Shown here: positions 1 to 64,000 of the stretch, in pieces
Numbering within the stretch: the first letter of the stretch is position 1
Layout: every line of letters begins with the position of its first letter
DNA from: Escherichia coli
Lineage (GTDB): Bacteria; Pseudomonadota; Gammaproteobacteria; Enterobacterales; Enterobacteriaceae
Assembly: GCF_003334765.1 (NCBI RefSeq)
Contig: NZ_QOWT01000001.1
Length of the DNA: 64,000 bases
Direction: 5' to 3' (one strand)
Position numbers and translations under genes: made by a program
Notes under the pieces: generated by a model
Databases searched by the model: none
The model's input: the letters and a program-made list of their open reading frames with translations, nothing else
Told to the model about the DNA's origin: nothing

Positions 1-328
1 TTTACAGGCGGCAAAACGTATTACCGAATGCCTGTTCAGCGGTTCTTTGAGTGCGCTGAGTGAAGCGGACTTCGAACAGCTGGCGCAGGACGGCGTACCG
101 ATGGTTGAGATGGAAAAGGGCGCAGACCTGATGCAGGCACTGGTCGATTCTGAACTGCAACCTTCCCGTGGTCAGGCACGTAAAACTATCGCCTCCAATG
201 CCATCACCATTAACGGTGAAAAACAGTCCGATCCTGAATACTTCTTTAAAGAAGAAGATCGTCTGTTTGGTCGTTTTACCTTACTGCGTCGCGGTAAAAA
301 GAATTACTGTCTGATTTGCTGGAAATAA
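1..328 (+). CDS. tyrS: tyrosyl-tRNA synthetase, C-terminal end (5' part lies outside the window)
   Basis: Frame is open from nt 2; translation ...[45 protein letters not shown]...[18 protein letters not shown] matches the TyrS C-terminal S4-like region; stop at 326-328. Confidence 0.85.
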
Positions 329-343
329 TGCATTAAGTGGAAA

Positions 344-376
344 GGGGGAGTGAGAAATCACTCCCCCTGGTTTTTA
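344..376 (+). terminator. intrinsic terminator downstream of tyrS
   Basis: GC-rich inverted repeat gggggag-tgagaaatca-ctccccc followed by tggttttta. Confidence 0.6.
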
Positions 377-386
377 TACAGGGAAC

Positions 387-1250
387 ATGATGAAAAATAT
401 TCTCGCTATCCAGTCTCACGTTGTTTATGGTCATGCGGGTAACAGTGCGGCAGAGTTTCCGATGCGCCGCCTGGGCGCGAACGTCTGGCCGCTGAACACC
501 GTTCAATTTTCTAATCACACCCAATACGGCAAATGGACTGGCTGCGTGATGCCGCCCAGCCATTTAACCGAAATTGTGCAAGGCATTGCCGCCATTGATA
601 AATTACACACCTGTGATGCCGTATTAAGTGGCTATCTGGGATCGGCGGAGCAGGGTGAACATATCCTCGGTATCGTCCGTCAGGTGAAAGCCGCGAATCC
701 GCAGGCGAAATATTTTTGCGATCCGGTAATGGGTCATCCGGAAAAAGGCTGTATCGTTGCACCGGGTGTCGCAGAGTTTCATGTGCGGCACGGTTTGCCT
801 GCCAGCGATATCATTGCGCCAAATCTGGTTGAGCTGGAAATACTCTGTGAGCATGCGGTAAATAACGTCGAAGAAGCGGTTCTGGCAGCGCGCGAACTCA
901 TTGCGCAAGGGCCACAAATTGTGTTGGTTAAACACCTGGCGCGAGCTGGCTACAGCCGTGACCGTTTTGAAATGCTGCTGGTCACCGCCGATGAAGCCTG
1001 GCATATCAGCCGTCCGCTGGTGGATTTTGGTATGCGCCAGCCGGTAGGTGTTGGTGATGTGACGAGCGGTTTACTGCTGGTGAAACTGCTTCAGGGGGCA
1101 ACGCTGCAGGAGGCGCTGGAACATGTGACCGCTGCAGTCTACGAAATCATGGTGACCACCAAAGCAATGCAGGAATATGAGCTGCAAGTGGTGGCTGCTC
1201 AGGATCGTATTGCCAAACCAGAACATTACTTCAGCGCAACAAAGCTCTGA
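387..1250 (+). CDS. pdxY: pyridoxal kinase 2 (PdxY)
   Basis: 287 aa [33 protein letters not shown]..., ribokinase/PfkB fold; recognised as PdxY. Confidence 0.92.
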
Positions 1251-1293
1251 AATATCTCATTTCGGCCCACAACGACCTGTGGGCCGATGGCTA

Positions 1294-1899
1294 TTACTTT
1301 AAGCCTTCCGCTGACAGCGCGTCTTGTACTTCCGGACGTTCAGCCATACGTTGCATAAATGCTGCAATGTGCTCTAACCCTTCCAGATTCAGTTTCACCG
1401 CGTATGCCCAGCGCAGAACCGTAAACAGATAGGCATCAGCAATTGTAAATCTTTGCCCGCAGATCCAGTGCTCATCCTTCAGTGCCTCGTTCACATATTG
1501 CAGCTTCTTCTCCAGCTGCGCGCGAACTGTCGGTTTGTACTCTTCCGGTGTATCAGGGCGAAACAGAGGTGTGAAACCTTTATGCAGCTCGGTGGCGATG
1601 TAATTCAGCCATTCGATGGTTTTATAGCGGGAAATACTGTTTACCGGTGCCAGCAACTGGCGGTCGGGGACGCTGTCGGCAAGATACTGCATAATCGCTA
1701 CGCCTTCCGTCAGCAAAGTACCGTCATCCAGCAGCAATGCAGGCACCTGCCCCTTAGGGTTAACGGCAAAGTAATCGTCACCGTTTTCGAGACGTTTTTT
1801 CATTAAATCCACGCTGACGAGGGTAAAATCCTTTCCGCTCTCACGCAGGGTGATATGGGAAGCGAGAGAGCAGGCACCCGGTTTGTAGAACAATTTCAT
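1294..1899 (-). CDS. gstA: glutathione S-transferase
   Basis: 201 aa [63 protein letters not shown]..., GST N- and C-domain pattern. Confidence 0.92.
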
Positions 1900-1949
1900 C
1901 GGTAACTCCTTTTGTCTGTGGTTTAAAGTATGGTAGTGCGTTGCTGAAC

Positions 1950-1981
1950 AAAAAAAAAGCCGCTAACGAAAAGTTAGCGGC
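1950..1981 (-). terminator. intrinsic terminator downstream of dtpA
   Basis: On the minus strand: hairpin gccgctaac-ttttc-gttagcggc followed by a run of 9 T; lies between the dtpA stop and the gstA start. Confidence 0.6.
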
Positions 1982-2004
1982 TTGTAAAAGAGTTTCCCTG
2001 AATT

Positions 2005-3507
2005 TTACGCTACGGCTGCTTTCGCCGCTTTGTCTGCAGCGTCATCCTGCGTCATGCGGTGCAGTTTCGGCGCGGTCAGCAGCATCAGTACTGCAATAAC
2101 GGCAGTAGCGACACCAATCTGCAAGAATACGCGACCATAGACTTCCAGTGACATCAGCGGATCGGTAACGTTATCCGGCACAGCCATCATACCCGCAACA
2201 TAACCACCAATCAGGTTTGCACCGGCAGTGGTCAGGAACCAGCTACCCATAATGAAGCCCATCAGACGCTGCGGAACGAGTTGAGCAACCATTGCCAGAC
2301 CCAGACCAGAGATCATCAGTTCCCCGATGCTCTGCAGGCCATAGCTTGCGACCAGCCAGCTTACAGACACGATACCAGCGTCAGACGCGAATTTCGCACC
2401 CAGCGGCAGAATCAGGAACGCACCAGAACACATCACCATGCCGATTGCAAACTTGGTTGGCATCGGCAGGGTATCGCCCATCTTGTTATAGATAGCGGCC
2501 AGAATCGGACTACCGATGATGATCCAGAACGGGTTCAGTGCCTGATACTGCTCAGGTTCTACGGCCAGACCCAGAATGGAGTGCTCAACGTTACGAATCG
2601 CAAAGAAGTTCAGTGACGTTGGCATCTGGCTGTACAGCACGAAGAAGATAATGGCTTCGAGCATCAGGATGAAGGCAACGATCATTTTACGACGCGCAGC
2701 ACCTTTCATCGCGAAGGCTTCTTTACCGAAGATAACCACGATACCGAAGGCAACAACGCCCAGCGCCATACGCGCAACTTCCTGATTGTGCAGCAGCCAG
2801 GTGGCGATAGCGATCAGTGCCACAACACCAATAATGGTCAGCAGCAGGTTACGGTAGTTGATAGGCTCGAAGTCTGGTTTTGAACCGTACTGTTTAACCC
2901 AGCGTTGGCAGAAGGCGAAGTTAACGATAGTGATCAGCAGGCCTACAACGCTCAACGCAAACGCAACACTCCAGCCGTATTTCGCGGCCAGCCACGGCGT
3001 AGCAATCATAGAGAAGAAAGAGCCGATGTTGACGGACATGTAGTACATGGTGAATGCACCGTCCAGACGCGGGTCGTTTTTCTCATAGCATGTAGAAAGC
3101 AGAGAAGACGGGTTAGCTTTAAACAGGCCGTTACCGACCGCAATAGCCGCCATACCCATATAAACGATACCGGCGTCGTGACCAGACCAGGCAACCAGAG
3201 CATAACCAATCGCCAGCACAATAGCGCCGAGCATAATTACGCGTTTAGTACCCAGTACCTTGTCACCTAACCAGCCGCCGATAGCGACCAGACCATAAAC
3301 CAGGGCACTAAAGGAAGAGAAAAGGGTGATTGAATCCGCTTCAGACATACCCAGTTGTTTAACCAGGTAAACAGCCATAATTCCTTGTAGGCCGTAATAA
3401 CCAAAACGTTCCCATAACTCAATCGAGAAGATGAGATAGAACGCCTTCGGTTGTTTGAAAGCGTTCAAACTGACGCTTTCAGTTGGTTTTTGGTTTGCAG
3501 TGGACAC
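2005..3507 (-). CDS. dtpA: proton-dependent di/tripeptide permease (POT family)
   Basis: 500 aa ORF with many TM segments, [43 protein letters not shown]... (POT family signature). Confidence 0.92.
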
Positions 3508-4117
3508 TTTTACCTCTTTTTTTACATCCCATATTAACGGGGGTGCTTTCTCGCGTTATGTATAAAAAACATACGCGCAATTGTTATAGTGGGAGGGGAA
3601 ACGGCAGGTAATGTTCACTATCTTGCACTTTCAGACAAGTCCTTTGTAATAATCTGTTACATATAACTGAGGCGGGGAATTCAACCATTCCGGGAAATGT
3701 TATCCAGCGTTAAATTTTTCAAAAAACGTAACGGCAGATTTTTTCACTGCACTGAGAGGGGGGTGATGGCTTAACGGCGATATGTTCTGCTATTTAGCGT
3801 TTTTACTAGTGAGATAGTCCAGTTTCTGAAAAATAGCCAGTGTAATGTTTTGTAGGTCAATATTTGTTGCGTGTGTAAATTTAAATGATTTTAACCTGAT
3901 TCTTGCAATGTTTTTACATTGCGACAGCATCGTGATCTTGATCACGAATGAATAGAAAATTTCGCTATTAAAAAAACAATTAACCTGCATTTTTGGTTAT
4001 CCGCAAACGGATTACCTGATGATAACGCTAAGCAATGGCATCATTGACGTTAAAAAGATGTTTTAAAAGAGGATAAAGAAAGGTTATCAATGGGGTAATC
4101 GGTGTTACCCCTTTTCT

Positions 4118-4753
4118 TCAGATGTCAACTTTCTCTTTGTATTCACAAAGATCTTCAATAATACAAGAGCCACAGCGGGGCTTGCGGGCAATGCAGGTAT
4201 AACGCCCGTGCAGGATCAACCAATGGTGGCAGTCGACTTTAAACTCTGCTGGAACCACTTTCAGTAGCTTTTCTTCTACCTGTTCGACGTTTTTCCCCGG
4301 CGCAAATTGAGTACGATTACAAACGCGGAAAATGTGCGTGTCGACAGCAATAGTCGGCCAGCCGAATGCAGTGTTTAATACGACGTTGGCTGTTTTACGA
4401 CCTACGCCGGGCAGGGCTTCAAGCGCAGCACGATCTTCCGGAACCTCGCCATTATGCTGCTCCAGCAAGATACGGCAGGTTTTGATGATATTTTCTGCTT
4501 TGCTGTTATAAAGCCCAATCGTTTTGATATAGGTTTTCACCCCTTCAACGCCCAGTTCAAGCATCGCTGCAGGCGTATTCGCCACCGGGTAGAGTTTCGC
4601 CGTCGCCTTATTAACACTGACATCGGTCGCCTGAGCGGAAAGCAGTACGGCAATCAGCAATTCAAAAGGCGAACTGAAATTAAGCTCGGTGGTGGGATGA
4701 GGATTGTTCTCACGCAGGCGAGTGAGGATCTCCAGGCGTTTTGCTTTATTCAT
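4118..4753 (-). CDS. nth: endonuclease III (DNA glycosylase/AP lyase)
   Basis: 211 aa; HhH-GPD motif LPGVGRKTANVVL and a C-terminal 4Fe-4S cysteine cluster CIARKPRCGSCIIEDLC; last gene of the rsx-nth cluster. Confidence 0.93.
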   Translation of the reverse strand: MNKAKRLEILTRLRENNPHPTTELNFSSPFELLIAVLLSAQATDVSVNKATAKLYPVANTPAAMLELGVEGVKTYIKTIGLYNSKAENIIKTCRILLEQHNGEVPEDRAALEALPGVGRKTANVVLNTAFGWPTIAVDTHIFRVCNRTQFAPGKNVEQVEEKLLKVVPAEFKVDCHHWLILHGRYTCIARKPRCGSCIIEDLCEYKEKVDI

Positions 4754-5448
4754 CAGACATTCCCTGTTTCACCGTTTGGCAATGCACGTTCTGCAGCTGC
4801 TTCAGCACGGCGCTTTTTCATTCTTTCATCAATCAGGTATTTTCCTGCCAGCATCAGTCCCAGGCCAATAAATGCACCTGGTGGCAGCATCGCCAGCAGG
4901 AAAGGGGAGTCGGTGTGGAAAATCTCCACGCGTAATACTTTTGCCCAGCTACCTAACAGCGCATCTGCACCGTCAAACAATGTGCCATTGCCGATAATTT
5001 CGCGTAGTGAACCCAGCACGAACATGGCGCAGGTTGCGCCCATACCAATTGAAAAGCCGTCCAGTGCCGAAAGCGCCGGACCTTTTTTGGCGGCGAAGGC
5101 TTCAGCGCGGCCCACAACGATACAGTTAGTGACAATCAGCGGAATAAAAATCCCTAATGATTGATACAGGCCAAAGGCGTAGGCGTTGATCAGCATCTGT
5201 ACAGCGCTGACCACCGAGGCGATGATCATCACGTAAATGGGAATGCGGATCTCGGCTGGCGTCCAGTGACGCAGCGTCGAAATGGTCAGGTTGGTCAGCG
5301 TCAGTACCAGCGTAGTCGCAAGTCCTAAACCCAGAGCGTTAGTGGCAGTGGACGTGACCGCCAACAGAGGACAAAGGCCGAGCAACTGGACCAGCGCAGA
5401 GTTGTTTTTCCACAACCCCTGAACAATAACGTCTTTAATTTCGCTCAC
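4753..5448 (-). CDS. rsxE: Rsx/Rnf electron transport complex subunit E
   Basis: 231 aa polytopic membrane protein, [43 protein letters not shown]...; 1-nt overlap with nth. Confidence 0.9.
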
Positions 5449-5451
5449 GCT

Positions 5452-6072
5452 TTATTCTCCACAGGCAGGAAGTTGAGAAAGTTGTGCCGGTAACGTCTGA
5501 GCGTACAATCCGGCGCGTTTTACCGCATTAACCACCGCGCGGGGAGTAATCGTCGCGCCGGTGAACTGGTCGAAATCACCACCATCTTTCTTCACCGCCC
5601 AGTGCGCATCATCTGCACCACTGATTTTTTTACCCGCAAAATGGGTGATCCAGTCAGAAAGGCGCAGTTCGATTTTATCGCCAAGCCCTGGCGTTTCGTG
5701 GTGCTCTGTCACGCGCGTGCCAAGTACCGTGCCGTTAAAATCGGCTCCCACCAGCAGCTGAATCGCACCGGAATAGCCATCTGGCGCGGTTGCTTCCAGA
5801 ACGGCGGCTACCGGTTTGTCATCCTGTTTGGCGATGTAAACCCGATGCTCACCTTTACCTAACTCTGGCGCAGTTACCAGATAGCAACTCTGTGCCAGCG
5901 CATTGTTATAGCGTTCGGCTGGCAGCACCTGATCAAATAACGCCTTTTGTTGCAGACTGGCCTGTTCAGCAATCGTCGTTTTGGTCATCTGGTTGATGGC
6001 CGCAGTTAACCCTGTTGAACCCGCTGCAAATAGCGCCAACGTAATGCCGTGTTTTCGGATAGTTTTCAGCAT
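5452..6072 (-). CDS. rsxG: Rsx/Rnf electron transport complex subunit G
   Basis: 206 aa, N-terminal TM segment, recognised RnfG-type sequence; tightly spaced in the operon. Confidence 0.9.
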
Positions 6073-6075
6073 GGT

Positions 6076-7134
6076 TTACCCTTTGCGATGGCCGTAGACG
6101 CGCGGACGCGTGTAGTAATCGATCAGAGGAACCGTGATGTTCGCCAGCAGGACGGCAAAAGCCACGCCGTCAGGATAGCCGCCGAAACTGCGGATCAACC
6201 AGACTAATAAGCCCGCAAGCGCGCCGAAAATAAGACGACCACGATTGGTCGTAGAAGCGGTAACCGGGTCAGTCAAAATAAAGAATGCGCCGAGCATGGT
6301 CGCTCCAGACAGCAGATGAATTTGCGGTGCTGCCAGTGTTTCTGGTGAGAACAACCAGCCCAACATTGCGCATAACGCCAGCGTTACTAAGAAGCTGAGG
6401 GGAATATGCCAGCGAATCGCTTTCTGCCATAGCAACCATACGCCGCCAGCCAGCCAGGCGAGATTTACCCATTGCCAACCAGCGCCCGCCAGAATACCGC
6501 TGTAGATCGGATATTGCATAATCTGTTCAACCGAATGACCGGCACGGACAGAGGTTTTAAATGTATCCAGCGGTGTCGCCTGACTAATGCCATCAATACC
6601 TAAGCGTAGTGTGTTCATATCACCACCACTGGCGGTATGACCGCTAAAAATAACCTGGATGGCGTCGATAAAACCAGGGATGTTGACCGCAATTTCATGT
6701 GGCGGTAACCAGCTGGTCATCTGCACGGGGAAGGAGATCAGTAAGACCACATAACCAATCATTGCCGGATTAAACGGGTTTTGTCCCAGACCGCCATACA
6801 ACTGTTTAGCGATGATCACCGCAAACACCGTACCCAGCACGACCATCCACCATGGCGCGAGGGGGGGAATACTTACCGCCAGCAATAAGCCTGTCAGCAA
6901 TGCTGAGTTATCTTTCAACGTTGCGGCTACCGACTGCTTGCGTAGTTTGAGTACGAGAGCTTCGGCTAACAGAGCACTAACCGATGCCAACAGGATCTGA
7001 ACGAGAGTACCCCAACCAAAAAACCACAGTTGCGCTGCGATTCCTGGCACGGCTGCGAGCAACACCAACAGCATAATGCGCGATGTCTGGCGCTGGTTAT
7101 GGGTATAAGGGGAGCTAGCTATTCTGAATACCAT
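6076..7134 (-). CDS. rsxD: Rsx/Rnf electron transport complex subunit D
   Basis: 352 aa polytopic membrane protein, [42 protein letters not shown]... (RnfD/NqrB family). Confidence 0.9.
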
Positions 7135-9927
<2,793 letters not shown>

Positions 9928-9928
<1 letters not shown>

Positions 9929-10509
9929 TACAACTTCACCAAACCACTAAAGCCCATAAAGGCCAGAGACATAAGACCTGCGGTAATTAACGCAATGGCA
10001 TTACCGCGAAAAGGTGCCGGGACATCAGCCACAGCAAGGCGTTCGCGGATGGCGGCGAAGAGCACCATCACCAGCGAGAAACCGACAGCGGCGGAAAAAC
10101 CGTACAGCGCCGACTGCAAGAAATTGTGCCCGAGATTGATATTCAGCAACGCCACGCCGAGCACTGCACAGTTGGTGGTGATAAGCGGCAAAAAAATCCC
10201 CAGCAGACGGTAAAGCACCGGGCTGGTTTTGCGCACCACCATCTCGGTGAACTGCACGACCACAGCAATCACCAGAATAAATGCCAGGGTGCGCAGGTAA
10301 ATCAGATTAAGTGGGATCAAAATCCACGTATCGATAAGCCAGGCGCAAATAGACGCCAGCGTCATCACAAACGTTGTTGCCAGCCCCATGCCCATCGCGG
10401 TTTCCAGTTTTTTGGAAACCCCCATAAACGGACAGAGACCGAGAAACTTGACCAGTACAAAGTTATTGACCAGTACAGTTCCGACAAACAGTAACAGGTA
10501 GTCAGTCAT
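9928..10509 (-). CDS. rsxA: Rsx/Rnf electron transport complex subunit A
   Basis: 193 aa polytopic membrane protein, [48 protein letters not shown]...; paralogous pattern to rsxE. Confidence 0.92.
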
Positions 10510-10585
10510 TTTTCGGCCTGAAATAAAAAAGCCGCCTATTATCCGTTAATCCAGAGCAGGCGACAACAGGTTAACTGTAAGGTTA

Positions 10586-11026
10586 TTACGGATTCACAAA
10601 CGTCGCTTTTACCCGCGACGAGCGTTTGAAATAGGGGACGATCAATGCGGTTGCCAACAAAGTAAACAGCAACTGGCGAACGGCTATGCCATCTTCCACG
10701 GGTGAAAAAGCGAATGCTTTTACTGCCAGCAATACGGAAATAAGCAGCCAGATAATATAGTGTTTAGGAACACAACGCCGACGTTTAAAGAAAGCGATGG
10801 TCAACCACAGTGTGTAATACCACAAGGCGATAGCGGTAATAAAAGAAACGCCCCATAAGATTTGTGTCGTCAGTGCTTGTCCGCCGAGCGTTTGAAATGT
10901 TTGCGGAGAAGATAACGCAGCGGTATACAGCAACAACGCCAGCGTCGTACTCAACAGAGCGACTAAAAGCCAGGCCAACGGGCCAAGCAACCAGCCTCCA
11001 ATACGTTGTGGCGTTGTGGTGGTCAT
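10586..11026 (-). CDS. ydgK: inner-membrane protein YdgK
   Basis: ORF track gives 154 aa; trimmed to the internal start MTTTTPQRIGGWLLGPLAWLL... to give the 146 aa I recall; hydrophobic. Confidence 0.8.
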   Translation of the reverse strand: MTTTTPQRIGGWLLGPLAWLLVALLSTTLALLLYTAALSSPQTFQTLGGQALTTQILWGVSFITAIALWYYTLWLTIAFFKRRRCVPKHYIIWLLISVLLAVKAFAFSPVEDGIAVRQLLFTLLATALIVPYFKRSSRVKATFVNP

Positions 11027-11111
11027 AGGTTCTCCAGAATAGCGACGCAAACAGGCAAATCTAATTTTAGGGGCGTTATTATAAGGCTTTTATAACCGAT
11101 CGCTACTTTCT

Positions 11112-11327
11112 TTATTGGACATAGTGCCAGACGGACTTCGGTACCTGGCCGAGGTCAAACAAACGCCCGCCAGAAACCAGCTCTGCGCGACGGTGATCGG
11201 CAGCACGATACATATTGATCAGTTCCTGATCGTCCGTCAGGGTGTAATTAAGATGGTCGTAGAGTTTTTCCAGACTTTCGAGTGAACTGATTTTGCGAAA
11301 TTTTAATAAGTAGTCCTGAACAGTCAT
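11112..11327 (-). CDS. cnu: Hha-family nucleoid-associated regulator Cnu (YdgT)
   Basis: 71 aa, [71 protein letters not shown] (Hha/YmoA family). Confidence 0.9.
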
Positions 11328-11599
11328 AAAAGGTCCATAAAATAATTAATACCAAAGGGGTAGGTATTATTAGTGATGATAAAATTTCACCAAAAGTGAA
11401 CGCTTGTGTTATTACAATAATAAGAATGCGCTGATGGCAAATATTCAGGGATGAAAAACTGCTCTGAAAAGAGTAACGCGCTTTACTATCCCTGACAATC
11501 ACCAACAACATCGAACAAGATAATAAATTCCTGGTTTAATATCCGACAAGTGAAAACATGCACCCGGACGGGCAGCATGTCGCTCCACAAGTGCAGAGC

Positions 11600-11725
11600 T
11601 TACTTGTGTTGTACCGAAGCACTCTGTTCAGGTGGCTGATAGTTGTCAATGTGACTCGCCACGCCAAGAAGAATGACTGAAACGACAAGAACGATCCAAC
11701 CTGTTAATTCAATAAGACGATTCAT
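11600..11725 (-). CDS. blr: small membrane protein Blr (41 aa)
   Basis: Last 41 codons of the 66-aa ORF 11600..11800: MNRLIELTGWIVLVVSVILLGVASHIDNYQPPEQSASVQHK, single TM helix. Confidence 0.75.
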   Translation of the reverse strand: MNRLIELTGWIVLVVSVILLGVASHIDNYQPPEQSASVQHK

Positions 11726-11967
11726 TACAGCCCACATCTCTCTTGATTGATCCATTAACTTCAGGGGGTAAATGTTACTTAGCAATAATAGCTCCAGCAA
11801 GATTTTTACTGAGGTTTTTGCGATATTTAGCTTTTGTCGTTGGAAAATTCGCTATTTTTTTGACTTAAGTTAAACAACATCCCTTATTGCTGGCAGGTTA
11901 TTAAACTGTTGAGCGTGGGTAAAGGATAGTGTCAAATAGCCATCATACTTCAATGAGAGGCAATGAC

Positions 11968-13008
11968 ATGAGCGACAACATCCGTGTTGGGTTGATTGGG
12001 TATGGTTATGCGAGCAAAACCTTCCATGCGCCCCTGATTGCGGGCACGCCCGGGCTGGAACTGGCGGTAATCTCCAGCAGTGATGAAACAAAAGTAAAAG
12101 CCGACTGGCCAACGGTTACGGTTGTCTCTGAGCCGAAGCATCTGTTTAACGATCCCAACATAGACCTGATTGTCATTCCTACACCCAACGATACCCATTT
12201 ACCGTTAGCCAAAGCGGCGCTTGAGGCGGGTAAACATGTGGTCGTTGATAAACCCTTTACCGTGACACTGTCACAAGCGCGAGAGCTGGATGCGCTGGCA
12301 AAAAGCCTGGGGCGTGTGCTGTCTGTATTCCATAACCGTCGCTGGGATAGCGATTTCTTGACGCTAAAAGGTTTACTCGCGGAAGGCGTGCTGGGTGAAG
12401 TTGCTTACTTTGAGTCTCATTTTGACCGCTTCCGTCCGCAGGTGCGCGATCGTTGGCGTGAACAGGGCGGCCCAGGCAGCGGTATCTGGTACGATTTAGC
12501 ACCACATCTTCTTGATCAGGCCATTACGCTTTTTGGTTTACCGGTCAGCATGACGGTAGATTTGGCACAGTTACGGCCCGGAGCGCAGTCGACCGATTAT
12601 TTCCACGCCATCTTGTCCTATCCACAGCGGCGAGTCATTTTACACGGTACCATGCTGGCAGCCGCTGAGTCAGCACGGTATATCGTGCATGGATCCCGAG
12701 GCAGTTATGTGAAATATGGCCTCGATCCACAGGAAGAACGTCTGAAAAATGGCGAGCGTCTACCGCAGGAAGACTGGGGCTACGATATGCGTGATGGCGT
12801 ACTTACCCGCGTGGAAGGTGAGGAACGTGTCGAAGAAACGCTGTTGACGGTGCCTGGGAATTATCCGGCTTACTATGCGGCTATTCGTGATGCGTTAAAT
12901 GGCGATGGTGAAAATCCGGTTCCGGCAAGCCAGGCAATCCAGGTAATGGAGTTGATTGAGCTGGGCATCGAATCCGCCAAACATCGCGCGACTTTGTGCC
13001 TTGCATGA
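11968..13008 (+). CDS. ydgJ: Gfo/Idh/MocA-family NAD(P)-dependent oxidoreductase
   Basis: ORF 11929..13008 trimmed to MSDNIRVGLIGYGYASKTFHAPLIAGTPG... (346 aa); N-terminal Rossmann GxGxxA motif. Confidence 0.88.
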   Translation: MSDNIRVGLIGYGYASKTFHAPLIAGTPGLELAVISSSDETKVKADWPTVTVVSEPKHLFNDPNIDLIVIPTPNDTHLPLAKAALEAGKHVVVDKPFTVTLSQARELDALAKSLGRVLSVFHNRRWDSDFLTLKGLLAEGVLGEVAYFESHFDRFRPQVRDRWREQGGPGSGIWYDLAPHLLDQAITLFGLPVSMTVDLAQLRPGAQSTDYFHAILSYPQRRVILHGTMLAAAESARYIVHGSRGSYVKYGLDPQEERLKNGERLPQEDWGYDMRDGVLTRVEGEERVEETLLTVPGNYPAYYAAIRDALNGDGENPVPASQAIQVMELIELGIESAKHRATLCLA

Positions 13009-13041
13009 AAAATGGATGGTGCATTTGCACCATCCATTTTG

Positions 13042-14043
13042 TTACTTCGCGGCGACTTTTTCTCGCAGTGCGCGTTTTTCCTCAGCGCTGAGGAAAGCCA
13101 TTTCCAGACCATTAATCTGTGCCTGGCGGATTTGCTCGCGGGATAACCCAGCAGCTGGCGCGGCAACGGTATATTCGTGAATGATATCCACTCCCTGTAC
13201 GCCGGGATCGTCAGTGTTAATGCTGGCACGAATGCCATGCTCAAGGAACGTTTTCAGCGGATGTGCAGCCAGCTCTGCTACGGTGCTGGTCTGAATATTG
13301 GAGGTCAGACAGGATTCAATACCAATTTGTTGCTCGGCGAGAAAATCCATCAGCGCCCGATCTTCAATGGCTTTTACGCCATGTCCAATACGCTCCGCAC
13401 CCAGTTCACGAATCGCCTGCCAGATGCTTTCCGGCCCGGCAGCTTCGCCTGCATGGACGGTAATATGCCAGCCCGCATCACGCGCGCGGTTGAAGTGAGA
13501 AAGGAACAGACTTCCCGGGAAACCAAGTTCATCACCGGCTAAATCAAGTGCGGTAATCTGGTCACGGTGGGCTAAAAAGGCCTCCAGCTCTTGCTGACAG
13601 GCGGCTTCGCCGAAGGTCCGGCTCATAATGCCGATAAGCTTCGCCTGCACACCAAAGGTGCGGCAACCTTCACGTACGCCATCGATCACCGCTTCGACAA
13701 CACCCGCTACAGGCAGCTGATGTGCCATTGCCATGTAGCCTGGTGAAAAACGCAGCTCGACATAGTGCAGGCCGTGACGGGCTGCATCTTCAATGTTTTC
13801 AAATGCCACGCGGCGACAGGCATCAAGAGAGGCGAGAACTTTAACGCCCCAGTCAAGTTTGGTCAGAAAGCTCACCAGATCGGGTTCGTTGGCAATGACC
13901 TGAACGTGGGGAATCAGTGTTTCCAGGGATTGTGCAGGAAGCGAGATATTATACTGGCGGCCAAGTTCAAGAATGGTCTGGGGACGAATGTTGCCATCAA
14001 GGTGGCGATGGATATCAGTTAATGGCAGGGTGGTATCAATCAT
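13042..14043 (-). CDS. add: adenosine deaminase
   Basis: 333 aa, [38 protein letters not shown]...; metal-dependent hydrolase HxH motif and SINTDDP near the C-terminus. Confidence 0.93.
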
Positions 14044-14146
14044 GGTCGCACTCTTTTTCTGGATATAAAAGTGCGCACCATTATAAAAACAAAGCAGGGT
14101 AAAAATCCACGATTGCGCAACGATTTTTTACGTTGCGCAATTGGGG

Positions 14147-15319
14147 TTAACGAACAGCGCGGATGGCGTTAATTAATCCAGCCACACCTTTTTCCAGTTT
14201 CGAACGTGGGCAGCCGGCATTGAGACGGACAAAACCACGACCTTCTTCACCGTAGGTATACCCCGGCATGATCGCGACTTTTTCTTGTTCGATAAGTGCT
14301 TTTTGCAACGCGTTGTCGTCAATATTCAACGGACGTAAATCAAGCCATGCCAGATAAGTGGATTGTGGGATCTGCCAGTTGAGTTCAGGAAACGCGGCGT
14401 TCATTTTATCTGCGATATACGTCAGGTTATCTTTCAGATAGATGCGTAAGGCATCCAGCCACGGCGCGCCTTGCTGATAGGCGGCGATATGGGCAGTTAA
14501 CGCCAGTACCGAAGGGGAAGAAAGCCCATCACGGCCTTTCAGTGCCGATAAATAGGCATCGCGGCTACTGCTATTTTCTATAATCCCGTAAGCACCGGTC
14601 AGGGCGGGAATATTGAAACTTTTCGAGCCCGACGTTAGCAACGCCCAGTCTCCGCGAGCCACATTACTCCAGGGAATATGCGGCTGCTCGCCCCAAACCA
14701 TATCCATATGGATTTCATCGGAAATAACCCGCACACCATGACGCTCGCACAGGTCAGCCATGATCTCCAGCTCATCGCACGTCCACACTTTCCCGGTAGG
14801 ATTCTGTGGGCTACACAGGAGCATAATTTTACATTCTGGTTTCGCCAACACGGCTTCCAACTTGCCCATATCGCAAAACCAACCATCAGCCTGCTTCTCT
14901 AAAGCAACGGGCATTACTGTGCGCTGGTTACCTTCAATGGCCTTGTAAAATGCGTCATAGGCGGGTGTGTGGATCACCACGCCTTCACCTGTTTCAGACC
15001 ACTGACGAATCAGTTCTGAAACCATATAGATGACAGAAGGGCCATACACCACCGTCTGAGAATCGATGGCGGTGTAATGCTGGGTGGAAAACCAGTGGGC
15101 AATAGCCGCGAGAAACTCATCGTTTTTCCAGCGGCTGTAGCCAAATACGCCGTGCATCAGGCGCTGATTCAGCGCCTCGATAATGCAGGGGGCAGTGGCA
15201 AAATCCATGTCTGAAATCGTGAACGGTAACAGGTCAGCAGTGCCGAAACGGTCAGCGACATAATCCCACTGTGTACACCATGTGCCATGACGATCCACGA
15301 CCTTTGAAAAATCGAACAT
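14147..15319 (-). CDS. malY: PLP-dependent cystathionine beta-lyase / maltose regulon modulator MalY
   Basis: 390 aa, MFDFSKVVDRHGTWCTQWDYVADRFG..., aminotransferase class I/II fold with PLP-lysine motif SGSKSFN. Confidence 0.93.
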   Translation of the reverse strand: MFDFSKVVDRHGTWCTQWDYVADRFGTADLLPFTISDMDFATAPCIIEALNQRLMHGVFGYSRWKNDEFLAAIAHWFSTQHYTAIDSQTVVYGPSVIYMVSELIRQWSETGEGVVIHTPAYDAFYKAIEGNQRTVMPVALEKQADGWFCDMGKLEAVLAKPECKIMLLCSPQNPTGKVWTCDELEIMADLCERHGVRVISDEIHMDMVWGEQPHIPWSNVARGDWALLTSGSKSFNIPALTGAYGIIENSSSRDAYLSALKGRDGLSSPSVLALTAHIAAYQQGAPWLDALRIYLKDNLTYIADKMNAAFPELNWQIPQSTYLAWLDLRPLNIDDNALQKALIEQEKVAIMPGYTYGEEGRGFVRLNAGCPRSKLEKGVAGLINAIRAVR

Positions 15320-15328
15320 ATCTTATCC

Positions 15329-16921
15329 TTATGCCTGGACAGTATGCATCAGACCGGCCATTTCATCTTTTACTGACTGAACTTGTGGCCCGATAACAAC
15401 CTGCAGGTTATGTTGATTAAGTTGTACTACGCCAATTGCCCGATTGTCCTTCAGTGCCTGCACATTAACAAGCGACATATCTTTCACAGACAAACGCAGA
15501 CGGGTAATGCAGTTATCGAGGCTGACAATATTGTCGGCACCGCCTAATGCTTCGAGGATTGCAGGAACGTTGTAACCTGATTTACCCGGCGCACCGGCAA
15601 CGGCTTTTTCGATTGAGCTGGCAACTTCGCTATCGCGCCCCGGGGTTTTCAGATTGAAGCGGGTGATAGCGAAACGGAAGATGACGTAGTAAACGACAAA
15701 CCAGATTGCCGCCACCACTGGCACCATGTACCACTTGGTTGACAGACCATGCAAAATACCGAACACCACGAAGTCGATGATATTGCCGTCGGTATTACCG
15801 ATGGTGACGCCGAGCACAGACATGACGGTGAAGCCGAGGCCGGTTAACAGCGCGTGGATGACATACAGAACTGGCGCTACGAACAGGAACAGGAATTCCA
15901 GCGGTTCGGTAGTGCCGCCAACGACGCAGGCGATCAGGCCAGAAATCAGCAGACCTTTAATTTTATGGCGATTTTCCGGGCGCGCGCAGTGATACATAGC
16001 TAACGCTGCACCTGGCAGACCGCCGAGAAACGCAGGCATTTTACCTTGCGAAAGGAAACGCGTGGCGCTTTCAGAAAAACCGTGAGTGGTCGGGCAACTC
16101 AATTGCGCCTGGAAGATGGTCAGTGCGCCGCTGACGGTTTGACCGCAGACTTCCTGCGTGCCGCCTGCGTCGGTAAAGCGAATTAATGCCACCAGAATGT
16201 GATGCAGACCAAACGGCAACAGCAGACGTTCACCGGTACCAAACAGCATCGGTCCGAAATCACCCGCGCTGTTTATCATATGGCCCAAGCCGCTAATACC
16301 CATGGCGAAAATCGGCCAGACTAATGGAATCACCAGGCCGACAAGGCCCATCACCAGCGAGGAGATAATTGGTACGAAGCGCGTACCGCCGAAGAATGCC
16401 AGCGCATCCGGCAGGCGGATATTATGGAAACGCTCATGCAGCATCCAGACGATAATACCGGCGATCACCGCACCGAGGATCCCGGTATCGATCGACTGGA
16501 TCCCAAGAATGCTCTGGATGTTATTGGCTTTCAGAACCGCGGCATCCGTGGTTGGCAGAATGCCTTTATTGGTCAACCAGAAGTTTACCGCGAGGTTCAT
16601 TACCGCATAACCGATGAAGCCAGCGAATGCCGCTACGCCTTTATTTTCGCGTGCCAGGCCCAGCGGGATGGCGATACAGAACATGACAGGCAGGAAACTA
16701 AAAGCAAACGAGCCAATCTTACTCATCCAGGTAAAGATAGCCTGCAACACGGGGTTGCCCAGGACCGGGATCAGGGTTATGACATCATGGCTGCTAAGAG
16801 AACTACCAATGCCGAGCATAATGCCGCAGAACGACAATAATGCCACGGGTAACATGAAGGTTTTGCCTAACTGCTGGAAGAACTCCCACAGCGTGACTTT
16901 CGGTGCTGTTTTCGCCGTCAT
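15329..16921 (-). CDS. malX: PTS maltose/glucose-family EIICB component MalX
   Basis: ORF track gives 651 aa; trimmed to MTAKTAPKVTLWEFFQQLGKTFMLPVALLSF... (530 aa); EIIC membrane domain plus C-terminal EIIB with ITRLRL cysteine loop region. Confidence 0.9.
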   Translation of the reverse strand: MTAKTAPKVTLWEFFQQLGKTFMLPVALLSFCGIMLGIGSSLSSHDVITLIPVLGNPVLQAIFTWMSKIGSFAFSFLPVMFCIAIPLGLARENKGVAAFAGFIGYAVMNLAVNFWLTNKGILPTTDAAVLKANNIQSILGIQSIDTGILGAVIAGIIVWMLHERFHNIRLPDALAFFGGTRFVPIISSLVMGLVGLVIPLVWPIFAMGISGLGHMINSAGDFGPMLFGTGERLLLPFGLHHILVALIRFTDAGGTQEVCGQTVSGALTIFQAQLSCPTTHGFSESATRFLSQGKMPAFLGGLPGAALAMYHCARPENRHKIKGLLISGLIACVVGGTTEPLEFLFLFVAPVLYVIHALLTGLGFTVMSVLGVTIGNTDGNIIDFVVFGILHGLSTKWYMVPVVAAIWFVVYYVIFRFAITRFNLKTPGRDSEVASSIEKAVAGAPGKSGYNVPAILEALGGADNIVSLDNCITRLRLSVKDMSLVNVQALKDNRAIGVVQLNQHNLQVVIGPQVQSVKDEMAGLMHTVQA

Positions 16922-16940
16922 AAAACGACTCCTCGTAGAT

Positions 16941-18124
<1,184 letters not shown>

Positions 18125-18235
18125 TCCTCTCTTTATCTGCTATACCTGGTAGTGTCCTTTCCTCAAGGTTAATGATAAAAAATGTGGCACACAGGCGGTG
18201 CCTTTTATTTTTACTGAAGTTCACAGGAGGTTTAT

Positions 18236-19003
18236 GTGTTTAATTCTGACAACCTGAGACTCGACGGAAAATGCGCCATCATCACAGGTGCGGGTGCAGG
18301 TATTGGTAAAGAAATCGCCATTACATTCGCGACAGCTGGCGCATCTGTGGTGGTCAGTGATATTAACGCCGACGCAGCTAACCATGTTGTAGACGAAATT
18401 CAACAACTGGGTGGTCAGGCATTTGCCTGCCGTTGTGATATTACTTCCGAACAGGAACTCTCTGCACTGGCAGACTTTGCTATCAGTAAGCTGGGTAAAG
18501 TTGATATTCTGGTTAACAACGCCGGTGGCGGTGGACCTAAACCGTTTGATATGCCAATGGCGGATTTTCGCCGTGCTTATGAACTGAATGTGTTTTCTTT
18601 TTTCCATCTGTCACAACTTGTTGCGCCAGAAATGGAAAAAAATGGCGGTGGCGTTATTCTGACCATCACTTCTATGGCGGCAGAAAATAAAAATATAAAC
18701 ATGACTTCCTATGCATCATCTAAAGCTGCGGCCAGTCATCTGGTCAGAAATATGGCGTTTGACCTGGGTGAAAAAAATATTCGGGTAAATGGCATTGCGC
18801 CGGGGGCAATATTAACCGATGCCCTGAAATCCGTTATTACACCAGAAATTGAACAAAAAATGTTACAGCACACGCCGATCAGACGTCTGGGCCAACCGCA
18901 AGATATTGCTAACGCAGCGCTGTTCCTTTGCTCGCCTGCTGCGAGCTGGGTAAGCGGACAAATTCTCACCGTCTCCGGTGGTGGGGTACAGGAGCTCAAT
19001 TAA
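18236..19003 (+). CDS. hdhA: 7-alpha-hydroxysteroid dehydrogenase (SDR family)
   Basis: 255 aa, GTG start, MFNSDNLRLDGKCAIITGAGAGIGKEIA..., SDR TGxxxGxG and YxxxK motifs. Confidence 0.92.
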   Translation: MFNSDNLRLDGKCAIITGAGAGIGKEIAITFATAGASVVVSDINADAANHVVDEIQQLGGQAFACRCDITSEQELSALADFAISKLGKVDILVNNAGGGGPKPFDMPMADFRRAYELNVFSFFHLSQLVAPEMEKNGGGVILTITSMAAENKNINMTSYASSKAAASHLVRNMAFDLGEKNIRVNGIAPGAILTDALKSVITPEIEQKMLQHTPIRRLGQPQDIANAALFLCSPAASWVSGQILTVSGGGVQELN

Positions 19004-19223
19004 TACACTAACGGACCGGTAAACAACCGTGCGTGTTGTTTACCGGGATAAACTCATCAACGTCTCTGCTAAATAACTGGCAGCCAAATCACGGCTATTG
19101 GTTAACCAATTTCAGAGTGAAAAGTATACGAATAGAGTGTGCCTTCGCACTATTCAACAGCAATGATAGGCGCTCACCTGACAACGCGGTAAACTAGTTA
19201 TTCACGCTAACTATAATGGTTTA

Positions 19224-19814
19224 ATGATGGATAACATGCAGACTGAAGCACAACCGACACGGACCCGGATCCTCAATGCTGCCAGAGAGATTTTTTCAGA
19301 AAATGGATTTCACAGTGCCTCGATGAAAGCCATCTGTAAATCTTGCGCCATTAGTCCCGGGACGCTCTATCACCATTTCATCTCCAAAGAAGCCTTGATT
19401 CAGGCGATTATCTTACAGGACCAGGAGAGGGCGCTGGCCCGTTTCCGGGAACCGATTGAAGGGATTCATTTCGTTGACTATATGGTCGAGTCCATTGTCT
19501 CTCTCACCCATGAAGCCTTTGGACAACGGGCGCTGGTGGTTGAAATTATGGCGGAAGGGATGCGTAACCCACAGGTCGCCGCCATGCTTAAAAATAAGCA
19601 TATGACGATCACGGAATTTGTTGCCCAGCGGATGCGTGATGCCCAGCAAAAAGGCGAGATAAGCCCAGACATCAACACGGCAATGACTTCACGTTTACTG
19701 CTGGATCTGACCTACGGTGTACTGGCCGATATCGAAGCGGAAGACCTGGCGCGTGAAGCGTCGTTTGCTCAGGGATTACGCGCGATGATTGGCGGTATCT
19801 TAACCGCATCCTGA
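19224..19814 (+). CDS. uidR: TetR-family repressor of the glucuronide (uid) operon
   Basis: 196 aa, TetR-type HTH TRTRILNAAREIFSENGFHSASMKAICKSCAISPGTLYHHF. Confidence 0.92.
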   Translation: MMDNMQTEAQPTRTRILNAAREIFSENGFHSASMKAICKSCAISPGTLYHHFISKEALIQAIILQDQERALARFREPIEGIHFVDYMVESIVSLTHEAFGQRALVVEIMAEGMRNPQVAAMLKNKHMTITEFVAQRMRDAQQKGEISPDINTAMTSRLLLDLTYGVLADIEAEDLAREASFAQGLRAMIGGILTAS

Positions 19815-20128
19815 TTCTCTCTCTTTTTCGGCGGGCTGGTGATAACTGTGCCCGCGTTTCATATCGTAATTTCTCTGTGCAAAAATTATCCTTCCCGGCT
19901 TCGGAGAATTCCCCCCAAAATATTCACTGTAGCCATATGTCATGAGAGTTTATCGTTCCCAATACGCTCGAACGAACGTTCGGTTGCTTATTTTATGGCT
20001 TCTGTCAACGCTGTTTTAAAGATTAATGCGATCTATATCACGCTGTGGGTATTGCAGTTTTTGGTTTTTTGATCGCGGTGTCAGTTCTTTTTATTTCCAT
20101 TTCTCTTCCATGGGTTTCTCACAGATAA

Positions 20129-20158
20129 CTGTGTGCAACACAGAATTGGTTAACTAAT
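20129..20158. promoter_or_regulatory. candidate operator inverted repeats in the uidA promoter region
   Basis: Inverted repeat ctgtgt-gca-acacag followed by aattggttaactaat, about 50-75 bp upstream of the uidA ATG; assignment to UidR/UxuR is inference. Confidence 0.3.
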
Positions 20159-20204
20159 CAGATTAAAGGTTGACCAGTATTATTATCTTAATGAGGAGTC
20201 CCTT

Positions 20205-21485
20205 ATGTTACGTCCTGTAGAAACCCCAACCCGTGAAATCAAAAAACTCGACGGCCTGTGGGCATTCAGTCTGAATCGCGAAAACTGTGGAATTGATCAG
20301 CGTTGGTGGGAAAGCGCGTTACAAGAAAGCCGGGCAATTGCTGTGCCAGGCAGTTTTAACGATCAGTTCGCCGATGCAGATATTCGTAATTATGCGGGCA
20401 ACGTCTGGTATCAGCGCGAAGTCTTTATACCGAAAGGTTGGGCAGGCCAGCGTATCGTGCTGCGTTTCGATGCGGTCACTCATTACGGCAAAGTGTGGGT
20501 CAATAATCAGGAAGTGATGGAGCATCAGGGCGGCTATACGCCATTTGAAGCCGATGTCACGCCGTATGTTATTGCCGGGAAAAGTGTACGTATCACCGTT
20601 TGTGTGAACAACGAACTGAACTGGCAGACTATCCCGCCGGGAATGGTGATTACCGACGAAAACGGCAAGAAAAAGCAGTCTTACTTCCATGATTTCTTTA
20701 ACTATGCCGGGATCCATCGCAGCGTAATGCTCTACACCACGCCGAACACCTGGGTGGACGATATCACCGTGGTGACGCATGTCGCGCAAGACTGTAACCA
20801 CGCGTCTGTTGACTGGCAGGTGGTGGCCAATGGTGATGTCAGCGTTGAACTGCGTGATGCGGATCAACAGGTGGTTGCAACTGGACAAGGCACTAGCGGG
20901 ACTTTGCAAGTGGTGAATCCGCACCTCTGGCAACCGGGTGAAGGTTATCTCTATGAACTGTGCGTCACAGCCAAAAGCCAGACAGAGTGTGATATCTACC
21001 CGCTTCGCGTCGGCATCCGGTCAGTGGCAGTGAAGGGCGAACAGTTCCTGATTAACCACAAACCGTTCTACTTTACTGGCTTTGGTCGTCATGAAGATGC
21101 GGACTTGCGTGGCAAAGGATTCGATAACGTGCTGATGGTGCACGACCACGCATTAATGGACTGGATTGGGGCCAACTCCTACCGTACCTCGCATTACCCT
21201 TACGCTGAAGAGATGCTCGACTGGGCAGATGAACATGGCATCGTGGTGATTGATGAAACTGCTGCTGTCGGCTTTAACCTCTCTTTAGGCATTGGTTTCG
21301 AAGCGGGCAACAAGCCGAAAGAACTGTACAGCGAAGAGGCAGTCAACGGGGAAACTCAGCAAGCGCACTCTTGCTACCGCGATGACCCAACAACCACAAT
21401 CCCGCGCCCGTCTGGGCGCGGCTCGTGGGATTGCCACTTCATTGACCTTTGTCTGCCTGGCATTTCTGATAGGACCGAGCATTAA
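20205..21485 (+). pseudogene. uidA: beta-glucuronidase, 3'-truncated by an internal deletion; reading frame runs out of frame into uidB sequence
   Basis: Translation matches GH2 beta-glucuronidase from MLRPVETPTREIKKLDGLWAFSL... through ...[14 protein letters not shown] (about residue 388 of 603), then continues as unrelated [10 protein letters not shown]... to a stop at 21485. Confidence 0.85.
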
Positions 21486-22347
21486 GAACTCCAGCCCGGA
21501 AGAGATGGTGTCGGTATACCATTTCTGGACAATTGTGCTGGCGATTGCCGGAATGGTGCTTTACTTCATCTGCTTCAAATCGACGCGTGAGAATGTGGTA
21601 CGTATCGTTGCGCAGCCGTCATTGAATATCAGTCTGCAAACCCTGAAACGGAATCGCCCGCTGTTTATGTTGTGCATCGGTGCGCTGTGTGTGCTGATTT
21701 CGACCTTTGCGGTCAGCGCCTCGTCGTTGTTCTACGTGCGCTATGTGTTAAATGATACCGGGCTGTTCACTGTGCTGGTACTGGTGCAAAACCTGGTTGG
21801 TACTGTGGCATCGGCACCGCTGGTGCCGGGGATGGTCGCGAGGATCGGTAAAAAGAATACCTTCCTGATTGGCGCTTTGCTGGGAACCTGCGGTTATCTG
21901 CTGTTCTTCTGGGTTTCCGTCTGGTCACTGCCGGTGGCGTTGGTTGCGTTGGCCATCGCTTCAATTGGTCAGGGCGTTACCATGACCGTGATGTGGGCGC
22001 TGGAAGCTGATACCGTAGAATACGGTGAATACCTGACCGGCGTGCGAATTGAAGGGCTCACCTATTCACTATTCTCATTTACCCGTAAATGCGGTCAGGC
22101 AATCGGAGGTTCAATTCCTGCCTTTATTTTGGGGTTAAGCGGATATATCGCCAATCAGGTGCAAACGCCGGAAGTTATTATGGGCATCCGCACATCAATT
22201 GCCTTAGTACCTTGCGGATTTATGCTACTGGCATTCGTTATTATCTGGTTTTATCCGCTCACGGATAAAAAATTCAAAGAAATCGTGGTTGAAATTGATA
22301 ATCGTAAAAAAGTGCAGCAGCAATTAATCAGCGATATCACTAATTAA
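21369..22347 (+). pseudogene. uidB: glucuronide permease (GPH/MFS family), 5'-truncated remnant lacking its own start
   Basis: From the junction the frame encodes ...[35 protein letters not shown]... to ...[13 protein letters not shown], about 325 C-terminal residues of a roughly 457-aa transporter; the ORF-track N-terminus ([10 protein letters not shown]...) comes from uidA DNA in another frame. Confidence 0.85.
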
Positions 22348-22385
22348 TATTCAATAAAAATAATCAGAACATCAAAGGTGCAACT

Positions 22386-23651
22386 ATGAGAAAAATAGTG
22401 GCCATGGCCGTTATTTGCCTGACGGCTGCCTCTGGCCTTACCTCTGCTTATGCGGCGCAACTGGCTGACGATGAAGCGGGACTACGCATCAGACTGAAAA
22501 ACGAATTGCGCAGGGCGGATAAGCCCAGTGCTGGCGCGGGAAGAGATATTTACGCATGGGTACAGGGAGGATTGCTCGATTTCAATAGTGGTTATTATTC
22601 CAATATTATTGGCGTTGAAGGCGGGGCGTATTATGTTTATAAATTAGGTGCTCGTGCTGATATGAGTACCCGGTGGTATCTTGATGGTGATAAAAGTTTT
22701 GGCTTTGCCCTGGGGGCAGTAAAAATAAAACCCAGTGAAAATAGCCTGCTTAAATTAGGTCGCTTCGGGACGGATTATAGTTATGGTAGCTTACCTTATC
22801 GTATTCCGTTAATGGCTGGCAGTTCGCAACGTACATTACCGACAGTTTCTGAAGGAGCATTAGGTTATTGGGCTTTAACACCAAATATTGATCTGTGGGG
22901 AATGTGGCGTTCACGAGTATTTTTATGGACTGATTCAACAACCGGTATTCGTGATGAAGGGGTGTATAACAGCCAGACGGGAAAATACGATAAACATCGC
23001 GCACGTTCTTTTTTAGCCGCCAGTTGGCATGATGATACCAGTCGCTATTCTCTGGGGGCATCGGTACAGAAAGATGTTTCCAATCAGATACAAAGTATTC
23101 TCGAGAAAAGCATACCGCTCGACCCGAATTATACGTTGAAAGGGGAGTTGCTCGGCTTTTACGCGCAGCTCGAAGGTTTAAGTCGTAATACCAGCCAGCC
23201 CAATGAAACGGCGTTGGTTAGTGGACAATTGACCTGGAATGCGCCGTGGGGAAGTGTATTTGGCAGTGGTGGTTATTTGCGCCATGCAATGAATGGTGCC
23301 GTGGTGGATACCGACATTGGCTATCCCTTTTCATTAAGTCTTGATCGTAACCGTGAAGGAATGCAGTCCTGGCAATTGGGCGTCAACTATCGTTTAACGC
23401 CGCAATTTACGCTGACATTTGCACCGATTGTGACTCGCGGCTATGAATCCAGTAAACGAGATGTGCGGATTGAAGGCACGGGTATCTTAGGTGGTATGAA
23501 CTATCGGGTCAGCGAAGGGCCGTTACAAGGGATGAATTTCTTTCTTGCTGCCGATAAAGGGCGGGAAAAGCGCGATGGCAGTACGCTGGGCGATCGCCTG
23601 AATTACTGGGATGTGAAAATGAGTATTCAGTATGACTTTATGCTGAAGTAA
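22386..23651 (+). CDS. uidC: outer-membrane glucuronide porin-like protein UidC
   Basis: 421 aa, signal peptide MRKIVAMAVICLTAASGLTSAYAAQ, beta-barrel-like composition, C-terminal ...QYDFMLK. Confidence 0.9.
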   Translation: MRKIVAMAVICLTAASGLTSAYAAQLADDEAGLRIRLKNELRRADKPSAGAGRDIYAWVQGGLLDFNSGYYSNIIGVEGGAYYVYKLGARADMSTRWYLDGDKSFGFALGAVKIKPSENSLLKLGRFGTDYSYGSLPYRIPLMAGSSQRTLPTVSEGALGYWALTPNIDLWGMWRSRVFLWTDSTTGIRDEGVYNSQTGKYDKHRARSFLAASWHDDTSRYSLGASVQKDVSNQIQSILEKSIPLDPNYTLKGELLGFYAQLEGLSRNTSQPNETALVSGQLTWNAPWGSVFGSGGYLRHAMNGAVVDTDIGYPFSLSLDRNREGMQSWQLGVNYRLTPQFTLTFAPIVTRGYESSKRDVRIEGTGILGGMNYRVSEGPLQGMNFFLAADKGREKRDGSTLGDRLNYWDVKMSIQYDFMLK

Positions 23652-23658
23652 AAAATAA

Positions 23659-23686
23659 CGCCGGAGAGAAAAATCTCCGGCGTTTC
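23659..23686 (+). terminator. intrinsic terminator downstream of uidC
   Basis: Hairpin cgccggagag-aaaaa-tctccggcg followed by ttt, 8 bp after the uidC stop. Confidence 0.55.
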
Positions 23687-23715
23687 AGATTGTTGACAAA
23701 GTGCGCGTTTTTTAT

Positions 23716-23812
23716 GCCGGATGCGGCGTAAACGCCTTATCCAGCCTACAAAAACTCATAAATTCAAAGTGTTGCAGGAAAAGGTAGGCCTGATAAGCGT
23801 AGCGCATCAGGC
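23716..23812. repeat. REP/BIME element (two inverted REP copies)
   Basis: gccggatgcggcgtaaacgccttatccagcctac and taggcctgataagcgtagcgcatcaggc match the E. coli REP consensus, in opposite orientations. Confidence 0.8.
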
Positions 23813-23832
23813 AATCTCTGGTTTGTTTTCAG

Positions 23833-23862
23833 ATGAAAACGCCGGAGTGAAAATTCTCCGGC
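23833..23862 (-). terminator. intrinsic terminator downstream of ydgA
   Basis: Hairpin cgccggag-tgaaaatt-ctccggcg, flanked by T-runs on both strands. Confidence 0.5.
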
Positions 23863-23876
23863 GTTTTGGCCGTGAA

Positions 23877-25385
23877 TTACTGCTGCGGAATTGCCGGTAC
23901 AGCCGGAACGTTAAGAGCTGGCATCGCAAACATGCCAACAAAATCTTCTAACGACATTTTCTGCCCATTTAACGTTATCTGACCGTTAGCATATTGCAGG
24001 CTGGTGGTGATGGTATTGTCCTGCAAGGTGGTCAGACGGAACATCTGCCCCATTGCTGATGCACCTTCAACTTGCTGTTTCGCCAGTTTTTTCGCTTGAT
24101 CTTCCTGATAACCTTCCAGCTTCGCTACCTGAGTCATAAACTCAGTTGCCATATCCACCGGAATGGTCAGTTTCGCATCCAGAGATTTAACCGAACGATC
24201 TACTTCCTGCGCCAGCGTTTGCGGCGCTTCTTTAGTCGTTGCCGGATCTTTCAGGAACAGCGACAGATTCAGGGCACTTTCACCCTGACTGTTTTTCCAG
24301 CTTAGCGGCGCGATAGTAATCACCGGATCGCCTTTCAGCATCAGCGGCAGGGCGCTAAAGAAGGCTTCCGTCACTTTCTCCTGATAAAGTTCGGGGTTGT
24401 TGGCAATTTCTGGCTGTGCCAGCAGCGCCTGAGTTTGCGCGTTATATTGCTGGCTAAACTGATGCCAGGCTTCACCATCAATCTGGCCGACTTTTAAAGT
24501 CAGCTTGCCGCTGCCCAGATCCTGATTCTGTACCTTCAGGCTGTTTAGCGAGTAATCCAGTTGGCTATTGATCGTTTTACCGTCATTGACCAGATCCGAT
24601 TTACAGCTGATCTCCATGCCTTCCAGCAGTGCCAGTTCTTTGCCTTCCACTGAAATGGTCATTTTTTCCAGTGACAGTTTTTGATTTCCTACACGCTCAC
24701 CAAAACTTGCCAGCGTGCTGGAACCGTCGGTTTTCAGATTATTAAAGGTCAACTGCACTTTCTGGTTGTATTCGTTAACTGCGTCTATCCGACCACTTTG
24801 CGCCTCCCCGGAAAGGGAGATGGCTTTGCCGTCTCTGTCAGCATTTAACTGGAACTCGCCGCCGCTAAAGGCGACTTTTTCATCCTTTTGCTCGTAATTC
24901 AGTGGCTTGAGCGAAATATCGGAACTGGAATCACCGCTGTAACCAATGCGCGAGTTAATCTCAAAAGGCGTTTCACCTTTTGCCATATCAAACAGTGGTT
25001 TGCTTACTTCGTTATTAACCAGCGTGGTTTGAATTGATGCCATCGACGGGATCAGGTTCAGTTTTTTAAGCTGGGCAAGCGGGAAGGGACCATGATCAAC
25101 CGATTCGTTGAAGATGACGCTCTGACCGCTTTTAATCCACGGATTTTCTTTCCCGGCAATGGGTTTCACCAACAGTTGCAACTGGCTGCTGAATACGCCG
25201 CGATGATAGTTTTGATAACTCACTTCCAGGTTGGATTCAGGAGCTGTCAGTTTGAGTTGCGCGTTCGCCTGCGCGACCATGTCTTCGAGATGGGTTTCAA
25301 TCTTCTTGCCTGTATACCATGCGCCGCCTGTCCAGACTACGCCTAGCGCAACAATGACGCCTACCGCTACCAGCGATTTATTCAT
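23877..25385 (-). CDS. ydgA: DUF945-family periplasmic/inner-membrane-anchored protein YdgA
   Basis: 502 aa, N-terminal signal/anchor MNKSLVAVGVIVALGVVWTGGAWYTGKK, no catalytic motifs recognised. Confidence 0.85.
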   Translation of the reverse strand: MNKSLVAVGVIVALGVVWTGGAWYTGKKIETHLEDMVAQANAQLKLTAPESNLEVSYQNYHRGVFSSQLQLLVKPIAGKENPWIKSGQSVIFNESVDHGPFPLAQLKKLNLIPSMASIQTTLVNNEVSKPLFDMAKGETPFEINSRIGYSGDSSSDISLKPLNYEQKDEKVAFSGGEFQLNADRDGKAISLSGEAQSGRIDAVNEYNQKVQLTFNNLKTDGSSTLASFGERVGNQKLSLEKMTISVEGKELALLEGMEISCKSDLVNDGKTINSQLDYSLNSLKVQNQDLGSGKLTLKVGQIDGEAWHQFSQQYNAQTQALLAQPEIANNPELYQEKVTEAFFSALPLMLKGDPVITIAPLSWKNSQGESALNLSLFLKDPATTKEAPQTLAQEVDRSVKSLDAKLTIPVDMATEFMTQVAKLEGYQEDQAKKLAKQQVEGASAMGQMFRLTTLQDNTITTSLQYANGQITLNGQKMSLEDFVGMFAMPALNVPAVPAIPQQ

Positions 25386-25485
25386 AATGATTATCCATAA
25401 AATGAAATCAGGCGGACTGGCCGCCTGAAGGTGTTATAAGCCTTTAATAAGCTTAGCAAGAGATGTTAATTTTTTCAGTAAGCTC

Positions 25486-26661
25486 TTACAGCTTGTTGTA
25501 AACACGCGCTAAACGGCCGTGGCCTTTGACAGTCACCGGTGATTCGTTGGCGGCAATAAACGCTGATTCACCCGGTTTAAGCTGTAACTGCTGAGAACCT
25601 TTCCACAACGTTGCATCGCCTTCGACGCAGAACAAAATGGCGGCACTCTGCTGGCTAATGGTGGTTTCTTTATCACTAAGGTCATGCAGCGAGAAGGCAA
25701 AATCATCCACTGGAATCGGGAAGTCCAGTTCTGCACCTTGTTTCACCGGCTGGGTCAACAACTGGTTAGCCGGTTTGGCTTCGAATTTCACATTGGCAAC
25801 CAGTTCCGGAATATCAATGTATTTAGGCGTCAGACCCGCACGCAGCACGTTATCGGAGTTTGCCATCACTTCCAGCGCCACGCCTTGCAGGTAAGCGTGC
25901 GGTGTTTCAGCGAACAGGAACATCGCTTCGCCAGGGTTCAATTTCACCACATTCAGCAATAGCGGGGAGAACAGACCGCTGTCTTCCGGGTAAAATTCAG
26001 AAATTAAACGAATCGTTTGCCACGGTTCACCCTGCTGGCTATCGAGGGCCGATTTTAAAATCGCCAGCGCGCGGGATTTTTCTTCACCCTGCATATTCAA
26101 CAGGCTGGCGAACAGTTCGCTTAAACGTTCGGCATCAGGCTGTTGTAAAAAGTGAGCAATCGCCGGATGTGCACCTGCGACCGGCTGGAGTAGGGAGACA
26201 ATCTCGGAAAATTCACGAAACGCGTTCATCGCAAGGAAAGGCGTCAGCGCAAAAACCAGCTCCGGCTTGTGGTTAGGATCTTTATAGTTACGCTCGGCGG
26301 CATCCATCGGGATACCTGCGGCATTTTCTTTGGCAAAACCGATTTCAGAATTGTGTTTGTTTGGATGAACCTGAATGGAGAGTGGCTGTGCTGCGCATAA
26401 TACTTTGAACAGGAAAGGCAGTTCGCCAAAGCGTTTGGCAACGGCCTCTCCGAGCAGAGTCGATTTATCACTCTCAATCACATCACGCAGTGAAACGATA
26501 TCTCCGGCGGCATTCTGCACTCGTGAACTGCTTTTCGGATGTGCGCCCATCCACAGCTCGGCCATCGGCTGGCTGGACGGATTTTCCATACCATAAAGTT
26601 CAGTCAACGCCGTTTTGCTGCCCCAGGCATAGTTTTGCACTGAGTTAATGAGTTTTTGCAT
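25486..26661 (-). CDS. manA: mannose-6-phosphate isomerase (type I PMI)
   Basis: ORF track gives 417 aa; trimmed to MQKLINSVQNYAWGSKTALTELYGMENPSSQPMAELWMGAHPK... (391 aa). Confidence 0.92.
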   Translation of the reverse strand: MQKLINSVQNYAWGSKTALTELYGMENPSSQPMAELWMGAHPKSSSRVQNAAGDIVSLRDVIESDKSTLLGEAVAKRFGELPFLFKVLCAAQPLSIQVHPNKHNSEIGFAKENAAGIPMDAAERNYKDPNHKPELVFALTPFLAMNAFREFSEIVSLLQPVAGAHPAIAHFLQQPDAERLSELFASLLNMQGEEKSRALAILKSALDSQQGEPWQTIRLISEFYPEDSGLFSPLLLNVVKLNPGEAMFLFAETPHAYLQGVALEVMANSDNVLRAGLTPKYIDIPELVANVKFEAKPANQLLTQPVKQGAELDFPIPVDDFAFSLHDLSDKETTISQQSAAILFCVEGDATLWKGSQQLQLKPGESAFIAANESPVTVKGHGRLARVYNKL

Positions 26662-26859
26662 GATCAATCCCTGTTTTAATGTGGAAATTAATCCCACTAT
26701 TAAAGCAAGAATCCTACGGGAAGTAACCTGGAGCCGCAAAAAGTCGTACTAGTCTCAGTTTTTGTTAAAAAAGTGTGTAGGATATTGTTACTCGCTTTTA
26801 ACAGGGCAACGGAACACCCGCCCAGAGCATAACCAAACCAGGCAGTAAGTGAGAGAACA

Positions 26860-28506
26860 ATGTCAAACAAACCCTTTCATTATCAGGCTCCTTTTCCACT
26901 CAAAAAAGATGATACTGAGTATTACCTGCTAACCAGCGAACACGTTAGCGTATCTGAATTTGAAGGGCAGGAGATTTTGAAAGTCGCACTCGAAGCGTTA
27001 ACTCTGTTGGCGCGCCAGGCGTTTCATGATGCGTCGTTCATGCTGCGTCCGGCGCACCAACAACAGGTGGCCGACATTCTGCGTGACCCGGAGGCCAGCG
27101 AAAATGATAAATATGTGGCGCTGCAATTCCTGCGTAACTCCGACATCGCGGCGAAAGGCGTTCTGCCAACCTGTCAGGATACCGGCACCGCGATTATTGT
27201 TGGTAAAAAAGGGCAGCGTGTATGGACCGGTGGTGGTGATGAAGCGGCGCTGGCGCGCGGTGTCTATAACACTTATATCGAAGATAATCTGCGCTACTCG
27301 CAAAACGCGCCGCTGGATATGTATAAAGAAGTGAATACCGGCACCAATCTGCCAGCGCAGATCGATCTTTATGCCGTTGATGGCGACGAATACAAATTCC
27401 TCTGTATCGCCAAAGGTGGTGGTTCGGCAAACAAGACGTATCTCTATCAGGAAACCAAAGCGTTACTGACGCCGGGGAAACTGAAAAATTACCTGGTTGA
27501 GAAGATGCGCACGCTGGGTACGGCGGCCTGTCCTCCGTATCATATTGCGTTCGTTATTGGTGGAACTTCTGCAGAAACGAACCTTAAAACGGTGAAACTG
27601 GCTTCCGCGAAATACTATGATGAACTGCCAACGGAAGGGAATGAGCACGGTCAGGCGTTCCGCGATGTGGAACTGGAAAAAGAATTGCTGATCGAAGCGC
27701 AAAATCTTGGTCTGGGTGCGCAGTTTGGTGGTAAATACTTCGCTCACGACATCCGCGTGATTCGCCTGCCACGTCACGGCGCATCCTGCCCGGTCGGTAT
27801 GGGCGTCTCCTGCTCTGCTGACCGTAATATCAAAGCGAAGATCAACCGTCAGGGGATCTGGATCGAAAAACTGGAACATAATCCAGGCAAATATATCCCG
27901 GAAGAGCTGCGCAAAGCGGGAGAAGGCGAAGCGGTGCGCGTTGACCTTAACCGTCCGATGAAAGAGATCCTCGCACAGTTGTCGCAGTATCCCGTTTCTA
28001 CACGCTTATCGCTTAACGGCACGATTATCGTCGGTCGTGATATTGCTCACGCCAAACTGAAAGAGCGGATGGATAACGGTGAAGGGCTGCCGCAGTACAT
28101 CAAAGATCATCCGATTTACTACGCGGGTCCGGCCAAAACGCCGGAAGGTTATGCCTCCGGTTCTCTTGGCCCAACGACCGCCGGACGGATGGATTCTTAT
28201 GTCGATCAACTGCAAGCGCAGGGCGGAAGTATGATCATGCTGGCGAAAGGCAACCGCAGCCAGCAGGTGACGGATGCCTGTAAAAAACACGGCGGCTTCT
28301 ACCTTGGCAGTATCGGTGGTCCGGCCGCTGTATTGGCGCAGGGAAGTATTAAGAGCCTGGAATGTGTTGAATATCCGGAACTGGGAATGGAAGCCATCTG
28401 GAAAATTGAAGTGGAAGATTTCCCGGCGTTTATCCTTGTGGATGATAAAGGAAATGACTTCTTCCAGCAGATACAACTCACACAATGCACCCGCTGTGTG
28501 AAATAA
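26860..28506 (+). CDS. fumA: class I fumarate hydratase (Fe-S)
   Basis: 548 aa, [42 protein letters not shown]...; assigned fumA rather than fumB from the adjacent fumC. Confidence 0.92.
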
Positions 28507-28510
28507 ACAG

Positions 28511-28536
28511 AGCCGCCCTTCGGGGCGGTTTTTTTA
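28511..28536 (+). terminator. intrinsic terminator downstream of fumA
   Basis: agccgccc-ttcg-gggcggt followed by a run of 7 T, directly after the fumA stop. Confidence 0.7.
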
Positions 28537-28648
28537 CATGGCACGAAAGACCAAACATTTGTTATCAAATGGTAAATAATAAGTGAGCTAAAAGTTGCTT
28601 AACGAAAGCAAAACAGAAAGAAAAAATTAATCAGGTGAGGAGCAGGTC

Positions 28649-31011
<2,363 letters not shown>

Positions 31012-31053
31012 TTATAGCACAGTCGTGGTGACTTGACCATCGTGCGCGTAGTG

Positions 31054-32355
31054 TCAGGCAGAGGTAAATTGCGGGATGTTATGCCATAACGGCCAGCTAA
31101 ACGAGAAGCGGGCACCACCCAGTTCGCTGGTGTCACAATTAACCGTACCGCCCATTGCCAGTGCTATAGAGTGGACAATTGCCAGCCCCAGCCCGCAGCC
31201 GCCGGTTGAGCGATCCCGGCTGGGATCGAGGCGAACAAAAGGTTCAAAGATATGTTCGCGGTTTTCTGGGGCAATCCCTGGGCCATCATCCTCAACAATT
31301 AATGTCGCTCTATTCCCCGACAGTAGCAGGCTGGTTTCAACCGTTGAATGGCAGTACCGCAGGGCGTTATTGAGCAAATTATCCAGCACGCGCTCCATTA
31401 AGCGCATATCCAACGCCGCATAATGGCCTTGCACGAGCGTTTTTATCCGTACCGTTTTATCGGGCGTTACTGCCTGAATATCTGCCAGATGCGTTGACAG
31501 CCACAACGGCAGGTCTGGTTCGCTAAGATGAAGCTCGTTTTGTGGGCGATCGAGTCGGGCATAAGTCAGCAGCTCTTCAATTAAAGCTTCAAGTTGACTG
31601 ATATCACGATTCAACGCCTGGGATTCGGCGGCGCTCAGGTTATCGCTCATCTCCAGTCGATAACGCAGGCGCACTAACGGTGTTCGCAGTTCGTGAGCGA
31701 TACCGTCAATAAGCTGTTTTTTGCTGGCAATTAAGGCGTTGATATTGTCCGCCATCTGGTTAAATGCGACGCCAAGTCGTTCAAAGCTCGAACCCTCATC
31801 AAAGTGGATACGTTCATTGAGATGCCCATCGCCAAATCGTTGCGCCGCTGCTTCCAGTTTTAACATATCCTGCCAGTGCGGACGCATCCAGATAAACACC
31901 GGAAAGGCGAGGGAAATAGCAATAAAAGCGATCAGGGCGATATCCAGCAATCGCATCTGATGGAGATAATAAAGATAAGGAACAGGACCAACTGCCAGCA
32001 CGTAGTGGCTGCGCGGGATACGCTGCAAAAACGTGTACTGATCGTCCAGGGCGACAATTTCGCCGCCACGCAGTCGGTGCATGGAAATATCATCAAGATG
32101 GTATTTACTCAGTGGCTCGACACGCAGATCGAAAGAGAGATTTAAATCCATCTCTTTCAGAGTTTTACCCCAGTCGTGTGGGGGGATCTCACGCAATTCG
32201 CTGCGCATCAGATACAGCGAACTGTTCATCAAATCATCCAGCGACTGTTTGCCCGCGCGTTCGGCGGTAAATTTGTACACCAGCCCAACCAGCAGAGACA
32301 TCACAAGGAAGCAGACAAACAATAACAGGTAAAACTGGATAAACAGTTTTTTCAT
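31054..32355 (-). CDS. rstB: two-component sensor histidine kinase RstB
   Basis: 433 aa; two TM segments, HAMP, H-box GIAHELRTPL, HATPase motifs DDGPGI and GLGLAI. Confidence 0.92.
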   Translation of the reverse strand: MKKLFIQFYLLLFVCFLVMSLLVGLVYKFTAERAGKQSLDDLMNSSLYLMRSELREIPPHDWGKTLKEMDLNLSFDLRVEPLSKYHLDDISMHRLRGGEIVALDDQYTFLQRIPRSHYVLAVGPVPYLYYLHQMRLLDIALIAFIAISLAFPVFIWMRPHWQDMLKLEAAAQRFGDGHLNERIHFDEGSSFERLGVAFNQMADNINALIASKKQLIDGIAHELRTPLVRLRYRLEMSDNLSAAESQALNRDISQLEALIEELLTYARLDRPQNELHLSEPDLPLWLSTHLADIQAVTPDKTVRIKTLVQGHYAALDMRLMERVLDNLLNNALRYCHSTVETSLLLSGNRATLIVEDDGPGIAPENREHIFEPFVRLDPSRDRSTGGCGLGLAIVHSIALAMGGTVNCDTSELGGARFSFSWPLWHNIPQFTSA

Positions 32356-32358
32356 CGC

Positions 32359-33078
32359 TTATTCCCATGCATGAGGCGCAAAAAGATAGCCTTTGTTACG
32401 CACAGTTTTAATGCGATAAGGTTCTGCGGCGTTATCGAGCAGTTTTTTTCTTAACCGCGAAATAGCCACGTCCACGCTACGATCCAGTCCGTCATAACTG
32501 ACGCCGCGTAAATTTTTCAGCAATGCATCGCGGTCCATGATTTGCCCGGCATGGGTAGCTAATTCCCACAATAATTCGAAATCAGCTGTCGAGAGCGAGA
32601 TTTCAGTGTTAGCCAGGGTGACTACGCGGTTGATGGGATCGATGGTCAACGTGCCGAAATGCAGGGCTTTGTAGGGAGTCAGAGACGTTTCCTGAAGACC
32701 TTTGGTCAGTGTGGCTTGCTCATTCTGACGCAAATGCAAACGTAAACGCGCTAGCAAAACAGCAGGGGGCGTCGTTTTGAGAATATAGTCGCAGGCACCC
32801 ATTTCCAGTGCCAGGATGTGGTTCATATCGCTATCGAGAGAGGTTAGAAGAACAATCGGTCCAGACCACTTTGCGCGTAAATCACGACAAATGGTCATGC
32901 CGTCCTTGCCTGGTAGCATGATGTCGAGTAACACCAAATCCGGATTTTCTCGCAAAATGGTTTCTTCGGCCTGGTCGCCGCGCGGCTCTACGGTAACCTG
33001 CATATCATGTTTTGCCAGGTACGCGGCAATCAGTGAACCGACTTCCGCATCATCTTCCACAAATACGATAGTGTTCAT
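32359..33078 (-). CDS. rstA: OmpR-family response regulator RstA
   Basis: ORF track gives 259 aa; trimmed to MNTIVFVEDDAEVGSLIAAYLAKHDMQV... (239 aa); receiver Asp in LVLLDIMLPGKDG and winged-helix output domain. Confidence 0.9.
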   Translation of the reverse strand: MNTIVFVEDDAEVGSLIAAYLAKHDMQVTVEPRGDQAEETILRENPDLVLLDIMLPGKDGMTICRDLRAKWSGPIVLLTSLDSDMNHILALEMGACDYILKTTPPAVLLARLRLHLRQNEQATLTKGLQETSLTPYKALHFGTLTIDPINRVVTLANTEISLSTADFELLWELATHAGQIMDRDALLKNLRGVSYDGLDRSVDVAISRLRKKLLDNAAEPYRIKTVRNKGYLFAPHAWE

Positions 33079-33206
33079 AACATTCACGGTAGATATAAAA
33101 ACGTCACAATACACCGCGCTGTTTTTACTTACTATCAATCGTTTCTAAACAAGTTTTCATCAGGTATTCTACTGATGACTTGTTATGGAAGTGTTAAGGT
33201 AAAAAG

Positions 33207-33542
33207 ATGGGGCTGGTAATCAAAGCCGCGCTCGGTGCGCTGATAGTGCTGTTGATTGGTGTTTTAGCAAAAACGAAAAATTATTATATCGCCGGGCTGA
33301 TTCCACTTTTCCCGACCTTTGCGCTTATCGCGCATTATATTGTTGCCAGCGAACGCGGCATTGAAGCCTTACGCGCAACCATCATTTTTAGTATGTGGTC
33401 GATTATTCCCTATTTTGTTTACCTGGTGTCGCTGTGGTATTTCACCGGAATGATGCGCTTGCCCGCCGCTTTTGTTGGTTCTGTTGCGTGTTGGGGGATA
33501 AGCGCATGGGTGTTGATTATATGCTGGATAAAGCTGCATTAA
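33207..33542 (+). CDS. ydgC: GlpM-family small inner-membrane protein
   Basis: 111 aa, four predicted TM helices, MGLVIKAALGALIVLLIGVLAKTKNYYIAGLIPLFPTF... Confidence 0.85.
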   Translation: MGLVIKAALGALIVLLIGVLAKTKNYYIAGLIPLFPTFALIAHYIVASERGIEALRATIIFSMWSIIPYFVYLVSLWYFTGMMRLPAAFVGSVACWGISAWVLIICWIKLH

Positions 33543-34261
33543 CGCAGATGACGACCGCCATCAAGTGGGAAACTGCGTCCGGTGACAAAGCAACTGGTAA
33601 GTAAGTAATCGACCAGGTCGATCACTTCTTTCTCGCCAGGCGCGGTTTTCATCAGTGATTTATTCAGCGCCTGTTGTCGATATTCGGCATCATCATGTTC
33701 ATTAAACAGGATCAGCGATGGCGCAATAGAATTCACTTTCACTTCCGGTGCCAGCTTGCGGGCAAACGAGCGGGTCATATTATCCAGTGCCGCTTTGCTT
33801 GCAGCATACGCAATATGTTTGTCGCTACCGCGCTCCACCACATAATCGGTAAAGTGAATGATATCGCTGGCGGCGTGTCCGTGCCCACGCAGTAATCTTT
33901 CCAGCGCATGGTTGAGCAGGTATGGGGTATTAACGTGGATCTGCATCATGCAAGCCAGTACGTCGGCCAGTGGCGCACCCGGTTTTTCCGCCATCCACGC
34001 ACTGGCGTTATGCAAAATAGCACGCAGACCATGGGTGCTTTTTAGTACTTCATCGGCAAACGCCATCACACCGTCGTTGGTCGAAAAATCAGCCTGAATA
34101 CACTGCGCACCTGCATTAATCAGTCCATCAATGGCTGGATAGTGTGTCCGATAGCTGACAATCACCGGTTGCTTTTGATTAATGAAATGCCATGCGAGGG
34201 CGAGGCCGATGCGACGACCTCCGCCAGTAATTAATATTGGCAAGGGCTGGGTTTTACCCAT
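33539..34261 (-). CDS. folM: dihydromonapterin/dihydrofolate reductase (SDR family)
   Basis: 240 aa, MGKTQPLPILITGGGRRIGLALAWHF..., SDR YxxxK motif YAASKAAL. Confidence 0.9.
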   Translation of the reverse strand: MGKTQPLPILITGGGRRIGLALAWHFINQKQPVIVSYRTHYPAIDGLINAGAQCIQADFSTNDGVMAFADEVLKSTHGLRAILHNASAWMAEKPGAPLADVLACMMQIHVNTPYLLNHALERLLRGHGHAASDIIHFTDYVVERGSDKHIAYAASKAALDNMTRSFARKLAPEVKVNSIAPSLILFNEHDDAEYRQQALNKSLMKTAPGEKEVIDLVDYLLTSCFVTGRSFPLDGGRHLR

Positions 34262-34297
34262 CGTTATCTCCTTTGCTATCCAACGATGGGATGAACG

Positions 34298-35680
34298 TTA
34301 TCCCACCAGCATCCAGGTCGCCGGAACTGAGGCAATTAACAGCATGCCAATCAGCACCATTTCCTGACGGTTCAGTACATTATCATGGGTATGCGTTTTG
34401 CGCGCGTACAGGAAAACCAGCAGCCCCGGTGCATACAGAACAACGGATAACAGCAAGTGCATTGGACCAGAGGCGTACAATAACCATAAGCCATAAATGC
34501 AGGCACCGACACCTACCGCTTTATGCAGTGGACGGGTTGCGATTTTCAGCAAGAACGCGCCGACCAGGAAATAGGGCACCAGAATCATTTCTGAGGCGAT
34601 GGTCAGCAACGTGTTGTAATCGGAACCGGTCAGCCAGATGAGTACCAGACAAATTTGCACGCAGATGTTGGTCAACCACAGTGAGGCGGATGGCGCAGCT
34701 TGTGCGTTCTGGCGCGCAAAAATGCGCGGGAATGCTTTATGAGTGGCGGCCAGGAACGGTACTTCTGCTGCCATGATGGTCCAGCTTAAGTACGCGCCGC
34801 AAACGGAAACGATCAAACCGGCAGCGATGATGATTTCGCCCCATGGTCCCATCATTTCCACCATCAGACCGGCCATTGACGGGTTACGAATTTCAGCCAG
34901 TTCAGGACGTGCCACCACACCCAGCGAAAGCAGCGTTACCAGCAAGTAAACGCCCAGAGCGGAGAGAACCGCCAGCAGTGTCGCTTTGCCAACATCACGT
35001 TTATTACGCGCACGCGCAGAAACAACCACGGCACCTTCCACACCAATGAAAACCCACAGGGTGATCAGCATGGTGTTTTTCACCTGTTCCCAAACGGGTA
35101 CGCCAAGTGCAAGTCCGGTGAAGTCGAGCTTGAAGGTATCCAGTTTGAACATCATCATCGCCAGCACAACAAACAGACCCAGCGGCAACAATTTTGCCAG
35201 TGTCGCCACCAGGTTAATGCTGGCAGCGGTTTGCACCCCGCGCAGGATCAAAAAGTGAACAATCCACAATAAAGCCGATGCACCGACTATCGATTGCCAG
35301 GTATTACCATCGCCAAACAGGCGCAATTCCGGCGTGTCCGTAAAAAAGCTTAACGCGGAAAAAACGATCACCAGATAGGAGACGTTGGCGATGACTGCGC
35401 ACAGCCAGTATCCCCATGCGGAACAAAAGCCGATTAGCTCGCCAAACCCTTCGCGGGCATAGGTAAAGATACCGCCGTCAAGTTCGGGACGAATGCGCGT
35501 GAGGATCAGCATGGCAAAGGCCAGCAATAAAATGCCAGCGCCAGTAATACCCCAGCCGATGAGCAGTGCTGCCGGGCTGGCAACTGCCGCCATATTTTGC
35601 GGCAGACTGAAAACACCCGCGCCCAGCATTGAGCTTAATACCAGCGCGGTGAGTGCGCTCAGTCCCAGTTTCTTTTCCAT
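34298..35680 (-). CDS. ydgI: APC-family basic amino acid (arginine/ornithine-type) antiporter
   Basis: 460 aa, 12-13 TM segments, MEKKLGLSALTALVLSSMLGAGVFSLPQNMAAVASP... (ArcD-like). Confidence 0.88.
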   Translation of the reverse strand: MEKKLGLSALTALVLSSMLGAGVFSLPQNMAAVASPAALLIGWGITGAGILLLAFAMLILTRIRPELDGGIFTYAREGFGELIGFCSAWGYWLCAVIANVSYLVIVFSALSFFTDTPELRLFGDGNTWQSIVGASALLWIVHFLILRGVQTAASINLVATLAKLLPLGLFVVLAMMMFKLDTFKLDFTGLALGVPVWEQVKNTMLITLWVFIGVEGAVVVSARARNKRDVGKATLLAVLSALGVYLLVTLLSLGVVARPELAEIRNPSMAGLMVEMMGPWGEIIIAAGLIVSVCGAYLSWTIMAAEVPFLAATHKAFPRIFARQNAQAAPSASLWLTNICVQICLVLIWLTGSDYNTLLTIASEMILVPYFLVGAFLLKIATRPLHKAVGVGACIYGLWLLYASGPMHLLLSVVLYAPGLLVFLYARKTHTHDNVLNRQEMVLIGMLLIASVPATWMLVG

Positions 35681-35865
35681 CGATATCCAGTGATTAAAAC
35701 GTGATAAGAAGAATAAATATTAGGGCAAAACGCATAAAAATGGAGTTTGCCACTGAAGCGCGGGATTTTACGAAGAGATGTGTCTGCATGCAATGGTCGC
35801 GGGGAAATTTGTGACTAAAAATGCGAAAGGCGGCATCAAGCCGCCTTATAGGAGTAACTGAATAG

Positions 35866-36810
35866 TTATTTATACAGATCTGCGCTGACGGTCAGGTTAT
35901 TACCACGTTCCTGCCACTGGCGGGTGATGTGGTAATACTTAGCACCTTTCTTCGCGGCACGTTTCGCAACCTGATAGGAGACTTCGGTCATGTTGCCGTA
36001 GTTGCCAGAGAATTTGATGCTGTCGAACGGGACCATCATCGCTGCGGTCGCTTTGTTCAGTTCTTCGACTTTAGTGCCATCCGGGAGCGTGACGGTGTAA
36101 CGCCCGCCTTTTGATGACTGGGTTTCAAAGAAGCGACCGACTTCAGAACTTGGTGATGCGGTAGTCGCAACACCCGGGATCTCAACTTTCTTCGCGGCTT
36201 CGCCACCGGCAGCCAGAGCTGCACGTCCTGCTTCGGAATCTGCCGGGATCACATCCGGGCTCTGGACGATACGTTTCTTAGCATCTTTTTTATAGATGAA
36301 TGCAGTAATACGCTGGTTGCCGCCCTGGTTGGCATCGATTTGACGAACGATGTAGAAAGAGTAGGCACCTTTCGCTTTTGCCGCTTTGGTGATGGCATCA
36401 TTGACTTCTGGCTGGCTACGATAGAAGCCCTGGACGGTGACCGTGTCAAACGGTTCAATCAGAACAGCCTGATCTTTCGGCAGTTCGACAACACCGTTAA
36501 TTACGCGATTACTTGTTTCTTCTGCTTTTTCAGCATCGGCTTTATAGAGGTCAGCGACCACACGCCAGTTACCGCTGTTACCAAAATCAGAAGTGTCGAC
36601 AACATAAAAAGAGGCGGCACCTTCTTTATCTGCGCGACGAGAAACGGCTTTCACCGCTTCGCCAATAGCATTAAAACGACCGGTAACCACTACACGGTCA
36701 AAAGGTTTAACCGCTGCCGCTTGCTCCGGTGTCAGTTCTGTTGCTGCGTTAACGGAGAATGCCGTAGCAGAAAGCAGTGCCGACGCCAGGAGGGTGTTCT
36801 TAAGCTTCAT
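35866..36810 (-). CDS. ydgH: periplasmic protein YdgH (three DUF1471/YdgH-like repeats)
   Basis: 314 aa, signal peptide MKLKNTLLASALLSATAFSVNAA, three internal repeats of the ...FDxVxxxGxYxxxxExxxAxxxxAxKxGAxxFYxV... module. Confidence 0.88.
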   Translation of the reverse strand: MKLKNTLLASALLSATAFSVNAATELTPEQAAAVKPFDRVVVTGRFNAIGEAVKAVSRRADKEGAASFYVVDTSDFGNSGNWRVVADLYKADAEKAEETSNRVINGVVELPKDQAVLIEPFDTVTVQGFYRSQPEVNDAITKAAKAKGAYSFYIVRQIDANQGGNQRITAFIYKKDAKKRIVQSPDVIPADSEAGRAALAAGGEAAKKVEIPGVATTASPSSEVGRFFETQSSKGGRYTVTLPDGTKVEELNKATAAMMVPFDSIKFSGNYGNMTEVSYQVAKRAAKKGAKYYHITRQWQERGNNLTVSADLYK

Positions 36811-37270
36811 AAAAATAATCCTTCGCCTTGCGCAAACCAGGTACTGGTATTGTTATTAACGAGAAACGTGGCTGATTATTGCATTTAAACGGTGTAACTG
36901 TCTGCGTCATTTTTCATATCACATTCCTTAAGCCAATTTTAATCCTGCTCAAATGACCGTCTATGCTTAAAAAACAGCCGTATCAGCATCATTACTACTG
37001 AAGCAACTGAATTGTATAAGTTAATTTAATGTTAAGTAGTGATTCGTGCCGGGGCGATGTCTCGTTTTACCCGACCGTCGAAGACAATTATCAGTCTTTA
37101 TCCGGCGTTCTAAGGTGTTTATCCCACTATCACGGCTGAATCGTTAATATTTTGCGAGTTCACGCCGAAATACTGATTTTTGGCGCTAGATCACAGGCAT
37201 AATTTTCAGTACGTTATAGGGCGTTTGTTACTAATTTATTTTAACGGAGTAACATTTAGCTCGTACATGA

Positions 37271-38866
<1,596 letters not shown>

Positions 38867-38873
38867 GGGGTAA

Positions 38874-40265
<1,392 letters not shown>

Positions 40266-40269
40266 CCCT

Positions 40270-40300
40270 GACGGCCTCTGCTGAGGCCGTCACTCTTTAT
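40270..40300. terminator. bidirectional hairpin between the convergent pntB and tqsA 3' ends
   Basis: acggcctc-tgct-gaggccgt followed by cactctttatt. Confidence 0.5.
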
Positions 40301-41324
40301 TGAGATCGCTTAACAGAACGGCGATGCTTTGACCTCCCGCTGTTTGTTCAAGCGCAATTTTGACAATAATTGTCAACGGCACGGAAAGCAGCATACCCAC
40401 CGGTCCTAACAACCATCCCCAAAAAATCAACGACAAAAATACCACCAATGTGGAAAGCCCCAGCCCACGCCCCATGATACGCGGCTCCAGAATATTGCCG
40501 AAGACCAGATTAATCAGCAGATATCCCGCCAGCACCAGCAACGCTTCGTAGAAGCCATTAAACACCAGTACCTGAGCGATAGGGGGGATTGCCGCGAGGA
40601 CTGAACCAATATTCGGGATGTAATTAAGCGCAAAGGCCAGCAATCCCCAGACAAAAACGAAGCGAACATCGAGTGCGGCGAGCATCGCCCAGGCGACCAG
40701 GCCGGTGATGATGCTGATGGCTGTTTTCAGCACCAGATAATGAGAAACACTGTCAATCGCACGTTGAATCGCCGCCATCCCTTCAACCGGACGCGCCATC
40801 ATTTGCTGAAATTTTCCGGGCAATTGTGGCACTTCGAGCAGCATAAACAGCACCGTCAGCAGCAATAAAAATATTGATGACATGGCATTAGATAACTGCG
40901 TCAATAAGTTGGTGAGCAACGTCATCGCCGCGTTCGGATCAATATAATGCGCCAGCTGGTCAACTGAGACGTCAATCCCTACGCGTTGCAACAACGGTTC
41001 AAGCGCTTGCAGCGGCGTCATAATAGAGTTGCGATATTGCGGTAACGTCCGCGTCAACTCGTTGAGCGCGGAACCCAGATAAGCTAATAGCAACACCATC
41101 GCCATCACGATGATGGTCATCAAAATCGACACCGCCAGTACACGCGGCACACGCCAGCGGACCATGTGTTGCACCAGCGGGTTAAGAATAACAGCAATAA
41201 ATAATGCGAGAATAAACGGCACGATGATCTCGGCGGCAAAACGGATACCGCAGAGAATAATGACCAGCATTCCCAACATAATGACGATTTTTAGGCCATT
41301 GAGCGTGATGATCGGCTTTGCCAT
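40290..41324 (-). CDS. tqsA: AI-2 exporter family transporter (TqsA/YdgG)
   Basis: 344 aa, [42 protein letters not shown]..., 8 TM segments. Confidence 0.9.
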
Positions 41325-41735
41325 GCTTGTCCCCGTTTTTTCTTCCTTTGCTAATAATAATGTCTTTTTCGCTCCGTCATCATAACGAAAATCAAACCGC
41401 TCAGGTAAAGAAGTGAAAATATTTTGAGTTAATTCTTAAGCTATGATACAAATCAGGCGTGTTCAACTACCGAGGACAATTATCATCCGCGATGACGAGA
41501 AGCAACACTGCGGATAATTGTAATATTATGGACAATTTGTTCAGGACGTTATTTTCTACATTTACCCATCTTCGTACCTCATCCACTATCTTGCTCGTAG
41601 GTGAGCAGCACTGGCGCAACGCGCTTTAGTCCTTTCTTCTGCCAAAGCTTGCGCTATGCGCGGGGCTTGACCACTTTACTTTGGTTTCGCTGAATTAAGC
41701 GAAAATTAAAATAATTCTCTTGCAGGAGAAGGACA

Positions 41736-42101
41736 ATGTATATTTATTGGATTTTATTAGGTCTGGCTATTGCTACAGAAATTACCGGTACGCTGTCAAT
41801 GAAATGGGCGAGCGTCAGTGAGGGAAATGGCGGCTTTATTTTAATGCTGGTGATGATTTCTCTGTCGTATATATTTCTCTCTTTCGCCGTTAAAAAAATC
41901 GCCTTAGGCGTAGCTTATGCGCTGTGGGAAGGTATCGGTATTTTATTTATTACCTTGTTTAGCGTTTTGTTATTCGACGAAAGTTTATCGCTGATGAAAA
42001 TTGCCGGGTTAACCACCCTGGTCGCCGGGATTGTGTTGATAAAATCAGGTACCCGTAAAGCGCGTAAACCTGAACTGGAGGTGAACCATGGCGCAGTTTG
42101 A
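41736..42101 (+). CDS. mdtJ: SMR-family spermidine exporter subunit MdtJ
   Basis: 121 aa, four TM helices, [27 protein letters not shown]... Confidence 0.9.
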
Positions 42102-42417
42102 ATGGGTTCACGCCGCCTGGCTGGCATTGGCAATCGTGCTGGAAATCGTTGCTAACGTCTTTTTGAAATTTTCTGACGGCTTTCGTCGCAAAATATTTGG
42201 CTTGCTCTCCCTGGCGGCGGTGCTGGCTGCCTTTAGTGCGCTTTCTCAAGCCGTTAAAGGGATCGACTTGTCTGTCGCTTATGCATTGTGGGGCGGGTTT
42301 GGTATTGCCGCCACGTTAGCCGCAGGTTGGATCTTGTTTGGTCAACGGTTAAATCGTAAAGGCTGGATTGGCCTGGTCTTGCTGTTGGCTGGAATGATCA
42401 TGGTGAAACTTGCCTGA
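42088..42417 (+). CDS. mdtI: SMR-family spermidine exporter subunit MdtI
   Basis: 109 aa, [32 protein letters not shown]...; start overlaps the mdtJ 3' end by 14 nt. Confidence 0.9.
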
Positions 42418-42422
42418 TGAAG

Positions 42423-42452
42423 ACGCTGCCCGCGCTGTCGGGCAGCGTTTGA
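42423..42452. terminator. bidirectional terminator between mdtI and ydgD
   Basis: acgctgccc-gcgctgtc-gggcagcgt followed by ttgaacattattttt. Confidence 0.55.
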
Positions 42453-42455
42453 ACA

Positions 42456-43277
42456 TTATTTTTGCGACAGTTGATCCAGCTTGTCGCGAAAACCGGTAAC
42501 AGAAATGGCCCGGTTATCGGCGCGCCAGCGATCTTTCGCGGCAGGAGCCGAACTTTGCACCCCAATTAATTGCCAGCCGTCATCGGTATGCAACATCAGA
42601 GGCGAACCGCTGTCACCCGGCAAGGTATCGCACTGATGTGACATCACCGACGTTTGCGCCCAGCCAGTCACTTCACAGTTTTGATGACTGTACAACGTAT
42701 CGAGATGATCTTCAGGGTAGCCTGCCTGAGTCACTTTACGACCTGCCGCTTTTAATGCGGCGGTAAGCGCGGCTTTATCTCCCTCAAATAACGGCAACGG
42801 CGTAATGCCAGAAGGGGGATTACGTAGCACAATCAATCCGAAGTCCCACGGCGCGGCTGCGGGAGGTACAATCCAACCATCCCCATCTGCTTTTAACCGC
42901 TTTCCCAGTGTCGGATCAACGCGGCCTTCTATGTCGTGGATCTCATAGCGCCAAAGACCTTTATTTGACACAAAACGCAGCGCCACTGCTTTATCGGCTT
43001 TACCCTTTGGAGGTGTCAATAAACAGTGTCCTGCCGTTAATGCCAGATTGGGTGCAATCAGCGTCGCCGTACATAAATTGCCGCTGGCCGTTTCCAGTTG
43101 CCCAACCGCATCCCACGGTGATTGGGTCGTGTCATTCACTGGCACACGATCATCATGACCAAAAAACAGGGTGCTGACCTCATCGTTTGCCGATCTGGCA
43201 ACGTCTGGTTTATCTGCAAACACAAAAGCAGACGTCAAACTAATTGCACCCAACACTACAGCAATGGTTGTACGCAT
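42456..43277 (-). CDS. ydgD: secreted trypsin-like serine protease (S1 family)
   Basis: 273 aa, signal peptide, catalytic-triad motifs TAGHC and GDSGSPL. Confidence 0.9.
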
Positions 43278-43376
43278 ATCACACTCTGGTGGGTAATTAT
43301 GATTATTAAAAGCAAACCCTCATAAATACTATAGACGGGACGGGATGAAAGTGGGAGTAAAATCAGATAACTACAA

Positions 43377-43460
43377 TCAGGAAAGATAAAAACGGGCGGC
43401 AATCAGTGCGCATAAAATAAGGATGATCAGAATGAACTCAAAGCGATAACGGCCCACCAT
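43377..43460 (-). CDS. ydgU: small hydrophobic protein YdgU (27 aa)
   Basis: Hand-translated from the minus strand: MVGRYRFEFILIILILCALIAARFYLS; not in the supplied ORF track because of its size. Confidence 0.6.
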   Translation of the reverse strand: MVGRYRFEFILIILILCALIAARFYLS

Positions 43461-43552
43461 ACTACCCTCCGCTAAAGGCGGTGCTAAACGTTACCCGCTT
43501 AGCACCGTAATTTTCAGGCGCGAGGGGGCGCGCCAGCATTACTGTTGAAAAC

Positions 43553-43861
43553 TTACGCTGCGGGTTGTGCAGCAGGTTTTGCCGGTTGCTGATGGCTGTG
43601 TTTCTTGGCGTGTTTCTTCGCTGCCTGCGCTTTTTGTTCAGGGGCTTTCTGTTCAGCTTTCGTATTTTTATGATGCTTTTTAGCCGCCTGCGCTTTCTGG
43701 GCAGGTGCTGCTTTATGCTGTTTTTTATGATGTGTAGTTTTCGCCGGCGCTGCTTTGGTGGTCGTCGCAGTCGGAGCAGGTGTGGTCGTAGTCTCTGCAG
43801 CAAAGGCGGCAGAAGACAGACCCATAGCAGCGGCAACAACCAGAGCTAATACTTTTTTCAT
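43553..43861 (-). CDS. asr: acid shock protein Asr
   Basis: ORF track gives 111 aa; trimmed to [21 protein letters not shown]... (102 aa); signal peptide then Lys/Ala/His/Gln-rich repeats. Confidence 0.88.
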
Positions 43862-44284
43862 TGTCATACCCTCAATTTGTTTTTTCATTTAACCCCACTG
43901 CGGGGCCGTTGAAATAACTATATCCCTGGGAATGGCAGACTTCCGTGAGTGGTTGGTTTCAGCGTGTAACGATATGTACAAACGCTGAATAAATTACAGC
44001 GTTGATAATAACGTATTGTGACTTAAGGGAAATTTAGCTACCAATAATAGTAGTCTTGATCGGGTTAACTATTTTACTACTTACAAAGCAGTAGAATAAC
44101 TGCGCATCAGTAATAAATGACACACAGCAAAATGAATCCGTTTATTTGGGTACTTATAATCCTGATGACGCTAGACGCGCTGCGGGAATTGGCTGGCGCT
44201 TCGTCTATTTTAGGATGGCTATTAACGTTGGTTTGAGCTGGCAATAAGTCCGGACGGGTATTTACCGCAGTCCGGACTTATTTT

Positions 44285-45538
44285 TCAGGCGTGCAGACGA
44301 CGATGCAAACGCGTCCCGACCAGCAGAGCAATGACCAGCATCAGAGCAATAAATGCGCCGACGCCGTTCCAGCCATAGTTATGCCAGAAAACACCACCCA
44401 GCGTCCCGGCAATACTCGACCCCAGATAGTAACTGAACAGATACAGCGAGGAGGCCTGGCCTTTAGCGCGTTTTGCGCGGGGGCCGATCCAGCTGCTGGC
44501 TACTGAGTGGGCTGCGAAGAATCCTGCTGAGAAGAGTAACATTCCGGCAAAGATCAGCCACAGCGAGCTGAATAAGGTCATCAGTAAACCAAACAGCATA
44601 ACCCCCGTCGAAAACAACATCACTGGACCACGCCCATAGCGGGTGGTCATGGTTCCGGCTTTGGGTGAGCTCCATGTACCGGTCAAATAAGCCAGCGATA
44701 ATAAGCCAACCACGGCCTGACTGACATGCCAGGGGGAGAGCATCAACCGATAGCCGATGTAATTAAACAGCGTGACGAACGACCCCATCAGCAAAAAGCC
44801 TTCTGCGAACAATAACGGTAATCCCCGGTCACGCCAGTGCAGACGAAAGTTGATAAACAACGTCTTAGGGCGCAGCGAAGTCGGGCGAAAATGGCGTGAT
44901 TCAGGGAGGATTTTCCAGAACATCAACGCCGAGGCCAGCGCGAAACAACCGATTGCCGCCAGAGCAATTCGCCAGTTGAAAAAGTCCGTGAAGACACCGC
45001 TAATTAAGCGTCCGCTCATGCCGCCAATTGAGTTGCCGCTGATATACAACCCCATTGAAAAGGCCACGAAACTGGGATGGATTTCCTCGCTAAGATAAGT
45101 CATGCCAACAGCTGCCACGCCACTTAACGAAAGCCCAATCAAGGCGCGCATAATCAAAATGCCGTGCCAGCTGGTCATCATTGTCGAAAGTAACGTACAA
45201 ATGGAGGCCAACAGTAGCGCCGTGACCATCACTGGTTTGCGACCAATGGCATCGGATAGCGGGCCAGTAAACAGCAAACCAATAGCCAACATCGCCGTGG
45301 AAATGGACAGTGAAATACTACTGTTCGCGGGGGTTAAGCCAAACTCCTGCGAAAGCACCGGAAGGATAGGCTGCACACAATAGAGAAGTGCAAATGTTGC
45401 CAGTCCGGCAGAGAACAGCGCCAGGGTGACGCGCATAAATTGCGGCGTACCGCGTTTAATAAATTGATTTGGCTGAGAAATGCTTTGCTTGTCAGTGTCG
45501 CTTGCCGGAGCGCCATCAACAGTTGTAGTACGGCTCAC
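44285..45538 (-). CDS. ynfM: MFS transporter YnfM
   Basis: 417 aa, 12 TM segments, MFS motif GPLSDAIGRKP. Confidence 0.88.
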   Translation of the reverse strand: MSRTTTVDGAPASDTDKQSISQPNQFIKRGTPQFMRVTLALFSAGLATFALLYCVQPILPVLSQEFGLTPANSSISLSISTAMLAIGLLFTGPLSDAIGRKPVMVTALLLASICTLLSTMMTSWHGILIMRALIGLSLSGVAAVGMTYLSEEIHPSFVAFSMGLYISGNSIGGMSGRLISGVFTDFFNWRIALAAIGCFALASALMFWKILPESRHFRPTSLRPKTLFINFRLHWRDRGLPLLFAEGFLLMGSFVTLFNYIGYRLMLSPWHVSQAVVGLLSLAYLTGTWSSPKAGTMTTRYGRGPVMLFSTGVMLFGLLMTLFSSLWLIFAGMLLFSAGFFAAHSVASSWIGPRAKRAKGQASSLYLFSYYLGSSIAGTLGGVFWHNYGWNGVGAFIALMLVIALLVGTRLHRRLHA

Positions 45539-45644
45539 TTGAAATCCTTGCTAAATATGCCTGTAGATCAGGCTTATACATAGGGTAGGAAAATCGAATT
45601 GTTCTGTCTAATATATTAATAATCTCAAATAAGATGTTTTAAAT

Positions 45645-46538
45645 ATGAATATTGAACTTCGTCATCTGCGTTACTTTGTTGCTGTTGCGGAAGAGCTGCA
45701 TTTCGGGCGCGCCGCTGCCCGCCTGAATATTTCGCAACCGCCGCTAAGTCAGCAGATTCAGGCGCTGGAGCAACAAATTGGTGCCCGACTGCTGGCACGA
45801 ACCAATCGCAGTGTATTGCTGACGGCAGCAGGAAAACAGTTTCTTGCAGATAGTCGGCAAATCCTGTCTATGGTGGATGACGCTGCCGCTCGCGCTGAAA
45901 GGCTGCATCAGGGTGAAGCGGGGGAGTTGCGCATTGGTTTTACTTCGTCGGCTCCTTTTATTCGGGCGGTGTCCGATACGTTATCGCTGTTTCGCCGTGA
46001 TTATCCTGATGTCCATTTACAAACCCGCGAAATGAACACTCGCGAGCAAATCGCTCCGCTCATTGAAGGAACGCTGGATATGGGATTGCTGCGTAACACA
46101 GCGTTACCGGAGTCGCTTGAACACGCAGTCATCGTCCATGAACCGCTTATGGCGATGATCCCGCACGATCATCCCCTGGCAAATAACCCGAATGTAACGC
46201 TGGCTGAACTGGCGAAAGAACCCTTTGTCTTTTTTGATCCGCACGTCGGGACAGGGCTGTATGACGATATTCTCGGGCTGATGCGACGTTACCATTTGAC
46301 GCCCGTCATCACTCAGGAGGTGGGCGAGGCAATGACCATCATCGGTCTGGTTTCCGCCGGTCTGGGTGTTTCAATTTTGCCTGCGTCATTTAAACGTGTT
46401 CAGCTCAACGAAATGCGCTGGGTGCCGATTGCTGAAGAGGATGCGGTTTCTGAAATGTGGTTGGTCTGGCCGAAACATCATGAACAAAGTCCGGCTGCGC
46501 GTAACTTTCGTATTCATCTGCTGAATGCTCTCAGGTGA
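45645..46538 (+). CDS. ynfL: LysR-family transcriptional regulator
   Basis: 297 aa, N-terminal HTH MNIELRHLRYFVAVAEELHFGRAAARLNISQPPLSQQIQALE; divergent from ynfM. Confidence 0.88.
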   Translation: MNIELRHLRYFVAVAEELHFGRAAARLNISQPPLSQQIQALEQQIGARLLARTNRSVLLTAAGKQFLADSRQILSMVDDAAARAERLHQGEAGELRIGFTSSAPFIRAVSDTLSLFRRDYPDVHLQTREMNTREQIAPLIEGTLDMGLLRNTALPESLEHAVIVHEPLMAMIPHDHPLANNPNVTLAELAKEPFVFFDPHVGTGLYDDILGLMRRYHLTPVITQEVGEAMTIIGLVSAGLGVSILPASFKRVQLNEMRWVPIAEEDAVSEMWLVWPKHHEQSPAARNFRIHLLNALR

Positions 46539-46672
46539 GGGAAATTTCAGCGAAAAAGCCCGAAAAATGTGCTGTTAATCACATGCCTAAGTAAAAATTT
46601 GACGACACGTATTGAAGTGCTTCACCATAGCCTACAGATTATTTCGGAGCGCGAAAATATAGGGAGTATGCG

Positions 46673-47893
46673 GTGGTTGCTGAAAACCAGCCTGGGCACA
46701 TTGATCAAATAAAGCAGACCAACGCGGGCGCGGTTTATCGCCTGATTGATCAGCTTGGTCCAGTCTCGCGTATCGATCTTTCCCGTCTGGCGCAACTGGC
46801 TCCTGCCAGTATCACTAAAATTGTCCGTGAGATGCTCGAAGCACACCTGGTGCAAGAGCTGGAAATCAAAGAAGCGGGGAACCGTGGCCGTCCGGCGGTG
46901 GGGCTGGTGGTTGAAACTGAAGCCTGGCACTATCTTTCTCTGCGCATTAGTCGCGGGGAGATTTTCCTTGCTCTGCGCGATCTGAGCAGCAAACTGGTGG
47001 TGGAAGAGTCGCAGGAACTGGCGTTAAAAGATGACTTGCCATTGCTGGATCGTATTATTTCCCATATCGATCAGTTTTTTATCCGCCACCAGAAAAAACT
47101 TGAGCGTCTAACTTCGATTGCCATAACCTTGCCGGGAATTATTGATACGGAAAATGGTATTGTACATCGCATGCCGTTCTACGAGGATGTAAAAGAGATG
47201 CCGCTCGGCGAGGCGCTGGAGCAGCATACCGGCGTTCCGGTTTATATTCAGCATGATATCAGCGCATGGACGATGGCAGAGGCCTTGTTTGGTGCCTCAC
47301 GCGGGGCGCGCGATGTGATTCAGGTGGTTATCGATCACAACGTGGGGGCGGGCGTCATTACCGATGGTCATCTGCTACACGCAGGCAGCAGTAGTCTCGT
47401 GGAAATAGGCCACACACAGGTCGACCCGTATGGGAAACGCTGTTATTGCGGGAATCACGGCTGCCTCGAAACCATCGCCAGCGTGGACAGTATTCTTGAG
47501 CTGGCACAGCTGCGTCTTAATCAATCCATGAGCTCGATGTTACATGGACAACCGTTAACCGTGGACTCATTGTGTCAGGCGGCATTGCGCGGCGATCTAC
47601 TGGCAAAAGACATCATTACCGGGGTGGGCGCGCATGTCGGGCGCATTCTTGCCATCATGGTGAATTTATTTAACCCACAAAAAATACTGATTGGCTCACC
47701 GTTAAGTAAAGCGGCAGATATCCTCTTCCCGGTCATCTCAGACAGCATCCGTCAGCAGGCCCTTCCTGCGTATAGTCAGCACATCAGCGTTGAGAGTACT
47801 CAGTTTTCTAACCAGGGCACGATGGCAGGCGCTGCACTGGTAAAAGACGCGATGTATAACGGTTCTTTGTTGATTCGTCTGTTGCAGGGTTAA
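46673..47893 (+). CDS. mlc: ROK-family global repressor Mlc (DgsA)
   Basis: 406 aa, GTG start; zinc motif CYCGNHGCLE and ROK sugar-kinase-like fold. Confidence 0.92.
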   Translation: MVAENQPGHIDQIKQTNAGAVYRLIDQLGPVSRIDLSRLAQLAPASITKIVREMLEAHLVQELEIKEAGNRGRPAVGLVVETEAWHYLSLRISRGEIFLALRDLSSKLVVEESQELALKDDLPLLDRIISHIDQFFIRHQKKLERLTSIAITLPGIIDTENGIVHRMPFYEDVKEMPLGEALEQHTGVPVYIQHDISAWTMAEALFGASRGARDVIQVVIDHNVGAGVITDGHLLHAGSSSLVEIGHTQVDPYGKRCYCGNHGCLETIASVDSILELAQLRLNQSMSSMLHGQPLTVDSLCQAALRGDLLAKDIITGVGAHVGRILAIMVNLFNPQKILIGSPLSKAADILFPVISDSIRQQALPAYSQHISVESTQFSNQGTMAGAALVKDAMYNGSLLIRLLQG

Positions 47894-48017
47894 CATTTTT
47901 TAACTGTTCTACCAAAATTTGCGCTATCTCAATTTGGGCCAGGAAAGCATAACTTAGACTTTCAAGGTTAATTATTTTCCTGGTTTATATTTGTGAAGCA
48001 TAACGGTGGAGTTAGTG

Positions 48018-48713
48018 ATGCTGAAGCGTTTCTTTATTACCGGTACAGACACTTCTGTAGGGAAAACGGTGGTTTCCCGCGCATTGCTACAAGCGTTAGC
48101 CTCCCAGGGAAAAACGGTTGCGGGATATAAACCCGTAGCGAAGGGGAGCAAAGAGACACCCGAAGGGCTGCGTAATAAAGATGCCCTGGTGTTGCAGAGT
48201 GTTTCAACCATCGAACTGCCTTATGAAGCAGTTAATCCTATCGCGTTAAGCGAAGAAGAAAGTAGCGTGGCGCACAGTTGCCCAATCAATTACACCCTCA
48301 TTTCAAACGGCCTGGCAAACCTGACCGAAAAAGTCGATCATGTCGTGGTAGAAGGGACTGGCGGCTGGCGCAGTCTGATGAATGATTTGCGTCCACTCTC
48401 TGAATGGGTAGTGCAGGAACAACTGCCGGTGTTGATGGTTGTCGGTATTCAGGAAGGTTGCATTAACCATGCACTGCTAACAGCTCAGGCGATCGCCAAC
48501 GACGGGCTGCCGCTCATTGGCTGGGTGGCTAACCGAATCAACCCAGGACTGGCGCATTATGCGGAAATCATTGATGTGCTGGGTAAAAAACTTCCGGCAC
48601 CGCTCATTGGTGAACTGCCTTATCTGCCGCGCGCCGAACAGCGTGAACTGGGGCAATACATCCGCTTAGCTATGCTGCGCAGTGTGCTGGCGGTAGATAG
48701 AGTCACGGTGTAA
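48018..48713 (+). CDS. ynfK: dethiobiotin synthetase paralogue (BioD-like)
   Basis: ORF track gives 235 aa; trimmed to [26 protein letters not shown]... (231 aa); P-loop GTDTSVGKT. Confidence 0.88.
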
Positions 48714-49922
48714 CGTCCGCGAAATTACCGACGCAATTACGCAGGCAATCAATAAACCGGGGAGTAGCTGATACTCCCCGGTCATTTCACATATCATCAA
48801 CGTCGACATAATCGGCGCGTGCGTGGTCGCCGCCAACAGTGTCGCCATCCCGGTCAATCCGAGTAAAAGTGTAATTTCTTCGCCATCAGGGAACCATAAT
48901 CCCAGGCTACGACCATACAACATGCCAATGGCAAGACCGATAAATAGCGTCGGTGTAAAGACCCCACCGGGTGCGCCGGAACCGCTACTCGCCAGCACGG
49001 CACACAGTTTACAAAGGAAGATCCCGGCAATGATCATTAACAGTGGTGGGGCGGTTAAAAAGGATTGTACGGTGCTATAGCCGTTGCCCCACACTGCAGG
49101 TGTGAACAGGGAAAGCAGACCCACGATCAACCCGCCTAGTGCCAGTTGCCAGGGCGGCGCAAGTTTGAGACTCACAAATCCACGATGACAGGCGTTCATT
49201 AACGTTAACAACAGTGGTCCGCACAGACCTGCCAGCACACCTGTACTGATAATCAGCGCATAGTCACGAGCCTGAACCGTCACTGAGAGTTGTACGTTGT
49301 AGAGTAACGCGTCGCTATGATTAATCAGATTGCTAACCAGCAATGCCACGACGGCGGAAATAATCACCGGGCCGAGAGAGGCCAACATCATAGTGCCAAA
49401 CAGCACTTCGGCTATAAATAAACTGCCAGCAAGCGGGGCACGATAGGCCGCAGCCATTCCCGCCGCGGCCCCACAGGCGATCCATAATTTCCACTCCTGG
49501 CGTGGCGTAAAACGTTGGGCAAAACAGGAGGCGGCAAGGGCAGCTAAAAGAATCATCGCACCTTCGCGACCAATTGCACTGCCGCTGGTTACTACCAGCA
49601 GAGAGGCAAGCGATTTAACCAGGCTTGCTGCGTAATCGAACTGTCCATCGGTTTGCAACGCTTCCATATAATCGGTCGGCGCATGAGGGCGTTGTTGGGT
49701 AAATTTCTGCCAGCCCATCAGCAACAAACCCGCCGCCAGTCCGCCGAGCGCCGGAGTTAGCAACCGTCGCCAGGGGGAAAGGTTTGTCGCTGCATTGACC
49801 AGACTGCCGGAGTCATTATTGAGGAACAACCACTCCAGTAGCAGCATCGCATGACGAAACCCGGCAACGGCAAAGGCCGCGAGAATACCGACGACTGTTG
49901 CGATAAGCAGACGGCGGAACAT
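48666..49922 (-). CDS. clcB: CLC-family voltage-gated chloride channel/antiporter ClcB
   Basis: ORF track gives 438 aa; trimmed to [26 protein letters not shown]... (418 aa); motifs GSGAPGG and GREGA. Confidence 0.9.
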
Positions 49923-50116
49923 AGTGCGCAGATCCGGATAGATGTGTAGATGATGCATGAGCAGAAATGGGCAATGAAACACGGGCGACTATTTTGCGGC
50001 AAAAGAGGCCAGCCGCAAAAGCAGTGCGTGCTTTAAGAGATAAAAAAACGTGACACTGTAACCTATTATTGCCGGATTGCGCGTAATCGTCACCATCCGG
50101 CAATATTACGGTGATC

Positions 50117-50731
50117 CTATCGAAACAGCGGTTTAACCGCGACAGGAATTAACAGTTGTGATTGCCATTGCGCCAGCGTTAAGCGAGCCAGTTCACCCAG
50201 TGCACGGTAGAAAGGGTGTTCTGCTTTTTCGATAAAAACATCAAGAAAACGTGTTGACCACGGAAAAAGGTGCCATGCCAGCAATTCTTCGCATTCTGTC
50301 TGGCGACCATTCTCCGCCAACCACGCAGCCATCAACAGCAGTGAACCAAAATGATCTTCCGGTTCGTTTTGCTTCATTTCAAACTGAATGCCTTTCTCGC
50401 GCATCCACTGACGAAGTGCCAATGTTGAATCGCCAAACAGCACAGATTCGCGATCCAGCCAGACCGACCCCCACGGCGGAGACGGCAGTGCCCACGGGCC
50501 GACAAACAAACGCTGCCAGGCCTGGGCGTGAGTCTCTTCACACTGTGTCTGAAAAGCCGTCACCAGCGGCGCTAATGACGCTTCTGGTAGAGGCCACTGA
50601 GTTTCCCAGCCGTCACTGGTGAGTACCGCAACCAGAGGTGCGGCTTCCGCACTCTCTGGAGCGTAATAAAACAGCGCGCCCAACACGCGCGCCGCGACAG
50701 AAAAATTATCTTGCTGTGAAAAATGGGTCAT
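50117..50731 (-). CDS. dmsD: Tat proofreading chaperone DmsD
   Basis: ORF track gives 207 aa; trimmed to MTHFSQQDNFSVAARVLGALFYYAPES... (204 aa); TorD/DmsD family. Confidence 0.9.
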   Translation of the reverse strand: MTHFSQQDNFSVAARVLGALFYYAPESAEAAPLVAVLTSDGWETQWPLPEASLAPLVTAFQTQCEETHAQAWQRLFVGPWALPSPPWGSVWLDRESVLFGDSTLALRQWMREKGIQFEMKQNEPEDHFGSLLLMAAWLAENGRQTECEELLAWHLFPWSTRFLDVFIEKAEHPFYRALGELARLTLAQWQSQLLIPVAVKPLFR

Positions 50732-50773
50732 TCCTAACATCCTGAAATGTGCGGGTTGCCCCGCACCAATTTG

Positions 50774-51628
50774 TTAACCTGCAATAGCCATTCCTACTGT
50801 CATGTGCAGGCCATAAAAGAGCACACGCCCGATCATCTCACCGCCAAGTATGAGGATTAGCCCCAGAATAAGTCCGGCAACGTGAGGTTCACGGCGACGA
50901 ATGAGCGGGCAAAGCCAGCATCCAAGACCTGCGCATAACAATACCACACGCCAGACCTGTAAGGAGGCGTAATCTGGTACCAGTGCGCTGGCTTGTTGCA
51001 CGGATGAGTGAATAGACGCCAGAGACAAACCTTGCAGCACAATCACCCCGGCACAAGCGATCAGCGCCAGAACGCTAATGATGGCAAATGGTGTGGTATT
51101 AAATGTAACGCGAGCTGCCCGCAGAATTGCGGCAGCAAGTATTGGACCGCTCAACAATACCGTCAGGAAGAAAGCCAGCGTAGTGTAACCGTTATGCCAG
51201 GTTGGCACGGTGTCGATTTGATACACGCAGGTCATCATCCAGACGAAAATGACGCCGAGCGCCATGCTGAAAAGTAACCAGAGTTTCCCCAACGCTTGCG
51301 GCATTTTACCGATGACTGCCACCAGCCACCATAATCCGCCAACGGCAAAAAATATGGAACCGGCAGCAATCTCGTTACTCAGACCAGAAGCTCCGATTCG
51401 ATTCAGCGAGTTAAACGCCCGCAGTGGCGATCCCAGGTGCATGACAGAGGCAATAAACCCGACGCCCATCAACAGCCAGAGGAAAAACATGCCACGGACA
51501 ATACGCTGACGGTCTGCGTCATTTTTGGCGGCGAACCAGCCAATTCCGCTAACAATCAGCGCGCCTACTACGCATTGACCCAATACGGTAAAGATAACCA
51601 GTGGCCACTCATGCCATCCATTTCCCAT
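50774..51628 (-). CDS. ynfH: DmsC-type membrane anchor subunit of S-/N-oxide reductase
   Basis: ORF track gives 364 aa; trimmed to MGNGWHEWPLVIFTVLGQCVVGALIVSG... (284 aa), 8 TM segments. Confidence 0.88.
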   Translation of the reverse strand: MGNGWHEWPLVIFTVLGQCVVGALIVSGIGWFAAKNDADRQRIVRGMFFLWLLMGVGFIASVMHLGSPLRAFNSLNRIGASGLSNEIAAGSIFFAVGGLWWLVAVIGKMPQALGKLWLLFSMALGVIFVWMMTCVYQIDTVPTWHNGYTTLAFFLTVLLSGPILAAAILRAARVTFNTTPFAIISVLALIACAGVIVLQGLSLASIHSSVQQASALVPDYASLQVWRVVLLCAGLGCWLCPLIRRREPHVAGLILGLILILGGEMIGRVLFYGLHMTVGMAIAG

Positions 51629-51629
51629 T

Positions 51630-52247
51630 TTACACTTCCTCCGGATTAGCCAGATAACCAGTGGTATCGCCGGTCGGGCGGCTGTTGGCGTTAGGTTTGA
51701 TAACGATATTGGGTTTTGTGAAATGCGCGCGCGGCAGTGGCGCGACGGCAGCAAGAGTGCCGTGCTTCTGGCGCAGCTCTTCAATTGGACCGAACTCAAG
51801 TGCACGCAGCGGGCAGGATTCGACACATATGGGTTGTTTCCCCTCGGCGACGCGCGAATAACAACCATCGCACTTCGTCATGTGCCCTTTTTCAGCATTG
51901 TACTGTGGCGCGCCGTACGGACAAGCCATGTGGCAGTAGCGGCAGCCGATACAAACATCTTCATCAACCACCACAAAGCCATCTTCACGCTTATGCATTG
52001 CGCCGCTGGGGCAGACTTTTGTACATGCGGGGTCATCGCAATGGTTACAGGAGATGGAGAGATAATAAGCGAACACGTTCTGGTGCCAGACGCCATTATC
52101 TTCCTGCCAGTCGCCGCCAGCGTATTCATAAATACGGCGGAAACTGACTTCCGGGCCAAGATCTTTAAAATCTTTGCACGCCAGTTCGCAGGTTTTACAG
52201 CCAGTACAGCGGCTGGAATCGATAAAAAATCCATATTGTGTGGTCAT
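51630..52247 (-). CDS. ynfG: DmsB-type 4x[4Fe-4S] ferredoxin subunit
   Basis: 205 aa, four Cys clusters (CTGCKTCELACKD, CNHCDDPACTKVCP, CIGCRYCHMACP, CDGCYSRV...CVESCP). Confidence 0.92.
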   Translation of the reverse strand: MTTQYGFFIDSSRCTGCKTCELACKDFKDLGPEVSFRRIYEYAGGDWQEDNGVWHQNVFAYYLSISCNHCDDPACTKVCPSGAMHKREDGFVVVDEDVCIGCRYCHMACPYGAPQYNAEKGHMTKCDGCYSRVAEGKQPICVESCPLRALEFGPIEELRQKHGTLAAVAPLPRAHFTKPNIVIKPNANSRPTGDTTGYLANPEEV

Positions 52248-52257
52248 GGGCTACTCC

Positions 52258-54681
52258 TTAAACCTTTTCGATCTGGACAAGATTGCTGTGCGACGGGTTT
52301 CCCTTTGCCAGCGGTGAAGGGCGGTGAGAGGTCAGAATATTGATACTGCCGCCGTGATCGACCCGGTCACCAAACATATCCGCTTTAAGCCACGCACCTT
52401 GCCCGATGGCGGTAACGCCAGGCAGAATACGCGGAGTCACTTTTGCGGCAATCAGCATTTCTCCATTATTGTTAAATACCCGCACGGTATCGCCATGACG
52501 GATACCGCGTGCCTGAGCATCAATGGGGTTGATCCACACCTCTTGTGGGCAGGCCTGCTGTAACACATCAATATTGCCGTAGCTGGAGTGGGTACGCGCT
52601 TTGTAATGGAAGCCCGTTAACTGCAGTGGATAGGTTTTCCGCAGGGGATCGTCCCAGCCATCAAAACCTGGGGTATACGCAGGAAGGGGATGAATAATTT
52701 CATCTTTTTTCAATTCCCAGGTATCTGCAATCTTCGCCAGTCGTTCAGAATAAATTTCGATTTTCCCCGAAGGTGTTTTCAACGGGTTTGCCTGTGGATC
52801 TTCACGGAATGCGCGGAAAGCGACGTAGTGTTCTTCCGGGCATTTTTTCTTAAAGATCCCGGTCGTTTTCATCTCCTCGTAGTCGGGCATCTCAGGGTTA
52901 CGTTCCTTCGTTTTCGCATGGAGATATTTGATCCATTCATGCTGACTGCGACCTTCAGTAAAGGTTTGATAAACGTCTGGTCCTAAGCGTTTGGCGACTT
53001 CACTCAGCATCCAGTAGATGGGTTTGCGTTCAAATTTTGCTGAGGTTGCGGGTTGGGCGAGGATCACATAGCCCATATTCCCTGCAGATTCATGAGAGAT
53101 AAGGTCTTCTTGCTCTGTTGGCATCAGGTCGGGCAACAGGATATCGCAATACTTAGCCGAGGCCGTCATGAAGTGGTCAATGCCAACAATCATCTCGCAC
53201 TTGCTGTCATCCTGAAGCACCTCATGGGTGTGATTGATGTCGCCATGTTGATTGATCAATGTGTTACTGGCGTAGCACCATAAAAACTTGATGGGGACAT
53301 CCAGTTTTTCTTTTCCACGAACACCATCACGGGTCGCGGTCATTTCCGTACCATGGTCGATGGCATCTGTCCATGTAAAGACGGAAATCTGCGTTTTAAC
53401 AGGATTCTCGAGCATCGGGAACCATTCTACCCCCAGATCCCAGCTACCTTCGCGTACGCCTGAGTTGCCGCCGTTTATGCCGACGTTGCCGGTGAGAACG
53501 GAAAGCATGGCAATAGCGCGGGATGTTTGCTCGCCGTTGGAATGTCGTTGTGGCCCCCAACCCTGACAAATATAAGCAGGTTTTGCTGAACCGATCTCTC
53601 GTGCCAACTGGATAATTTTTTCTGCCGGGATGCTGGTGATTTTTGCTGCCCATTCCGGCGTTTTAGCTATGCCGTCAGGCCCTTCGCCCAGAATATAGGC
53701 TTTATAATGCGCGTTACGTGGTGCGTTGGCGGGCAGCGTTTTTTCATCGTAACCAACACAATATTTGTCGAGAAATGGCTGATCGACCATGTTTTCAGTA
53801 ATCAGTACCCAGGCAATCGCACAGGCCAGTGCGCCATCGGTGCCAGGGCGAATGGGCAGCCATTCATCTTCACGCCCGGCAGCAGTGTCGTTATAACGTG
53901 GATCGATGACGATCATGCGTGCGTTTGAACGTTCGCGGGCTTGCTCGACGTAGTAAGTGACACCACCGCCGCTCATCCGCGTTTCTGCCGGGTTATTTCC
54001 GAACATAACGACCAGTTTCGTATTGGCGATATCATCCGGGCTGTTGCCATCATTGGCACCGAACATATAACTCATTGCGGCACTGATCTGTGCGGTACTG
54101 TAGCTGCCATAGCGACTGAGAAAACCACCGCAAGAGTTCATCAGACGGTACGGGACGTTTGAGTTGGTGATGTTTCCGCCATCTACGCCTGTTCCGTACA
54201 GGACATGTACAGCCTCATTGCCGTAATCTTTCAGGATCCGCCGAAGATTATCACTGATGGTATCCAGGGCTTCGTCCCAACTTATCCGTTCAAATTTACC
54301 TTCACCGCGCTTGCCGACGCGCTTCATGGGATATTTCAACCTATCAGGATGATTCATCCGTCGGCGGATAGAGCGCCCGCGTAAACACGCTCGAACCTGA
54401 TGATTACCGTAGACGTCGTCACCTGTCGTATCAGACTCCACCCAGTACACGGTGTCATCTTTCACATGCAAACGTAACAGACAGCGGCTCCCGCAGTTAA
54501 CGGTGCAGGAACTCCAGACCGCTTTCTCTTCTACCGGAGCCTCTGCCGCCCGGACCATTTGGGAAAATGGCAGAGTGAAAGCACTGCTTGCCAGCGCAAG
54601 ACTGCCAAGTGCGGAGGTTTTCATCAGACTTCTACGGCTGATTTCAGCCTTCATGAGCGCCTCTGTGGTATGGATTTTCAT
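52258..54681 (-). CDS. ynfF: molybdopterin (bis-MGD) S-/N-oxide reductase catalytic subunit, DmsA paralogue
   Basis: About 807 aa; Tat signal ISRRSLMKTSALGSLALASSAF; N-terminal Cys cluster CTVNCGSRCLLRLHV; alternative start one codon upstream at 54684. Confidence 0.9.
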   Translation of the reverse strand: MKIHTTEALMKAEISRRSLMKTSALGSLALASSAFTLPFSQMVRAAEAPVEEKAVWSSCTVNCGSRCLLRLHVKDDTVYWVESDTTGDDVYGNHQVRACLRGRSIRRRMNHPDRLKYPMKRVGKRGEGKFERISWDEALDTISDNLRRILKDYGNEAVHVLYGTGVDGGNITNSNVPYRLMNSCGGFLSRYGSYSTAQISAAMSYMFGANDGNSPDDIANTKLVVMFGNNPAETRMSGGGVTYYVEQARERSNARMIVIDPRYNDTAAGREDEWLPIRPGTDGALACAIAWVLITENMVDQPFLDKYCVGYDEKTLPANAPRNAHYKAYILGEGPDGIAKTPEWAAKITSIPAEKIIQLAREIGSAKPAYICQGWGPQRHSNGEQTSRAIAMLSVLTGNVGINGGNSGVREGSWDLGVEWFPMLENPVKTQISVFTWTDAIDHGTEMTATRDGVRGKEKLDVPIKFLWCYASNTLINQHGDINHTHEVLQDDSKCEMIVGIDHFMTASAKYCDILLPDLMPTEQEDLISHESAGNMGYVILAQPATSAKFERKPIYWMLSEVAKRLGPDVYQTFTEGRSQHEWIKYLHAKTKERNPEMPDYEEMKTTGIFKKKCPEEHYVAFRAFREDPQANPLKTPSGKIEIYSERLAKIADTWELKKDEIIHPLPAYTPGFDGWDDPLRKTYPLQLTGFHYKARTHSSYGNIDVLQQACPQEVWINPIDAQARGIRHGDTVRVFNNNGEMLIAAKVTPRILPGVTAIGQGAWLKADMFGDRVDHGGSINILTSHRPSPLAKGNPSHSNLVQIEKV

Positions 54682-54741
54682 CATTACTCACTTATTGCTT
54701 TTCAAACAAAATGTCATGCCAGAATTTATGGTTGTCGTGGG

Positions 54742-57168
54742 TTATATTTTTTCGATCTCGACCAGATTAGTGTGCTGCGGGTTTCCCTTCGCCAGTGGTG
54801 AAGGGCGCAGAGTGGTTAGCGTATTCACACAGCCGCCATGGTCGATTTTATCGCCAGACATATTGGCCTCGTGCCAGGCTCCCTGGCCCATAGCGCTAAC
54901 TCCAGGGAGAATACGTGGTGTTACTTTGGCTGGTAGCCGAACTTCGCCACGATGGTTAAACACCCGCACCATATCGCCGTTGGCAATCCCACGTTTCTGC
55001 GCATCTATAGGGTTGATCCACACCTCCTGACGGCAGGCAGCCTTCAGGAGATCAATATTGCCGTAGGTCGAGTGAGTACGGGATTTGTAATGGAAACCAA
55101 ACAGTTGCAGTGGGAAGGTTCTACGTTCAGGGGAGTTCCAGCCTTCAAAGGTTGAGGCATAAACTGGCAATGGGCTTATCACTTCATCTTTTTCCAGTTC
55201 CCAGGTACGGGCAATTTCCGCCAGCCTGCTGGAATAAATTTCAATCTTACCGGAAGGCGTTTTAAGTGGATTTGCCTCGGGGTCGTCACGAAATGCTTTG
55301 TAGGCGACAAAATGGCCATTGGGATCTTTACGCTTATAGATACCCATTTTTTTCAGTTCGTCGTAAGACGGTAACGCCGGATCTTTGGCAAGCATTTTGG
55401 CGTACAGATGTTGTAACCATTGTTCCTGCGTGCGACCTTCTGTGAACTTTTGATAGACGTCAGGTCCAAGACGTTTCGCGACTTCACTCAGGATCCAGTA
55501 AATCGGTTTGCGTTCGAATTTTTCGCTGGTGACAGGCTGGAGGAAAATGAGATATCCCATGTTACCGGCGTAGTCGTTAGGAATAATATCTTCCTGCTCA
55601 ACGGTCATCAGGTCTGGCAGCAGAATGTCGGCATATTTTGCCGATGAGGTCATAAAGTTTTCGATGACCACAATCATTTCGCATTTCGATTCGTCCTGCA
55701 GAATTTCATGCGTTTTGTTGATGTCAGAATGCTGATTAACGAGGGTATTTCCCGCGTAGTTCCAGATGAACTTAATGGGCACATCCAGTTTATCTTTGCC
55801 GCGGACGCCGTCGCGGATTGCCGTCATTTGCGGACCATGATCGATAGCATCTGTCCAGCTGAAGCAGGAGATTGACGTTTTGACCGGATTATCCAGCACC
55901 GGCAGGCGTTCTATGGTAATGGTATAGGTCGATTCACGCGCGCCACTATTTCCGCCGCTGATGCCGACATTGCCCGTCAAAATAGGTAACATAGCAATAG
56001 CGCGTGCAGTCAGTTCGCCGTTTGCCTGGCGTTGTGGCCCCCAGCCCTGGCAGATATAAGCGGGTTTTGCTGTGCCAATTTCACGCGCCAGTTTGATGAT
56101 ACGGTCCTCCGGGATACCGGTAATTTGCGAAGCCCACTGCGGCGTTTTCGCTGTTTTATCGTCACCTTCACCAAGAATATAGGCTTTATAGTGACCATTT
56201 TTGGGTGCATCTGCGGGTAAGGTTTTTTCGTCATAGCCGACGCAGTATTTATCGAGAAAAGGTTGATCAACGAGATTTTCGTTAATCAATACCCAGGCAA
56301 TACCCGCAACCAGCGCGGCATCGGTGCCCGGGCGAATAGGGAGCCATTCGTCTTCACGACCGGCAGCCGTATCGGTATATCGCGGATCGATAACAATCAT
56401 TTTGGCGTTCGATTTCTCGCGCGCTTTTTCAAGAAGATAAGTGATGCCACCACCGCTCATGCGGGTTTCTGCCGGGTTGTTACCAAACATCACGACCAGC
56501 TTGCTGTTTTCAATATCCGTGGTGCTGTTGCCATCATTACTGCCGTAGGTGTAGGGCATGGCACAGGAAATTTGCGCAGTGCTGTAGGAGCCATACTGGT
56601 TGAGTGAACCGCCGTAGCAGTTCATCAGGCGTTTGACCGCCGAGGCTGATGGCGAAGAGCGGGTCATATTGCCGCCAACGATCCCCGAAGAGTACTGAAT
56701 ATATACAGCCTCATTGCCATATTGTTCGACGGTTTTCTTCAGGCTACTGGCGATAGTATCCAGGGCTTCATCCCAGCTAATCCGTTCGAATTTGCCTTCG
56801 CCGCGTTTGCCCACGCGTTTCATTGGGTAATTCAAGCGATCGGGATGATTAATACGCCGGCGGATGGAGCGACCGCGCAAACAGGCGCGTACCTGATGGT
56901 TGCCGTACTCATCGCTGCCGGTATTGTCAGTTTCCACCCAGGTCACTTCATTATCTTTAACATGTAGACGAAGTGCACAGCGGCTACCACAGTTGACGGA
57001 ACAGGCACCCCAGACCACTTTTTCGCGGGCCTGTTGTACCGCTGCTGCTGCATTGCGCAGGGTAAACGGCAAAGAAAAACCGCCTGCAGCCAGCGCCAGA
57101 GAACCTATCGCGGTAGATTTAACGAGTGTTCTGCGGCTGATGCCCACCATTCGTTCATTTTTGGACAT
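54742..57168 (-). CDS. ynfE: molybdopterin (bis-MGD) S-/N-oxide reductase catalytic subunit, DmsA paralogue
   Basis: 808 aa; Tat signal GISRRTLVKSTAIGSLALAAGGF; Cys cluster CSVNCGSRCALRLHV; colinear paralogue of ynfF. Confidence 0.9.
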   Translation of the reverse strand: MSKNERMVGISRRTLVKSTAIGSLALAAGGFSLPFTLRNAAAAVQQAREKVVWGACSVNCGSRCALRLHVKDNEVTWVETDNTGSDEYGNHQVRACLRGRSIRRRINHPDRLNYPMKRVGKRGEGKFERISWDEALDTIASSLKKTVEQYGNEAVYIQYSSGIVGGNMTRSSPSASAVKRLMNCYGGSLNQYGSYSTAQISCAMPYTYGSNDGNSTTDIENSKLVVMFGNNPAETRMSGGGITYLLEKAREKSNAKMIVIDPRYTDTAAGREDEWLPIRPGTDAALVAGIAWVLINENLVDQPFLDKYCVGYDEKTLPADAPKNGHYKAYILGEGDDKTAKTPQWASQITGIPEDRIIKLAREIGTAKPAYICQGWGPQRQANGELTARAIAMLPILTGNVGISGGNSGARESTYTITIERLPVLDNPVKTSISCFSWTDAIDHGPQMTAIRDGVRGKDKLDVPIKFIWNYAGNTLVNQHSDINKTHEILQDESKCEMIVVIENFMTSSAKYADILLPDLMTVEQEDIIPNDYAGNMGYLIFLQPVTSEKFERKPIYWILSEVAKRLGPDVYQKFTEGRTQEQWLQHLYAKMLAKDPALPSYDELKKMGIYKRKDPNGHFVAYKAFRDDPEANPLKTPSGKIEIYSSRLAEIARTWELEKDEVISPLPVYASTFEGWNSPERRTFPLQLFGFHYKSRTHSTYGNIDLLKAACRQEVWINPIDAQKRGIANGDMVRVFNHRGEVRLPAKVTPRILPGVSAMGQGAWHEANMSGDKIDHGGCVNTLTTLRPSPLAKGNPQHTNLVEIEKI

Positions 57169-57267
57169 AACTCACTCCCTGTTCTTTATCGTTATATAAA
57201 AGTTTATATATTGAATATTTAGCGCGCTAACAATAGAGGGAGTCTACCCATTTTGGGTTAAGAATTA

Positions 57268-57281
57268 TTAATCCATATCAA
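57268..57281 (-). promoter_or_regulatory. candidate FNR-type site upstream of ynfE
   Basis: Minus strand reads TTGATatggATTAA (9/10 match to TTGAT-N4-ATCAA), about 100 bp upstream of the ynfE start; function inferred only. Confidence 0.3.
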
Positions 57282-57366
57282 TAGAAGGGTATGAGTAATA
57301 AGGTGGGATTATGTTGTATGTTCAAATCGCCGGATTTGTCATATCCGGCGTTCAGTCGATAATGTG

Positions 57367-57672
57367 TTACTGCGGTTCGGCAGGCGCGCCATCCTGGCTA
57401 GACTGCGCGGGAGCAGAGACGTTACCGCTGGTGGTGCGGGTATAGAGAATTTTATGCGTATCATTAGCGCAATGGCCGACGACCTGGGAATCAGGCTGAT
57501 CAACCTGGTCATTGGGTACAATACTTAACGTGAAGCTGCTTTCGGGTACGCCATTATTGATAATGCGCTGTGATATATCGCTCTGTATGCGCTCACAGGA
57601 TCCCGGCGCGGCGAGTACCGCGGGTGAGGCGAGGGCGAGCAGAAGCGCGGCACAGCAGGTTGAGAGTTTCAT
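57367..57672 (-). CDS. ynfD: small secreted protein YnfD (DUF1161)
   Basis: ORF track gives 115 aa; trimmed to MKLSTCCAALLLALASPAVLAAPGSCERIQSDISQRIINNG... (101 aa) with signal peptide. Confidence 0.85.
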   Translation of the reverse strand: MKLSTCCAALLLALASPAVLAAPGSCERIQSDISQRIINNGVPESSFTLSIVPNDQVDQPDSQVVGHCANDTHKILYTRTTSGNVSAPAQSSQDGAPAEPQ

Positions 57673-57779
57673 CATAAGCTCCTTACGCGAAGATAACTTC
57701 TTTAAGCATAGCATTTAACGTGTAAAGTACTGTATTTGCTACTATGATTGAGAATCATCTCTACTCTCTGGTGACTGTT

Positions 57780-58490
57780 GTGAAATACAAATTACTACCA
57801 TGCTTACTCGCGATATTCCTCACAGGATGTGACCGCACAGAGGTAACACTTTCATTTACCCCTGAGATGGCCAGTTTCTCTAATGAATTCGATTTTGATC
57901 CGCTGCGTGGTCCGGTAAAAGATTTCACTCAGACATTAATGGATGAGCAAGGTGAAGTGACGAAACGTGTTTCTGGGACTTTGTCGGAAGAAGGCTGTTT
58001 TGATTCACTCGAATTACTGGATCTGGAAAATAATACCGTGGTCGCTCTGGTACTGGACGCCAATTATTACCGTGATGCCGAGACGCTGGAGAAGAGAGTA
58101 CGTTTACAGGGAAAATGCCAGCTAGCAGAATTACCTTCTGCCGGGGTGAGTTGGGAAACCGATGATAATGGCTTCGTGATTAAAGCCAGCAGCAAACAAA
58201 TGCAGATGGAATATCGCTATGATGATCAGGGTTATCCGCTGGGTAAAACCACGAAAAGTAACGACAAAACATTATCTGTCAGCGCCACGCCATCAACGGA
58301 TCCGATCAAAAAATTAGATTACACAGCGGTTACTTTACTGAATAATCAACGGGTTGGTAATGTAAAACAGAGCTGTGAATATGACAGTCACGCTAATCCG
58401 GTGGACTGTCAGCTAATCATTGTTGATGAAGGAGTAAAACCCGCCGTCGAACGGGTTTACACCATCAAAAATACGATCGATTATTATTAA
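57780..58490 (+). CDS. ynfC: UPF0257-family lipoprotein YnfC
   Basis: In-frame GTG at 57780 gives (M)KYKLLPCLLAIFLTGCDRTEV... (236 aa) with lipobox LTGC; the ORF-track ATG at 57744 adds 12 codons. Confidence 0.8.
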   Translation: MKYKLLPCLLAIFLTGCDRTEVTLSFTPEMASFSNEFDFDPLRGPVKDFTQTLMDEQGEVTKRVSGTLSEEGCFDSLELLDLENNTVVALVLDANYYRDAETLEKRVRLQGKCQLAELPSAGVSWETDDNGFVIKASSKQMQMEYRYDDQGYPLGKTTKSNDKTLSVSATPSTDPIKKLDYTAVTLLNNQRVGNVKQSCEYDSHANPVDCQLIIVDEGVKPAVERVYTIKNTIDYY

Positions 58491-58492
58491 TG

Positions 58493-59053
58493 CTATTGTG
58501 CGGTCGGCTTCAGGAGAGTCTGACCCGGTGTTTTGTGCTCTGCCAGATACTGATGCTGGAATATACACATGCGAATGGCATTACGATATTGACCATTAAT
58601 AAAGAACTCGTGCATCAATTCACCTTCAACCGAAAAGCCAAGCTTGCGGTAAATGTGAATCGCTTTTTCATTCTCTTTATCAACGATCAGATACAGCTTA
58701 TAGAGATTGAGAACGGTAAAGCCATAGTCCATTGCTAATTTGGCGGCACGGGTTGCCAGACCTTTCCCCTGATACTCCGGGGAGATAATTATCTGAAATT
58801 CTGCGCGGCGATGAACATGGTTAATTTCCACCAGCTCCACCAGACCGGCTTTTTCGCCGTCACATTCCACCACAAAGCGCCGTTCGCTCTGATCGTGAAT
58901 ATGCTTATCATACAGATCAGAGAGTTCAACAAAGGCTTCGTAGGGTTCCTCAAACCAGTAACGCATCACACTGGCGTTATTGTCGAGTTGATGTACATAG
59001 CGTAAATCTTCACGCTCCAGCGGGCGTAGCTTAACACTGTGGGCGCTTGGCAT
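58493..59053 (-). CDS. speG: spermidine N1-acetyltransferase (GNAT)
   Basis: 186 aa, [41 protein letters not shown]..., GNAT fold. Confidence 0.93.
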
Positions 59054-59087
59054 AACGTGTCCTTACATTCCTTAAATCAATAACAGG

Positions 59088-59429
59088 TTAGGGGGTAATA
59101 ACGCGGCCAGTTCGACGGTCCAGGCAGCGCAAAGTATTGGGCTCCCAGTAGGCATTGATGTTGGCGCTTTGCTCACATTTATCGCGGTTATCAAAAGCGG
59201 CGTCGGCTTTATCCCACTCTTTTTCAGTGCGTTTATTCACTTTCTGGCGCAGATTGCGCGTGTCATTCCATTGCTCTTTTTCCATAGCGGCGTGCTGGCG
59301 GCTTTGTGCACTGTCGCCAGACTCAATCACCAGTTTGTTAGTTTCGGCATGAACAGTTGTGCTCAATGCCAGTGCGCAAGGCAGCAGAATAGCGAGCAGG
59401 CCGATTCGTTTGCTGAGAGTGATTTTCAT
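59088..59429 (-). CDS. ynfB: periplasmic protein YnfB (UPF0482)
   Basis: 113 aa, signal peptide [28 protein letters not shown]. Confidence 0.85.
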
Positions 59430-59563
59430 AATTCATTCCCTGTATGAATGATTAAAGGTGATTCTACACCATCCACTGCGGACGCAAAACGTACCAGGAG
59501 GGTGTTTATATTGATGATATTATGTCGCCCTATAACTATACATGATGTCAATAAGAGACAAAG

Positions 59564-59890
59564 ATGATTAAAACAACGTTACTATTTTTTGCTACTGCGC
59601 TGTGTGAAATTATTGGATGCTTTCTGCCCTGGTTGTGGTTAAAACGAAACGCCAGTATCTGGCTGTTGCTTCCGGCGGGGATTTCACTGGCGCTGTTTGT
59701 CTGGTTGTTAACGTTGCATCCAGCGGCGAGTGGGCGTGTTTACGCGGCTTATGGTGGCGTTTATGTCTGCACGGCGTTGATGTGGCTGCGCGTTGTGGAT
59801 GGCGTGAAACTGACTCTTTATGACTGGACGGGTGCGTTGATTGCGCTTTGCGGCATGTTGATCATTGTTGCGGGCTGGGGGCGCACGTAG
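59564..59890 (+). CDS. ynfA: UPF0060-family inner-membrane protein YnfA
   Basis: 108 aa, four TM helices, [35 protein letters not shown]... Confidence 0.88.
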
Positions 59891-60095
59891 GAACATAAAT
59901 CCATTTTATCAATAAGATAAGAGGAAGTGTCAGCTGACAAAAGGTATTCTATTTCATCTTTTGTCAACCATTCACAGCGCAAATATACGCCTTTTTTTGT
60001 GATCACTCCGGCTTTTTTCGATCTTTATACTTGTATGGTAGTAGCTCAGTTGCGTAGATTTCATGCATCACGACAAGCGATGCAAGGAATCGAAC

Positions 60096-61310
60096 ATGAA
60101 GATCGTAAAGGCTGAAGTTTTTGTTACCTGTCCGGGGCGTAATTTCGTCACATTAAAAATCACCACTGAGGACGGTATTACGGGCCTTGGGGATGCCACC
60201 CTCAATGGACGTGAGCTTTCCGTGGCCTCTTATTTGCAGGATCACCTTTGTCCGCAGCTTATTGGTCGCGATGCGCACCGTATCGAAGATATCTGGCAGT
60301 TTTTCTATAAAGGTGCTTACTGGCGTCGCGGTCCGGTTACGATGTCGGCCATTTCAGCGGTTGATATGGCGCTGTGGGATATTAAAGCCAAAGCTGCCAA
60401 CATGCCGCTTTACCAGTTACTCGGCGGCGCGTCTCGTGAAGGGGTGATGGTTTATTGCCATACCACCGGTCACAGTATTGATGAAGCTCTGGATGATTAT
60501 GCCCGTCATCAAGAGCTTGGATTCAAAGCCATCCGCGTGCAGTGCGGAATCCCTGGTATGAAAACCACCTACGGCATGTCGAAAGGTAAAGGTCTGGCTT
60601 ATGAACCCGCAACCAAAGGACAGTGGCCGGAAGAGCAGCTGTGGTCGACGGAGAAATACCTCGATTTCATGCCGAAATTGTTTGACGCGGTACGTAACAA
60701 GTTTGGTTTTAATGAACATTTGCTGCATGACATGCACCATCGCTTAACGCCTATTGAAGCGGCGCGCTTTGGTAAAAGCATTGAAGATTATCGCATGTTC
60801 TGGATGGAAGACCCGACGCCTGCGGAAAACCAGGAATGCTTCCGTCTCATTCGCCAACATACCGTCACACCCATCGCAGTGGGTGAAGTCTTCAACAGCA
60901 TCTGGGACTGCAAACAACTGATTGAAGAGCAACTCATCGATTATATCCGCACCACGCTGACCCATGCAGGCGGAATTACCGGTATGCGCCGGATTGCCGA
61001 TTTTGCTTCGCTGTATCAGGTACGTACTGGCTCACACGGTCCTTCCGATTTGTCACCAGTCTGCATGGCTGCGGCGCTGCACTTTGATCTGTGGGTCCCC
61101 AATTTCGGTGTCCAGGAATACATGGGTTATTCCGAACAAATGCTCGAAGTCTTCCCGCACAACTGGACTTTCGATAACGGCTATATGCATCCGGGAGACA
61201 AACCGGGTCTTGGTATCGAATTCGATGAAAAGCTGGCGGCGAAATATCCCTATGAACCTGCTTATCTACCATTCGCACGTCTGGAAGATGGCACGCTGTG
61301 GAACTGGTAA
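60096..61310 (+). CDS. rspA: starvation-sensing protein RspA (enolase-superfamily dehydratase)
   Basis: ORF track gives 415 aa; trimmed to [40 protein letters not shown]... (404 aa). Confidence 0.92.
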
Positions 61311-61321
61311 GGAGTAAGATA

Positions 61322-62341
61322 ATGAAAAGCATATTAATTGAAAAACCGAATCAACTGGCGATTGTCGAACGTGAAATACCCACCCCGTCAGCGGGTGAAG
61401 TACGAGTAAAAGTGAAACTTGCCGGAATTTGTGGTTCAGATAGCCATATTTATCGTGGGCATAATCCTTTTGCGAAATATCCGCGCGTCATTGGTCATGA
61501 ATTCTTTGGCGTCATTGATGCAGTGGGTGAAGGCGTGGAAAGCGCCAGAGTCGGTGAACGTGTTGCTGTCGATCCGGTGGTCAGCTGTGGGCATTGCTAT
61601 CCGTGCTCTATAGGTAAACCGAACGTTTGTACGACACTGGCTGTATTAGGTGTGCACGCTGACGGTGGTTTCAGTGAATATGCCGTGGTTCCGGCAAAAA
61701 ATGCGTGGAAAATTCCTGAAGCAGTGGCCGATCAATATGCGGTAATGATCGAACCTTTTACCATTGCGGCTAACGTAACCGGACATGGTCAACCGACTGA
61801 AAATGATACCGTTCTGGTTTATGGTGCCGGTCCAATCGGCCTGACGATCGTTCAGGTATTAAAAGGCGTCTATAACGTTAAAAATGTGATTGTTGCCGAT
61901 CGCATTGATGAACGACTGGAAAAAGCGAAAGAGAGCGGGGCTGACTGGGCGATTAATAACAGCCAGACACCGCTTGGCGAGATTTTCACTGAAAAAGGCA
62001 TCAAGCCGACATTAATTATCGATGCGGCTTGTCATCCTTCTATCCTGAAAGAGGCCGTAACGCTGGCTTCTCCAGCGGCACGTATTGTATTGATGGGGTT
62101 CTCCAGTGAACCGTCTGAAGTGATTCAGCAAGGAATTACCGGAAAAGAACTCTCTATTTTCTCTTCACGCTTAAATGCAAATAAATTCCCGATCGTTATC
62201 GACTGGTTAAGTAAAGGGTTAATTAAACCAGAAAAATTAATTACCCATACGTTTGATTTCCAGCATGTTGCTGATGCCATTAGTTTATTTGAACAGGATC
62301 AAAAACATTGCTGCAAAGTCTTACTCACTTTTTCTGAATAA
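61322..62341 (+). CDS. rspB: starvation-sensing protein RspB (Zn-dependent medium-chain dehydrogenase)
   Basis: ORF track gives 347 aa; trimmed to MKSILIEKPNQLAIVEREIPTPSAGEVRVKV... (339 aa); Zn-ADH motifs GHEFFG and Rossmann GAGPIG. Confidence 0.92.
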   Translation: MKSILIEKPNQLAIVEREIPTPSAGEVRVKVKLAGICGSDSHIYRGHNPFAKYPRVIGHEFFGVIDAVGEGVESARVGERVAVDPVVSCGHCYPCSIGKPNVCTTLAVLGVHADGGFSEYAVVPAKNAWKIPEAVADQYAVMIEPFTIAANVTGHGQPTENDTVLVYGAGPIGLTIVQVLKGVYNVKNVIVADRIDERLEKAKESGADWAINNSQTPLGEIFTEKGIKPTLIIDAACHPSILKEAVTLASPAARIVLMGFSSEPSEVIQQGITGKELSIFSSRLNANKFPIVIDWLSKGLIKPEKLITHTFDFQHVADAISLFEQDQKHCCKVLLTFSE

Positions 62342-62398
62342 TACCAATAACGGCGAGTAAGTAGTACGCATCTTACCTCTTTTTTAGAGATAACCATT

Positions 62399-62509
62399 AT
62401 GACAATAGAAAAACACGAAAGAAGCACTAAGGATTTGGTGAAAGCAGCAGTATCGGGATGGCTGGGCACTGCGCTTGAATTTATGGATTTCAAGAGTCAT
62501 GCGTGTTAA
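62399..62509 (+). pseudogene. 5' fragment (36 codons) of an MFS metabolite:H+ symporter gene interrupted by prophage insertion (ydfJ-like)
   Basis: Hand-translated MTIEKHERSTKDLVKAAVSGWLGTALEFMDFKSHAC*; the GxxLExxDF pattern resembles the N-terminus before TM1 of ProP/ShiA/KgtP-type transporters; the frame ends in AT-rich phage-like DNA. Confidence 0.55.
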
Positions 62510-62528
62510 CTATTTGATAAATATTAAA

Positions 62529-63809
62529 TTAATTTTTCATTGCTTCGTTATGGGGCATGGTTGGGGCAAACTCGCTTAACTGTGTATTTAACAAAGCTAC
62601 CTGTGCATTATTGTTTTCAGACATCCATTTTCCGTATACCTGAAATACCATTTGCGCATCTGCATGGCCCATCTGGTTTGCTATAAATGCCGGGTTAGCA
62701 CCAGCTGTCAGCGACCAGCAGGCATAAGTATGTCTCGACTGATATGATTTTCGATGGCGGAGTCCGGCACGTTTTATCGCTGCGTCCCACATCTGCCTTA
62801 TTGAGTCAACGGTAAAATGGTCACCATAATTTTTTACTCTCGCTGACACTTCAGGTTGAAAAACAAAGGTGCATTTTTGTTTTTCTGTTCTGCCATACTC
62901 TCTGAGGTGAACATCAATGATATGCTCTTTGCTCAGTCTCGTTAATGTCATCTGACTCCGGAGAGCGTCGATTGCTGGCTTAATAAGATGAATGACCCGA
63001 TTGGTTCCCGCCTGTGTTTTTGGTACCGTGAAACGGTCTTTTGCTAAATTTCTCCTGATCATCATTGTTCCATTTTTCAGATCTATGTCCTCCCATCCAA
63101 GTGCACACAGCTCACCAGGGCGAACTCCAGTATAAACAGAAACACACCATAAATTTTTTGCTTGCTGATTTCTGCACGCATCGATAAGACGGATAAATTC
63201 TTCCCGCGAAAGAGGATCCGGAATGGTTCTTGATTCCTTTAATGGCGAGATCCCCTTAAACGGATTATCTGCCAGGTAACCGTTATCAACACCAAACTGG
63301 AACACGGCGTTAAGATTTGTCATGTAATTATTTACAGTTACAGCCGATCTCCCTGGTTGTGTAACAATATAGTTACTTTTGGGGATCTGGTATCCAGTCA
63401 GTAACTCTTTACGAACCTCCAGTAATTTTTCTTTATTAATCGATGAGGCAAGATTTTTTTCACCGATTATGCTCAGGATATTTTTGATGACGGCACGGTA
63501 TGTGTTGAGTGATGTTTTGGCGACTTCAGTTTCTTTCAGTGCCAGAAATTTTTCAGCCAGTTCTTTTATGGTTAAATCTTGTCGGGCCTCACCAAATTTT
63601 TCCAGATTGCGTGAGGAGGGAAACTGTTTTGCATAGTCGAAAACACCAGTTTTTATTGCGTAACAAACAGAGGAGCGTAGTTCACCTGCAACGCGCCTGT
63701 TTTTTGCTGTGTCAGGAACCCCCAGATTTTCCCTGACTCTTACGTCTTTATAAACAAACCAGATACGTAATTTCCCTCCATGGTTTTCCACGCCTGTCGG
63801 ATATTTCAT
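62529..63809 (-). CDS. intQ: phage tyrosine integrase (site-specific recombinase)
   Basis: ORF track gives 431 aa; probable start MKYPTGVENHGGKLRIWF... (426 aa); C-terminal catalytic region with R-H-T-Y-A box, GH and QVYGKW tyrosine; symbol assigned by position. Confidence 0.8.
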   Translation of the reverse strand: MKYPTGVENHGGKLRIWFVYKDVRVRENLGVPDTAKNRRVAGELRSSVCYAIKTGVFDYAKQFPSSRNLEKFGEARQDLTIKELAEKFLALKETEVAKTSLNTYRAVIKNILSIIGEKNLASSINKEKLLEVRKELLTGYQIPKSNYIVTQPGRSAVTVNNYMTNLNAVFQFGVDNGYLADNPFKGISPLKESRTIPDPLSREEFIRLIDACRNQQAKNLWCVSVYTGVRPGELCALGWEDIDLKNGTMMIRRNLAKDRFTVPKTQAGTNRVIHLIKPAIDALRSQMTLTRLSKEHIIDVHLREYGRTEKQKCTFVFQPEVSARVKNYGDHFTVDSIRQMWDAAIKRAGLRHRKSYQSRHTYACWSLTAGANPAFIANQMGHADAQMVFQVYGKWMSENNNAQVALLNTQLSEFAPTMPHNEAMKN

Positions 63810-63843
63810 TTCAACTTCTCTCATTAGTTAGTGTGGCTTTTAG

Positions 63844-64000
63844 TCAAGTAAGATGACGTCTTGGTCTCGCTGATGCCTGGCGCTCAATCCAGCGATCAAT
63901 TTCTTCCAGGTTGTAAAAGCATGGACTGTTATCCCATGGCATACCGTCATGAGCGACATGCTTATATTCCCTTCCTTCCATAAACGATTTTTCCCGGGCC
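63844..64000 (-). CDS. excisionase-like protein (lambda Xis family), partial; N-terminus beyond the window end
   Basis: Minus-strand translation ...AREKSFMEGREYKHVAHDGMPWDNSPCFYNLEEIDRWIERQASARPRRHLT*; the EGREY segment resembles the DGREY region of lambda Xis; sits immediately upstream of int on the same strand. Confidence 0.5.
   Translation of the reverse strand, partial: AREKSFMEGREYKHVAHDGMPWDNSPCFYNLEEIDRWIERQASARPRRHLT

Follow-up and report, generated by a model that had tools for sequence, protein, structure and literature searches.

The nth-dtpA spacer of Escherichia coli is probably, for the most part, an extended dtpA control region containing a CRP site

The window (the whole stretch of Escherichia coli DNA that was analysed, 64,000 nucleotides) contained the co-directional genes nth and dtpA on the minus strand, separated by a spacer of 610 bp (3508-4117). 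The K-12 spacer is identical in length, and its RefSeq annotation contained no feature. Base composition differed, with a GC content of 30-42% for the spacer and about 50-58% for the genes on either side. The initial annotation had called the spacer unusually long (about 610 bp) and AT-rich, which was borne out, and a length of 570-620 bp was kept in most of the sampled genera. The three inverted repeats and the T-run that it had described were all exact in sequence and position. The features of the locus, from dtpA towards nth, are the following:

2005-3507, minus strand, dtpA coding sequence
3508-3602, minus strand, dtpA 5' UTR (96 nt from the start at 3603)
3517-3513, minus strand, ribosome-binding site AGAGG of dtpA
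about 3541-3527, minus strand, second small invariant hairpin in the dtpA 5' UTR
3577-3552, minus strand, covarying stem-loop in the dtpA 5' UTR
3603-3638, minus strand, dtpA core promoter with assigned -35 TTGTCT (3638-3633), assigned -10 AACATT (3615-3610) and start at 3603
3620-3679, minus strand, proximal OmpR-binding region with GTAACA and TTACAA boxes at 3665-3641
3717-3695, block M6, AAATTTAACGCTggATAACATTT, mean pairwise identity 0.87
3748-3736, block M5, mean pairwise identity 0.72
3793-3776, block M4, AGCAGAACATATCGCC, mean pairwise identity 0.88
3853-3806, block M3, mean pairwise identity 0.71
3905-3922, palindrome 1, GCAATGT-TTTT-ACATTGC, an exact repeat whose symmetry is specific to E. 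coli
3931-3946, palindrome 2, CGTGATC-TT-GATCACG, the CRP-binding site, extending to 8-2-8 at 3930-3947, centre 3938.5
3952-3961, block M2a, ATAGAAAATT on the plus strand, recognised by conservation
3971-3987 (-384 to -368), block M1, CAGGTTAAT-yr-TTTTTT in the sense reading, upstream edge of the rigid region
3988-4091, variable zone beside nth, poorly conserved in sequence and often altered by indels
4092-4111, minus strand, GC-rich stem-loop GGGGTAA-TCGGTG-TTACCCC (7-6-7), starting 6 nt past the nth stop codon
4112-4119, plus strand, antisense to nth, T-run TTTTCTTC directly after the stem-loop, found in the terminator scan
4118-4753, minus strand, nth coding sequence

Inverted repeats were enriched in the spacer. 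Four perfect repeats with 7-nt arms were observed against 0.68 +/- 1.0 in 2000 dinucleotide shuffles (P about 0.02), and an adjacent pair of inverted repeats arose in 1.7% of 2000 such shuffles. Terminator-like sites numbered 5 against 1.0 expected, including the plus-strand site at 4092-4111. Conservation was assessed on the window and 80 Enterobacteriaceae species (81 sequences, more than 20 genera). The zone next to nth (3988-4091) mostly showed 0-50% identity to E. coli, and block M1 stood 89 to 160 bp from the nth stop, with over 30 distinct distances in that range. Kosakonia and Phytobacter carried an extra gene inserted in this zone. A lost divergent gene was considered as the source of the reverse terminator and rejected, as no remnant of the Kosakonia/Phytobacter gene was detectable in other genera.

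By itself the stem-loop after nth is unremarkable: its plus-strand form folds at -11.3 kcal/mol (z = -1.4), and the minus-strand z is -2.0. A GC-rich hairpin lay within 20 nt of the nth stop in 69 of the 81 sequences, and the hairpin sequences were unrelated. In the Escherichia/Citrobacter alignment 82% of cells were paired, 4 of the 7 pairs were changed on both sides, and the alignment beat all slid controls; a Wilcoxon test gave the sense fold a small advantage in stability over the antisense one (p = 0.04). Because such hairpins recur in 69/81 sequences with no relation between their own sequences, the most fitting reading of this one is a 3' stem-loop belonging to the rsxABCDGE-nth operon, and its position and structure-only conservation suggest that it may end or stabilise the rsx-nth mRNA.

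The initial annotation had proposed a bidirectional terminator of rsx-nth at this hairpin. The operon-end part of that proposal agrees with the count of 69/81 and the covariation. The bidirectional part does not fit, since a tract flanks the hairpin on just one side, with 3 T among the 8 letters of the sense-strand tail ATTGATAA, and both genes run in the same direction. A sense U-tract of at least 5/8 followed the hairpin in 6/69 sequences, which falls short of an nth terminator; some Citrobacter carried TTCTTACC or TTTTTTACC as the sense-strand tail. The plus-strand T-run (at least 5/8, equal to an A-rich stretch before the hairpin in the sense reading) was likewise present in only 6/69. Its carriers included three Escherichia sequences (the window, L005 and L006), and E. 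albertii and most Citrobacter were without it. As most post-nth hairpins have no U-tract on either strand, the status of intrinsic terminator is not established, even in the sense reading. On the plus strand the stem of 7-8 pairs followed by TTTTCTTC has the pattern of a terminator; neither an upstream plus-strand gene, nor a promoter at the scan threshold, nor a mapped 3' end in three Term-seq data sets accompanied it. Rho-independent and bidirectional terminators resemble the element in the 7-bp GC-rich stem, the 6-nt loop, the position just after a stop codon and the T-run on one side. In contrast to such terminators, the T-run here is opposite to the strand of the sole gene ending there, only 3 of the 8 sense-side letters are T, the neighbouring genes are co-directional and not convergent, and the search for a mapped 3' end was negative. 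The T-run shares two bases with the nth stop codon (4118-4120). It derives from the A-rich TGA-AGAAAA ahead of the hairpin in E. coli and a few other species, and might serve at most as a stop for stray antisense transcription.

At the other end of the spacer, the dtpA promoter is documented in published data. The 5' end of dtpA, the mapping of which the initial annotation had suggested, was placed at 3603 by SMRT-Cappable-seq (b1634 start site 1712673, the sole dtpA start in that data set), and the Kim 2012 start-site data held no dtpA entry. The OmpR ChIP-exo peak P11 for dtpA (1710621-1710680 in U00096.2, activator, centre -46.5) corresponded after conversion to 3679-3620 of the window, and the OmpR box lay 39 bp from the -10 anchor in 80/80 species. 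The activity of a dtpA fusion was reported to be lost in an ompR deletion, and a fusion spanning -201 to +15 kept OmpR control, so the distal blocks are dispensable for OmpR control. The gene was activated at low and repressed at high OmpR, with no response to osmolarity. By the published peak, the fusion data and the invariant box position, dtpA P1 is an OmpR-activated promoter, with OmpR bound directly ahead of a weak -35. A distal OmpR site like F4 of ompF was rejected: the consensus matches were weak and OmpR ChIP-exo gave the proximal peak only. A recurrent A-to-T up-mutation described as nth/dtpA (+503/-108), at 3615 of the window, raised dtpA mRNA about 23-fold, and the start site and this mutation together point to the hexamers assigned above. 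The stem-loop of the 5' UTR was kept with differing sequences among 55 distinct UTRs (mean dG -11.2 against -5.7 for shuffled sequences; mean z -2.45, with z < -1.5 in 89%), and the length of the UTR varied by 7 bp.

Both palindromes had been suggested as operators for dtpA. For palindrome 1 this did not hold, as its symmetry is not conserved. Its conserved bases were only TGT (3918-3916) and TG (3907-3906), 11 bp apart, and other genera carried at this position GATAAC-N4-TGTTA-N6-TGTTG, a direct repeat, or different dyads; the check for the inverted repeat in orthologous regions was thus negative. The region showed a weak likeness to ArcA and OmpR direct repeats (z about 3-3.7), and an ArcA/OmpR-type direct repeat may be present there.

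For palindrome 2 the suggestion was upheld in part: the site is conserved and bound in vitro with high affinity, though what binds it is the activator CRP, and it is not a classical operator. A Footprint-seq preprint (PMC12871828, Table 1) listed ttCGTGAtcaagaTCACGatg, centred at 1712342, with a Kd of 2.1 nM in vitro and the gene dtpA, and reported it as novel with its role unassigned; genomic SELEX listed tppB among the CRP targets (in vitro). The sequence CGTGATCTTGATCACG matched 8/10 half-site bases of TGTGA-N6-TCACA and formed a perfect 8-2-8 palindrome, and most other genera carried TGTGATC..GATCAC, with 0-1 mismatch to the CRP consensus. Identity was 0.8-0.99 in the half-sites GTGA/GATCAC and 0.3-0.5 in the centre, which is the pattern of a CRP site. 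The half-sites were kept in about 59/80 Enterobacteriaceae species, and 315 or 316 bp separated the site from the -10 anchor in 59/80. Matches to TGTGA-N6-TCACA with 2 mismatches numbered 28 in the window against 28 expected, which is chance level, so the significance of palindrome 2 rests on its conservation and on the published binding. A 139-bp insertion seen in Kosakonia was an artefact of a second CRP site, and the homologous site lay at the usual distance.

The centre of the CRP site is at -335.5 from the dtpA start at 3603, outside class I/II positions such as -41.5, -61.5 and -71.5. From alternative candidate promoters the position would be -48.5 (plus strand) or -57.5 (sense strand), and class I/class II geometry was rejected for either strand, there being no conserved -10 element in register. 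The site resembles those of lac and galP1 (class I/II CRP promoters) in being a near-consensus palindromic 22-bp site of nanomolar affinity upstream of an alternative-nutrient transport gene. It differs from them in its centre at -335.5 from the sole mapped start, against -41.5, -61.5 or up to -93, and in having no adjacent conserved -10 in register.

The CRP site is part of a region of about 385 bp upstream of the dtpA start (3987-3604) in which almost no indels were found across more than 20 genera. Eight conserved blocks stood at fixed distances with diverged sequence between them, the pairwise identity of the inter-block segments being only 0.39-0.49. Block M1 showed 80-99% identity across 70 loci with 364 or 365 bp between it and the -10 anchor in 64/80 species, and its edge persisted in Kosakonia, where another gene is the upstream neighbour. 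Block M4 was 169 bp from the anchor in all 73 species in which it was found (73/73), M6 was 95 bp from it in 78/80, and block distances of 195, 214, 315, 337 and 364 bp each recurred in 53-61 species out of 80. The distance from M2a to the CRP centre was 22 bp in 58 species. The 15-mer TAGAAAATTTCGCTA at M2a agreed with 14/15 Lrp-consensus positions, and M2a had the best Lrp-consensus column average (12.5/15, z = 4.4); the consensus match is weak, and M2a is at most a candidate Lrp site. A literature search for an Lrp-dtpA link returned nothing usable. GadX and YdcI ChIP-exo peaks have been reported for dtpA. Frames were interrupted by 6-11 stops per frame per species, with no period-3 signal, and a small protein gene was rejected, since the ATG of the 66-aa sense ORF (3990-3790), which starts at the M1 edge, is not conserved. 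RNAalifold on 51 ungapped sequences gave only -2 to -5 kcal/mol on both strands, its sole pick being the CRP palindrome, and a structured RNA as the cause of the fixed length was ruled out. With no conserved ORF and no conserved RNA fold, the constraint acts on DNA.

Taken together, the spacer probably consists of three functional zones, is mostly an extended dtpA control region with a CRP site, and holds no hidden gene. On the nth side, zone 1 would be a variable stretch bearing the rsx-nth 3' stem-loop. Zone 2 (3987-3604) would be the upstream control region of dtpA, ending in the OmpR-activated promoter and also holding the CRP site at -335.5 and at least six more conserved blocks, and zone 3 would be the 96-nt dtpA 5' UTR with its covarying hairpin. 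The blocks may be protein-binding sites joined in one nucleoprotein complex, a DNA loop or wrap whose length or phasing is critical, and through which CRP at its distal site, perhaps with Lrp or ArcA-type factors, would tune the OmpR-dependent promoter. Peptide uptake would thereby answer carbon, amino-acid and envelope signals jointly. That the 385-bp region is a single length-critical assembly, in which CRP and the factors on six more fixed blocks reach the OmpR-dependent sigma-70 promoter via a loop or wrap, is put forward tentatively. Observations that speak against such a model are the CRP site at -335.5, far from canonical activating positions such as -41.5 and -61.5, the OmpR control kept by the -201 to +15 fusion, the OmpR ChIP-exo signal with the proximal peak only, and the weak Lrp, ArcA and OmpR consensus matches (z about 3-4).

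Known systems offer partial parallels. Upstream of E. coli ompF, between about -380 and -350, lies the distal OmpR site F4. Like ompF, dtpA has an OmpR-controlled promoter, a conserved protein-binding module about 330-385 bp upstream with AT-rich DNA between, and activation at low and repression at high OmpR. Unlike in ompF, the distal site of dtpA is bound in vitro by CRP and not OmpR, dtpA is insensitive to osmolarity, and looping at dtpA is proposed from the arrangement of its sites. The pap, ilvIH and gltBDF regions are multi-site Lrp or CRP nucleoprotein regulatory regions; these also have several hundred bp of phased sites in which spacing is important, and an Lrp-like 15-mer adjoins the CRP site of dtpA. 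They differ in that the Lrp site of dtpA is predicted from weak consensus matches and that dtpA is not known to have phase variation or a GATC-based switch. Jamieson and Higgins reportedly found in 1984 that expression of Salmonella tppB was leucine-dependent.

Three other explanations were weighed. CRP could serve a second, distal sense promoter of dtpA, with -10 TAAAAT at 3893-3888, a start at about 3881 and a leader of about 375 nt holding the other blocks. Genomic SELEX and Footprint-seq both give the CRP site to dtpA, a leader RNA could explain the fixed spacing, and TAAAAT or the related TAAATT/TAAAGT was present in Escherichia, Citrobacter and Salmonella. However, this -10 was not conserved beyond that clade, SMRT-Cappable-seq gave one dtpA start only (1712673), and with this promoter CRP would be centred near -57.5, out of class I register by half a helical turn. 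The sense strand also had no conserved RNA structure, and the blocks resemble DNA sites in their contiguous invariant runs. This explanation is considered unlikely.

The chances are slimmer for the view that the flagged features are largely incidental, with palindrome 1 and the T-run due to chance, the CRP site a decoy and the spacing the product of independent short-range sites. Palindrome 1 is indeed not conserved, the T-run is confined to few species, matches to the CRP consensus in the window are as frequent as chance predicts, the z-score of the hairpin is modest, and the literature holds many in vitro CRP-bound sites with no known function. Against this, the CRP half-sites lie at the identical position in about 59 species; independent sites would allow indels in the 60-bp (3909-3850) and 26-bp (3773-3748) variable spacers, where essentially none were seen; and the neighbouring nth-proximal zone changes length in nearly every genus.

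Least credible, and very improbable, is a plus-strand small RNA of about 130-140 nt with a CRP-linked promoter beside palindrome 2 and its end at the terminator 4092-4119, an unannotated transcript ending near 4115 having been among the suggestions of the initial annotation: the plus-strand hairpin with its T-run, a weak candidate for a promoter at 3953-3980 (TAGAAA-16-AACAAT, its start predicted at about 3987) built on the conserved, spacing-fixed M1 and M2, and a TATTAA of E. coli at 3966-3971 that would put CRP near -40 are in its favour, but the Adams 2021 Term-seq tables held no 3' end in K-12 1712xxx under three conditions (LB OD 0.4, LB OD 2.0 and M63), the Rfam search gave nothing at E <= 1 besides an 18-bit chance match, the promoter scan found no site at 9/12 or better, from the conserved candidate promoter CRP would be near -48.5, where it does not activate, conservation of the class II -10 fails (AGAAAA there in other genera), no other part of the spacer is as poorly conserved or as variable in length as the would-be body (3990-4090), its predicted fold is ordinary (z = -1.6), and most species are without the plus-strand T-run. 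Of the marks of a trans-acting small RNA (own promoter, conserved body or seed, described family, conserved fold) none was found; a hidden small RNA gene had no support, and a false lead is thereby removed.

With the spacer read as mostly a dtpA control region, an orphan CRP site is now placed inside a conserved region of fixed spacing, and its function becomes directly testable. Base-pair-exact spacing over about 365 bp with diverged spacers points to a long-range promoter architecture, of which few cases are documented among sigma-70 promoters. Laboratories often use the nth-ydgR spacer as a 'neutral' landing pad, both to insert DNA into the chromosome and for massively parallel reporter assays, and such insertions may, depending on their position, sever the distal modules and alter dtpA regulation. 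The regulation of dtpA is under selection, the same promoter up-mutation having swept in 3/4 long-term stationary-phase cultures. If the proposed single assembly is true, dtpA would have an enhancer-like architecture kept to the base pair across Enterobacteriaceae.

The region between nth and dtpA (also ydgR, tppB or b1634, a peptide transporter gene) belonged to E. coli, as 5424 of 5426 complete genomes matched window positions 3400-4250 at 95-100% identity. Both genes run on the minus (sense) strand, and the spacer extends for 610 bp from the nth stop down to the dtpA start. The K-12 spacer has the same length (1712159-1712768; K-12 position = 1716276 - window position), with no annotated feature inside it in RefSeq. 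GC content was 30-42% in the spacer and about 50-58% in the genes on either side of it, and spacer length was 570-620 bp across most sampled genera. The features were located as follows:

4118-4753, minus strand, nth coding sequence, stop at 4118
4092-4111, hairpin at the nth stop
3930-3947, palindrome 2, an 8-2-8 repeat
3905-3922, palindrome 1
3665-3641, OmpR boxes
3638-3633, minus strand, inferred dtpA -35 (TTGTCT)
3615-3610, minus strand, inferred dtpA -10 (AACATT)
2005-3507, minus strand, dtpA coding sequence, GTG start at 3507

Comparison of 80 Enterobacteriaceae loci around dtpA showed that spacer length varied in two places only: the nth-proximal stretch, where the first conserved block lay 89-160 bp from the nth stop, with more than 30 different values, and the dtpA 5' UTR, which varied by at most 7 bp. 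Between these, the distances from the conserved blocks (M1-M6) to the dtpA -10 region were identical in nearly every species.

Distances of conserved modules to the dtpA -10 anchor
OmpR box, 39 bp, 80 of 80 species
M6, 95 bp, 78 of 80 species
M4, 169 bp, 73 of the 73 species where it was found
M3 (two anchors), 195 and 214 bp, 60 and 53 species
CRP centre, 315 bp (316 in Escherichia), 59 species
M2a, 337 bp, 61 species
M1, 364 bp, 59 species

This layout, exact to the base pair over the roughly 385 bp upstream of dtpA, is the new point. Mean pairwise identity was 0.66-0.88 in the eight conserved modules and 0.39-0.49 in the intervening spacers, against a random expectation of 0.26. Coding constraint was ruled out by 6-11 stops per frame per species and the absence of a period-3 signal, and RNA-structure constraint by the weakness of the consensus fold on both strands (-2 to -5 kcal/mol). 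What is constrained is therefore the length or phase of the DNA, most simply read as the mark of a multi-protein complex in which distal sites would hold a fixed geometry relative to the dtpA promoter. The left boundary, M1, was retained in Kosakonia despite a different upstream gene, showing that the rigid region belongs to dtpA.

SMRT-Cappable-seq gave a single b1634 start site at 1712673 (window 3603). For dtpA, OmpR ChIP-exo gave a peak at 1710621-1710680 of an older genome version (window 3679-3620), which its authors centred at -46.5, in agreement with this start site. In long-term stationary-phase cultures, a recurrent A-to-T mutation at window 3615, nth/dtpA (+503/-108), increased dtpA mRNA about 23-fold. 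The -35 and -10 elements were inferred from these data. Because a dtpA fusion covering -201 to +15 retained OmpR control, the contribution of the distal modules must be something beyond basic OmpR activation. Inside the OmpR boxes, 94% of species conserve an extended -10-like TGtAATAAT on the plus strand (3645-3653), which may be no more than a reflection of the OmpR site or may drive divergent transcription towards nth; in the latter case the plus-strand terminator at 4092-4119 would have something to stop.

The three inverted repeats in the initial annotation were all exact and correctly placed, and perfect repeats with 7-nt arms numbered 4 against 0.68 in dinucleotide shuffles (about sixfold, P ~0.02). 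Of the two palindromes suggested as dtpA operators, palindrome 2 is a known and conserved CRP site, and palindrome 1 was not conserved as an inverted repeat in other genera among the 80 loci. Palindrome 2 is the dtpA entry ttCGTGAtcaagaTCACGatg in Table 1 of a Footprint-seq preprint (PMC12871828; centre 1712342, Kd 2.1 nM in vitro), and tppB had earlier been given as a new CRP target by genomic SELEX. Its half-sites were 80-99% conserved, with the better half-site TGTGA in most genera, and its central bases were variable, a pattern characteristic of CRP recognition. Palindrome 2 thus agreed with a CRP site in sequence, in vitro binding and conservation; its position did not suit class I or class II activation, since start site 3603 and the promoter data place the centre (3938.5) at -335.5, far beyond the positions of either class. 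Two-mismatch matches to the CRP consensus occurred in the window at chance frequency. Two GATC (Dam methylation) sites lie 6 bp apart within the CRP site (3934-3943), and both were retained in most genera (TGTGATC..GATCAC). The CRP consensus was lost at the homologous position in Kluyvera (loci L021-L023, L027, L028 and L035; for example ACGCTGACGAAAACATC) and Pseudocitrobacter (L032, L036), with the downstream block spacing retained; the architecture thus persists where the CRP site has been lost.

At palindrome 1, the only conserved bases were TGT (3918-3916) and TG (3907-3906), 11 bp apart, and other genera carried GATAAC-N4-TGTTA-N6-TGTTG, with ArcA- or OmpR-like TGTTA direct repeats; the E. 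coli symmetry looks incidental. A Lrp-like 15-mer (14 of 15 consensus positions) adjoins the CRP site. Judged from these motifs, Lrp and ArcA/OmpR-type factors could be candidates for the blocks, and GadX and YdcI ChIP-exo peaks have been reported for dtpA. As a complex promoter under several factors, the dtpA region is of a kind already known. By layout ompF, with a far-upstream OmpR site, is the closest analogue; at dtpA the distal protein is CRP, and looping is hypothetical.

Of 81 sequences (the window and 80 species), 69 had a GC-rich hairpin starting within 20 nt of the nth stop, with stems unrelated in sequence. Across the alignment of Escherichia and Citrobacter, 82% of cells paired and both sides had changed in 4 of 7 pairs, which exceeded every slid control. 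Stability was slightly greater for sense folds, which included 43 G-U pairs, than for antisense folds (p = 0.04); the energy of the hairpin alone was unremarkable (z = -1.4 to -2.0). This pattern points to a selected RNA structure, the 3' stem-loop of the rsx-nth operon. As an rsx-nth terminator, the hairpin fits in position and conservation, but a sense-strand U-tract was absent. A canonical T-run was rare on both sides (6 of 69 sequences each), occurring on the sense side in some Citrobacter and on the antisense side in E. coli and five other sequences, where TGA-AGAAAA precedes the stem. A terminator scan recovered the plus-strand hairpin followed by TTTTCTTC; the structure of a plus-strand terminator was present and a transcription unit on that strand was absent. 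The unannotated plus-strand transcript proposed to end there found no support: curated Term-seq tables (LB OD 0.4, LB OD 2.0 and M63) had no 3' end in 1712xxx, Rfam gave no match, the promoter scan found no site of at least 9/12, the would-be body showed the lowest conservation and the most variable length within the spacer, and its predicted fold was ordinary (z = -1.6). The one point left in its favour is the weak candidate promoter TAGAAA-16-AACAAT (3953-3980), which coincides with blocks M1 and M2; CRP would then sit at -48.5, where it does not activate. A low-level or condition-specific RNA from the spacer is improbable.

The dtpA leader contained a minus-strand stem-loop at 3552-3577 (+27 to +52), retained although its stem sequences differed widely among 55 distinct Enterobacteriaceae UTRs (mean z -2.45; stems such as GCGCGUAUG/CAUAACGCG, GGUGGAUGC/GCACUCCGCC and UCACGG/CACGUGA). 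On one side of it lies the conserved C/A-rich CCCACTATAACAAT (3590-3577); on the other, immediately ahead of the ribosome-binding site, lies a second small hairpin (~3541-3527), this one invariant. The GcvB small RNA is linked with tppB control in the Salmonella literature, and the stem-loop may be tied to small-RNA control (such as GcvB) or to mRNA stability. Antisense to dtpA codons 9-18, a terminator-like plus-strand hairpin (3455-3482; 11-bp stem, then TTGGTTTTTG) also scored as a two-mismatch CRP/FNR-like dyad, TTTGAAAGCGTTCAAA.

In Kosakonia, Phytobacter and Enterobacter sp. Bisph1, nth was separated from the dtpA control region by an extra gene (L057 1332-1823, L082 1436-1867 and 7 other loci), encoding a predicted membrane protein of 143-163 aa on the opposite strand, with its own upstream consensus CRP site and converging on nth with stops only ~6 bp apart; no remnant was detectable in other genera. 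For K. pneumoniae MGH78578, the orthologs tabulated by Kim et al. (2012) skip KPN_01971 between nth (KPN_01970) and dtpA (KPN_01972), so a gene was called inside the equivalent spacer; this call is probably spurious, since a conserved ORF is absent there across genera.

The fixed-spacing architecture merits a targeted experiment. The nth-ydgR spacer (3508-4117) is in wide use as a 'neutral' landing pad in the chromosome (Kuhlman and Cox 2010; Urtecho MPRA strains), and since the rigid and conserved control region of dtpA lies in it, insertions at this site may change how dtpA is regulated.

Follow-up and report, generated by a model that had tools for sequence, protein, structure and literature searches.

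The uidR-uidABC (gusR-gusABC) operon of Escherichia coli K-12 and its control region are said to have been described by Blanco et al. in 1985, by Jefferson et al. in 1986 and by Little et al. in 2018. In the E. coli β-glucuronidase (GUS) the catalytic residues are Glu413 (acid/base), Tyr468 and Glu504 (nucleophile). Two operators for the repressor GusR (UidR), O1 and O2, are located upstream of gusA, and promoters under GusR control should respond only in cells provided with both GusB and GusR (PMC9881133). Both uidA and uidR belong to the regulon of UxuR, which co-represses uidA (PMC9369180, PMC10016265); uidR is named among the regulon members in the latter work (PMC10016265). The uxuA/gntP region and the one upstream of uxuR are also controlled by UxuR, and in genomic SELEX performed with UxuR alone the gntP/uxuA site was the only one recovered (PMC5934670).

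Natural strains with a defective uidA are also on record. In O157:H7, which is β-glucuronidase-negative, a broken uidA stands behind an intact control region and UidR is the same as in K-12 (PMC6256406). That lesion, unlike the one described here, is a small frameshift in uidA which leaves uidB intact and constitutes a lineage-wide marker, and the O157:H7 control region shares about 93% identity with the one analyzed here. Strains ERP001 (NZ_CP063214.1) and EC50 (NZ_CP056073.1) each carry an independent natural deletion, in ERP001 of uidA-uidB and in EC50 reaching into the 5′ end of uidB, accompanied by the K-12 version of UidR (WP_000969092.1) and by a uidC annotated as full-length. The endpoints differ in both cases from those reported below: ERP001 keeps a 550-amino acid ORF derived from UidA, whereas EC50 has lost all of uidA and retains only 67 bp of the control region.

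In this work we have analyzed the uid locus in a stretch of E. coli DNA of 64,000 nucleotides, referred to below as the window. We consider it highly probable (about 0.88) that the locus is an ordinary uid module in which one recent, private deletion of 1,039 bp has killed both the enzyme and the permease, that the intact regulators have simply not decayed, and that the operon is probably stuck at its basal level of expression. The control region itself is already known and is textbook material; what is new is only a previously unseen null allele.

The uid neighbourhood has the order malX-malI-hdhA-uidR-uidA-uidB-uidC-ydgA-manA-fumB and belongs to the E. coli chromosome. Positions 16200..27200 of the window were aligned with K-12 MG1655 (locus L001), giving two collinear blocks; apart from the deletion between them the hdhA-uidR-uidA-uidB-uidC synteny is kept, both with K-12, where the same order continues into ydgA, and with strain H3. 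Five substitutions distinguish the window from K-12 over the 11 kb aligned (positions 16940, 20274, 21436, 24605 and 26990), and none of them is found in uidR, in the 390-bp uidR-uidA spacer or in the 220-bp hdhA-uidR spacer. The latter is identical to that of MG1655, and UidR is 100% identical to its K-12 counterpart, with a Pfam TetR_N domain at residues 16-62 (E 7.5e-18) followed by a TetR C-terminal domain. The uidR-uidA spacer matches MG1655 at 390 of 390 positions. The intactness of uidR and of this control region, as claimed in an earlier note on this DNA with exact coordinates, is thus borne out, and no promoter mutation relative to a functional reference, the observation which that note had named as refuting, was found on alignment to MG1655. 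Judged from its sequence, the unit is the E. coli uid (gus) regulatory module in its normal form, as present in functional K-12, and comprises uidR with the spacer in front of it and the promoter/operator region of uidA.

Table 1. Features of the uid locus (window coordinates) and the corresponding deletion regions of two other strains
Feature	Position	Strand	Remarks
Palindrome ATTGGTTAACCAAT	19097..19110		Perfect, 14 bp; hdhA-uidR spacer, ~115 bp upstream of uidR start; putative UxuR-type operator
uidR (gusR)	19224..19814	+	Full-length; 196-aa TetR-family repressor of the uid operon
uidR-uidA spacer (uidA control region)	19815..20204	+	390 bp; uidA start at 20205
Palindrome CGAACGAACGTTCG	19969..19982		Contains the perfect 10-mer CGAACGTTCG; candidate distal operator
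Inverted repeat CACAG-ATAA-CTGTG	20120..20133		Overlaps CTGTGT-GCA-ACACAG; extends outside 20129..20158
Inverted repeat CTGTGT-GCA-ACACAG	20129..20143		Perfect 6-bp arms
Palindrome ATTGGTTAACTAAT	20145..20158		Imperfect, 14 bp, 6/7 pairs; 47 bp upstream of uidA ATG; putative UxuR-type box
Shine-Dalgarno GAGGAG	20193..20198	+	6 nt before uidA ATG; read from sequence; invariant in 9 strains
uidA′ fusion ORF	20205..21485	+	426 codons: 388 native UidA residues (through 21368) and 38 out-of-frame uidB residues, then stop
Deletion junction	21369..21370		uidA nt 1165 joined to uidB nt 397, out of frame
uidB remnant	21370..22347	+	Codons 133-457 of glucuronide permease; lacks its own start codon and ribosome-binding site
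uidC (gusC)	22386..23651	+	Intact outer-membrane glucuronide uptake porin, 421 aa, identical to K-12
ERP001 deletion region	L015 1486..4000
EC50 deletion region	L016 3001..3737

The damage to uidA and uidB results from a single deletion of 1,039 bp spanning the boundary of the two genes. The disruption of both reported in the earlier note therefore holds as far as their loss of function is concerned, but it comes from one event and not from two separate lesions. The missing reference sequence corresponds to positions 5171..6209 of the MG1655 locus L001, that is to nucleotides 1166-1812 of uidA and 1-396 of uidB, genes which overlap by 4 nt. One spontaneous deletion would have taken the 3′ third of uidA together with the 5′ 396 nt of uidB and joined what remained of the two genes in different reading frames. 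The junction at 21369|21370 displays no scar, inserted DNA, microhomology, FRT site, marker or restriction site, and no repeats flank the endpoints. The engineered uidA(ΔMluI) allele was considered as a candidate and rejected, as the MluI sites lie away from the endpoints and no insert is present. A G+C-rich hairpin with an 8-bp stem (CCGCGCCC-GTCT-GGGCGCGG) is located within uidB at 21402..21421, 32 nt downstream of the junction.

The truncated UidA (UidA′) aligns to residues 1-388 of the E. coli β-glucuronidase structures (3K46 and others) and retains the sugar-binding and immunoglobulin-like domains, while its match to the GH2 TIM-barrel model (Pfam PF02836) ends at position 110 of 302. Glu413, Tyr468 and Glu504 are all within the deleted segment. 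Lacking the complete GH2 catalytic domain, UidA′ is predicted to have no β-glucuronidase activity, and as a partial TIM barrel extended by 38 unrelated residues it is likely to be unstable. The remnant of uidB matches positions 133-457 of the glucuronide transporter family NF007353 (NCBIfam) and equals residues 133-457 of K-12 UidB except for A155T; the in-frame ATG/GTG candidates in it have no obvious Shine-Dalgarno sequence. With the native start and the first 132 codons deleted, the 457-amino acid permease UidB, a member of the GPH family, is lost as a functional protein. Two of the five substitutions relative to K-12 fall into the damaged genes, namely D24N in UidA (window position 20274) and A155T in UidB (21436). 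Both are common to relatives with an intact operon, e.g. AF58 and H3, so they arose before the deletion and have nothing to do with the loss of function. UidC gives a full-length match to NF008479 (860 bits versus the cutoff of 510); lying downstream of about 900 nt of untranslated RNA, uidC may suffer from polarity. The picture of a preserved regulatory half accompanied by lost catalytic and transport functions is accordingly correct for the regulators, but too broad for transport: only the enzyme and the inner-membrane permease are gone and uidC is intact.

The uidR-uidA spacer was found in 5,420 of the 5,426 complete E. coli genomes, in 3,348 of these at only 90-95% identity. Its variability was judged among nine diverse E. 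coli lineages with spacer identities of 92-100%. The uidA-proximal part of approximately 215 bp (19990..20204) is almost invariant among them, and nearly all the differences are located in the first ~175 bp on the uidR side (19815 to ~19990). Within E. coli this half (19815..19990) is unusually variable, the substitutions in it being clustered and accompanied by small indels. Scanning of the spacer for the sigma-70 consensus gave no good match on the + strand and promoter hexamers were not placed; such a result fits an activator-dependent uidA promoter without proving one. No structured RNA was found in the spacer in an Rfam search at E ≤ 1, and folding of the palindrome region as DNA gave an unremarkable result (z = -1.6).

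The inverted repeats previously pointed out at 20129..20158 are confirmed as two elements, 20129..20143 and 20145..20158, both identical to K-12. The overlapping repeats at 20120..20143 are invariant in nine of nine strains, as is the ATTGGTTAACTAAT palindrome next to them. The palindrome in the hdhA-uidR spacer is conserved in eight of nine diverse strains, and the distal one at 19969..19982 varies at arm position 19976 in two of nine, which points to a weaker constraint than on the proximal repeats. Single repeats of this kind are not significant, at least one with 6-bp arms being present in 35% of first-order Markov simulations of 390 bp; four 14-mers with at least 6/7 pairs in 390 bp are unusual (simulated mean 0.5, with 0.35% of simulations reaching 4). 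The 14-mer ATTGGTTAACYAAT has only two sites in the 64-kb window, one upstream of uidA and the other upstream of uidR (expected number 0.01). The copy upstream of uidR is a perfect palindrome and is near-identical to the uidA-proximal one. Their common TTGGT-N2-ACCAA core occurs at 19098..19109 without substitutions and at 20146..20157 with one, and it recurs in the K-12 uxuA/gntP spacer, where the site TTGGTTAACCAC is matched by the core of 20145..20158, and upstream of uxuR. Three further matches to this 12-mer core with no more than one substitution are scattered elsewhere in the 64 kb, which makes it weak evidence by itself.

On the grounds of motif similarity and of the literature on UxuR and GusR, we assign these elements to the two repressors. 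The CACAG/CTGTG repeats at 20120..20143 are likely to constitute the UidR (GusR) operator region and are put forward as a candidate for it, and the 14-mer present at both uidA and uidR is a putative UxuR-type box. The pairing of the 14-mer palindromes points to a common regulator of uidR and uidA, probably UxuR.

The age of the deletion is decisive for the reading of the intact regulators. When compared with strain H3 (NZ_CP028732.1), which has an intact operon, the window differs by seven substitutions in 64 kb and by the deletion, and other strains with an intact operon match the deletion flanks perfectly. A 301-bp probe across the junction had no single-piece match among the 5,426 complete E. 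coli genomes and the 30-nt junction sequence was not found in metagenome contigs. Because of this small divergence from H3 and the absence of the junction from the genomes and contigs, the deletion is considered very recent and, as far as the searched collections show, private to the strain. With almost no divergence accumulated since the deletion, the regulators are expected to be intact under neutrality, without any appeal to selection: they are undecayed neighbours of a young deletion, not a conserved "half-system". In general, nothing can be learned from an intact regulator beside a dead gene without regard to the age of the lesion. Whereas 5,420 genomes possess the control region, only 5,331 match either half of the junction probe, and the difference of about 89 genomes hints that loss of uidA/uidB by deletion recurs; boundary deletions have arisen independently in E. 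coli at least in the strain of the window, in ERP001 and in EC50.

The same uniqueness of the junction, clean and without a counterpart in either the 5,426 complete genomes or the metagenome contigs, might be expected of a deletion that is not natural, either an engineered GUS-negative allele of a laboratory or production strain or an error of assembly or consensus. We regard such an origin as very unlikely. Neither a scar nor an FRT site, marker or restriction site marks the junction, the nearest MluI sites are elsewhere, and the endpoints are arbitrary within the two genes and out of frame, unlike those of a designed deletion; an assembly error would have had no flanking repeats to collapse, and the deletions of ERP001 and EC50 demonstrate that natural events do occur at this boundary. 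It is still less probable that uidR and/or the remainder consisting of the promoter and uidC has been kept by selection for a role beyond glucuronide catabolism, such as an action of UidR on other genes or of UidC as a general porin. A UidR identical to that of K-12 in four independent uidA-defective backgrounds (the window, ERP001, EC50 and O157:H7) and an intact uidC in all three deletion strains speak in favor of this explanation, but three other cases of unknown age are too few to demonstrate purifying selection, and with only seven substitutions in 64 kb relative to a strain with an intact operon, neutral persistence fully explains the intactness. We know of no additional UidR target. The most far-reaching version, to which we give the smallest chance of all, holds that uidR, the uidA promoter and uidC are retained as still useful, with UidR sensing glucuronides on behalf of other targets or with the promoter driving UidC as a stand-alone porin, and that the boundary deletions reflect selection for the loss of glucuronide import and hydrolysis with the rest kept.

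For the preferred reading, a young deletion in an otherwise ordinary module, the present state of expression can be proposed as follows. UidR, and UxuR at the TTGGT-N2-ACCAA box, would still bind and keep the promoter repressed. Without UidB the efficient entry of glucuronides would be lost, and without UidA activity glucuronides would no longer be hydrolysed to glucuronate, the signal relieving repression by UxuR. The operon would probably remain at its basal level, yielding at most a little inactive UidA′ of 426 amino acids and some UidC. The uidA promoter is most likely permanently repressed or basal and not inducible, because the inducer must be inside the cell, the UidB permease is lost and glucuronate is not released. 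Free external glucuronate or leakage of the inducer could lead to partial derepression, and entry of glucuronides by another route could permit induction.

The earlier note had expected the truncated UidA fragment to be still expressed under glucuronide induction, which seems doubtful with UidB gone and no glucuronate arising from glucuronides. A promoter that is still inducible by glucuronides, with truncated UidA accumulating upon induction, would agree with the unchanged state of all cis elements and of UidR, with the intact outer-membrane porin UidC and with the intact ribosome-binding site and start of uidA. We nevertheless consider it unlikely, since the inner-membrane permease, reported to be needed for induction (PMC9881133), is destroyed, no glucuronate is released from glucuronides to relieve UxuR, and a partial TIM barrel with an unrelated tail is likely to be unstable.

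In practical terms, the strain should score as β-glucuronidase-negative in MUG and X-Gluc tests, and a uidA PCR may remain positive where it targets the 5′ two-thirds of the gene.

Several other features of the window were recorded. In the gap between uidC and the convergent ydgA a strong terminator-like hairpin with an 11-bp stem occupies 23657..23684, and the adjoining 23705..23746 (minus strand) gives a sub-threshold Rfam match to naRNA4 (RF02564; 37 bits versus the gathering score of 59.5). Within rsxC, a 96-bp unit is repeated in tandem at 7181..7702 (5.4 copies, 91% matches); this repetitive RsxC coding segment is present in H3 too. The right end of the window (62529..64000) carries a prophage-type site-specific integrase beside rspB (431-amino acid ORF, 62529..63824, minus strand), followed by what corresponds, according to the annotation of H3, to the start of an excisionase gene.

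Follow-up and report, generated by a model that had tools for sequence, protein, structure and literature searches.

In a survey of 2,302 RefSeq genomes of Escherichia coli, uidA, the gene for β-glucuronidase (GUS), was inactivated at a notably high rate (PMC10282060). Typical O157:H7 strains carry a frameshift in this gene (PMC6256406), and bacterial GUS enzymes are defined by conserved residues that correspond to E413, E504, N566, and K568 of the E. coli enzyme (PMC8748916). E. coli ERP001 (NZ_CP063214.1), a red panda isolate that we came across in the complete-genome set, has lost about 667 bp across uidA and uidB (reference locus 3319‒3978) in an independent deletion; its junction, at about 3592‒3598 of its own locus, has a 7-nt overlap and is of the microhomology type, and its uidB is annotated as a pseudogene in RefSeq. 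Engineered uidA(ΔMluI)::pir alleles occur in K-12 cloning hosts, with MluI sites as their boundaries and with an insert.

The locus described here lies in a 64-kb window of an E. coli genome (the whole stretch of 64,000 nucleotides that was analysed), in which uidA and uidB are joined by a 1,039-bp deletion. As in O157:H7, the genotype is GUS-negative, most of the uidA DNA is kept, so that the gene is still PCR positive, and the allele marks a clonal lineage (PMC6256406, PMC10282060). In contrast to the small frameshift of O157:H7, the deletion also takes the 5′ third of uidB, the uidA frame stays open and native for 388 codons, and the background is K-12-like. An earlier note on this DNA had set the lesion apart from the O157:H7 frameshift type, rightly so: in that type, a small insertion shifts the frame within the 5′ half of a uidA that otherwise has its full length, whereas here colinearity with intact uidA, in frame, extends over the first 1,165 nt. 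ERP001 shares with the window a deletion over the uidA stop and the uidB start, a chimeric uidA ORF, an N-terminally truncated uidB, and intact uidR and uidC genes, but its breakpoints differ and its background is more divergent (~97% identity). The uidA(ΔMluI)::pir alleles also combine an internal uidA lesion with a K-12-like chromosome; unlike them, the window keeps the uidA MluI site at 20800, has its junction off restriction sites, and contains no foreign DNA.

Window positions 18500‒24500 were aligned at single-base resolution to two intact loci, that of K-12 MG1655 and that of the blood isolate AF58. The AF58 locus is base-identical outside the deletion: the window follows it as far as 21369 and rejoins it at 21370, and the 1,039 bp absent in between, relative to both intact loci, are the interval 2871‒3909 of the reference locus. 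The earlier note had described an internal deletion of about 1 kb, with a breakpoint near 21369, that fuses a truncated uidA to a 5′-truncated uidB. The alignment to K-12 and AF58 upholds this description and places the junction exactly between 21369 and 21370, with GCGCACT on its left and CTTGCTACC on its right, and with zero bases of microhomology. The deleted DNA comprises uidA nt 1166‒1812 and uidB nt 1‒396, the two genes overlapping by 4 nt. The final uidA base kept, nt 1165, is base 1 of codon 389, and the first uidB base kept, nt 397, is base 1 of codon 133. Neither a 603-aa UidA nor a 457-aa UidB is encoded here; both are truncated in the alignment. The lesion is real, and it is isolated and clean, since apart from it the 64-kb window is colinear with E. 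coli strain H3 (NZ_CP028732.1), with seven SNPs and no other indel.

The uidA remnant (20205‒21369, plus strand) consists of nt 1‒1165 and encodes residues 1‒388, as seen from the ORF, the alignment, and phmmer. It forms the main part of a chimeric ORF of 426 aa (20205‒21485), in which these residues are followed by 38 out-of-frame codons. The tail (21370‒21485, plus strand) is uidB DNA translated in the wrong frame: codon 389 is TCT with its first base at 21369, 37 further unrelated codons follow, and a TAA stop at 21483‒21485 ends the frame. The remnant comprises the N-terminal sugar-binding domain, the Ig-like domain, and the first part of the TIM barrel, and Pfam assigns Glyco_hydro_2_N, Glyco_hydro_2, and Glyco_hydro_2_C to the 426-aa product. 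In a phmmer search against PDB chains, only product residues 1‒388/389 align to E. coli β-glucuronidase (3K46 and others); residues 1‒388 are essentially identical to the E. coli GUS chains (E about 1e-275), and the chimeric tail beyond residue 389 has no match among the PDB chains. Compared with K-12, the remnant carries D24N (SNP at 20274), which is common to AF58.

The product keeps the two N-terminal domains (sugar-binding and Ig-like), which are homologous to those of E. coli GUS, but not the catalytic apparatus. Residues 413 and 504 of the 603-aa reference UidA are both Glu, and Glu413 (acid/base) and Glu504 (nucleophile) both lie in the deleted segment, which leaves the TIM barrel incomplete. 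The N566/K568 recognition motif is gone with the C-terminal 215 residues. These results agree with what had been read from the DNA beforehand, namely colinearity with UidA to about residue 388 (388 native residues in the alignment), 38 unrelated codons at the end of the frame (exactly 38 in the translation), and a 603-aa enzyme whose catalytic glutamates, near 413 and 504, belong to the missing part (as in the reference protein). Since E413, E504, N566, and K568 are missing and the TIM barrel is cut mid-way, it can safely be predicted that no active β-glucuronidase is made from this locus and that the genotype is GUS-null. E. coli is not known to have a second GUS gene.

The uidB remnant (21370‒22347, plus strand) retains codons 133‒457 and the stop; in the alignment, the uidB frame is picked up precisely with codon 133 (21370), and the normal stop is kept at 22347. 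UidB, 457 aa long in the reference, loses residues 1‒132, and a simple hydropathy scan finds at least three (three to four) hydrophobic segments in the lost part. As a GPH/MFS_2 transporter it would therefore be defective, as codons 1‒132 are gone and with them the full length of ~457 aa, the N-terminal helix bundle, and its own start. Two in-frame start candidates, the ATG codons at 21382 and 21505, have no convincing Shine-Dalgarno sequence at proper spacing, and no promoter-like site was found to be created at the junction. We thus rejected both a new promoter and a usable translation start for the uidB remnant. Gene callers give C-terminal MFS_2 fragments of 280 aa or 351 aa for it. That UidB, of about 457 aa, would lack its start codon, ribosome-binding site, roughly 130 residues, and first few transmembrane helices had been anticipated, and the 132 deleted residues, the lack of a plausible ribosome-binding site, and the three to four lost hydrophobic segments fit this expectation. 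Since the remnant has neither a translation start nor the N-terminal helices, glucuronide uptake would be lost, and a glucuronide-transport-null genotype is likewise a safe prediction.

The remainder of the operon is intact. uidR (19224‒19814, plus strand), the gene for the uid operon repressor, encodes 196 aa, is annotated in the reference as UidR WP_000969092.1, and shows no difference from H3 or K-12. The uidR-uidA intergenic region (19815‒20204, plus strand), where the uidA promoter and operators are presumably located, is unchanged and identical to H3 and K-12. uidC (22386‒23651, plus strand), which encodes the outer-membrane glucuronide porin of 421 aa, has an intact CDS as judged from the ORF and the comparison; across the gene, the only difference from H3 is at 22575, where the window has the K-12/AF58 base. 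The claim that uidR, the uidA promoter region, and uidC are intact holds, with no differences from K-12. uidC now lies behind ~860 nt of untranslated RNA, and its expression would plausibly be reduced through Rho-dependent polarity.

The window contains, in order, tyrS/pdxY, the rsx operon, malXY/malI, hdhA, uidR-uidA-uidB-uidC, ydgA, manA, fumA/fumC, tus, pntAB, rspAB, and a prophage integrase, all in the opposite orientation to the K-12 map. Between the window and K-12 MG1655, we counted 16 SNPs over 63.7 kb and none in fumC, which is identical; the background is a close relative of K-12, yet not K-12. The K-12 alignment stops at 63688; from 63688 to 64000 the window, like H3, runs into an integrase/excisionase region by rspB; at this place, the integrase of K-12 is truncated and split by IS2. 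Six SNPs separate the window from both H3 and K-12 (1813, 16940, 24605, 33243, 40657, and 61272). Four of them are non-synonymous (ydgA G261C, ydgC V13I, tqsA A223V, and rspA V393F), one is synonymous in gstA, and one is located 19 nt upstream of the malX start. Diverged 96-bp tandem repeats in rsxC (7181‒7701) give off-diagonal BLAST matches between register-shifted copies with 87‒91% identity; H3 has them as well, so that they are a normal feature of the gene. Scans of window positions 1‒64000 found no tRNA genes and no Rfam families at gathering score.

The sequence around the junction gives few clues to how the deletion formed. Each breakpoint has a CACTT pentamer, with the two copies shifted by 2 nt against each other, and the junction is spanned by a 6-bp inverted repeat (AGCAAG-N6-CTTGCT). 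When 20,000 random deletions were simulated in the same locus, a comparable CACTT-like pair was obtained in 6.9%, an inverted repeat in 3.0%, and zero microhomology in 57% of them. Neither the CACTT pair nor the inverted repeat is thus informative as a mechanistic signature. Microhomology-mediated (replication-slippage) deletion was rejected, as the junction has no direct repeat with one copy retained. An IS-mediated adjacent deletion was also rejected, as uidA is joined directly to uidB with no extra sequence relative to H3. No restriction-site boundary or scar was found at either breakpoint. By exclusion, RecA-independent illegitimate recombination or break rejoining may be suggested, if only weakly.

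An exact-sequence look-up found the exact 426-aa chimeric protein on 53 contigs. The NCBI carriers are Escherichia sp. 4_1_40B (GCA_000158415.2, protein EIG70478.1), GCA_965137835.1, GCA_976942305.1, and GCA_039058215.1; further carriers are the ENA assembly ERZ1743085, two infant-gut metagenome scaffolds (ROBE23-1... and VATA19-1...), and several Logan runs. The junction is seen in at least 12 separate samples or assemblies, from isolates as well as gut metagenomes, with slightly different flanking haplotypes. In the aligned carrier loci the junction is identical, and these loci differ from the window by 0‒3 SNPs over the 5‒21 kb compared and form several distinct haplotypes; several carriers are 100% identical over 7.3 kb. 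Every carrier locus that covers position 16940 has a T there, a base found in neither H3 nor K-12. ERZ1743085 does not have the ydgA change at 24605, which hence arose after the deletion.

The two metagenome scaffolds show peculiarities of their own. In the VATA19 scaffold (window-equivalent 23652‒23876), two SNPs follow right after the uidC stop, and the ~190-bp spacer between the uidC terminator and ydgA is missing, which could reflect a repeat presence/absence polymorphism, a recombination tract, or a metagenome chimera. The ROBE23 scaffold has a 1-nt insertion in hdhA at window-equivalent 18827, by which the called product is cut to 205 aa; the frameshift may be genuine or an error of metagenome assembly.

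Among the complete RefSeq genomes of E. coli the allele was not found. A 301-nt query centred on the junction was searched against 5,426 such genomes, none of which (0/5,426) matches 80% or more of the query at any one place, while both halves of the query are present in 5,331 of the 5,426 and are never joined. An exact-match scan of JGI metagenome contigs with the 40-nt junction gave 0 matches. Since both searches came back empty, the clone appears to be rare.

The contigs of two carriers end within the uid region, and their tails are an IS5 terminus. In GCA_039058215.1 the break falls at window-equivalent 22207, within the uidB remnant, and in SRR30656959 at 22864, within uidC; the 55-nt tail is a multicopy sequence, found in other genomes beside a transposase gene of the IS5 family. 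Both carriers seem to have acquired secondary IS5 insertions, with the operon continuing to decay, as would be expected of an operon that has escaped selection.

The shared junction, the few SNPs, the shared T at 16940, and the IS5 diversification together point to one old event that was inherited in a diversifying clone. The earlier note had left a natural, an engineered, and an assembly-derived origin side by side; with the same junction in many separate samples, the first is retained and the other two are given up, and the carrier comparison shows that the deletion is natural. We consider it very probable that a spontaneous 1,039-bp uidA/uidB deletion of single origin has been inherited in a human-gut clone, with loss of GUS and glucuronide uptake. 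In the course of events that we propose, a spontaneous chromosomal deletion across the uidA/uidB boundary would have arisen once, in a phylogroup-A-like lineage near K-12 in this region, and would have been passed on vertically in a clone circulating in human guts. The operon would have decayed afterwards, as sublineages gained IS5 in the uidB remnant and in uidC.

The loss might have been positively selected rather than a matter of neutral decay, if it benefited a gut clone in parallel to O157:H7 and Shigella. The allele persists through measurable diversification, and uidA is inactivated unusually often in the species (PMC10282060), both of which would fit selection. On the other hand, the clone is rare, and the later IS5 insertions are equally expected under relaxed selection following a neutral loss, and we regard positive selection as unlikely. 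The fuller proposal, that the loss of GUS and glucuronide uptake is adaptive in a gut commensal clone and constitutes a third independent selected loss beside O157:H7 and Shigella, seems at least as doubtful. If it were adaptive, selection against the entire pathway, not drift, would explain why the clone persists across hosts and why IS5 keeps eroding uidB and uidC.

Single origin with subsequent inheritance also has to be weighed against recurrence, in which an identical deletion would have occurred repeatedly at a hotspot in unrelated carriers. The different uidA-uidB deletion of ERP001 does indicate that the boundary region can be lost repeatedly. However, no sequence feature that could direct identical breakpoints is present, microhomology being absent, and the carriers that cover 16940 share the lineage-specific SNP and are near-identical over the 5‒21 kb compared; the allele is also missing from the 5,426 complete genomes, which come from all lineages. 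Recurrence is thus very improbable.

Deliberate construction in a laboratory strain, by allelic exchange or recombineering for a GUS-negative host, appears just as implausible. A blunt junction without microhomology is what a design could give, and the background is very near K-12. Against this, the junction has no scar, cassette, or restriction-defined end, neither of the MluI sites (20800 and 21583) coincides with a breakpoint, and removing half of uidA together with a third of uidB, out of frame, would be no sensible design. The 16 SNPs in 63.7 kb and the integrase/excisionase region in place of the IS2-interrupted truncated integrase also argue against a K-12 derivative, and the carriers include infant-gut metagenomes and have diversified by SNPs and IS5. 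An assembly artefact, in which a collapse or mis-join would conceal an intact uidA-uidB in the real genome, would account for the lack of the junction in complete RefSeq genomes but is hardly credible, given that no repeat at the breakpoints could cause a collapse and that the identical junction emerged from different pipelines (NCBI isolates, an ENA SPAdes-style assembly, metagenome scaffolds, and Logan unitigs).

With a naturally inherited single deletion as the preferred reading, the consequences are mainly diagnostic. Strains of the clone should read negative in MUG, X-gluc, TBX, and Colilert-type glucuronidase tests. The same strains would stay uidA-PCR positive, and the Pasteur MLST uidA fragment could still be typed, because the primer sites lie in the retained 5′ 1,165 nt; the sites of the common uidA PCR (Bej) and of the Pasteur MLST uidA primers are intact in the window. 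The junction would also serve as a simple clone-specific marker for tracking the lineage in gut metagenomes.

The allele has been public in databases for years, annotated merely as β-glucuronidase, and our literature search on it and on strain 4_1_40B found only general statements on uidA inactivation and the O157:H7 case. It is of a familiar kind and apparently undescribed, and its value is practical rather than conceptual. For the species, it would be one more case of E. coli lineages losing uidA, in which the decay of the operon seems to have been stepwise, the deletion coming first and IS5 later.

Follow-up and report, generated by a model that had tools for sequence, protein, structure and literature searches.

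Between the convergent genes uidC and ydgA of Escherichia coli, a pair of inverted REP units is bracketed by two nearly identical hairpins, which raises the question of how one short spacer came to carry such a stem-loop on each side of a repeat element. We analyzed the locus in a 64,000-nucleotide stretch of E. coli DNA (contig NZ_QOWT01000001.1), referred to here as the window. The spacer is 225 bp long (positions 23652-23876) and extends between the stop codons of the two genes. As indicated by the list of open reading frames and by RefSeq annotation of identical or near-identical records, uidC, which encodes a glucuronide porin, occupies 22386..23651 on the plus strand, its stop codon TAA ending at 23651, 5 nt ahead of the left hairpin repeat. 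The same list and RefSeq annotation place ydgA, which encodes a DUF945 protein and is convergent with uidC, at 23877..25385 on the minus strand. A 701-bp stretch around the spacer is 100% identical to K-12-derived strains, and the spacer itself corresponds to positions 1691361-1691585 of NC_000913.3 in reverse orientation. A preliminary description of this DNA had placed two inverted REP copies and the hairpins between uidC and ydgA, and each of these features was recovered at the positions given below. The RefSeq record NC_000913.3 carries no repeat features, even where a REP1 annotation would be expected, so that a missing annotation is uninformative.

A BIME-1 element between uidC and ydgA

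The spacer contains a Y-type REP (palindromic unit), TGCCGGATGCGGCGTAAACGCCTTATCCAGCCTAC, on the plus strand (23715..23749) and a Z1-type REP on the minus strand (23784..23813), whose plus-strand reading is GTAGGCCTGATAAGCGTAGCGCATCAGGCA. Aligned with their consensus sequences, the Y unit (23716-23749) has two mismatches and the Z1 unit (23784-23812) has none, and neither match was recovered in 100 shuffles; the REP/BIME element proposed in the preliminary description thus held up to comparison with the REP consensus. The two are the sole units of their kind within the 64-kb window, where BIME-1 is accordingly present as a single copy. Their GTAG/CTAC heads face a 34-nt L linker (23750..23783, no strand assigned), which was delimited by motif comparison and includes an IHF-type core. 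Outside the REPs, alignment with the family and its consensus defined a left terminal motif, (T)CAGATTGTTGACAAAGTGCGCG..., at 23685..23714, and comparison with the family consensus aTtTtGCGTTTGTCatCAgtct, which is followed by C in most copies, defined a right terminal motif, ATCTCTGGTTTGTTTTCAGATGAA, at 23814..23837, both on the plus strand. Profile match and presence/absence among genomes together delimit the whole element, from left to right terminal motif, to 153 nt (23685..23837, plus strand). Counted by eye, its ends form weak, imperfect inverted repeats that agree at 12/15 positions in the family consensus (AGAyTGmTGACAAA).

The preliminary description had proposed comparing the repeat with the BIME classes, and this comparison assigned it to BIME-1. 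BIME-1 consists of Y plus Z1 with a long L linker that carries an IHF site, and occurs as a single copy (Ton-Hoang 2011); it is about 140 bp long and present or absent among isolates (Chiapello 2005). The Y sequence is given in Nunvar 2010, where Z2 is the longer unit, GTAGGcatGATAAGaCGcgcCAgCGtCGCATCaGGCA; for this reason we assign the second unit to Z1 and reject the alternatives of a Z2 unit or an atypical BIME. A profile of BIME-1 built from other genomes matched positions 23685-23832 by nhmmer with E = 3.5e-42 over profile positions 1-149 of 152. When genomes without the element between uidC and ydgA were searched with the inserted DNA, the closest match was the BIME-1 between fepA and entD, with 84.5% identity over positions 1-147. 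Rfam yielded sub-threshold matches only, the best being naRNA4 (REP325-derived) at 37 bits against a gathering score of 59.5, which adds nothing beyond REP.

The element is therefore a canonical, slightly diverged and already known member of BIME-1 (RIB/RIP), that is, an ordinary, catalogued repeat in the best-studied bacterial genome. The BIME-1/RIB/RIP family of E. coli is said to have been described by Gilson, Bachellier and Hofnung, by Boccard and Prentki in 1993 and by Oppenheim in 1993. Like members of that family, the uidC-ydgA copy consists of about 150 bp with inverted Y and Z1 units, GTAG/CTAC ends facing a linker of about 34 nt, an IHF-type core and conserved outer motifs, and it occurs singly at the 3′ ends of convergent genes, present in some strains and absent from others; we found no structural difference. 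It shares the Y REP and the type of extragenic location with BIME-2 and atypical BIMEs, but BIME-2 has the longer Z2, short S linkers and tandem arrays and is the class for which gyrase binding and cutting are reported, whereas here we find Z1, an L linker and a single copy. A G-to-A change at 23743 in the Y REP breaks one stem pair, and three linker positions depart from the family consensus; given these changes, the uidC-ydgA copy may be decaying.

The IHF-type core, ATTCAAAGTGTTG at 23762-23774, has one mismatch to the IHF consensus WATCAANNNNTTR, and the family consensus core, ATTCAATATATTG, has the same single mismatch; the window's departures from the family core fall at unspecified positions of the IHF consensus. 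Of 45 copies with a recognizable linker, 33 likewise have one mismatch to WATCAANNNNTTR. The IHF site of BIME-1 sits in the L linker (Ton-Hoang 2011), and the site for which the preliminary description had proposed a check between the REP copies is thus found here as a predicted one. Judging from the family, the element would, as DNA, offer this predicted IHF site flanked by two REP stem-loops. The same description also mentioned gyrase binding, which does not carry over to the element, since it is BIME-2 and atypical BIMEs, with their Z2 REPs and tandem arrays, that are credited with binding, and not BIME-1 (Ton-Hoang 2011; Nunvar 2010).

A 76-aa open reading frame overlaps the element (23721..23951, plus strand), starting within the Y REP and running antisense into ydgA. 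Its start and first 49 codons (146 nt) fall inside the 181 bp that are missing from the short alleles described below, which are those of two thirds of E. coli genomes, and the frame is annotated in none of the RefSeq records examined. On these grounds we reject a real gene, in agreement with the preliminary description, which had judged the frame almost certainly spurious. It is to be ignored in annotation, and the uidC-ydgA spacer requires no new gene call.

Origin of the flanking hairpins

The left hairpin reads cgccggagag-aaaaa-tctccggcg (23659-23682) and the right one cgccggag-tgaaaatt-ctccggcg (23840-23863). By repeat search and folding, they belong to longer copies at 23657..23685 (AACGCCGGAGA-GAAAAA-TCTCCGGCGTT plus an ambiguous T at 23685) and 23838..23866 (AACGCCGGAGTGAAAATTCTCCGGCGTTT), neither of which was assigned a strand. 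The preliminary description had called the hairpins mirror images. They are in fact direct copies, two 29-mers that start 181 nt apart and are identical at 27/29 positions, loop included, and they look inverted since each is a palindrome. What was duplicated, AACGCCGGAGA-GAAAAA-TCTCCGGCGTT, coincides precisely with the maximal palindrome. The folding energy of each hairpin is about -20 to -21 kcal/mol whichever strand is read (z = -4.6 to -6.1). When the two flanks were compared, the repeat scored 46, compared with a 99th percentile of 19 and a maximum of 41 for mismatched left/right flanks. Chance similarity of the hairpins is rejected. Compared with the left copy, the right one is substituted at two loop positions, and the plus-strand tail of the original hairpin, TTTTGG, comes after it; on the minus strand, the left copy retains the original U-rich tail UUAUUUUUU.

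Comparison of complete E. coli genomes revealed two forms of the spacer. The long allele occurs in 1751 of 5426 genomes, the element being missing from about two thirds. In the remaining genomes, each sampled allele (19 listed rows) spans exactly 181 bp less and contains one hairpin of the left-copy type, directly followed by TTTTGGCTGTGAATTA, the TTTTGG... sequence that trails the right copy in K-12. This single hairpin is identical to the left copy in some short alleles and differs from it by one loop base in others. The hairpin sequence is confined to the uidC-ydgA locus, where most of the sampled long-allele genomes have it twice, a few listed rows have it once, and short-allele genomes have it in one place. 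Because it is unique to the locus, the second (right) copy is a local duplication and not a sequence imported with the element. A search for a donor of the right hairpin or of the 181-bp block found none, the hairpin being unique here and the nearest paralog of the element being only 84.5% identical.

Several lines of evidence indicate that the short allele is the ancestral state. Long alleles are nearly all at least 99% identical to the window (1729 records at this level, compared with 1751 long alleles) and thus form one tight haplotype group, whereas short alleles sit on diverse haplotypes 95-96% identical to it. In addition, E. albertii, E. fergusonii and a third Escherichia, whose YdgA is 86% identical, have one hairpin after ydgA and no BIME. 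These observations bear on the reverse history, in which the long allele came first and short alleles arose by deletion through recombination or slippage between the 29-nt direct repeats. Absences of BIME-1 were reportedly described as "excisions" by Bachellier in 1997. Chiapello 2005, citing Bachellier 1997, states only that BIME-1 is present or absent among isolates. The geometry would favor such a deletion, given that direct repeats identical at 27/29 nt bracket a 152-nt interval, and the left-copy type of the short-allele hairpin is what a crossover late in the repeat would leave. Nevertheless, this history conflicts both with the haplotype distribution and with the three single-hairpin outgroups, and it would still require an earlier duplication to make the repeats; we therefore consider it improbable as the origin of the short allele, even if secondary loss of the element in some lineages is possible.

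The single-hairpin alleles likewise bear on the idea that each gene evolved its own terminator, with the BIME merely lying between them. In its favor, each of the two GC-rich, stable hairpins lies next to the stop codon of one gene. Against it stand the identity at 27/29 positions in direct orientation, loop included, the one hairpin that serves both genes in about two thirds of E. coli and in the three outgroups, and the same flanking duplication of locus-specific sequences at 25 of 53 unrelated BIME-1 loci (see below). Refuted by the single-hairpin alleles, this explanation was rejected and retains a negligible probability. A third history, in which the hairpin was first duplicated in tandem for reasons unrelated to the BIME and the element inserted later between the copies, would give the same end state at uidC-ydgA taken alone. 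Among the sampled rows, no BIME-free allele with two hairpins was found and no span of intermediate length is listed, and the tight repeat-element junctions recur at nearly all of the 25 flank-repeat loci in a way that a two-step history would not repeat, making this order of events highly unlikely.

The K-12 state is thus a 153-bp BIME-1 insertion plus a second copy of the 28-29-nt palindrome. We conclude, with a probability of roughly 85%, that insertion of the element duplicated a single ancestral bidirectional terminator, leaving its two copies in direct orientation as the flanking hairpins. The ancestral spacer was about 44 bp long, with a single palindromic hairpin that would have acted as a bidirectional intrinsic terminator for uidC and ydgA. 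In the lineage that contains K-12, the element inserted flush at the foot of this hairpin, with the whole 28-29-nt palindrome duplicated so that one copy came to lie on each side. The preliminary description had assigned the hairpins to the convergent transcripts as their terminators; the stem-loops are indeed of terminator type, but the origin it implied, one terminator per gene, gives way to duplication of a single ancestral one. The twin terminators around the REP doublet would accordingly be read as one ancestral terminator, and the paired hairpins as the footprint of an insertion.

Palindrome duplication across BIME-1 copies

The BIME-1 element itself is already known, and the target duplication of palindrome length is the interesting part. 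To define its extent, a scan of species-representative genomes for Z1 units yielded 120 loci. Out of these, a profile search drew 53 complete, non-orthologous BIME-1 copies, the window's included; their sources are E. coli-like strains, E. albertii, another Escherichia, Pseudocitrobacter and other taxa. For each copy, the 45 nt on its left were compared with the 45 nt on its right, mismatched left/right pairs serving as the null. Flank repeats that reached the null's 99th percentile (19), with scores of up to 51, were detected at 25 of the 53 copies, in Escherichia as well as in Pseudocitrobacter, and they consist of locus-specific GC-rich hairpins. Repeat length ranges from 16 to 29 nt with a median of 22 and two outliers of 38 nt, and the center of the repeat lies at most 1 nt from the center of the palindrome in 19 of the 25. 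The remaining 28 copies gave no significant flank repeat; either repeats decay or are lost, or some insertions do not duplicate their target.

The junctions are similarly constrained. The left repeat stops 0-1 nt short of the element's first base (consensus TCAGATTG) at all but three of the 25 loci. The right repeat mostly starts 1-2 nt past the last position of the profile (consensus ...CAGTCT, usually followed by C), and its start falls within 1-4 nt of the element in all but one. Considering all 53 copies, a perfect hairpin is flush with at least one end of the element in 37, with the left end only in 14 and the right end only in 6, and with neither end in 16; when the junction was displaced by 8 nt, flush hairpins were counted at 6 of 53.

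A second locus with empty and filled alleles was found between ymdF and rutG. The empty allele has one hairpin there. At this hairpin, BIME-1 is found in opposite orientations in two lineages, with a copy of the hairpin on either side of the element in each; one target was thus entered twice independently. Target duplication of the type known from MITEs, with one-copy empty sites, was thus found at uidC-ydgA and ymdF-rutG, and the duplication at 25 of 53 copies family-wide. The BIME-1 between gudD and barA was also considered as a second polymorphic locus, and the sampled genomes all span the full query, so that no E. coli appears to lack this copy. Four copies stand in tandem in E. albertii with a period of 177, equal to one hairpin plus one element, which is the unit expected from unequal exchange between flanking repeats.

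At these loci, BIME-1 inserted flush at a palindrome and duplicated it, could do so in either orientation, and left a repeat whose length tracks that of the palindrome. That palindrome duplication at BIME-1 copies is a real and general pattern appears very probable to us. The fuller proposition is that the pattern is real and also absent from the literature, in which case BIME-1 would be a structure-targeting element that lands flush at the foot of a terminator palindrome in either orientation and duplicates the entire palindrome, over a variable 16-29 nt set by the hairpin and not by the enzyme. We hold this proposition more tentatively, at somewhat less than even odds. One review describes REPs as lacking transposon-like (MITE) signatures, and for other species, REPs have been reported that are "inserted within" conserved palindromes, a case unlike the present one (Di Nocera 2013). 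In the accessible literature, a scope to which the older primary papers do not belong, we found no mention of duplicated terminators flanking BIME-1, and we claim no priority.

If true and undescribed, the pattern would contradict the common statement that REP/BIME show no transposon signatures. If true, it would also supply a testable target and junction rule for the spread of BIMEs, a question open for about forty years. Each insertion would rewire a terminator into a hairpin-REP-IHF-REP-hairpin module, and the flanking repeats would permit later precise loss or tandem amplification.

Insertion routes, related elements and neighboring transcripts

How the palindrome is copied can be proposed from the junctions. 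The target may be recognized and cut by its structure, both strands being nicked at the feet of an extruded hairpin or cruciform. The nicks would then lie one palindrome-length apart, and joining of the element followed by gap filling would copy the whole palindrome. This model would account for the variable 16-29-nt repeat that tracks the local palindrome and for entry in either orientation. Such staggered, structure-directed cuts are the molecular route that we infer, and the REP-associated Y1 transposase of E. coli is the obvious candidate enzyme. Against it, target duplications are not known for Y1 transposases of the IS200/IS605 type, relatives of the REP-associated transposase (Nunvar 2010). 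The E. coli RAYT gene is flanked by Y and Z2 units (Nunvar 2010). About 1 Mb of locus sequence contained no inverted pairs of the terminal motifs 300-4000 bp apart that could mark an autonomous partner, a weak negative from a limited sample.

The duplication could instead arise during replication. A nascent strand, having just copied the palindrome, would fold back, and the BIME strand would be attached to its 3′ end or copied there; with synthesis resuming at the near foot of the template palindrome, the palindrome would be copied again. This route, too, predicts flush junctions and a repeat that matches the palindrome, and it suits what has been proposed for REP-associated Y1 transposases, a biology of single strands at the replication fork (Ton-Hoang 2011). 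On the other hand, the junctions as listed display no visible homology between element ends and targets that could guide the restart, and we regard the replication route as possible, though less likely than not. Insertion in both orientations at one hairpin fits the staggered-cut and replication models alike, the product being the same from each.

The uidC-ydgA element resembles several groups of mobile DNA in part. It shares with REPINs, which are mobilized by RAYT/TnpA-REP (a Y1 HUH transposase related to IS200/IS605), an inverted REP doublet, polymorphic among strains, with the behavior of a non-autonomous mobile unit. It differs from them in that IS200/IS605-type transposition is single-stranded and proceeds without target duplication (Nunvar 2010), whereas here we find a duplication of 16-29 nt and weak terminal inverted repeats. 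Like classical MITEs, it is short and non-coding, with flanking direct repeats, empty and filled alleles and both orientations; its terminal inverted repeats are weak. Unlike the duplication of MITEs, whose length is fixed by a DDE transposase, the BIME-1 duplication is much longer, varies among loci and equals the local palindrome; moreover, no related autonomous element encoding a transposase, as expected for a MITE, was detected within the limited sample of about 1 Mb of locus sequence. Mobile elements that target hairpins include class C group II introns, which insert after terminator stems, and IS1397/ISKpn1, which insert in REP loops. As in these, a stem-loop sets the site of BIME-1 insertion, and landing is flush at the foot of an intrinsic terminator. 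To our knowledge, neither class C group II introns nor IS1397/ISKpn1 duplicate a whole hairpin, and both are autonomous, encoding their own enzyme.

We finally considered the present-day hairpins as terminators. The preliminary description had them serve the two convergent transcripts, and an assignment of the left hairpin to uidC and the right to ydgA proved too simple: a terminator scan passed one reading only, that of the left hairpin on the minus strand, in the ydgA direction. All four stems are stable, and the 8 nt after the CGCCGGAG-type core stem contain 7 U's for the left hairpin and 5 for the right on the minus strand, and 4 for each on the plus strand. The tails of the ancestral hairpin were a strong U-tract toward ydgA (UUAUUUUUU) and a weak one toward uidC (UUUUGG). 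After insertion, each convergent transcript would meet a copy of the hairpin cut from its original U-tract, then the REPs, then a copy with the U-tract. Read-through RNAs would end in stable REP and hairpin structures that hinder 3′ exonucleases, and they are expected to be resistant, as is reported for REPs generally; any function of the element in RNA today is thus proposed from what is known of the family. Since each insertion parts a hairpin from its U-tract, the 3′ ends and read-through of both neighboring genes may change.

Insertion targets at ymdF-rutG

The spacer between ymdF and rutG, the second locus polymorphic for BIME-1, was compared among E. coli strains (L129, L130 and L076; alignment A3). 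A single terminator hairpin, CACCGCCGGTTACCCCGGCGG, served there as the BIME-1 target in two lineages. The element lies in opposite orientations in a K-12-like strain and in strain SCPM-O-B-8794, each insertion is bordered on both sides by the duplicated hairpin, and strain EC31 retains the empty site.

Hairpin copies and haplotypes at uidC–ydgA

In K-12, the ydgA-proximal hairpin copy (window 23838-23866) carries two loop substitutions, giving the loop GAGAATTTTCACTC when read on the ydgA strand. This loop is similar to that of the E. fergusonii hairpin GAGAATTTCACTC (loci compared: L132, approximately 4013-4037, and L133, 1841-1868), while the hairpin type of the short allele, which lacks BIME-1, and of L133 matches the uidC-proximal copy. 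The E. fergusonii-like loop of the K-12 ydgA-proximal copy may reflect an old polymorphism, gene conversion or coincidence. Downstream of ydgA, E. fergusonii (L132) has an aminotransferase gene and an adenosine-deaminase-type gene instead of uidC, and no uidC gene was called in E. albertii (L131) within the 210 bp left to the contig end. It follows that the ydgA hairpin is older than its role as a terminator shared with uidC.

In this region, genomes with the long allele match the window at 99% identity or more, whereas the flanks of short-allele genomes are 95-96% identical to it over 520 bp (window approximately 23400-24100 versus L001-L003), with many differences in the final ydgA codons. 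For E. coli, the K-12-type haplotype here is unusually diverged, and because of this divergence it may be a recombinant import that brought the insertion along. In E. coli strain 143, a cattle isolate, uidC (L002, 1-549) is annotated as a frameshifted pseudogene.

Tandem arrays and other matches to BIME-1

BIME-1-like units also form tandem arrays. The array in E. albertii NBRC 107761 (L035, 1220-1945) extends over 4.1 copies, and its period is 177. One 24-nt hairpin and one 153-nt element together make up this period, which suggests that the array was amplified by unequal exchange between the hairpin repeats that flank the element. In a second array (L014, 6956-7531), which has 3.9 copies, the period is 147 and no hairpin lies between the units.

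Within the window, positions 23705-23746 on the minus strand matched the Rfam family naRNA4 (RF02564) at 37 bits, below the gathering score of 59.5. This sub-threshold match provides no evidence for an sRNA gene at this position; since the naRNA4 family was built from REP325, a partial match is expected from any Y REP.

BIME-1 of the E. coli type was additionally found on contigs (L009, L086, L087, L118 and L119) from assemblies labeled Oscillospiraceae, Bacteroides and Bacteroidales (MAGs), Alkalicoccobacillus and Methylobacterium. The contigs are most likely enterobacterial sequences that were mis-binned or are contaminants.

Follow-up and report, generated by a model that had tools for sequence, protein, structure and literature searches.

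Introduction

MgrB is a membrane peptide of 47 aa that is induced by PhoP and inhibits PhoQ, and it has a functional periplasmic tail with cysteines. The ydgU gene of Escherichia coli was renamed samT in a paper published in NAR in 2026 (PMC13425233). It is described as a member of the asr-ydgU(samT) operon (PMC13425233, PMC11429745), and another report likewise placed it in the same transcription unit as asr (PMC10746267). Both asr and samT were induced in an RstA-dependent manner at pH 5, and SamT was reported to exert negative feedback on RstB-RstA; samT alone complements in trans, and the feedback was abolished in rstA D52A/D52E and rstB mutants (PMC13425233). A strong two-hybrid interaction of SamT with RstB, comparable to that of MgrB with PhoQ, was reported together with weaker signals for SamT with PhoQ and EnvZ (PMC13425233). 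The reported contact between SamT and RstB rests on the bacterial two-hybrid assay, which is known to over-report for small membrane proteins (PMC7648144).

Ribosome footprints on ydgU increase at pH 4.4 with a log2FC of 9.22, the third-largest increase in the genome (PMC10746267), so that the ribosome-profiling check proposed for this gene in the preliminary description of the sequence has a positive answer in published data. Under Mg2+ starvation ydgU was among 17 induced small proteins; the induction depended on PhoQ and originated upstream of asr, and the promoter activity of the stretch directly before ydgU was negligible (PMC11429745). GFP-YdgU was located at the cell periphery or membrane, and neither deletion nor overexpression of ydgU gave a growth phenotype under low Mg2+ (PMC11429745). 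Published work is thus the source for the translation of ydgU, its membrane location and its operon, and likewise for RstB binding and feedback. On that basis the asr-ydgU operon, with ydgU as its second gene, would be induced by acid and low Mg2+; SamT would insert in the inner membrane, bind the RstB kinase and limit phosphotransfer from RstB to RstA at acid pH, a negative feedback of the MgrB type on its own inducing system.

Blr was described in 2000 as an 'intergenic' membrane protein of 41 residues that affects susceptibility to inhibitors of peptidoglycan synthesis (Wong et al. 2000) and in 2012 as a component of the divisome (Karimova et al. 2012), both as cited in PMC12350097 and PMC7648144. 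Blr is also a substrate of RseP and is cleaved by it (PMC10470546). According to this literature the single-helix product would associate with the divisome and affect beta-lactam susceptibility.

Genomic context and gene identity

The window, i.e. the whole stretch of 64,000 nucleotides that was analysed, is K-12-like E. coli DNA, 99.98 % identical to a K-12 record and in reverse orientation. A 1,039-bp deletion relative to K-12 is present at 21369/21370 (uidA starts at 20205, plus strand); it takes away ~647 bp from the 3' end of uidA and ~396 bp from the 5' end of uidB. The deletion is clean, with no scar or IS and microhomology of a few bases at most, and none of 5,426 complete E. coli genomes covers at least 80 % of a 301-nt query across the junction. 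Judged from the sequence, the source strain should be beta-glucuronidase-negative, unless the window was edited. The genes of interest are the following.

43377..43460, minus strand: ydgU (= samT) CDS, 27 aa, single transmembrane helix (ORF list, RefSeq CDS, NCBIfam, conservation)
43553..43861, minus strand: asr, acid-shock periplasmic protein, first gene of the asr-ydgU(samT) operon (RefSeq mapping, translation)
42456..43277, minus strand: ydgD, trypsin-like serine peptidase, 99 nt downstream of ydgU (RefSeq mapping)
32359..33078, minus strand: rstA (annotation mapping, translation)
31054..32355, minus strand: rstB, the sensor kinase reported to bind SamT (annotation mapping, translation)
11600..11725, minus strand: blr CDS, 41 aa, single transmembrane helix, conserved HIDNYQPP tail (RefSeq CDS, NF033231, PF24673)

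The preliminary description had pointed to a hydrophobic ORF of 27 codons between ydgD and asr, and this ORF is found at exactly 43377..43460 on the minus strand. It begins with ATG and encodes MVGRYRFEFILIILILCALIAARFYLS (ORF listing with a minimum of 20 aa; re-translated). It is flanked by asr and ydgD, and its start lies 92 nt past the asr stop on the same strand, with its own ribosome-binding site (RBS). A RefSeq CDS at the exact position carries the product name 'small membrane protein YdgU' (WP_000233090), and other RefSeq records name this ORF 'stationary phase-induced protein' or 'hypothetical protein'. It is annotated in 15 of 15 sampled RefSeq E. coli genomes, often merely as 'hypothetical protein', and the 501 nt around it were found in 5,423 of 5,426 complete E. 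coli genomes. The protein scores 70.3 bits against the equivalog model NCBIfam NF052476 small_YdgU (cut-off 24), with residues 1-27 on profile positions 1-27, and 74.5 bits in an end-to-end match to NF011341 / PRK14758 (cut-off 66). Its basic N-terminus (MVGRYRFE) leads into one transmembrane helix, with a single 17-residue hydrophobic window ILIILILCALIAARFYL of Kyte-Doolittle mean 2.73. The genes rstA and rstB are intact in the window; they lie (31054..33078, minus strand) only ~11 kb from samT. Two further small ORFs, both annotated, are present on the plus strand: a 39-aa hydrophobic 'KPN_01571 family protein' (44117..44236) between ynfM and asr, on the strand opposite to asr, and the 56-aa YdgV (41459..41629) upstream of mdtJ.

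Blr is encoded from an ATG at 11725 and has the sequence MNRLIELTGWIVLVVSVILLGVASHIDNYQPPEQSASVQHK. As noted at the outset, it is hidden as the tail of a longer frame: the last 41 residues of a 66-aa, TTG-started ORF (11600..11800, minus strand; ORF listing with a minimum of 20 aa) are those of Blr, which is seen as a 66-aa ORF because of the first-start rule of mechanical ORF calling. The gene is free-standing between ydgJ and ydgT (cnu), and the 501 nt around it were found in 5,425 of 5,426 complete E. coli genomes. RefSeq places 'division septum protein Blr' (WP_001300888) at the exact position. The match to NCBIfam NF033231 small_Blr reaches 91.8 bits (cut-off 40) and covers the 66-aa ORF solely over residues 27-66; that to Pfam PF24673 Blr_divisome has an i-Evalue of 1e-25 and spans residues 1-41 of 41. 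One 17-residue hydrophobic window has a Kyte-Doolittle mean of 2.58. A homologue search returned 100 Blr homologues across the Enterobacteriaceae, with the core motifs N-R-x-x-E-L ... H-I-D-N-Y-Q-P-P. In an alignment of 30 sequences N27, R28, E31, L32, S41, L44, L45, A48, H50, I51, D52, N53, Y54, Q55 and P57 are invariant, and the order ydgJ-blr-hha-like-DUF2569 occurs in 10 of 11 fetched loci.

RefSeq, the NCBIfam and Pfam models, the hydrophobic windows and the membrane location of GFP-YdgU agree with the names YdgU and Blr and with the reading of both as small membrane proteins with a single transmembrane helix. Nothing was found that contradicts either gene call, and ydgU and blr are almost certainly genuine and already-known genes for small inner-membrane proteins. 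The view that they were missed or masked holds for a mechanical ORF list, from which a default cut-off of 60 aa would remove the 27-aa ydgU; it does not hold for the state of knowledge, since Blr has been known since 2000 and the function of YdgU/SamT since 2026. Both genes are in RefSeq and have NCBIfam or Pfam models of their own and published functions; their novelty is nil, and the value of the present analysis is confirmatory and, as discovery, small. New-looking side material is the juxtaposition of a terminator and the samT RBS, the linkage of asr, samT and ydgD, the migration of the Blr start codon with inconsistent calls outside Escherichia, and the private uidA-uidB deletion. The terminator at the samT RBS, the wide ydgD linkage and the inconsistent Blr start calls are modest leads beside the recent SamT story.

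Start codon of Blr

11726..11800, minus strand: 5' extension making the 66-aa ORF, non-coding, with in-frame ATGs at 11737 (45 aa) and 11755 (51 aa) (ORF listing, cross-genus DNA)

Database homologues of Blr are annotated at 41, 45, 51 or 53 aa, and in an alignment the Met at codon -4 seemed more conserved than that of the annotated start. The start was then compared on the raw DNA of 11 further loci and the window. Among the compared loci the annotated start is an ATG solely in E. coli, Salmonella, C. koseri and E. fergusonii. Enterobacter, Lelliottia, Leclercia, C. farmeri and two metagenomic relatives (L086-L091, L093, L094) have ATT, ATC or TTC at the aligned codon. The true E. coli protein could in principle be longer, starting at 11737 (MWAVMNRL..., 45 aa) or 11755 (51 aa), with the 41-aa annotation as a truncation. 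The ATG at codon -4 is conserved in 11 of 12 genera, and 8 of the 12 (Enterobacter, Lelliottia, Leclercia, C. farmeri and others), having ATT, ATC or TTC at the annotated start, must use either an upstream start or a non-canonical codon. The residues encoded by codons -3 to -1 remain small or hydrophobic while the third positions vary, and many database entries are 45, 51 or 53 aa long.

Against a longer protein in E. coli, the strains TUM18780 and O145:NM FWSEC0002 read ATG TGA at codons -4/-3 and E. fergusonii reads AAG TAA there, with the 41-aa frame intact in all three. As for the ATG at -10, which would give 51 aa, a frameshift separates it from Blr in C. koseri, C. farmeri and one Enterobacter lack it, and in Leclercia a TAA comes after it. 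There is zero spacing between the SD-like AGAGAG and the ATG at -4. The stops within the extension in two E. coli strains and E. fergusonii argue that the 41-aa start at 11725 holds for the window, and a longer E. coli Blr is improbable. A 45- or 51-aa Blr, as suggested by the alignment, was rejected for Escherichia on the TGA and TAA in the extension. The candidate Shine-Dalgarno (SD) sequences of blr are all weak (-4.7 kcal/mol at 11-nt spacing). In TUM18780 (L097) and O145:NM FWSEC0002 (L098) the ATG TGA (positions 214-219; window equivalent 11737..11732) forms a minimal start-stop element that precedes the blr start codon by 6 nt.

With the 41-aa start retained for the window, the start codon has, by this comparison, evidently shifted among lineages: the product has 41 aa in Escherichia and 45 aa in other genera. 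RefSeq entries of 41 aa from C. farmeri and Enterobacter (P0040, P0042), and a Leclercia entry whose start is called at the corresponding site (P0056), begin on ATC or ATT; such entries are probably mis-started, and the true product is likely to be 45 aa long.

Expression signals of ydgU

43465..43470, minus strand: SD sequence of ydgU, GGAGGG, 4 nt before the ATG (anti-SD duplex, conserved GGAG)
43479..43507, minus strand: 12-bp GC-rich hairpin CGGTGCTAAGCG-GGTAA-CGTTTAGCACCG, then CCUUUAGCG; terminator-like (fold prediction)
43517..43534, minus strand: upstream hairpin GGCGCG-CCCCCU-CGCGCC, just 3' of asr (fold prediction)

The search for a ribosome-binding site upstream of 43460, another suggested check, gave GGAGGG, whose anti-SD duplex of -10.0 kcal/mol ranks within the top 1.1 % of the 2,146 ATG contexts of the window. 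The conservation of this site and of the structures before it was followed in a survey of 80 species-level loci from ~30 genera of the Enterobacteriaceae and Erwiniaceae. The loci were fetched through the neighbouring protein YdgD, and the raw DNA was then searched for the ydgU frame. GGAG lies a few bases 5' of the start in essentially all 78 orthologous loci.

The terminator-like element including its tail spans 43471..43507 (minus strand) and abuts the ydgU RBS. In 59 of 74 distinct upstream regions, compared with 13 of 780 controls, a perfectly paired, GC-rich stem of 8 bp or more has its end 12-25 nt ahead of the start codon of ydgU. A stem with a T-rich tail was counted in 51 of the 74 distinct loci and in 2 of 780 controls; a stricter terminator criterion had undercounted because pairing between the A-tract and the U-tract absorbed Ts, and 51/74 is the recount. 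The tail of the hairpin is 5-10 nt from the SD. The stem sequences between asr and ydgU vary between clades, thus it is the structure and not the sequence that is conserved. Taken together, the region reads as an intrinsic-terminator architecture placed directly before the SD of ydgU. In Escherichia the stem is strong (11-13 bp) and the U-tract is just 3-4 U long: the hairpin is followed by CCUUUAGCG in the window, compared with the full U-tract UUUUUUUCG as in Citrobacter or Phytobacter. The shortened tract may allow more read-through, and the Escherichia hairpin may be a weak terminator or may serve to stabilise or process the mRNA. The SamT paper (PMC13425233) does not discuss the hairpin before ydgU in its main text.

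The upstream hairpin (43517..43534) is shared by the Escherichia loci and a single locus of Citrobacter amalonaticus (L010). An alternative pairing of its C-rich loop with the SD of ydgU is predicted by MFE alone (z = -2.6); sequestration of the SD by this loop was considered and dropped on account of this z value from MFE prediction alone and of the restriction of the hairpin to Escherichia and the one C. amalonaticus locus. No match to Rfam was obtained at gathering thresholds over the whole window.

Since the architecture is that of a terminator and promoter activity is negligible downstream of asr, the simplest reading is partial read-through from asr into ydgU. Transcription would start at the RstA/PhoP-dependent asr promoter and continue across the hairpin directly before the strong SD of ydgU, which would be translated independently of asr. 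Most transcripts would stop after asr and a fraction would read through, giving a low SamT:Asr ratio. We infer from the sequence that ydgU expression depends on read-through of the conserved asr terminator, with SamT sub-stoichiometric to Asr. It is very improbable that ydgU has instead a promoter of its own, independent of asr, with the hairpin as a full asr terminator. The canonical hairpin and U-tract between asr and ydgU in most genera would fit such an arrangement, as would the product name 'stationary phase-induced protein' in some RefSeq records, but a reporter immediately upstream of ydgU gave negligible activity whereas the region upstream of asr was PhoQ-dependent (PMC11429745), and probes for asr and samT were both induced RstA-dependently at pH 5 (PMC13425233). 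Moreover, the 5-10 nt between the hairpin tail and the SD leave no room for a promoter, and a sigma-70 promoter scan of 43150..44100 scored none.

Conservation of ydgU and of the asr-ydgU-ydgD block

43328..43334, minus strand: invariant CTATAGT, -10-like, with C at -13, in the ydgU-ydgD spacer (alignment)

A YdgU-like frame of 25-29 codons is present upstream of ydgD, on the same strand, in 78 of the 80 loci. It starts with ATG in 77 loci and TTG in one; in Franconibacter the start is one codon later. Between this frame and ydgD lie 79-129 nt in 75 of the 78 loci and 99 nt in the window. In 73 distinct coding sequences the entropy at codon positions 1, 2 and 3 is 0.85, 0.34 and 1.32, the third-position value being four times that of the second, and dN/dS has a median of 0.19. 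Stops occur in one alternative frame in 68 and in the other in 37 of the 73 sequences. In the protein, E8 and C17 do not vary, and R4, Y5, F7, L11, I15 and F24 hardly do. Frameshifts or stop codons in relatives, which were named in advance as evidence against the gene, are clearly not the pattern found, the frame being intact in 78 of 80 species; ydgU is therefore a real gene. The substitution pattern indicates that its frame is under purifying selection. The survey is independent of annotation, and it validated a gene of 27 codons from sequence alone, by its reading frame, start codon, SD and dN/dS. The present analysis contributes the ORFs and the RBS as well as the evidence for conservation and purifying selection.

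Two loci are exceptions. In Intestinirhabdus alba (L012, 2300-2400) the SD is kept, the ATG has become ACG, E8 is replaced by K and the helix is interrupted by R-S-D-R, with an Asr-like gene and ydgD intact beside it; this looks like a decayed copy and a natural loss of SamT. Tenebrionibacter (L064) is without both asr and ydgU.

The genes asr, ydgU and ydgD form a conserved three-gene block (42456..43861, minus strand) in the Enterobacteriaceae and Erwiniaceae, in which ydgU adjoins ydgD in 78 of 80 species. An Asr-like gene with signal peptide and repeats lies upstream of ydgU in ~72 of 80 species, as scored by inspection of ORFs and composition, tblastn being unreliable for the low-complexity Asr. 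The CTATAGT of the ydgU-ydgD spacer is identical in 22 of 22 genera aligned, and the blocks ACTCCC..TTT and TAG....CTGAT.TT on the 43335..43376 side are conserved in the same 22 of 22. CTATAGT and the spacer blocks are retained in Tenebrionibacter. Their persistence in a genome without asr and ydgU indicates that they most likely belong to ydgD. No -35 matching CTATAGT was found in the sigma-70 scan of 43150..44100, and the elements are probably a ydgD promoter or operator without a sigma-70-type -35.

Length alone does not set ydgU above chance: ORFs of such size are frequent by chance, with 18 ORFs of at least 20 aa overlapping a stretch of 900 nt around it. It is above chance because it is conserved, as a colinear frame of 25-29 codons in 78 of 80 species with dN/dS of 0.19. 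That the frame is a chance ORF, or a regulatory leader peptide that acts on ydgD or on the stability of asr mRNA through its translation and not through its product, would agree with this ORF density, with its short intergenic site between the hairpin and ydgD at a constant spacing of ~100 nt to ydgD and with the lack of a growth phenotype upon ydgU deletion under low Mg2+ (PMC11429745), but it is largely refuted, with next to no probability left, as the amino acid sequence itself is kept (E8 and C17 invariant, low dN/dS), samT alone complements in trans from another locus (PMC13425233), the tagged product was found in the membrane (PMC11429745), and the conserved CTATAGT spacer of ydgD is retained in a genome that lost asr and ydgU.

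With ydgU as a protein-coding gene, the position of ydgD in the block may be considered. The gene encodes a periplasmic trypsin-like peptidase and lies in one block with the gene of the Lys-rich periplasmic Asr. Asr is reported to mature to a species of 8 kDa, and C-terminal Asr fragments were detected by MALDI (PMC6782097); deletion of ydgD affects acid resistance (PMC13339887). No paper linking YdgD to Asr or SamT was found in the literature. It is a speculation from gene order that YdgD acts on the Lys-rich Asr, for example by producing the mature 8-kDa form or the fragments; if true, a protease would also be part of the RstB-RstA feedback loop. A joint reading, in which asr-samT-ydgD would be a functional unit with a low SamT:Asr ratio set by the terminator, a U-tract eroded specifically in Escherichia, YdgD acting on Asr and a migrated Blr start, is tentative and, taken as a whole, doubtful.

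Comparison with known systems

Compared with the published K-12 YdgU/SamT, the window contains the same gene in the same position, with the same RBS, the same operon context and rstB in the window. The difference is a conservative one at residue 21, with A21 here and T21 in K-12, so that 26 of 27 residues are identical; among the orthologues this position is A in 50 and T in 23 distinct sequences. Blr is identical to K-12 Blr (WP_001300888.1) in its 41 aa, its coordinates and the ydgJ-blr-ydgT-ydgK context, with no difference in the window.

The likeness of YdgU to MgrB, a comparison made in PMC13425233, is that of a single-helix peptide that is induced by a two-component system, binds the sensor kinase of that system and exerts negative feedback. 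A sequence relationship between the two is neither detected nor claimed. Unlike MgrB, YdgU has 1 residue after the helix, i.e. essentially no extramembrane C-terminus, and a single, invariant intramembrane cysteine (Cys17). It is also encoded behind the gene of another effector, asr, whereas MgrB is encoded alone.

Follow-up and report, generated by a model that had tools for sequence, protein, structure and literature searches.

Amino acid and codon composition keeps two alternative reading frames open across the acid-shock gene asr of Escherichia coli

Spurious long open reading frames (ORFs) in the alternative frames of real genes, known as shadow ORFs, are a familiar artifact of gene prediction and are usually discussed for GC-rich genomes. 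Embedded and antisense overlapping genes have also been reported in Escherichia coli, on the strength of expression and phenotype data. Here, we describe two long ORFs that overlap the acid-shock gene asr within a 64,000-nucleotide stretch of E. coli DNA (NCBI RefSeq assembly GCF_003334765.1, contig NZ_QOWT01000001.1), referred to below as the window. They share with shadow ORFs their length, the overlap with a real gene, the lack of coding statistics, and the fact that they were called as genes in older annotations. However, the asr case arises in a genome of ca. 50% GC, from a local shortage of T within a low-complexity gene in which two frames are stop-proof. With the overlapping genes reported in E. 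coli, they have in common a long embedded ORF, but the asr ORFs were negative in evolutionary tests. We conclude that both are almost certainly artifacts, compositional by-products of the genuine asr gene.

The Asr protein is located in the periplasm (PMC10746267, PMC13425233). In these two papers, asr is described as acid induced in an RstA/PhoB-dependent manner, with periplasmic processing of its product to an 8-kDa form. The same papers, drawing on Seputiene 2003 and Ren 2022, present Asr as an intrinsically disordered protein of the periplasm with a positive charge, which is needed at acid pH, helps to maintain the integrity of the outer membrane, and, depending on the client, either promotes aggregation or prevents it. 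Together with samT (ydgU), asr forms a single RstA-dependent operon, in which SamT binds RstB and exerts negative feedback in acid, while Asr provides positive feedback on the asr-samT/RstBA system at neutral pH (PMC13425233). In Ribo-seq data obtained at pH 4.4, ca. 2% of the total reads fell on asr, with ydgU as the most induced small ORF (Schumacher et al. 2023); the word “asr” is missing from the supplementary file of 18 new small ORF candidates in that study. The picture of Asr drawn in the literature is that of an intrinsically disordered chaperone (“aggregase”) of the periplasm, whose massive induction at low pH proceeds through RstBA (and PhoBR). A literature search combining asr with overlapping-gene, antisense, and ribosome-profiling terms found no paper.

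The elements of the locus on which the analysis turns are the following.

43553..43861, minus strand: asr, 102 codons and a stop, encoding the acid-resistance repetitive basic protein (ORF list, NF033636, PF06392, RefSeq)
43377..43460, minus strand: samT (ydgU), encoding a membrane peptide of 27 aa, 92 nt beyond the end of asr (RefSeq coding sequence, sequence)
43462..43839, minus strand: +1-frame ORF over asr, 125 aa from a TTG start, artifactual (ORF list, frame arithmetic)
43565..43849, plus strand: in-register antisense ORF over asr, 94 aa from a TTG start, artifactual (ORF list, frame arithmetic)

The identity of asr was clear from several sources. Its product scored 102 bits against NCBIfam NF033636 (“acid resistance repetitive basic protein Asr”; cutoff, 50) over residues 1 to 100 and matched Pfam PF06392 with an E value of 5.6e-12 over residues 22 to 102. 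The RefSeq coding sequence WP_001340364.1 corresponds to asr here, with the same 309-nt extent, and the MG1655 counterpart is b1597 (1671376-1671684, also 309 nt). The 851 bases around asr were found in 5,423 of 5,426 complete E. coli genomes, and asr was the sole annotated feature over its own bases in the records inspected (37 of the 5,423 RefSeq records plus one full feature table). The RefSeq gene order is mdtJI, ydgD, ydgU/samT (27 aa), asr, a 34-aa “KPN_01571 family” ORF, and ynfM. E. coli K-12 Asr (b1597) has the same extent, the same neighbors ydgD, ydgU/samT, and ynfM, and the same repeat motif, with no substantive difference in asr; in K-12 derivatives such as NEB5-alpha, the asr coding sequence is identical to that of the window. 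The samT gene does differ from that of MG1655, in which SamT carries T at position 21 (...LITARFYLS), while the window version has A (...LIAARFYLS). The locus is thus the well-known acid-shock gene asr, whose biology is already known, and the finding is correct but ordinary.

Two observations concern the surroundings of the gene. An IS1 element is inserted inside the 851-bp asr/ydgU neighborhood in NZ_CM173843.1, NZ_CP027118.1, NZ_CP037910.1, and NZ_AP027759.1 and is absent from the window. Between asr and ynfM, at 44132..44236 on the plus strand, lies a hydrophobic ORF of 34 aa, MNPFIWVLIILMTLDALRELAGASSILGWLLTLV, which some RefSeq genomes annotate as “KPN_01571 family protein” (WP_001351109.1).

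The protein itself is unusual in composition and can be divided as follows.

43799..43861, minus strand: predicted Sec signal peptide, residues 1 to 21, cleavage motif AFA/AE (by inspection of the sequence)
43733..43798, minus strand: Thr/Ala/Pro-rich N-terminal segment of mature Asr, residues 22 to 43, outside the basic repeat (sequence)
43583..43708, minus strand: two 63-nt (21-aa) basic repeat copies with QKAQAAKKH, residues 52 to 72 and 73 to 93 (direct-repeat families D1 to D3, self-match)

The precursor encoded by asr has 102 aa, beginning with the Sec signal peptide and followed by a very basic mature part of 81 aa. The signal peptide pattern MKKVLAL...AFA/A[ED] was judged by eye to be conserved in 102 complete homologues among the matches listed. 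Mature Asr uses only nine residue types (A23, K17, T11, Q9, P8, H8, E3, N1, and S1), none of them hydrophobic, and has a net charge of ca. +14, rising to ca. +22 with His protonated. Its entropy was 2.72 bits, versus 3.90 ± 0.15 bits for pieces of this length taken from the window's other proteins, and none of 5,000 such pieces was as low. The earlier designation of the gene as asr, encoding a low-complexity secreted protein, is therefore well founded in the NF033636 and PF06392 matches, the entropy value, and the presence of a signal peptide. Its description as Lys/Ala/His/Gln rich captured the low complexity but needs refinement, as His and Gln are matched in abundance by Thr and Pro.

With regard to the repeats, the exact 9-mer QKAQAAKKH occurs twice in Asr, a result reached by none of 1,000 shuffles, and a protein self-comparison at an offset of 21 showed agreement at 11 of 12 positions between copies of the 21-aa unit. 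A partial, more degenerate copy lies 5′ of the pair at 43583..43708. The 63-nt unit was detected by the direct-repeat search and by the protein self-comparison and not by Tandem Repeats Finder, whose output over asr was limited to a weak 12-nt array at 43593..43623. The motif AQAAKKH[HA]K, of which the first-pass annotation had the whole mature protein consist, is real and occurs exactly twice (residues 57 and 78), each time as part of the 21-aa unit. That wording was nevertheless slightly overstated, since neither residues 22 to 43 nor the 10-residue C-terminal tail are copies of the basic repeat.

The limits of asr were also examined at the level of translation and transcription signals, with the following features in and around the gene.

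43869..43873, minus strand: Shine-Dalgarno sequence GAGGG, 7 nt 5′ of the ATG (43861) of the 102-aa version (sequence)
43891..43907, minus strand: invariant leader GGCCCCGCAGTGGGGTT (upstream-region conservation)
43917..43922, minus strand: conserved block TATAGT (14-genus alignment)
43965..43980, minus strand: conserved block GTACAnnnnGTTACA, RstA-box-like (14-genus alignment)
43556..43574, minus strand: terminator-like hairpin over the asr stop codon (consensus scan only; 3 sites versus 1.5 expected, not significant alone)

The ORF list extends the asr frame to an upstream ATG at 43888 (43553..43888, 111 aa). Among the matches listed, an SD-like tetramer at the matching spacing was present in all 102 complete homologues, while the upstream ATG of the 111-aa version was retained in just 17 of the 102, and for these reasons we take the 102-aa start to be the correct one. 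Mutational proof of the 102-aa Asr precursor was reportedly provided by Seputiene et al. in 2003. The region upstream of the gene (43862..43980, minus strand) was strikingly conserved across Enterobacteriaceae in an alignment of 14 genera. Besides the blocks given above, GGCCCCGCAGTGGGG in the asr leader and TCACTCACGGAA in the upstream region were conserved. By its resemblance to the consensus, GTACAnnnnGTTACA is a putative RstA box, and TATAGT a putative −10 element. A σ70 consensus scan found no asr promoter, which fits an activator-dependent promoter. The hairpin of the asr 5′ untranslated region/leader is conserved, yet its stability was not unusual (z = −0.31), and Rfam gave no match within 43000..44500 at an E value of ≤1.

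Superimposed on this gene are the two additional long ORFs, which the first-pass annotation had placed at 43462..43839 on the minus strand and 43565..43849 on the plus strand, both exactly where we found them. The conceptual product of the +1 ORF is rich in Arg, Lys, and Leu, and that of the antisense ORF is rich in Phe, Arg, Leu, and Cys. The +1 ORF extends 91 nt beyond the asr stop and ends in a TAG (43464..43462) located one base ahead of the samT ATG (43460). The remaining three frames over asr contain 3 to 6 stops, which can be formed from T at codon position 1 or 3. In order to compare the three overlapping frames, as had been suggested in the first-pass annotation, we scored codon usage in bits per codon against the genes of the window. 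Only asr scored as coding, with a log-likelihood of +0.24 (reference genes, 0.30 ± 0.09), versus −0.41 for the +1 ORF and −0.25 for the antisense ORF. The CAI-like score of the +1 ORF was 0.45, versus 0.72 for real genes. Both alternative ORFs start with TTG and have no SD-like sequence upstream. Homology was equally one-sided: NCBIfam and Pfam matched the asr frame alone, and neither alternative translation had a family match in either collection, in Pfam even at an E value of 10. In a collection of 15 billion proteins, neither ORF had an exact counterpart, nor did Asr itself at 102 or 111 aa, and as Asr was the positive control, this result is uninformative.

The reason why these two frames stay open can be found in the composition of the gene. 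The mature part of asr contains 7.4% T, none of it at codon position 2, and is devoid of TTA, CTA, and TCA codons; mature Asr has no Leu, and its single Ser is encoded by AGC. In the +1 frame, TAA, TAG, or TGA can begin only at codon position 2 of asr, so that its T has to come from a codon for Val, Leu, Ile, Met, or Phe; mature Asr contains none of these residues, and the frame is forced open. Similarly, in-register antisense stops can arise only opposite TTA, CTA, or TCA (Leu or Ser) in the sense strand, and the lack of these codons forces the antisense frame open as well. When the codon order of the mature part was shuffled so that the repeats were destroyed, both frames remained open in 100% of 5,000 trials. 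Redrawing of the synonymous codons left 80 codons or more open in every trial (100%) for the +1 frame and in 95.5% for the antisense frame. Over the whole mature part of asr, both frames are thus forced open regardless of codon order.

To put these values into perspective, we used as a baseline the 103-codon in-frame pieces of the 33 long genes of the window. Among these ordinary genes, 90 open codons were reached in the +1 frame by 1.9% of the pieces and in the in-register antisense frame by 15%, and two alternative frames were open over at least 90 of the 103 codons in 2.6%. The openness at asr is not a matter of chance, because it is forced by the codon set of Asr. The first-pass annotation had attributed the additional ORFs to the repetitive DNA, an explanation that does not hold, as both frames were always open after the repeats had been shuffled away. 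The cause of the open frames is the amino acid and codon composition and not the repetition.

Next to the mechanism, the comparison with other species provides an evolutionary view of the three frames. A scan with the motif QKAQAAKKH, back-translated and run against a single genome for each species, recovered at least 120 loci (L002 to L121). Among the matches listed, asr-type loci were spread over the Enterobacterales, with at least four in Chromobacterium, and carried from one to six or more QKAQAAKKH copies per locus. In a crude pattern search, at least 40 of the 101 homologue loci among the matches listed had a samT-like ORF 3′ of asr. The Chromobacterium homologues (L040, L084, L106, and L111), from a betaproteobacterium, are His rich. 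Also among the matches listed, two Asr paralogues per genome were often found (Rahnella, Yersinia, Serratia, Cedecea, and Enterobacter sp. Ag1). Several draft assemblies are broken within the asr repeats (e.g., L047, L049, L066, L074, L089, and L109).

At the level of substitutions, 267 of 358 differences fell at codon position 3 of asr in 15 pairs among the matches listed. The pN/pS ratio in these pairs, which were of equal length with 80 to 99% DNA identity and are few and not phylogenetically independent, was 0.12 for asr, whereas purifying selection in their own frame was found for neither the +1 ORF (1.98) nor the antisense ORF (1.38). Together, the negative codon log-likelihoods, these ratios, and the lack of family matches bear out the earlier view that neither ORF should be annotated. 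Within Escherichia pairs, the pN/pS ratio of asr was 0.20 to 0.25, versus 0.03 to 0.08 for ydgD and ynfM, indicating a weaker constraint on the Asr protein, as is expected of a disordered, low-complexity protein.

The antisense ORF could be considered a real embedded gene, the frame of which has been maintained open across the Enterobacterales. At first sight, the stop-free antisense frame in 82 of 101 homologues among the matches listed resembles conservation. However, the scarcity of Leu and Ser alone, calculated from the counts of both residues with ordinary codon usage, predicts 85.1 ± 3.4 open homologues among those same matches, so that nothing keeps the antisense frame open beyond the neutral expectation. 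A genuine overlapping gene in either alternative frame should also leave a trace in the silent sites of asr, and these were not unusually conserved: the silent divergence (pS) from two other Escherichia lineages was 0.21 and 0.34 for asr and 0.25 and 0.35 for the adjacent ydgD, values similar enough to indicate no hidden constraint on the synonymous sites of asr. Out of 5.8 billion protein clusters, only three matched the antisense ORF, all of them short, and in two (P0002 and P0003), stretches from different antisense frames are joined, so that indels in the assemblies are their probable origin. Adding to this the pN/pS ratio, the codon score, and the TTG start without an SD, together with the lack of any family match, we consider an embedded antisense gene extremely improbable, and the antisense ORF is better understood as a by-product of asr composition.

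The +1 frame gave a different picture. Among the matches listed, it was closed within the mature part in 90 of the 101 complete homologues, with 1 to 9 stops (median, 2), and open in just 11, so that here, too, openness was not conserved beyond what is expected neutrally. The frame is closed in most homologues because some Val is present in them, and GTA or GTG followed by A creates a stop.

The databases contain entries that would seem to speak for a genuine second protein within asr, encoded by the +1 ORF and annotated as such in CFT073. We obtained 24 matches to this ORF, and all the named or near-identical ones came from E. coli. Two of them, a “Putative acid shock protein” of CFT073 and a “conserved hypothetical protein” of B185, are deposited as 125-aa proteins that match it over the full length at 95 to 98% identity, and the +1 frame is also open in the Escherichia lineages L042 and L094. 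Homologues of an alternative frame, which the first-pass annotation had named as a finding that would speak against its reading, do therefore formally exist. However, both entries are mis-annotations of the same locus, bare annotations without experimental support, so that they do not indicate a gene. A second protein is very improbable on the other counts as well: the frame has been closed in most homologues, its pN/pS ratio and codon scores are not those of a gene, its TTG has no SD, no family matches it, no such coding sequence appears in the 38 RefSeq rows inspected, and its openness is forced by the composition of Asr. The artifactual origin of the +1 ORF thus remains the reading we adopt, and neither alternative frame is probably translated to a functional product; that they are not expressed is inferred from the evidence given above.

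The other +1 matches were chimeras, mostly of 127 to 141 aa, that begin as Asr, change to the +1 frame, and end with the TAG at 43464..43462. Those of 132 and 141 aa come from draft and metagenome gene calls (P0006 to P0027), and several are named “Asr.” Most chimeras switch at ...TTHHK/NSIKQ, which corresponds to the loss of one A from a run of six.

43721..43726, minus strand: A6 run, Lys46-Lys47, main switch point of the “Asr” chimeras (chimera sequences)

None of 5,422 complete E. coli genomes was matched exactly by a query with the corresponding A5 allele. The chimeras seem to stem from homopolymer errors or from rare mutations present in draft and metagenome assemblies, and they appear intact because the +1 frame is open.

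These chimeras could also be viewed in the light of ribosomal or transcriptional slippage. If it took place at low frequency at the A6/A5 runs of asr, an Asr-(+1) fusion would result, and ribosomes would be brought across the spacer to the beginning of samT, tuning the Asr:SamT ratio within the RstBA feedback. The position of the +1 stop, one base from the samT ATG in the window, the switch of the public 132/141-aa gene calls at the A6 run, and the extremely high translation of asr in acid would all be compatible with such a scheme. However, the juxtaposition of stop and start is not conserved; in L042 and L094, the +1 frame extends into samT, ending 115 nt beyond the asr stop, and in most homologues, as shown above, it is closed. 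Besides, samT has its own canonical SD, no +1 frameshift signal was recognizable in asr, and the lack of the A5 allele in complete genomes suggests that the chimeras stem from draft data errors or rare mutations. We find regulatory slippage hardly credible for these reasons. Translational coupling between the +1 ORF and samT was considered and rejected, since the stop/start adjacency is not conserved in other Escherichia lineages. The explanation by composition accounts for the open +1 frame into which the chimeras run.

The implications of the asr case are of a general kind. If a product has no hydrophobic residues, stops in the +1 frame are impossible, and if it has no Leu or Ser, stops in the in-register antisense frame are impossible; at such loci, the length of an ORF is therefore worthless as evidence of a gene. 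Moreover, the open +1 frame masks frameshifts from pseudogene detection, as one-base deletions in the A runs give longer, intact-looking ORFs of 132 or 141 aa, some of which carry the name “Asr” instead of a frameshift flag. The practical value of these results lies in annotation, and the biology of Asr stays as it is known.

Follow-up and report, generated by a model that had tools for sequence, protein, structure and literature searches.

The coding sequences of ynfK and clcB, and those of fumC and tus, meet tail to tail with no DNA between them, which raises the question of where and how the transcripts of such convergent genes end. Both pairs lie in the stretch of Escherichia coli DNA analysed here (the window; 64,000 nucleotides), which is the E. 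coli K-12 fumA–ynfE region and is matched in 5422 of 5426 complete E. coli genomes. MG1655 is identical to the window over positions 48001-49000, and MG1655 coordinates (m) follow from window coordinates (w) as m = 1715237 − w. The initial annotation of the locus held that the overlaps leave no room for terminators, so that convergent transcription must collide or read into the opposing gene, possibly with antisense interference.

Anatomy and conservation of the overlaps

The genes and their shared segments are as follows.

ynfK (bidA): 48018..48713, plus strand; BioD-paralog dethiobiotin synthetase, 231 aa, TAA at 48711-48713 (open reading frame and RefSeq)
clcB: 48666..49922, minus strand; CLC-type Cl-/H+ antiporter homologue, 418 aa in the MG1655 annotation
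Dual-coding overlap: 48666..48713, both strands; YnfK L217-V231 and stop opposite ClcB L404-S418 and stop
ClcB Y410 codon (TAC): 48693..48695, minus strand; exact antisense of the YnfK V226 codon GTA
fumC: 28649..30052, plus strand; class II fumarase, 467 aa, TAA at 30050-52
tus: 30049..30978, minus strand; replication terminus site-binding protein, 309 aa, stop the reverse complement of 30049-51
TTAA overlap of fumC and tus: 30049..30052, both strands; holds both TAA stops
ydgC (plus strand) and folM (minus strand) overlap: 33539..33542; 4 bp

Coordinates of the open reading frames and RefSeq agree with the initial annotation on the tail-to-tail overlap of ynfK and clcB (48 bp at 48666..48713) and on that of fumC and tus (4 bp with both stops at 30049..30052); the ydgC/folM overlap is a third convergent case, absent from that annotation. 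The clcB TAA is the reverse complement of 48666-48668. The ynfK and clcB frames are codon-aligned, and a TTA leucine codon of the partner lies opposite each TAA stop. RefSeq of strain EC2 carries the same overlap coordinates. In the MG1655 annotation, clcB is at 1665315..1666571 and bidA at 1666524..1667219, and tus is at 1684259..1685188 and fumC at 1685185..1686588. Both members of each pair are protein-coding genes with homologues: ClcA structures match ClcB (E about 1e-26), BioD structures match YnfK (E = 3e-65), Tus homologues contain PF05472 (Pfam), and FumC contains Lyase_1 and FumaraseC_C.

Both overlaps are instances of a frequent arrangement, a routine outcome of tight 3'-end packing in E. 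coli. Three of the 12 convergent pairs in the window overlap and 11 are ≤48 bp apart (spacings of −48, −4, −4, +2, +24, +33, +34, +38, +43, +43, +48, and +225 bp); with 11 of 12 pairs equally tight, there is nothing special about ynfK/clcB and fumC/tus. Genome-wide, E. coli has 75 convergent overlapping pairs (Huvet & Stumpf 2014, PMC4161906). Known prokaryotic convergent overlaps, like those described here, consist of two true coding sequences on opposite strands with common 3' ends. They comprise the 4-bp TTAA type with both stops, as in fumC/tus, and occasional cases of tens of base pairs, as in ynfK/clcB, without any essential difference (Rogozin 2002; PMC2478687; PMC4161906). Long genuine overlaps are tolerated in the convergent orientation only, and the majority of long convergent overlaps are kept only among close species (Pallejà 2008, PMC2478687). 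The 48-bp ynfK/clcB overlap belongs to the longer tail of overlap sizes, just below the 60-bp class of Pallejà, and its retention throughout the family is unusually broad compared with most long convergent overlaps.

That breadth is evident from the protein ends, which also answer the call of the initial annotation for a check of the stop positions by protein alignment. A scan for YnfK in the genome collection gave 80 species-level Enterobacteriaceae loci, and 60 of these together with the window provided 61 full-length clcB sequences. YnfK has 231 aa and its stop at the identical codon in 80/80 loci, including 12 species without downstream clcB. The C-terminal end of ClcB varies between genera (411 to 424 aa), yet clcB overlaps ynfK in 61/61 full-length cases, by 48 bp (n = 32), 45 bp (n = 14), 66 bp (n = 11), 27 bp (n = 3), or 39 bp (n = 1).

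The shared segment carries conserved features of both proteins. The end-to-end alignment with E. coli BioD takes in YnfK residues 3-220, which leaves residues 221-231 as a YnfK-specific tail. Its length and a V/A-D-R motif are kept even without clcB, with D-R present in most clcB-less species. The D-S-I-Y sequence of ClcB is always within the overlap, where YnfK V-D-R is conserved as well. ClcB Y410 is invariant (61/61) and the YnfK V226 codon is GTA in 55/55 sequences. A local alignment with Salmonella ClcA terminates at ClcB 410, equivalent to ClcA 445, and Tyr445 is known as the central chloride-coordinating tyrosine of ClcA. Synonymous variability is lowered on both sides of the overlap (ynfK codons 209-231 and clcB codons 399-410), which indicates, from comparison of the aligned codons, that the overlapped codons are under selection in both frames. 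The overlap would be unable to fall below about 27 bp because it encodes the YnfK V-D-R tail and the invariant tyrosine of ClcB (S-I-Y). In the second pair, the lengths of Tus (309 aa) and FumC (467 aa) are the same in three Citrobacter species (C. rodentium, C. koseri, and the C. freundii complex), and so is the TTAA overlap.

Misannotation lies behind many long overlaps in databases (PMC2478687) and YnfK runs 11 aa past the end of BioD, so the overlaps might be thought artefacts of annotation or sequencing, such as an error that created read-through beyond a true upstream stop. The probability of this is practically negligible: the MG1655 sequence is identical, the sequence is present in 5416 of 5426 E. 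coli genomes, YnfK is invariant in length in 80 species, the ClcB tail always includes Y410, and errors in start codons are unable to produce convergent overlaps. Conservation of orthologue length and identity with MG1655 rule the artefact out. Read-through caused by a sequencing error, which the initial annotation named as grounds for rejecting the overlaps, likewise fails as an explanation since the YnfK and ClcB tails are both constrained. The two tail-to-tail overlaps are real and ancient, and the genes that form them are functional.

A hairpin within clcB downstream of ynfK

In the absence of intergenic DNA, each transcript has to enter the partner gene. For ynfK, reading into the opposing gene is borne out by a mapped mRNA end, which lies close to a hairpin.

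ynfK hairpin: 48756..48782, plus strand; 11-bp stem and 5-nt loop within clcB codons T381-G389; proposed ynfK 3'-end element
ynfK mRNA primary 3' terminus: 48790, plus strand; MG1655 1666447 minus strand, peak range 1666442-1666455
Centre of Rho termination region: 48723, plus strand; MG1655 1666514 minus strand, primary ynfK and antisense clcB; from 800-nt windows, so that the position is coarse

The terminus was significant in three replicates (TRS Supplementary Data 2, one re-analysed dataset; PMC10687069); a ynfK 3' end was not found in the Term-seq tables of Adams et al. 2021. The ynfK mRNA thus mapped extends 77 nt beyond its stop and is antisense to clcB codons 378-418. The hairpin follows the ynfK stop at a distance of 42 nt, and the terminus is 8 nt past its last paired base, after the tail CAUUUCAC (3 U in 8). 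The predicted folding energy in the ynfK sense is −21.5 kcal/mol (z = −6.2), with 7 G-C pairs in the stem. The hairpin is a perfect palindrome and folds on either strand (−21.5 and −21.7 kcal/mol). The only resemblance to a known RNA family was to Rfam SR6_antitoxin (23 bits versus a gathering score of 55, E = 0.19), which was taken as chance.

The stem codes for the conserved CLC motif TG[E/Q]Y..LLPG, and amino acid constraint therefore accounts for part of its conservation. At synonymous sites, only T381 (ACC, 61/61) and P388 (CCC, 61/61) have third positions that never vary among 107 conserved four-fold clcB codons. Both are stem codons, and by our own arithmetic the probability that both fall within the 4 four-fold codons of the stem is about 0.001. 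The third-position entropy of adjacent Pro, Thr, and Ala codons is 1.2-1.8 bits, and codons 375-388 form the lowest synonymous-entropy window in all clcB (0.57 versus 1.32 ± 0.21). In ynfK-sense RNA, 92.6% of cells in the alignment of 58 distinct sequences are paired; sliding the partner column lowers this share to about 40%. Stem pair 19:33, which sets ClcB Q/E383 against synonymous CTG/CTC codons of Leu387, occurs as C-G (n = 33), G-C (n = 18), and U-G (n = 3), and 0/500 shuffles reached the observed covariation score.

The hairpin also persists where clcB does not. It is intact in four lineages in which a 3' remnant of clcB is all that is present (L011, L021, L049, and L052), and a recognisably similar stem follows directly after the ynfK stop in five clcB-less lineages (CCGGGCAG/CTGCCCGG in Trabulsiella and Lelliottia, CCGGGGAGC/GCTCCCCGG in C. 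amalonaticus), where homology is based on about 12 nt and position. In the two C. amalonaticus lineages (loci L013 and L016), T7-T8 directly follows the stem and makes it a textbook intrinsic terminator. Other clcB-less genera have unrelated canonical terminators at the equivalent place. Synonymous constraint, covariation, and survival after the loss of clcB together indicate that the hairpin is selected beyond the protein code.

The strand on which the hairpin is used was approached through wobble pairs. Total pairing is close between strands (92.6% in the ynfK sense versus 90.4% in the clcB sense). Across the 8 core pairs, 7/464 cells are unpaired in ynfK-sense RNA and 28/464 in clcB-sense RNA. 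Synonymous transitions that keep pairing only in the ynfK sense are GGG to GGA (n = 9) and CAG to CAA (n = 10); those that would keep it only in the clcB sense (ACC to ACT and CCC to CCT) do not occur in the aligned clcB sequences. The apical pair 22:30 shows the reverse trend, with 28 U-G wobbles in the clcB sense that are mismatches in the ynfK sense. For the core stem, the wobble-pair test favours function in the ynfK sense; it is suggestive, not decisive.

The apical wobbles in those 28 sequences, and the position of the hairpin within a conserved CLC motif, are what would be expected if it were kept for clcB itself or as a DNA site and not for ynfK, whether as a translational pause before the last membrane helix, a stability element of clcB mRNA, or a palindromic protein-binding site. 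A SELEX peak of HusR (YnfL) inside ynfK, about 170 bp away, could be read in the same direction. Such a role is nevertheless very unlikely. The hairpin persists in lineages in which clcB is gone or a remnant, the core-stem wobbles favour ynfK-sense RNA, and the mapped ynfK 3' end adjoins the stem. The G-C to C-G swap keeps pairing while changing base identity, which argues against a protein-binding site. HusR binding was rejected as the source of the palindrome: by eye the consensus CnGnnnAnnTnnnCnG does not fit the hairpin, and the paper gives no HusR box for that peak.

Proposed 3'-end elements within the partner gene

Two features of an intrinsic terminator are found at the ynfK hairpin, a GC-rich stem-loop and the spacing to the 3' end (7-9 nt). 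A U-rich tract (about 7-8 nt) after the ynfK-sense stem is absent in E. coli, and a terminator consensus scan made no call on the plus strand; among the loci compared, such a tract occurs only in the clcB-less C. amalonaticus lineages. The E. coli hairpin lacks a good U-tract because its tail must encode ClcB M380-E379-C378. For want of that tract, it would behave as the protective stem-loop of a Rho-dependent transcript, although weak intrinsic activity is possible. Once clcB was lost, the same hairpin appears to have gained its T7-8 tract and come to resemble a canonical intrinsic terminator.

Published Rho data for the ynfK strand are consistent with this behaviour. Reads upstream/downstream of the Rho region were 85/11 in untreated cells and 292/159 with bicyclomycin, with a Rho score of 4.2 and p = 1.5e-6 (Adams et al. 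2021, PMC7815308). Read-through on this strand was thus about 13% untreated and rose about 4-fold with bicyclomycin, as estimated from low counts (about 85 reads per 800 nt) and 800-nt windows. The C:G ratio rises past the ynfK stop, to 1.2-1.36 over 48700-49000 from 0.8-0.93 upstream (0.96 in the whole window), a mild shift towards the C-rich, G-poor composition of rut-like RNA.

According to the model of Dar & Sorek 2018, a Rho-dependent transcript is shielded from 3' exonucleases by a stable, U-poor stem-loop at its end, and a simple gain of uridines can convert this stem-loop to an intrinsic terminator (PMC6061677). The ynfK element resembles this class in its stable stem-loop without a U-tract directly upstream of the steady-state 3' end, in its bicyclomycin-sensitive read-through, and perhaps in the mild enrichment of C over G downstream. 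The predicted switch by U gain is seen in the C. amalonaticus lineages. Unlike members of that class, the ynfK stem-loop sits in the coding sequence of a convergent gene, and its upkeep is through the choice of synonymous codons (the rare GGG, CCC, CTC, and CTA codons in E. coli).

The fumC/tus pair has a comparable element, and the Rho region on the fumC strand lies within tus.

fumC hairpin: 30064..30105, plus strand; 13-bp stem and 16-nt loop in C-terminal codons of tus, 12 nt past the fumC stop; candidate 3'-end element
Rho termination region of the fumC strand: 30342, plus strand; MG1655 1684895 minus strand, antisense to tus, 290 nt past the fumC stop

Predicted folding of this hairpin is stronger in the fumC sense (−25.6 kcal/mol, z = −4.5) than in the tus sense (−19.6). 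Across the four sequences compared it shows one compensatory change (G-C to A-U) and a single U-G wobble, and it is conserved in three Citrobacter species. The published datasets searched did not contain a fumC 3' end for K-12. Adams et al. 2021 (PMC7815308) gave the Rho region on the fumC strand a score of 5.6, with upstream/downstream reads of 83/16 in untreated cells and 36/39 under bicyclomycin. The third overlap is similar: a Rho region of the ydgC strand at 1681110(−) is antisense to folM and lies 585 nt beyond the stop of ydgC (Rho score 3.6; PMC7815308), and the mapped end of the folM transcript falls within ydgC, 92 nt beyond the folM stop (TRS, PMC10687069).

For the opposite partners, two published 3'-end datasets contained no clcB or tus 3' end. 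No tus 3' element was found inside fumC (the tus-sense downstream fold has z = 0.35 versus shuffles). In the E. coli fold, a hairpin with U6 about 80 nt beyond the clcB stop was considered as a clcB terminator inside ynfK, but it was negative in the scan and was rejected; outside the overlap, ynfK shows no synonymous-constraint outlier that would mark a clcB 3' element.

A distant relative illustrates how interlocked stops can arise. Tus was found in Escherichia and Citrobacter only, among the best 120 protein matches. Of three representatives with more distant tus, one has fumC on its contig, one contig ends just past tus, and one is <2 kb. In the first kind of arrangement (L090, Tus 47% identical), tus and fumC form the same convergent pair as in E. 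coli, with the same need to end both transcripts, and are separated by a 74-bp spacer with a classic bidirectional terminator. L090 keeps an A-tract, stem, and T-tract in this spacer, whereas Escherichia and Citrobacter have no spacer left and their stops are interlocked as TTAA. Another distant tus (L088) has a canonical terminator next downstream. Seen against these arrangements, the TTAA of Escherichia and Citrobacter, with its interlocked stops, is an ordinary layout in compacted form.

We therefore favour, with a probability of about 0.7, an explanation in which embedded stem-loop 3' ends and the action of Rho on read-through account for both overlaps, which are themselves genuine. A stem-loop that defines or protects the mRNA 3' end would be encoded within the partner coding sequence: for ynfK, the hairpin in clcB codons 381-389, and for fumC, the hairpin in the last tus codons. 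Rho would end untranslated antisense read-through beyond the stem-loop. The hairpin as the cause of the ynfK 3' end, its selection for the sake of ynfK, and the division of work between Rho and intrinsic termination are what we infer from the comparative and published data. Of the initial claim that there is no room for terminators between the genes, the absence of intergenic DNA stands. The conclusion that terminators are lacking does not, because the signals are embedded in the partner coding sequences (48756..48782 and 30064..30105) and Rho limits antisense read-through.

Collision, antisense interference, and significance

The initial annotation took the lack of room for a terminator to mean that convergent transcription collides or reads into the opposing gene. 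On this reading RNA polymerases would collide or make long antisense RNA, and each overlap (ynfK–clcB, fumC–tus) would be a regulatory device acting by transcriptional interference or antisense control. The ynfK mRNA does enter clcB, ending 77 nt past its stop, bicyclomycin raises read-through about 4-fold, and collision-driven termination is documented at other E. coli convergent pairs. In addition, FNR activates ynfK (PMC3688515), so that the clcB 3' end would come under antisense pressure only conditionally and any interference would be anaerobic. Against this, 3'-end formation is already explained by the hairpins and Rho, read-through in untreated cells is only about 13% at low read counts, 11 of 12 convergent pairs in the window are equally tight, and the YnfK tail has the same length in species without clcB. 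Antisense interference is unneeded to explain the anatomy and low expression counts against it; this reading is unlikely and disfavoured.

A narrower form of it can be imagined for the ynfK 3' UTR (48714..48790), as a conditional antisense regulator induced anaerobically by FNR. Stabilised by the hairpin, the tail of this RNA would base-pair with the terminal ~125 nt of clcB mRNA, including the Tyr410 codon, and the resulting duplex would either lead to cleavage or keep ClcB from being completed. If this highly improbable scheme were true, conservation of the overlap and hairpin throughout the family would reflect such a coupling, beyond ynfK 3'-end formation.

Bidirectional overlapping terminators at convergent pairs were reportedly found with SEnd-seq by Ju and colleagues in 2019. 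Collision-driven termination at E. coli convergent pairs was also described by Wang et al. (bioRxiv 10.1101/2022.10.23.513370). The hairpin at 48756..48782 could be part of a terminator of this kind, pausing polymerases travelling both ways, with release by head-on and trailing collisions. It shares with such terminators a convergent pair, a stem-loop near the point where the transcripts meet, and the lack of a canonical U-tract. Its perfect palindrome can fold on either strand, the published model requires a stem-loop where two 3' ends overlap, and the consensus scan flags the clcB-sense side as terminator-like.

The differences from these systems make this origin of the ynfK 3' end quite unlikely. 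The terminators of Ju and Wang lie between genes and are reported to be Rho-independent, whereas the ynfK/clcB hairpin lies upstream of the clcB stop, has a Rho-dependent score, and belongs to weakly expressed genes, while the model suits highly expressed pairs best. In the clcB direction the hairpin precedes the stop codon by 87 nt, so that an mRNA terminated at the hairpin would lack the codon of the invariant Y410. Furthermore, the clcB-sense U-tract is unconserved in other genera, and no clcB 3' end is present in the two datasets searched. The reported Rho regions on the ynfK, fumC, and ydgC strands do not fit the Rho independence expected of the SEnd-seq class. Embedded stem-loops with Rho acting on read-through remain the preferred explanation.

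Much of this locus was already known: the overlaps are annotated and belong to a well-described class, and published tables include the ynfK 3' end and the Rho regions. No prior description was found in the literature of the embedded, synonymously maintained hairpin or its survival after the loss of clcB. The ynfK/clcB hairpin illustrates known principles and does not amount to a system of a new kind. It provides a clean, family-wide case of a 3'-end stem-loop written into a neighbouring gene by the choice of synonymous codons, one that outlasts the loss of clcB and becomes a canonical terminator once the coding constraint is lifted. It cautions that the absence of intergenic space is not the absence of a terminator, and it exemplifies one way in which synonymous sites close to the 3' end of a convergent gene come under constraint.

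Spacing of convergent gene pairs

The 12 convergent gene pairs in the window are spaced at -48, -4, -4, +2, +24, +33, +34, +38, +43, +43, +48, and +225 bp, the +2-bp spacing being that of ynfC/speG. Close 3' packing of convergent genes is the rule in this window and not the exception. In addition to ynfK/clcB and fumC/tus, the two overlaps named in the initial annotation, there is a third convergent overlap that its list did not contain, a 4-bp overlap (33539..33542) between the following annotated genes:

33207..33542, plus strand, ydgC, convergent with folM
33539..34261, minus strand, folM, convergent with ydgC

The 3' end of the folM mRNA has been mapped within ydgC, 92 nt beyond the folM stop (PMC10687069), and a Rho termination region has been located 585 nt beyond the ydgC stop, antisense to folM (PMC7815308).

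Ends and integrity of clcB

The hairpin within clcB codons 381 to 389 (48756..48782), proposed as a ynfK 3'-end element, is called terminator-like in the clcB sense by a consensus scan (minus strand, 48783..48755; tail, UUUAUUGAUU). This call is situated 87 nt upstream of the clcB stop, and its U-rich tail is a product of Leu/Ile codon choices that other genera do not conserve.

Annotations disagree on the clcB start (49922..49982), with 418 amino acids (aa) in MG1655 and 430 aa assigned by PGAP in strain EC2; the longest open reading frame, from a GTG start, encodes 438 aa. In the E. coli strain E69 lineage (L003:3670..3696), a synonymous change of ynfK Leu224 from CTG to CTA creates TAG in the clcB frame, and ClcB is consequently 7 residues shorter, ending immediately behind Y410-R411 (Y410 being the invariant ClcB tyrosine), with a ynfK/clcB overlap of 27 bp. 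The overlap in Superficieibacter is also 27 bp. In a further complete genome, that of E. coli FDAARGOS_1337 (NZ_CP070026.1), clcB is broken by IS30, and the match is in two pieces with the IS30 transposase between them.

Regulation and remodelling around ynfK

The neighboring LysR regulator HusR (YnfL) has a reported genomic SELEX peak inside ynfK, with no recognizable HusR box (PMC12844172). If the published coordinate uses older numbering, this peak lies at about 48590 (MG1655 about 1666645). On the other side of clcB lies the following spacer:

49987..50069 (MG1655 1665168..1665253), dmsD-clcB spacer

Here, 3' termini have been reported downstream of dmsD at MG1655 1665172 and, with a hairpin, in the clcB 5' untranslated region at 1665250 (PMC10687069); clcB may therefore be insulated from the upstream FNR-dependent ynfEFGH-dmsD operon.

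An assembly labelled “Chryseobacterium sp. 18061” (L036, CACSKA010000003.1) carries an mlc-ynfK-clcB locus, with YnfK 88% identical to that of E. coli, and almost certainly represents mislabelled or contaminated Enterobacteriaceae sequence.

In several clcB-less genera (species-level loci L013 and L016, both C. amalonaticus lineages, and L032, L043, L059, L073, and L052), the convergent partner of ynfK is an ABC-transporter ATPase gene that ends in ISQDYIADYLSSGRTRRALNI and is located 35 to 204 bp from ynfK. The region downstream of ynfK has been remodelled repeatedly, with YnfK length constant at 231 aa.
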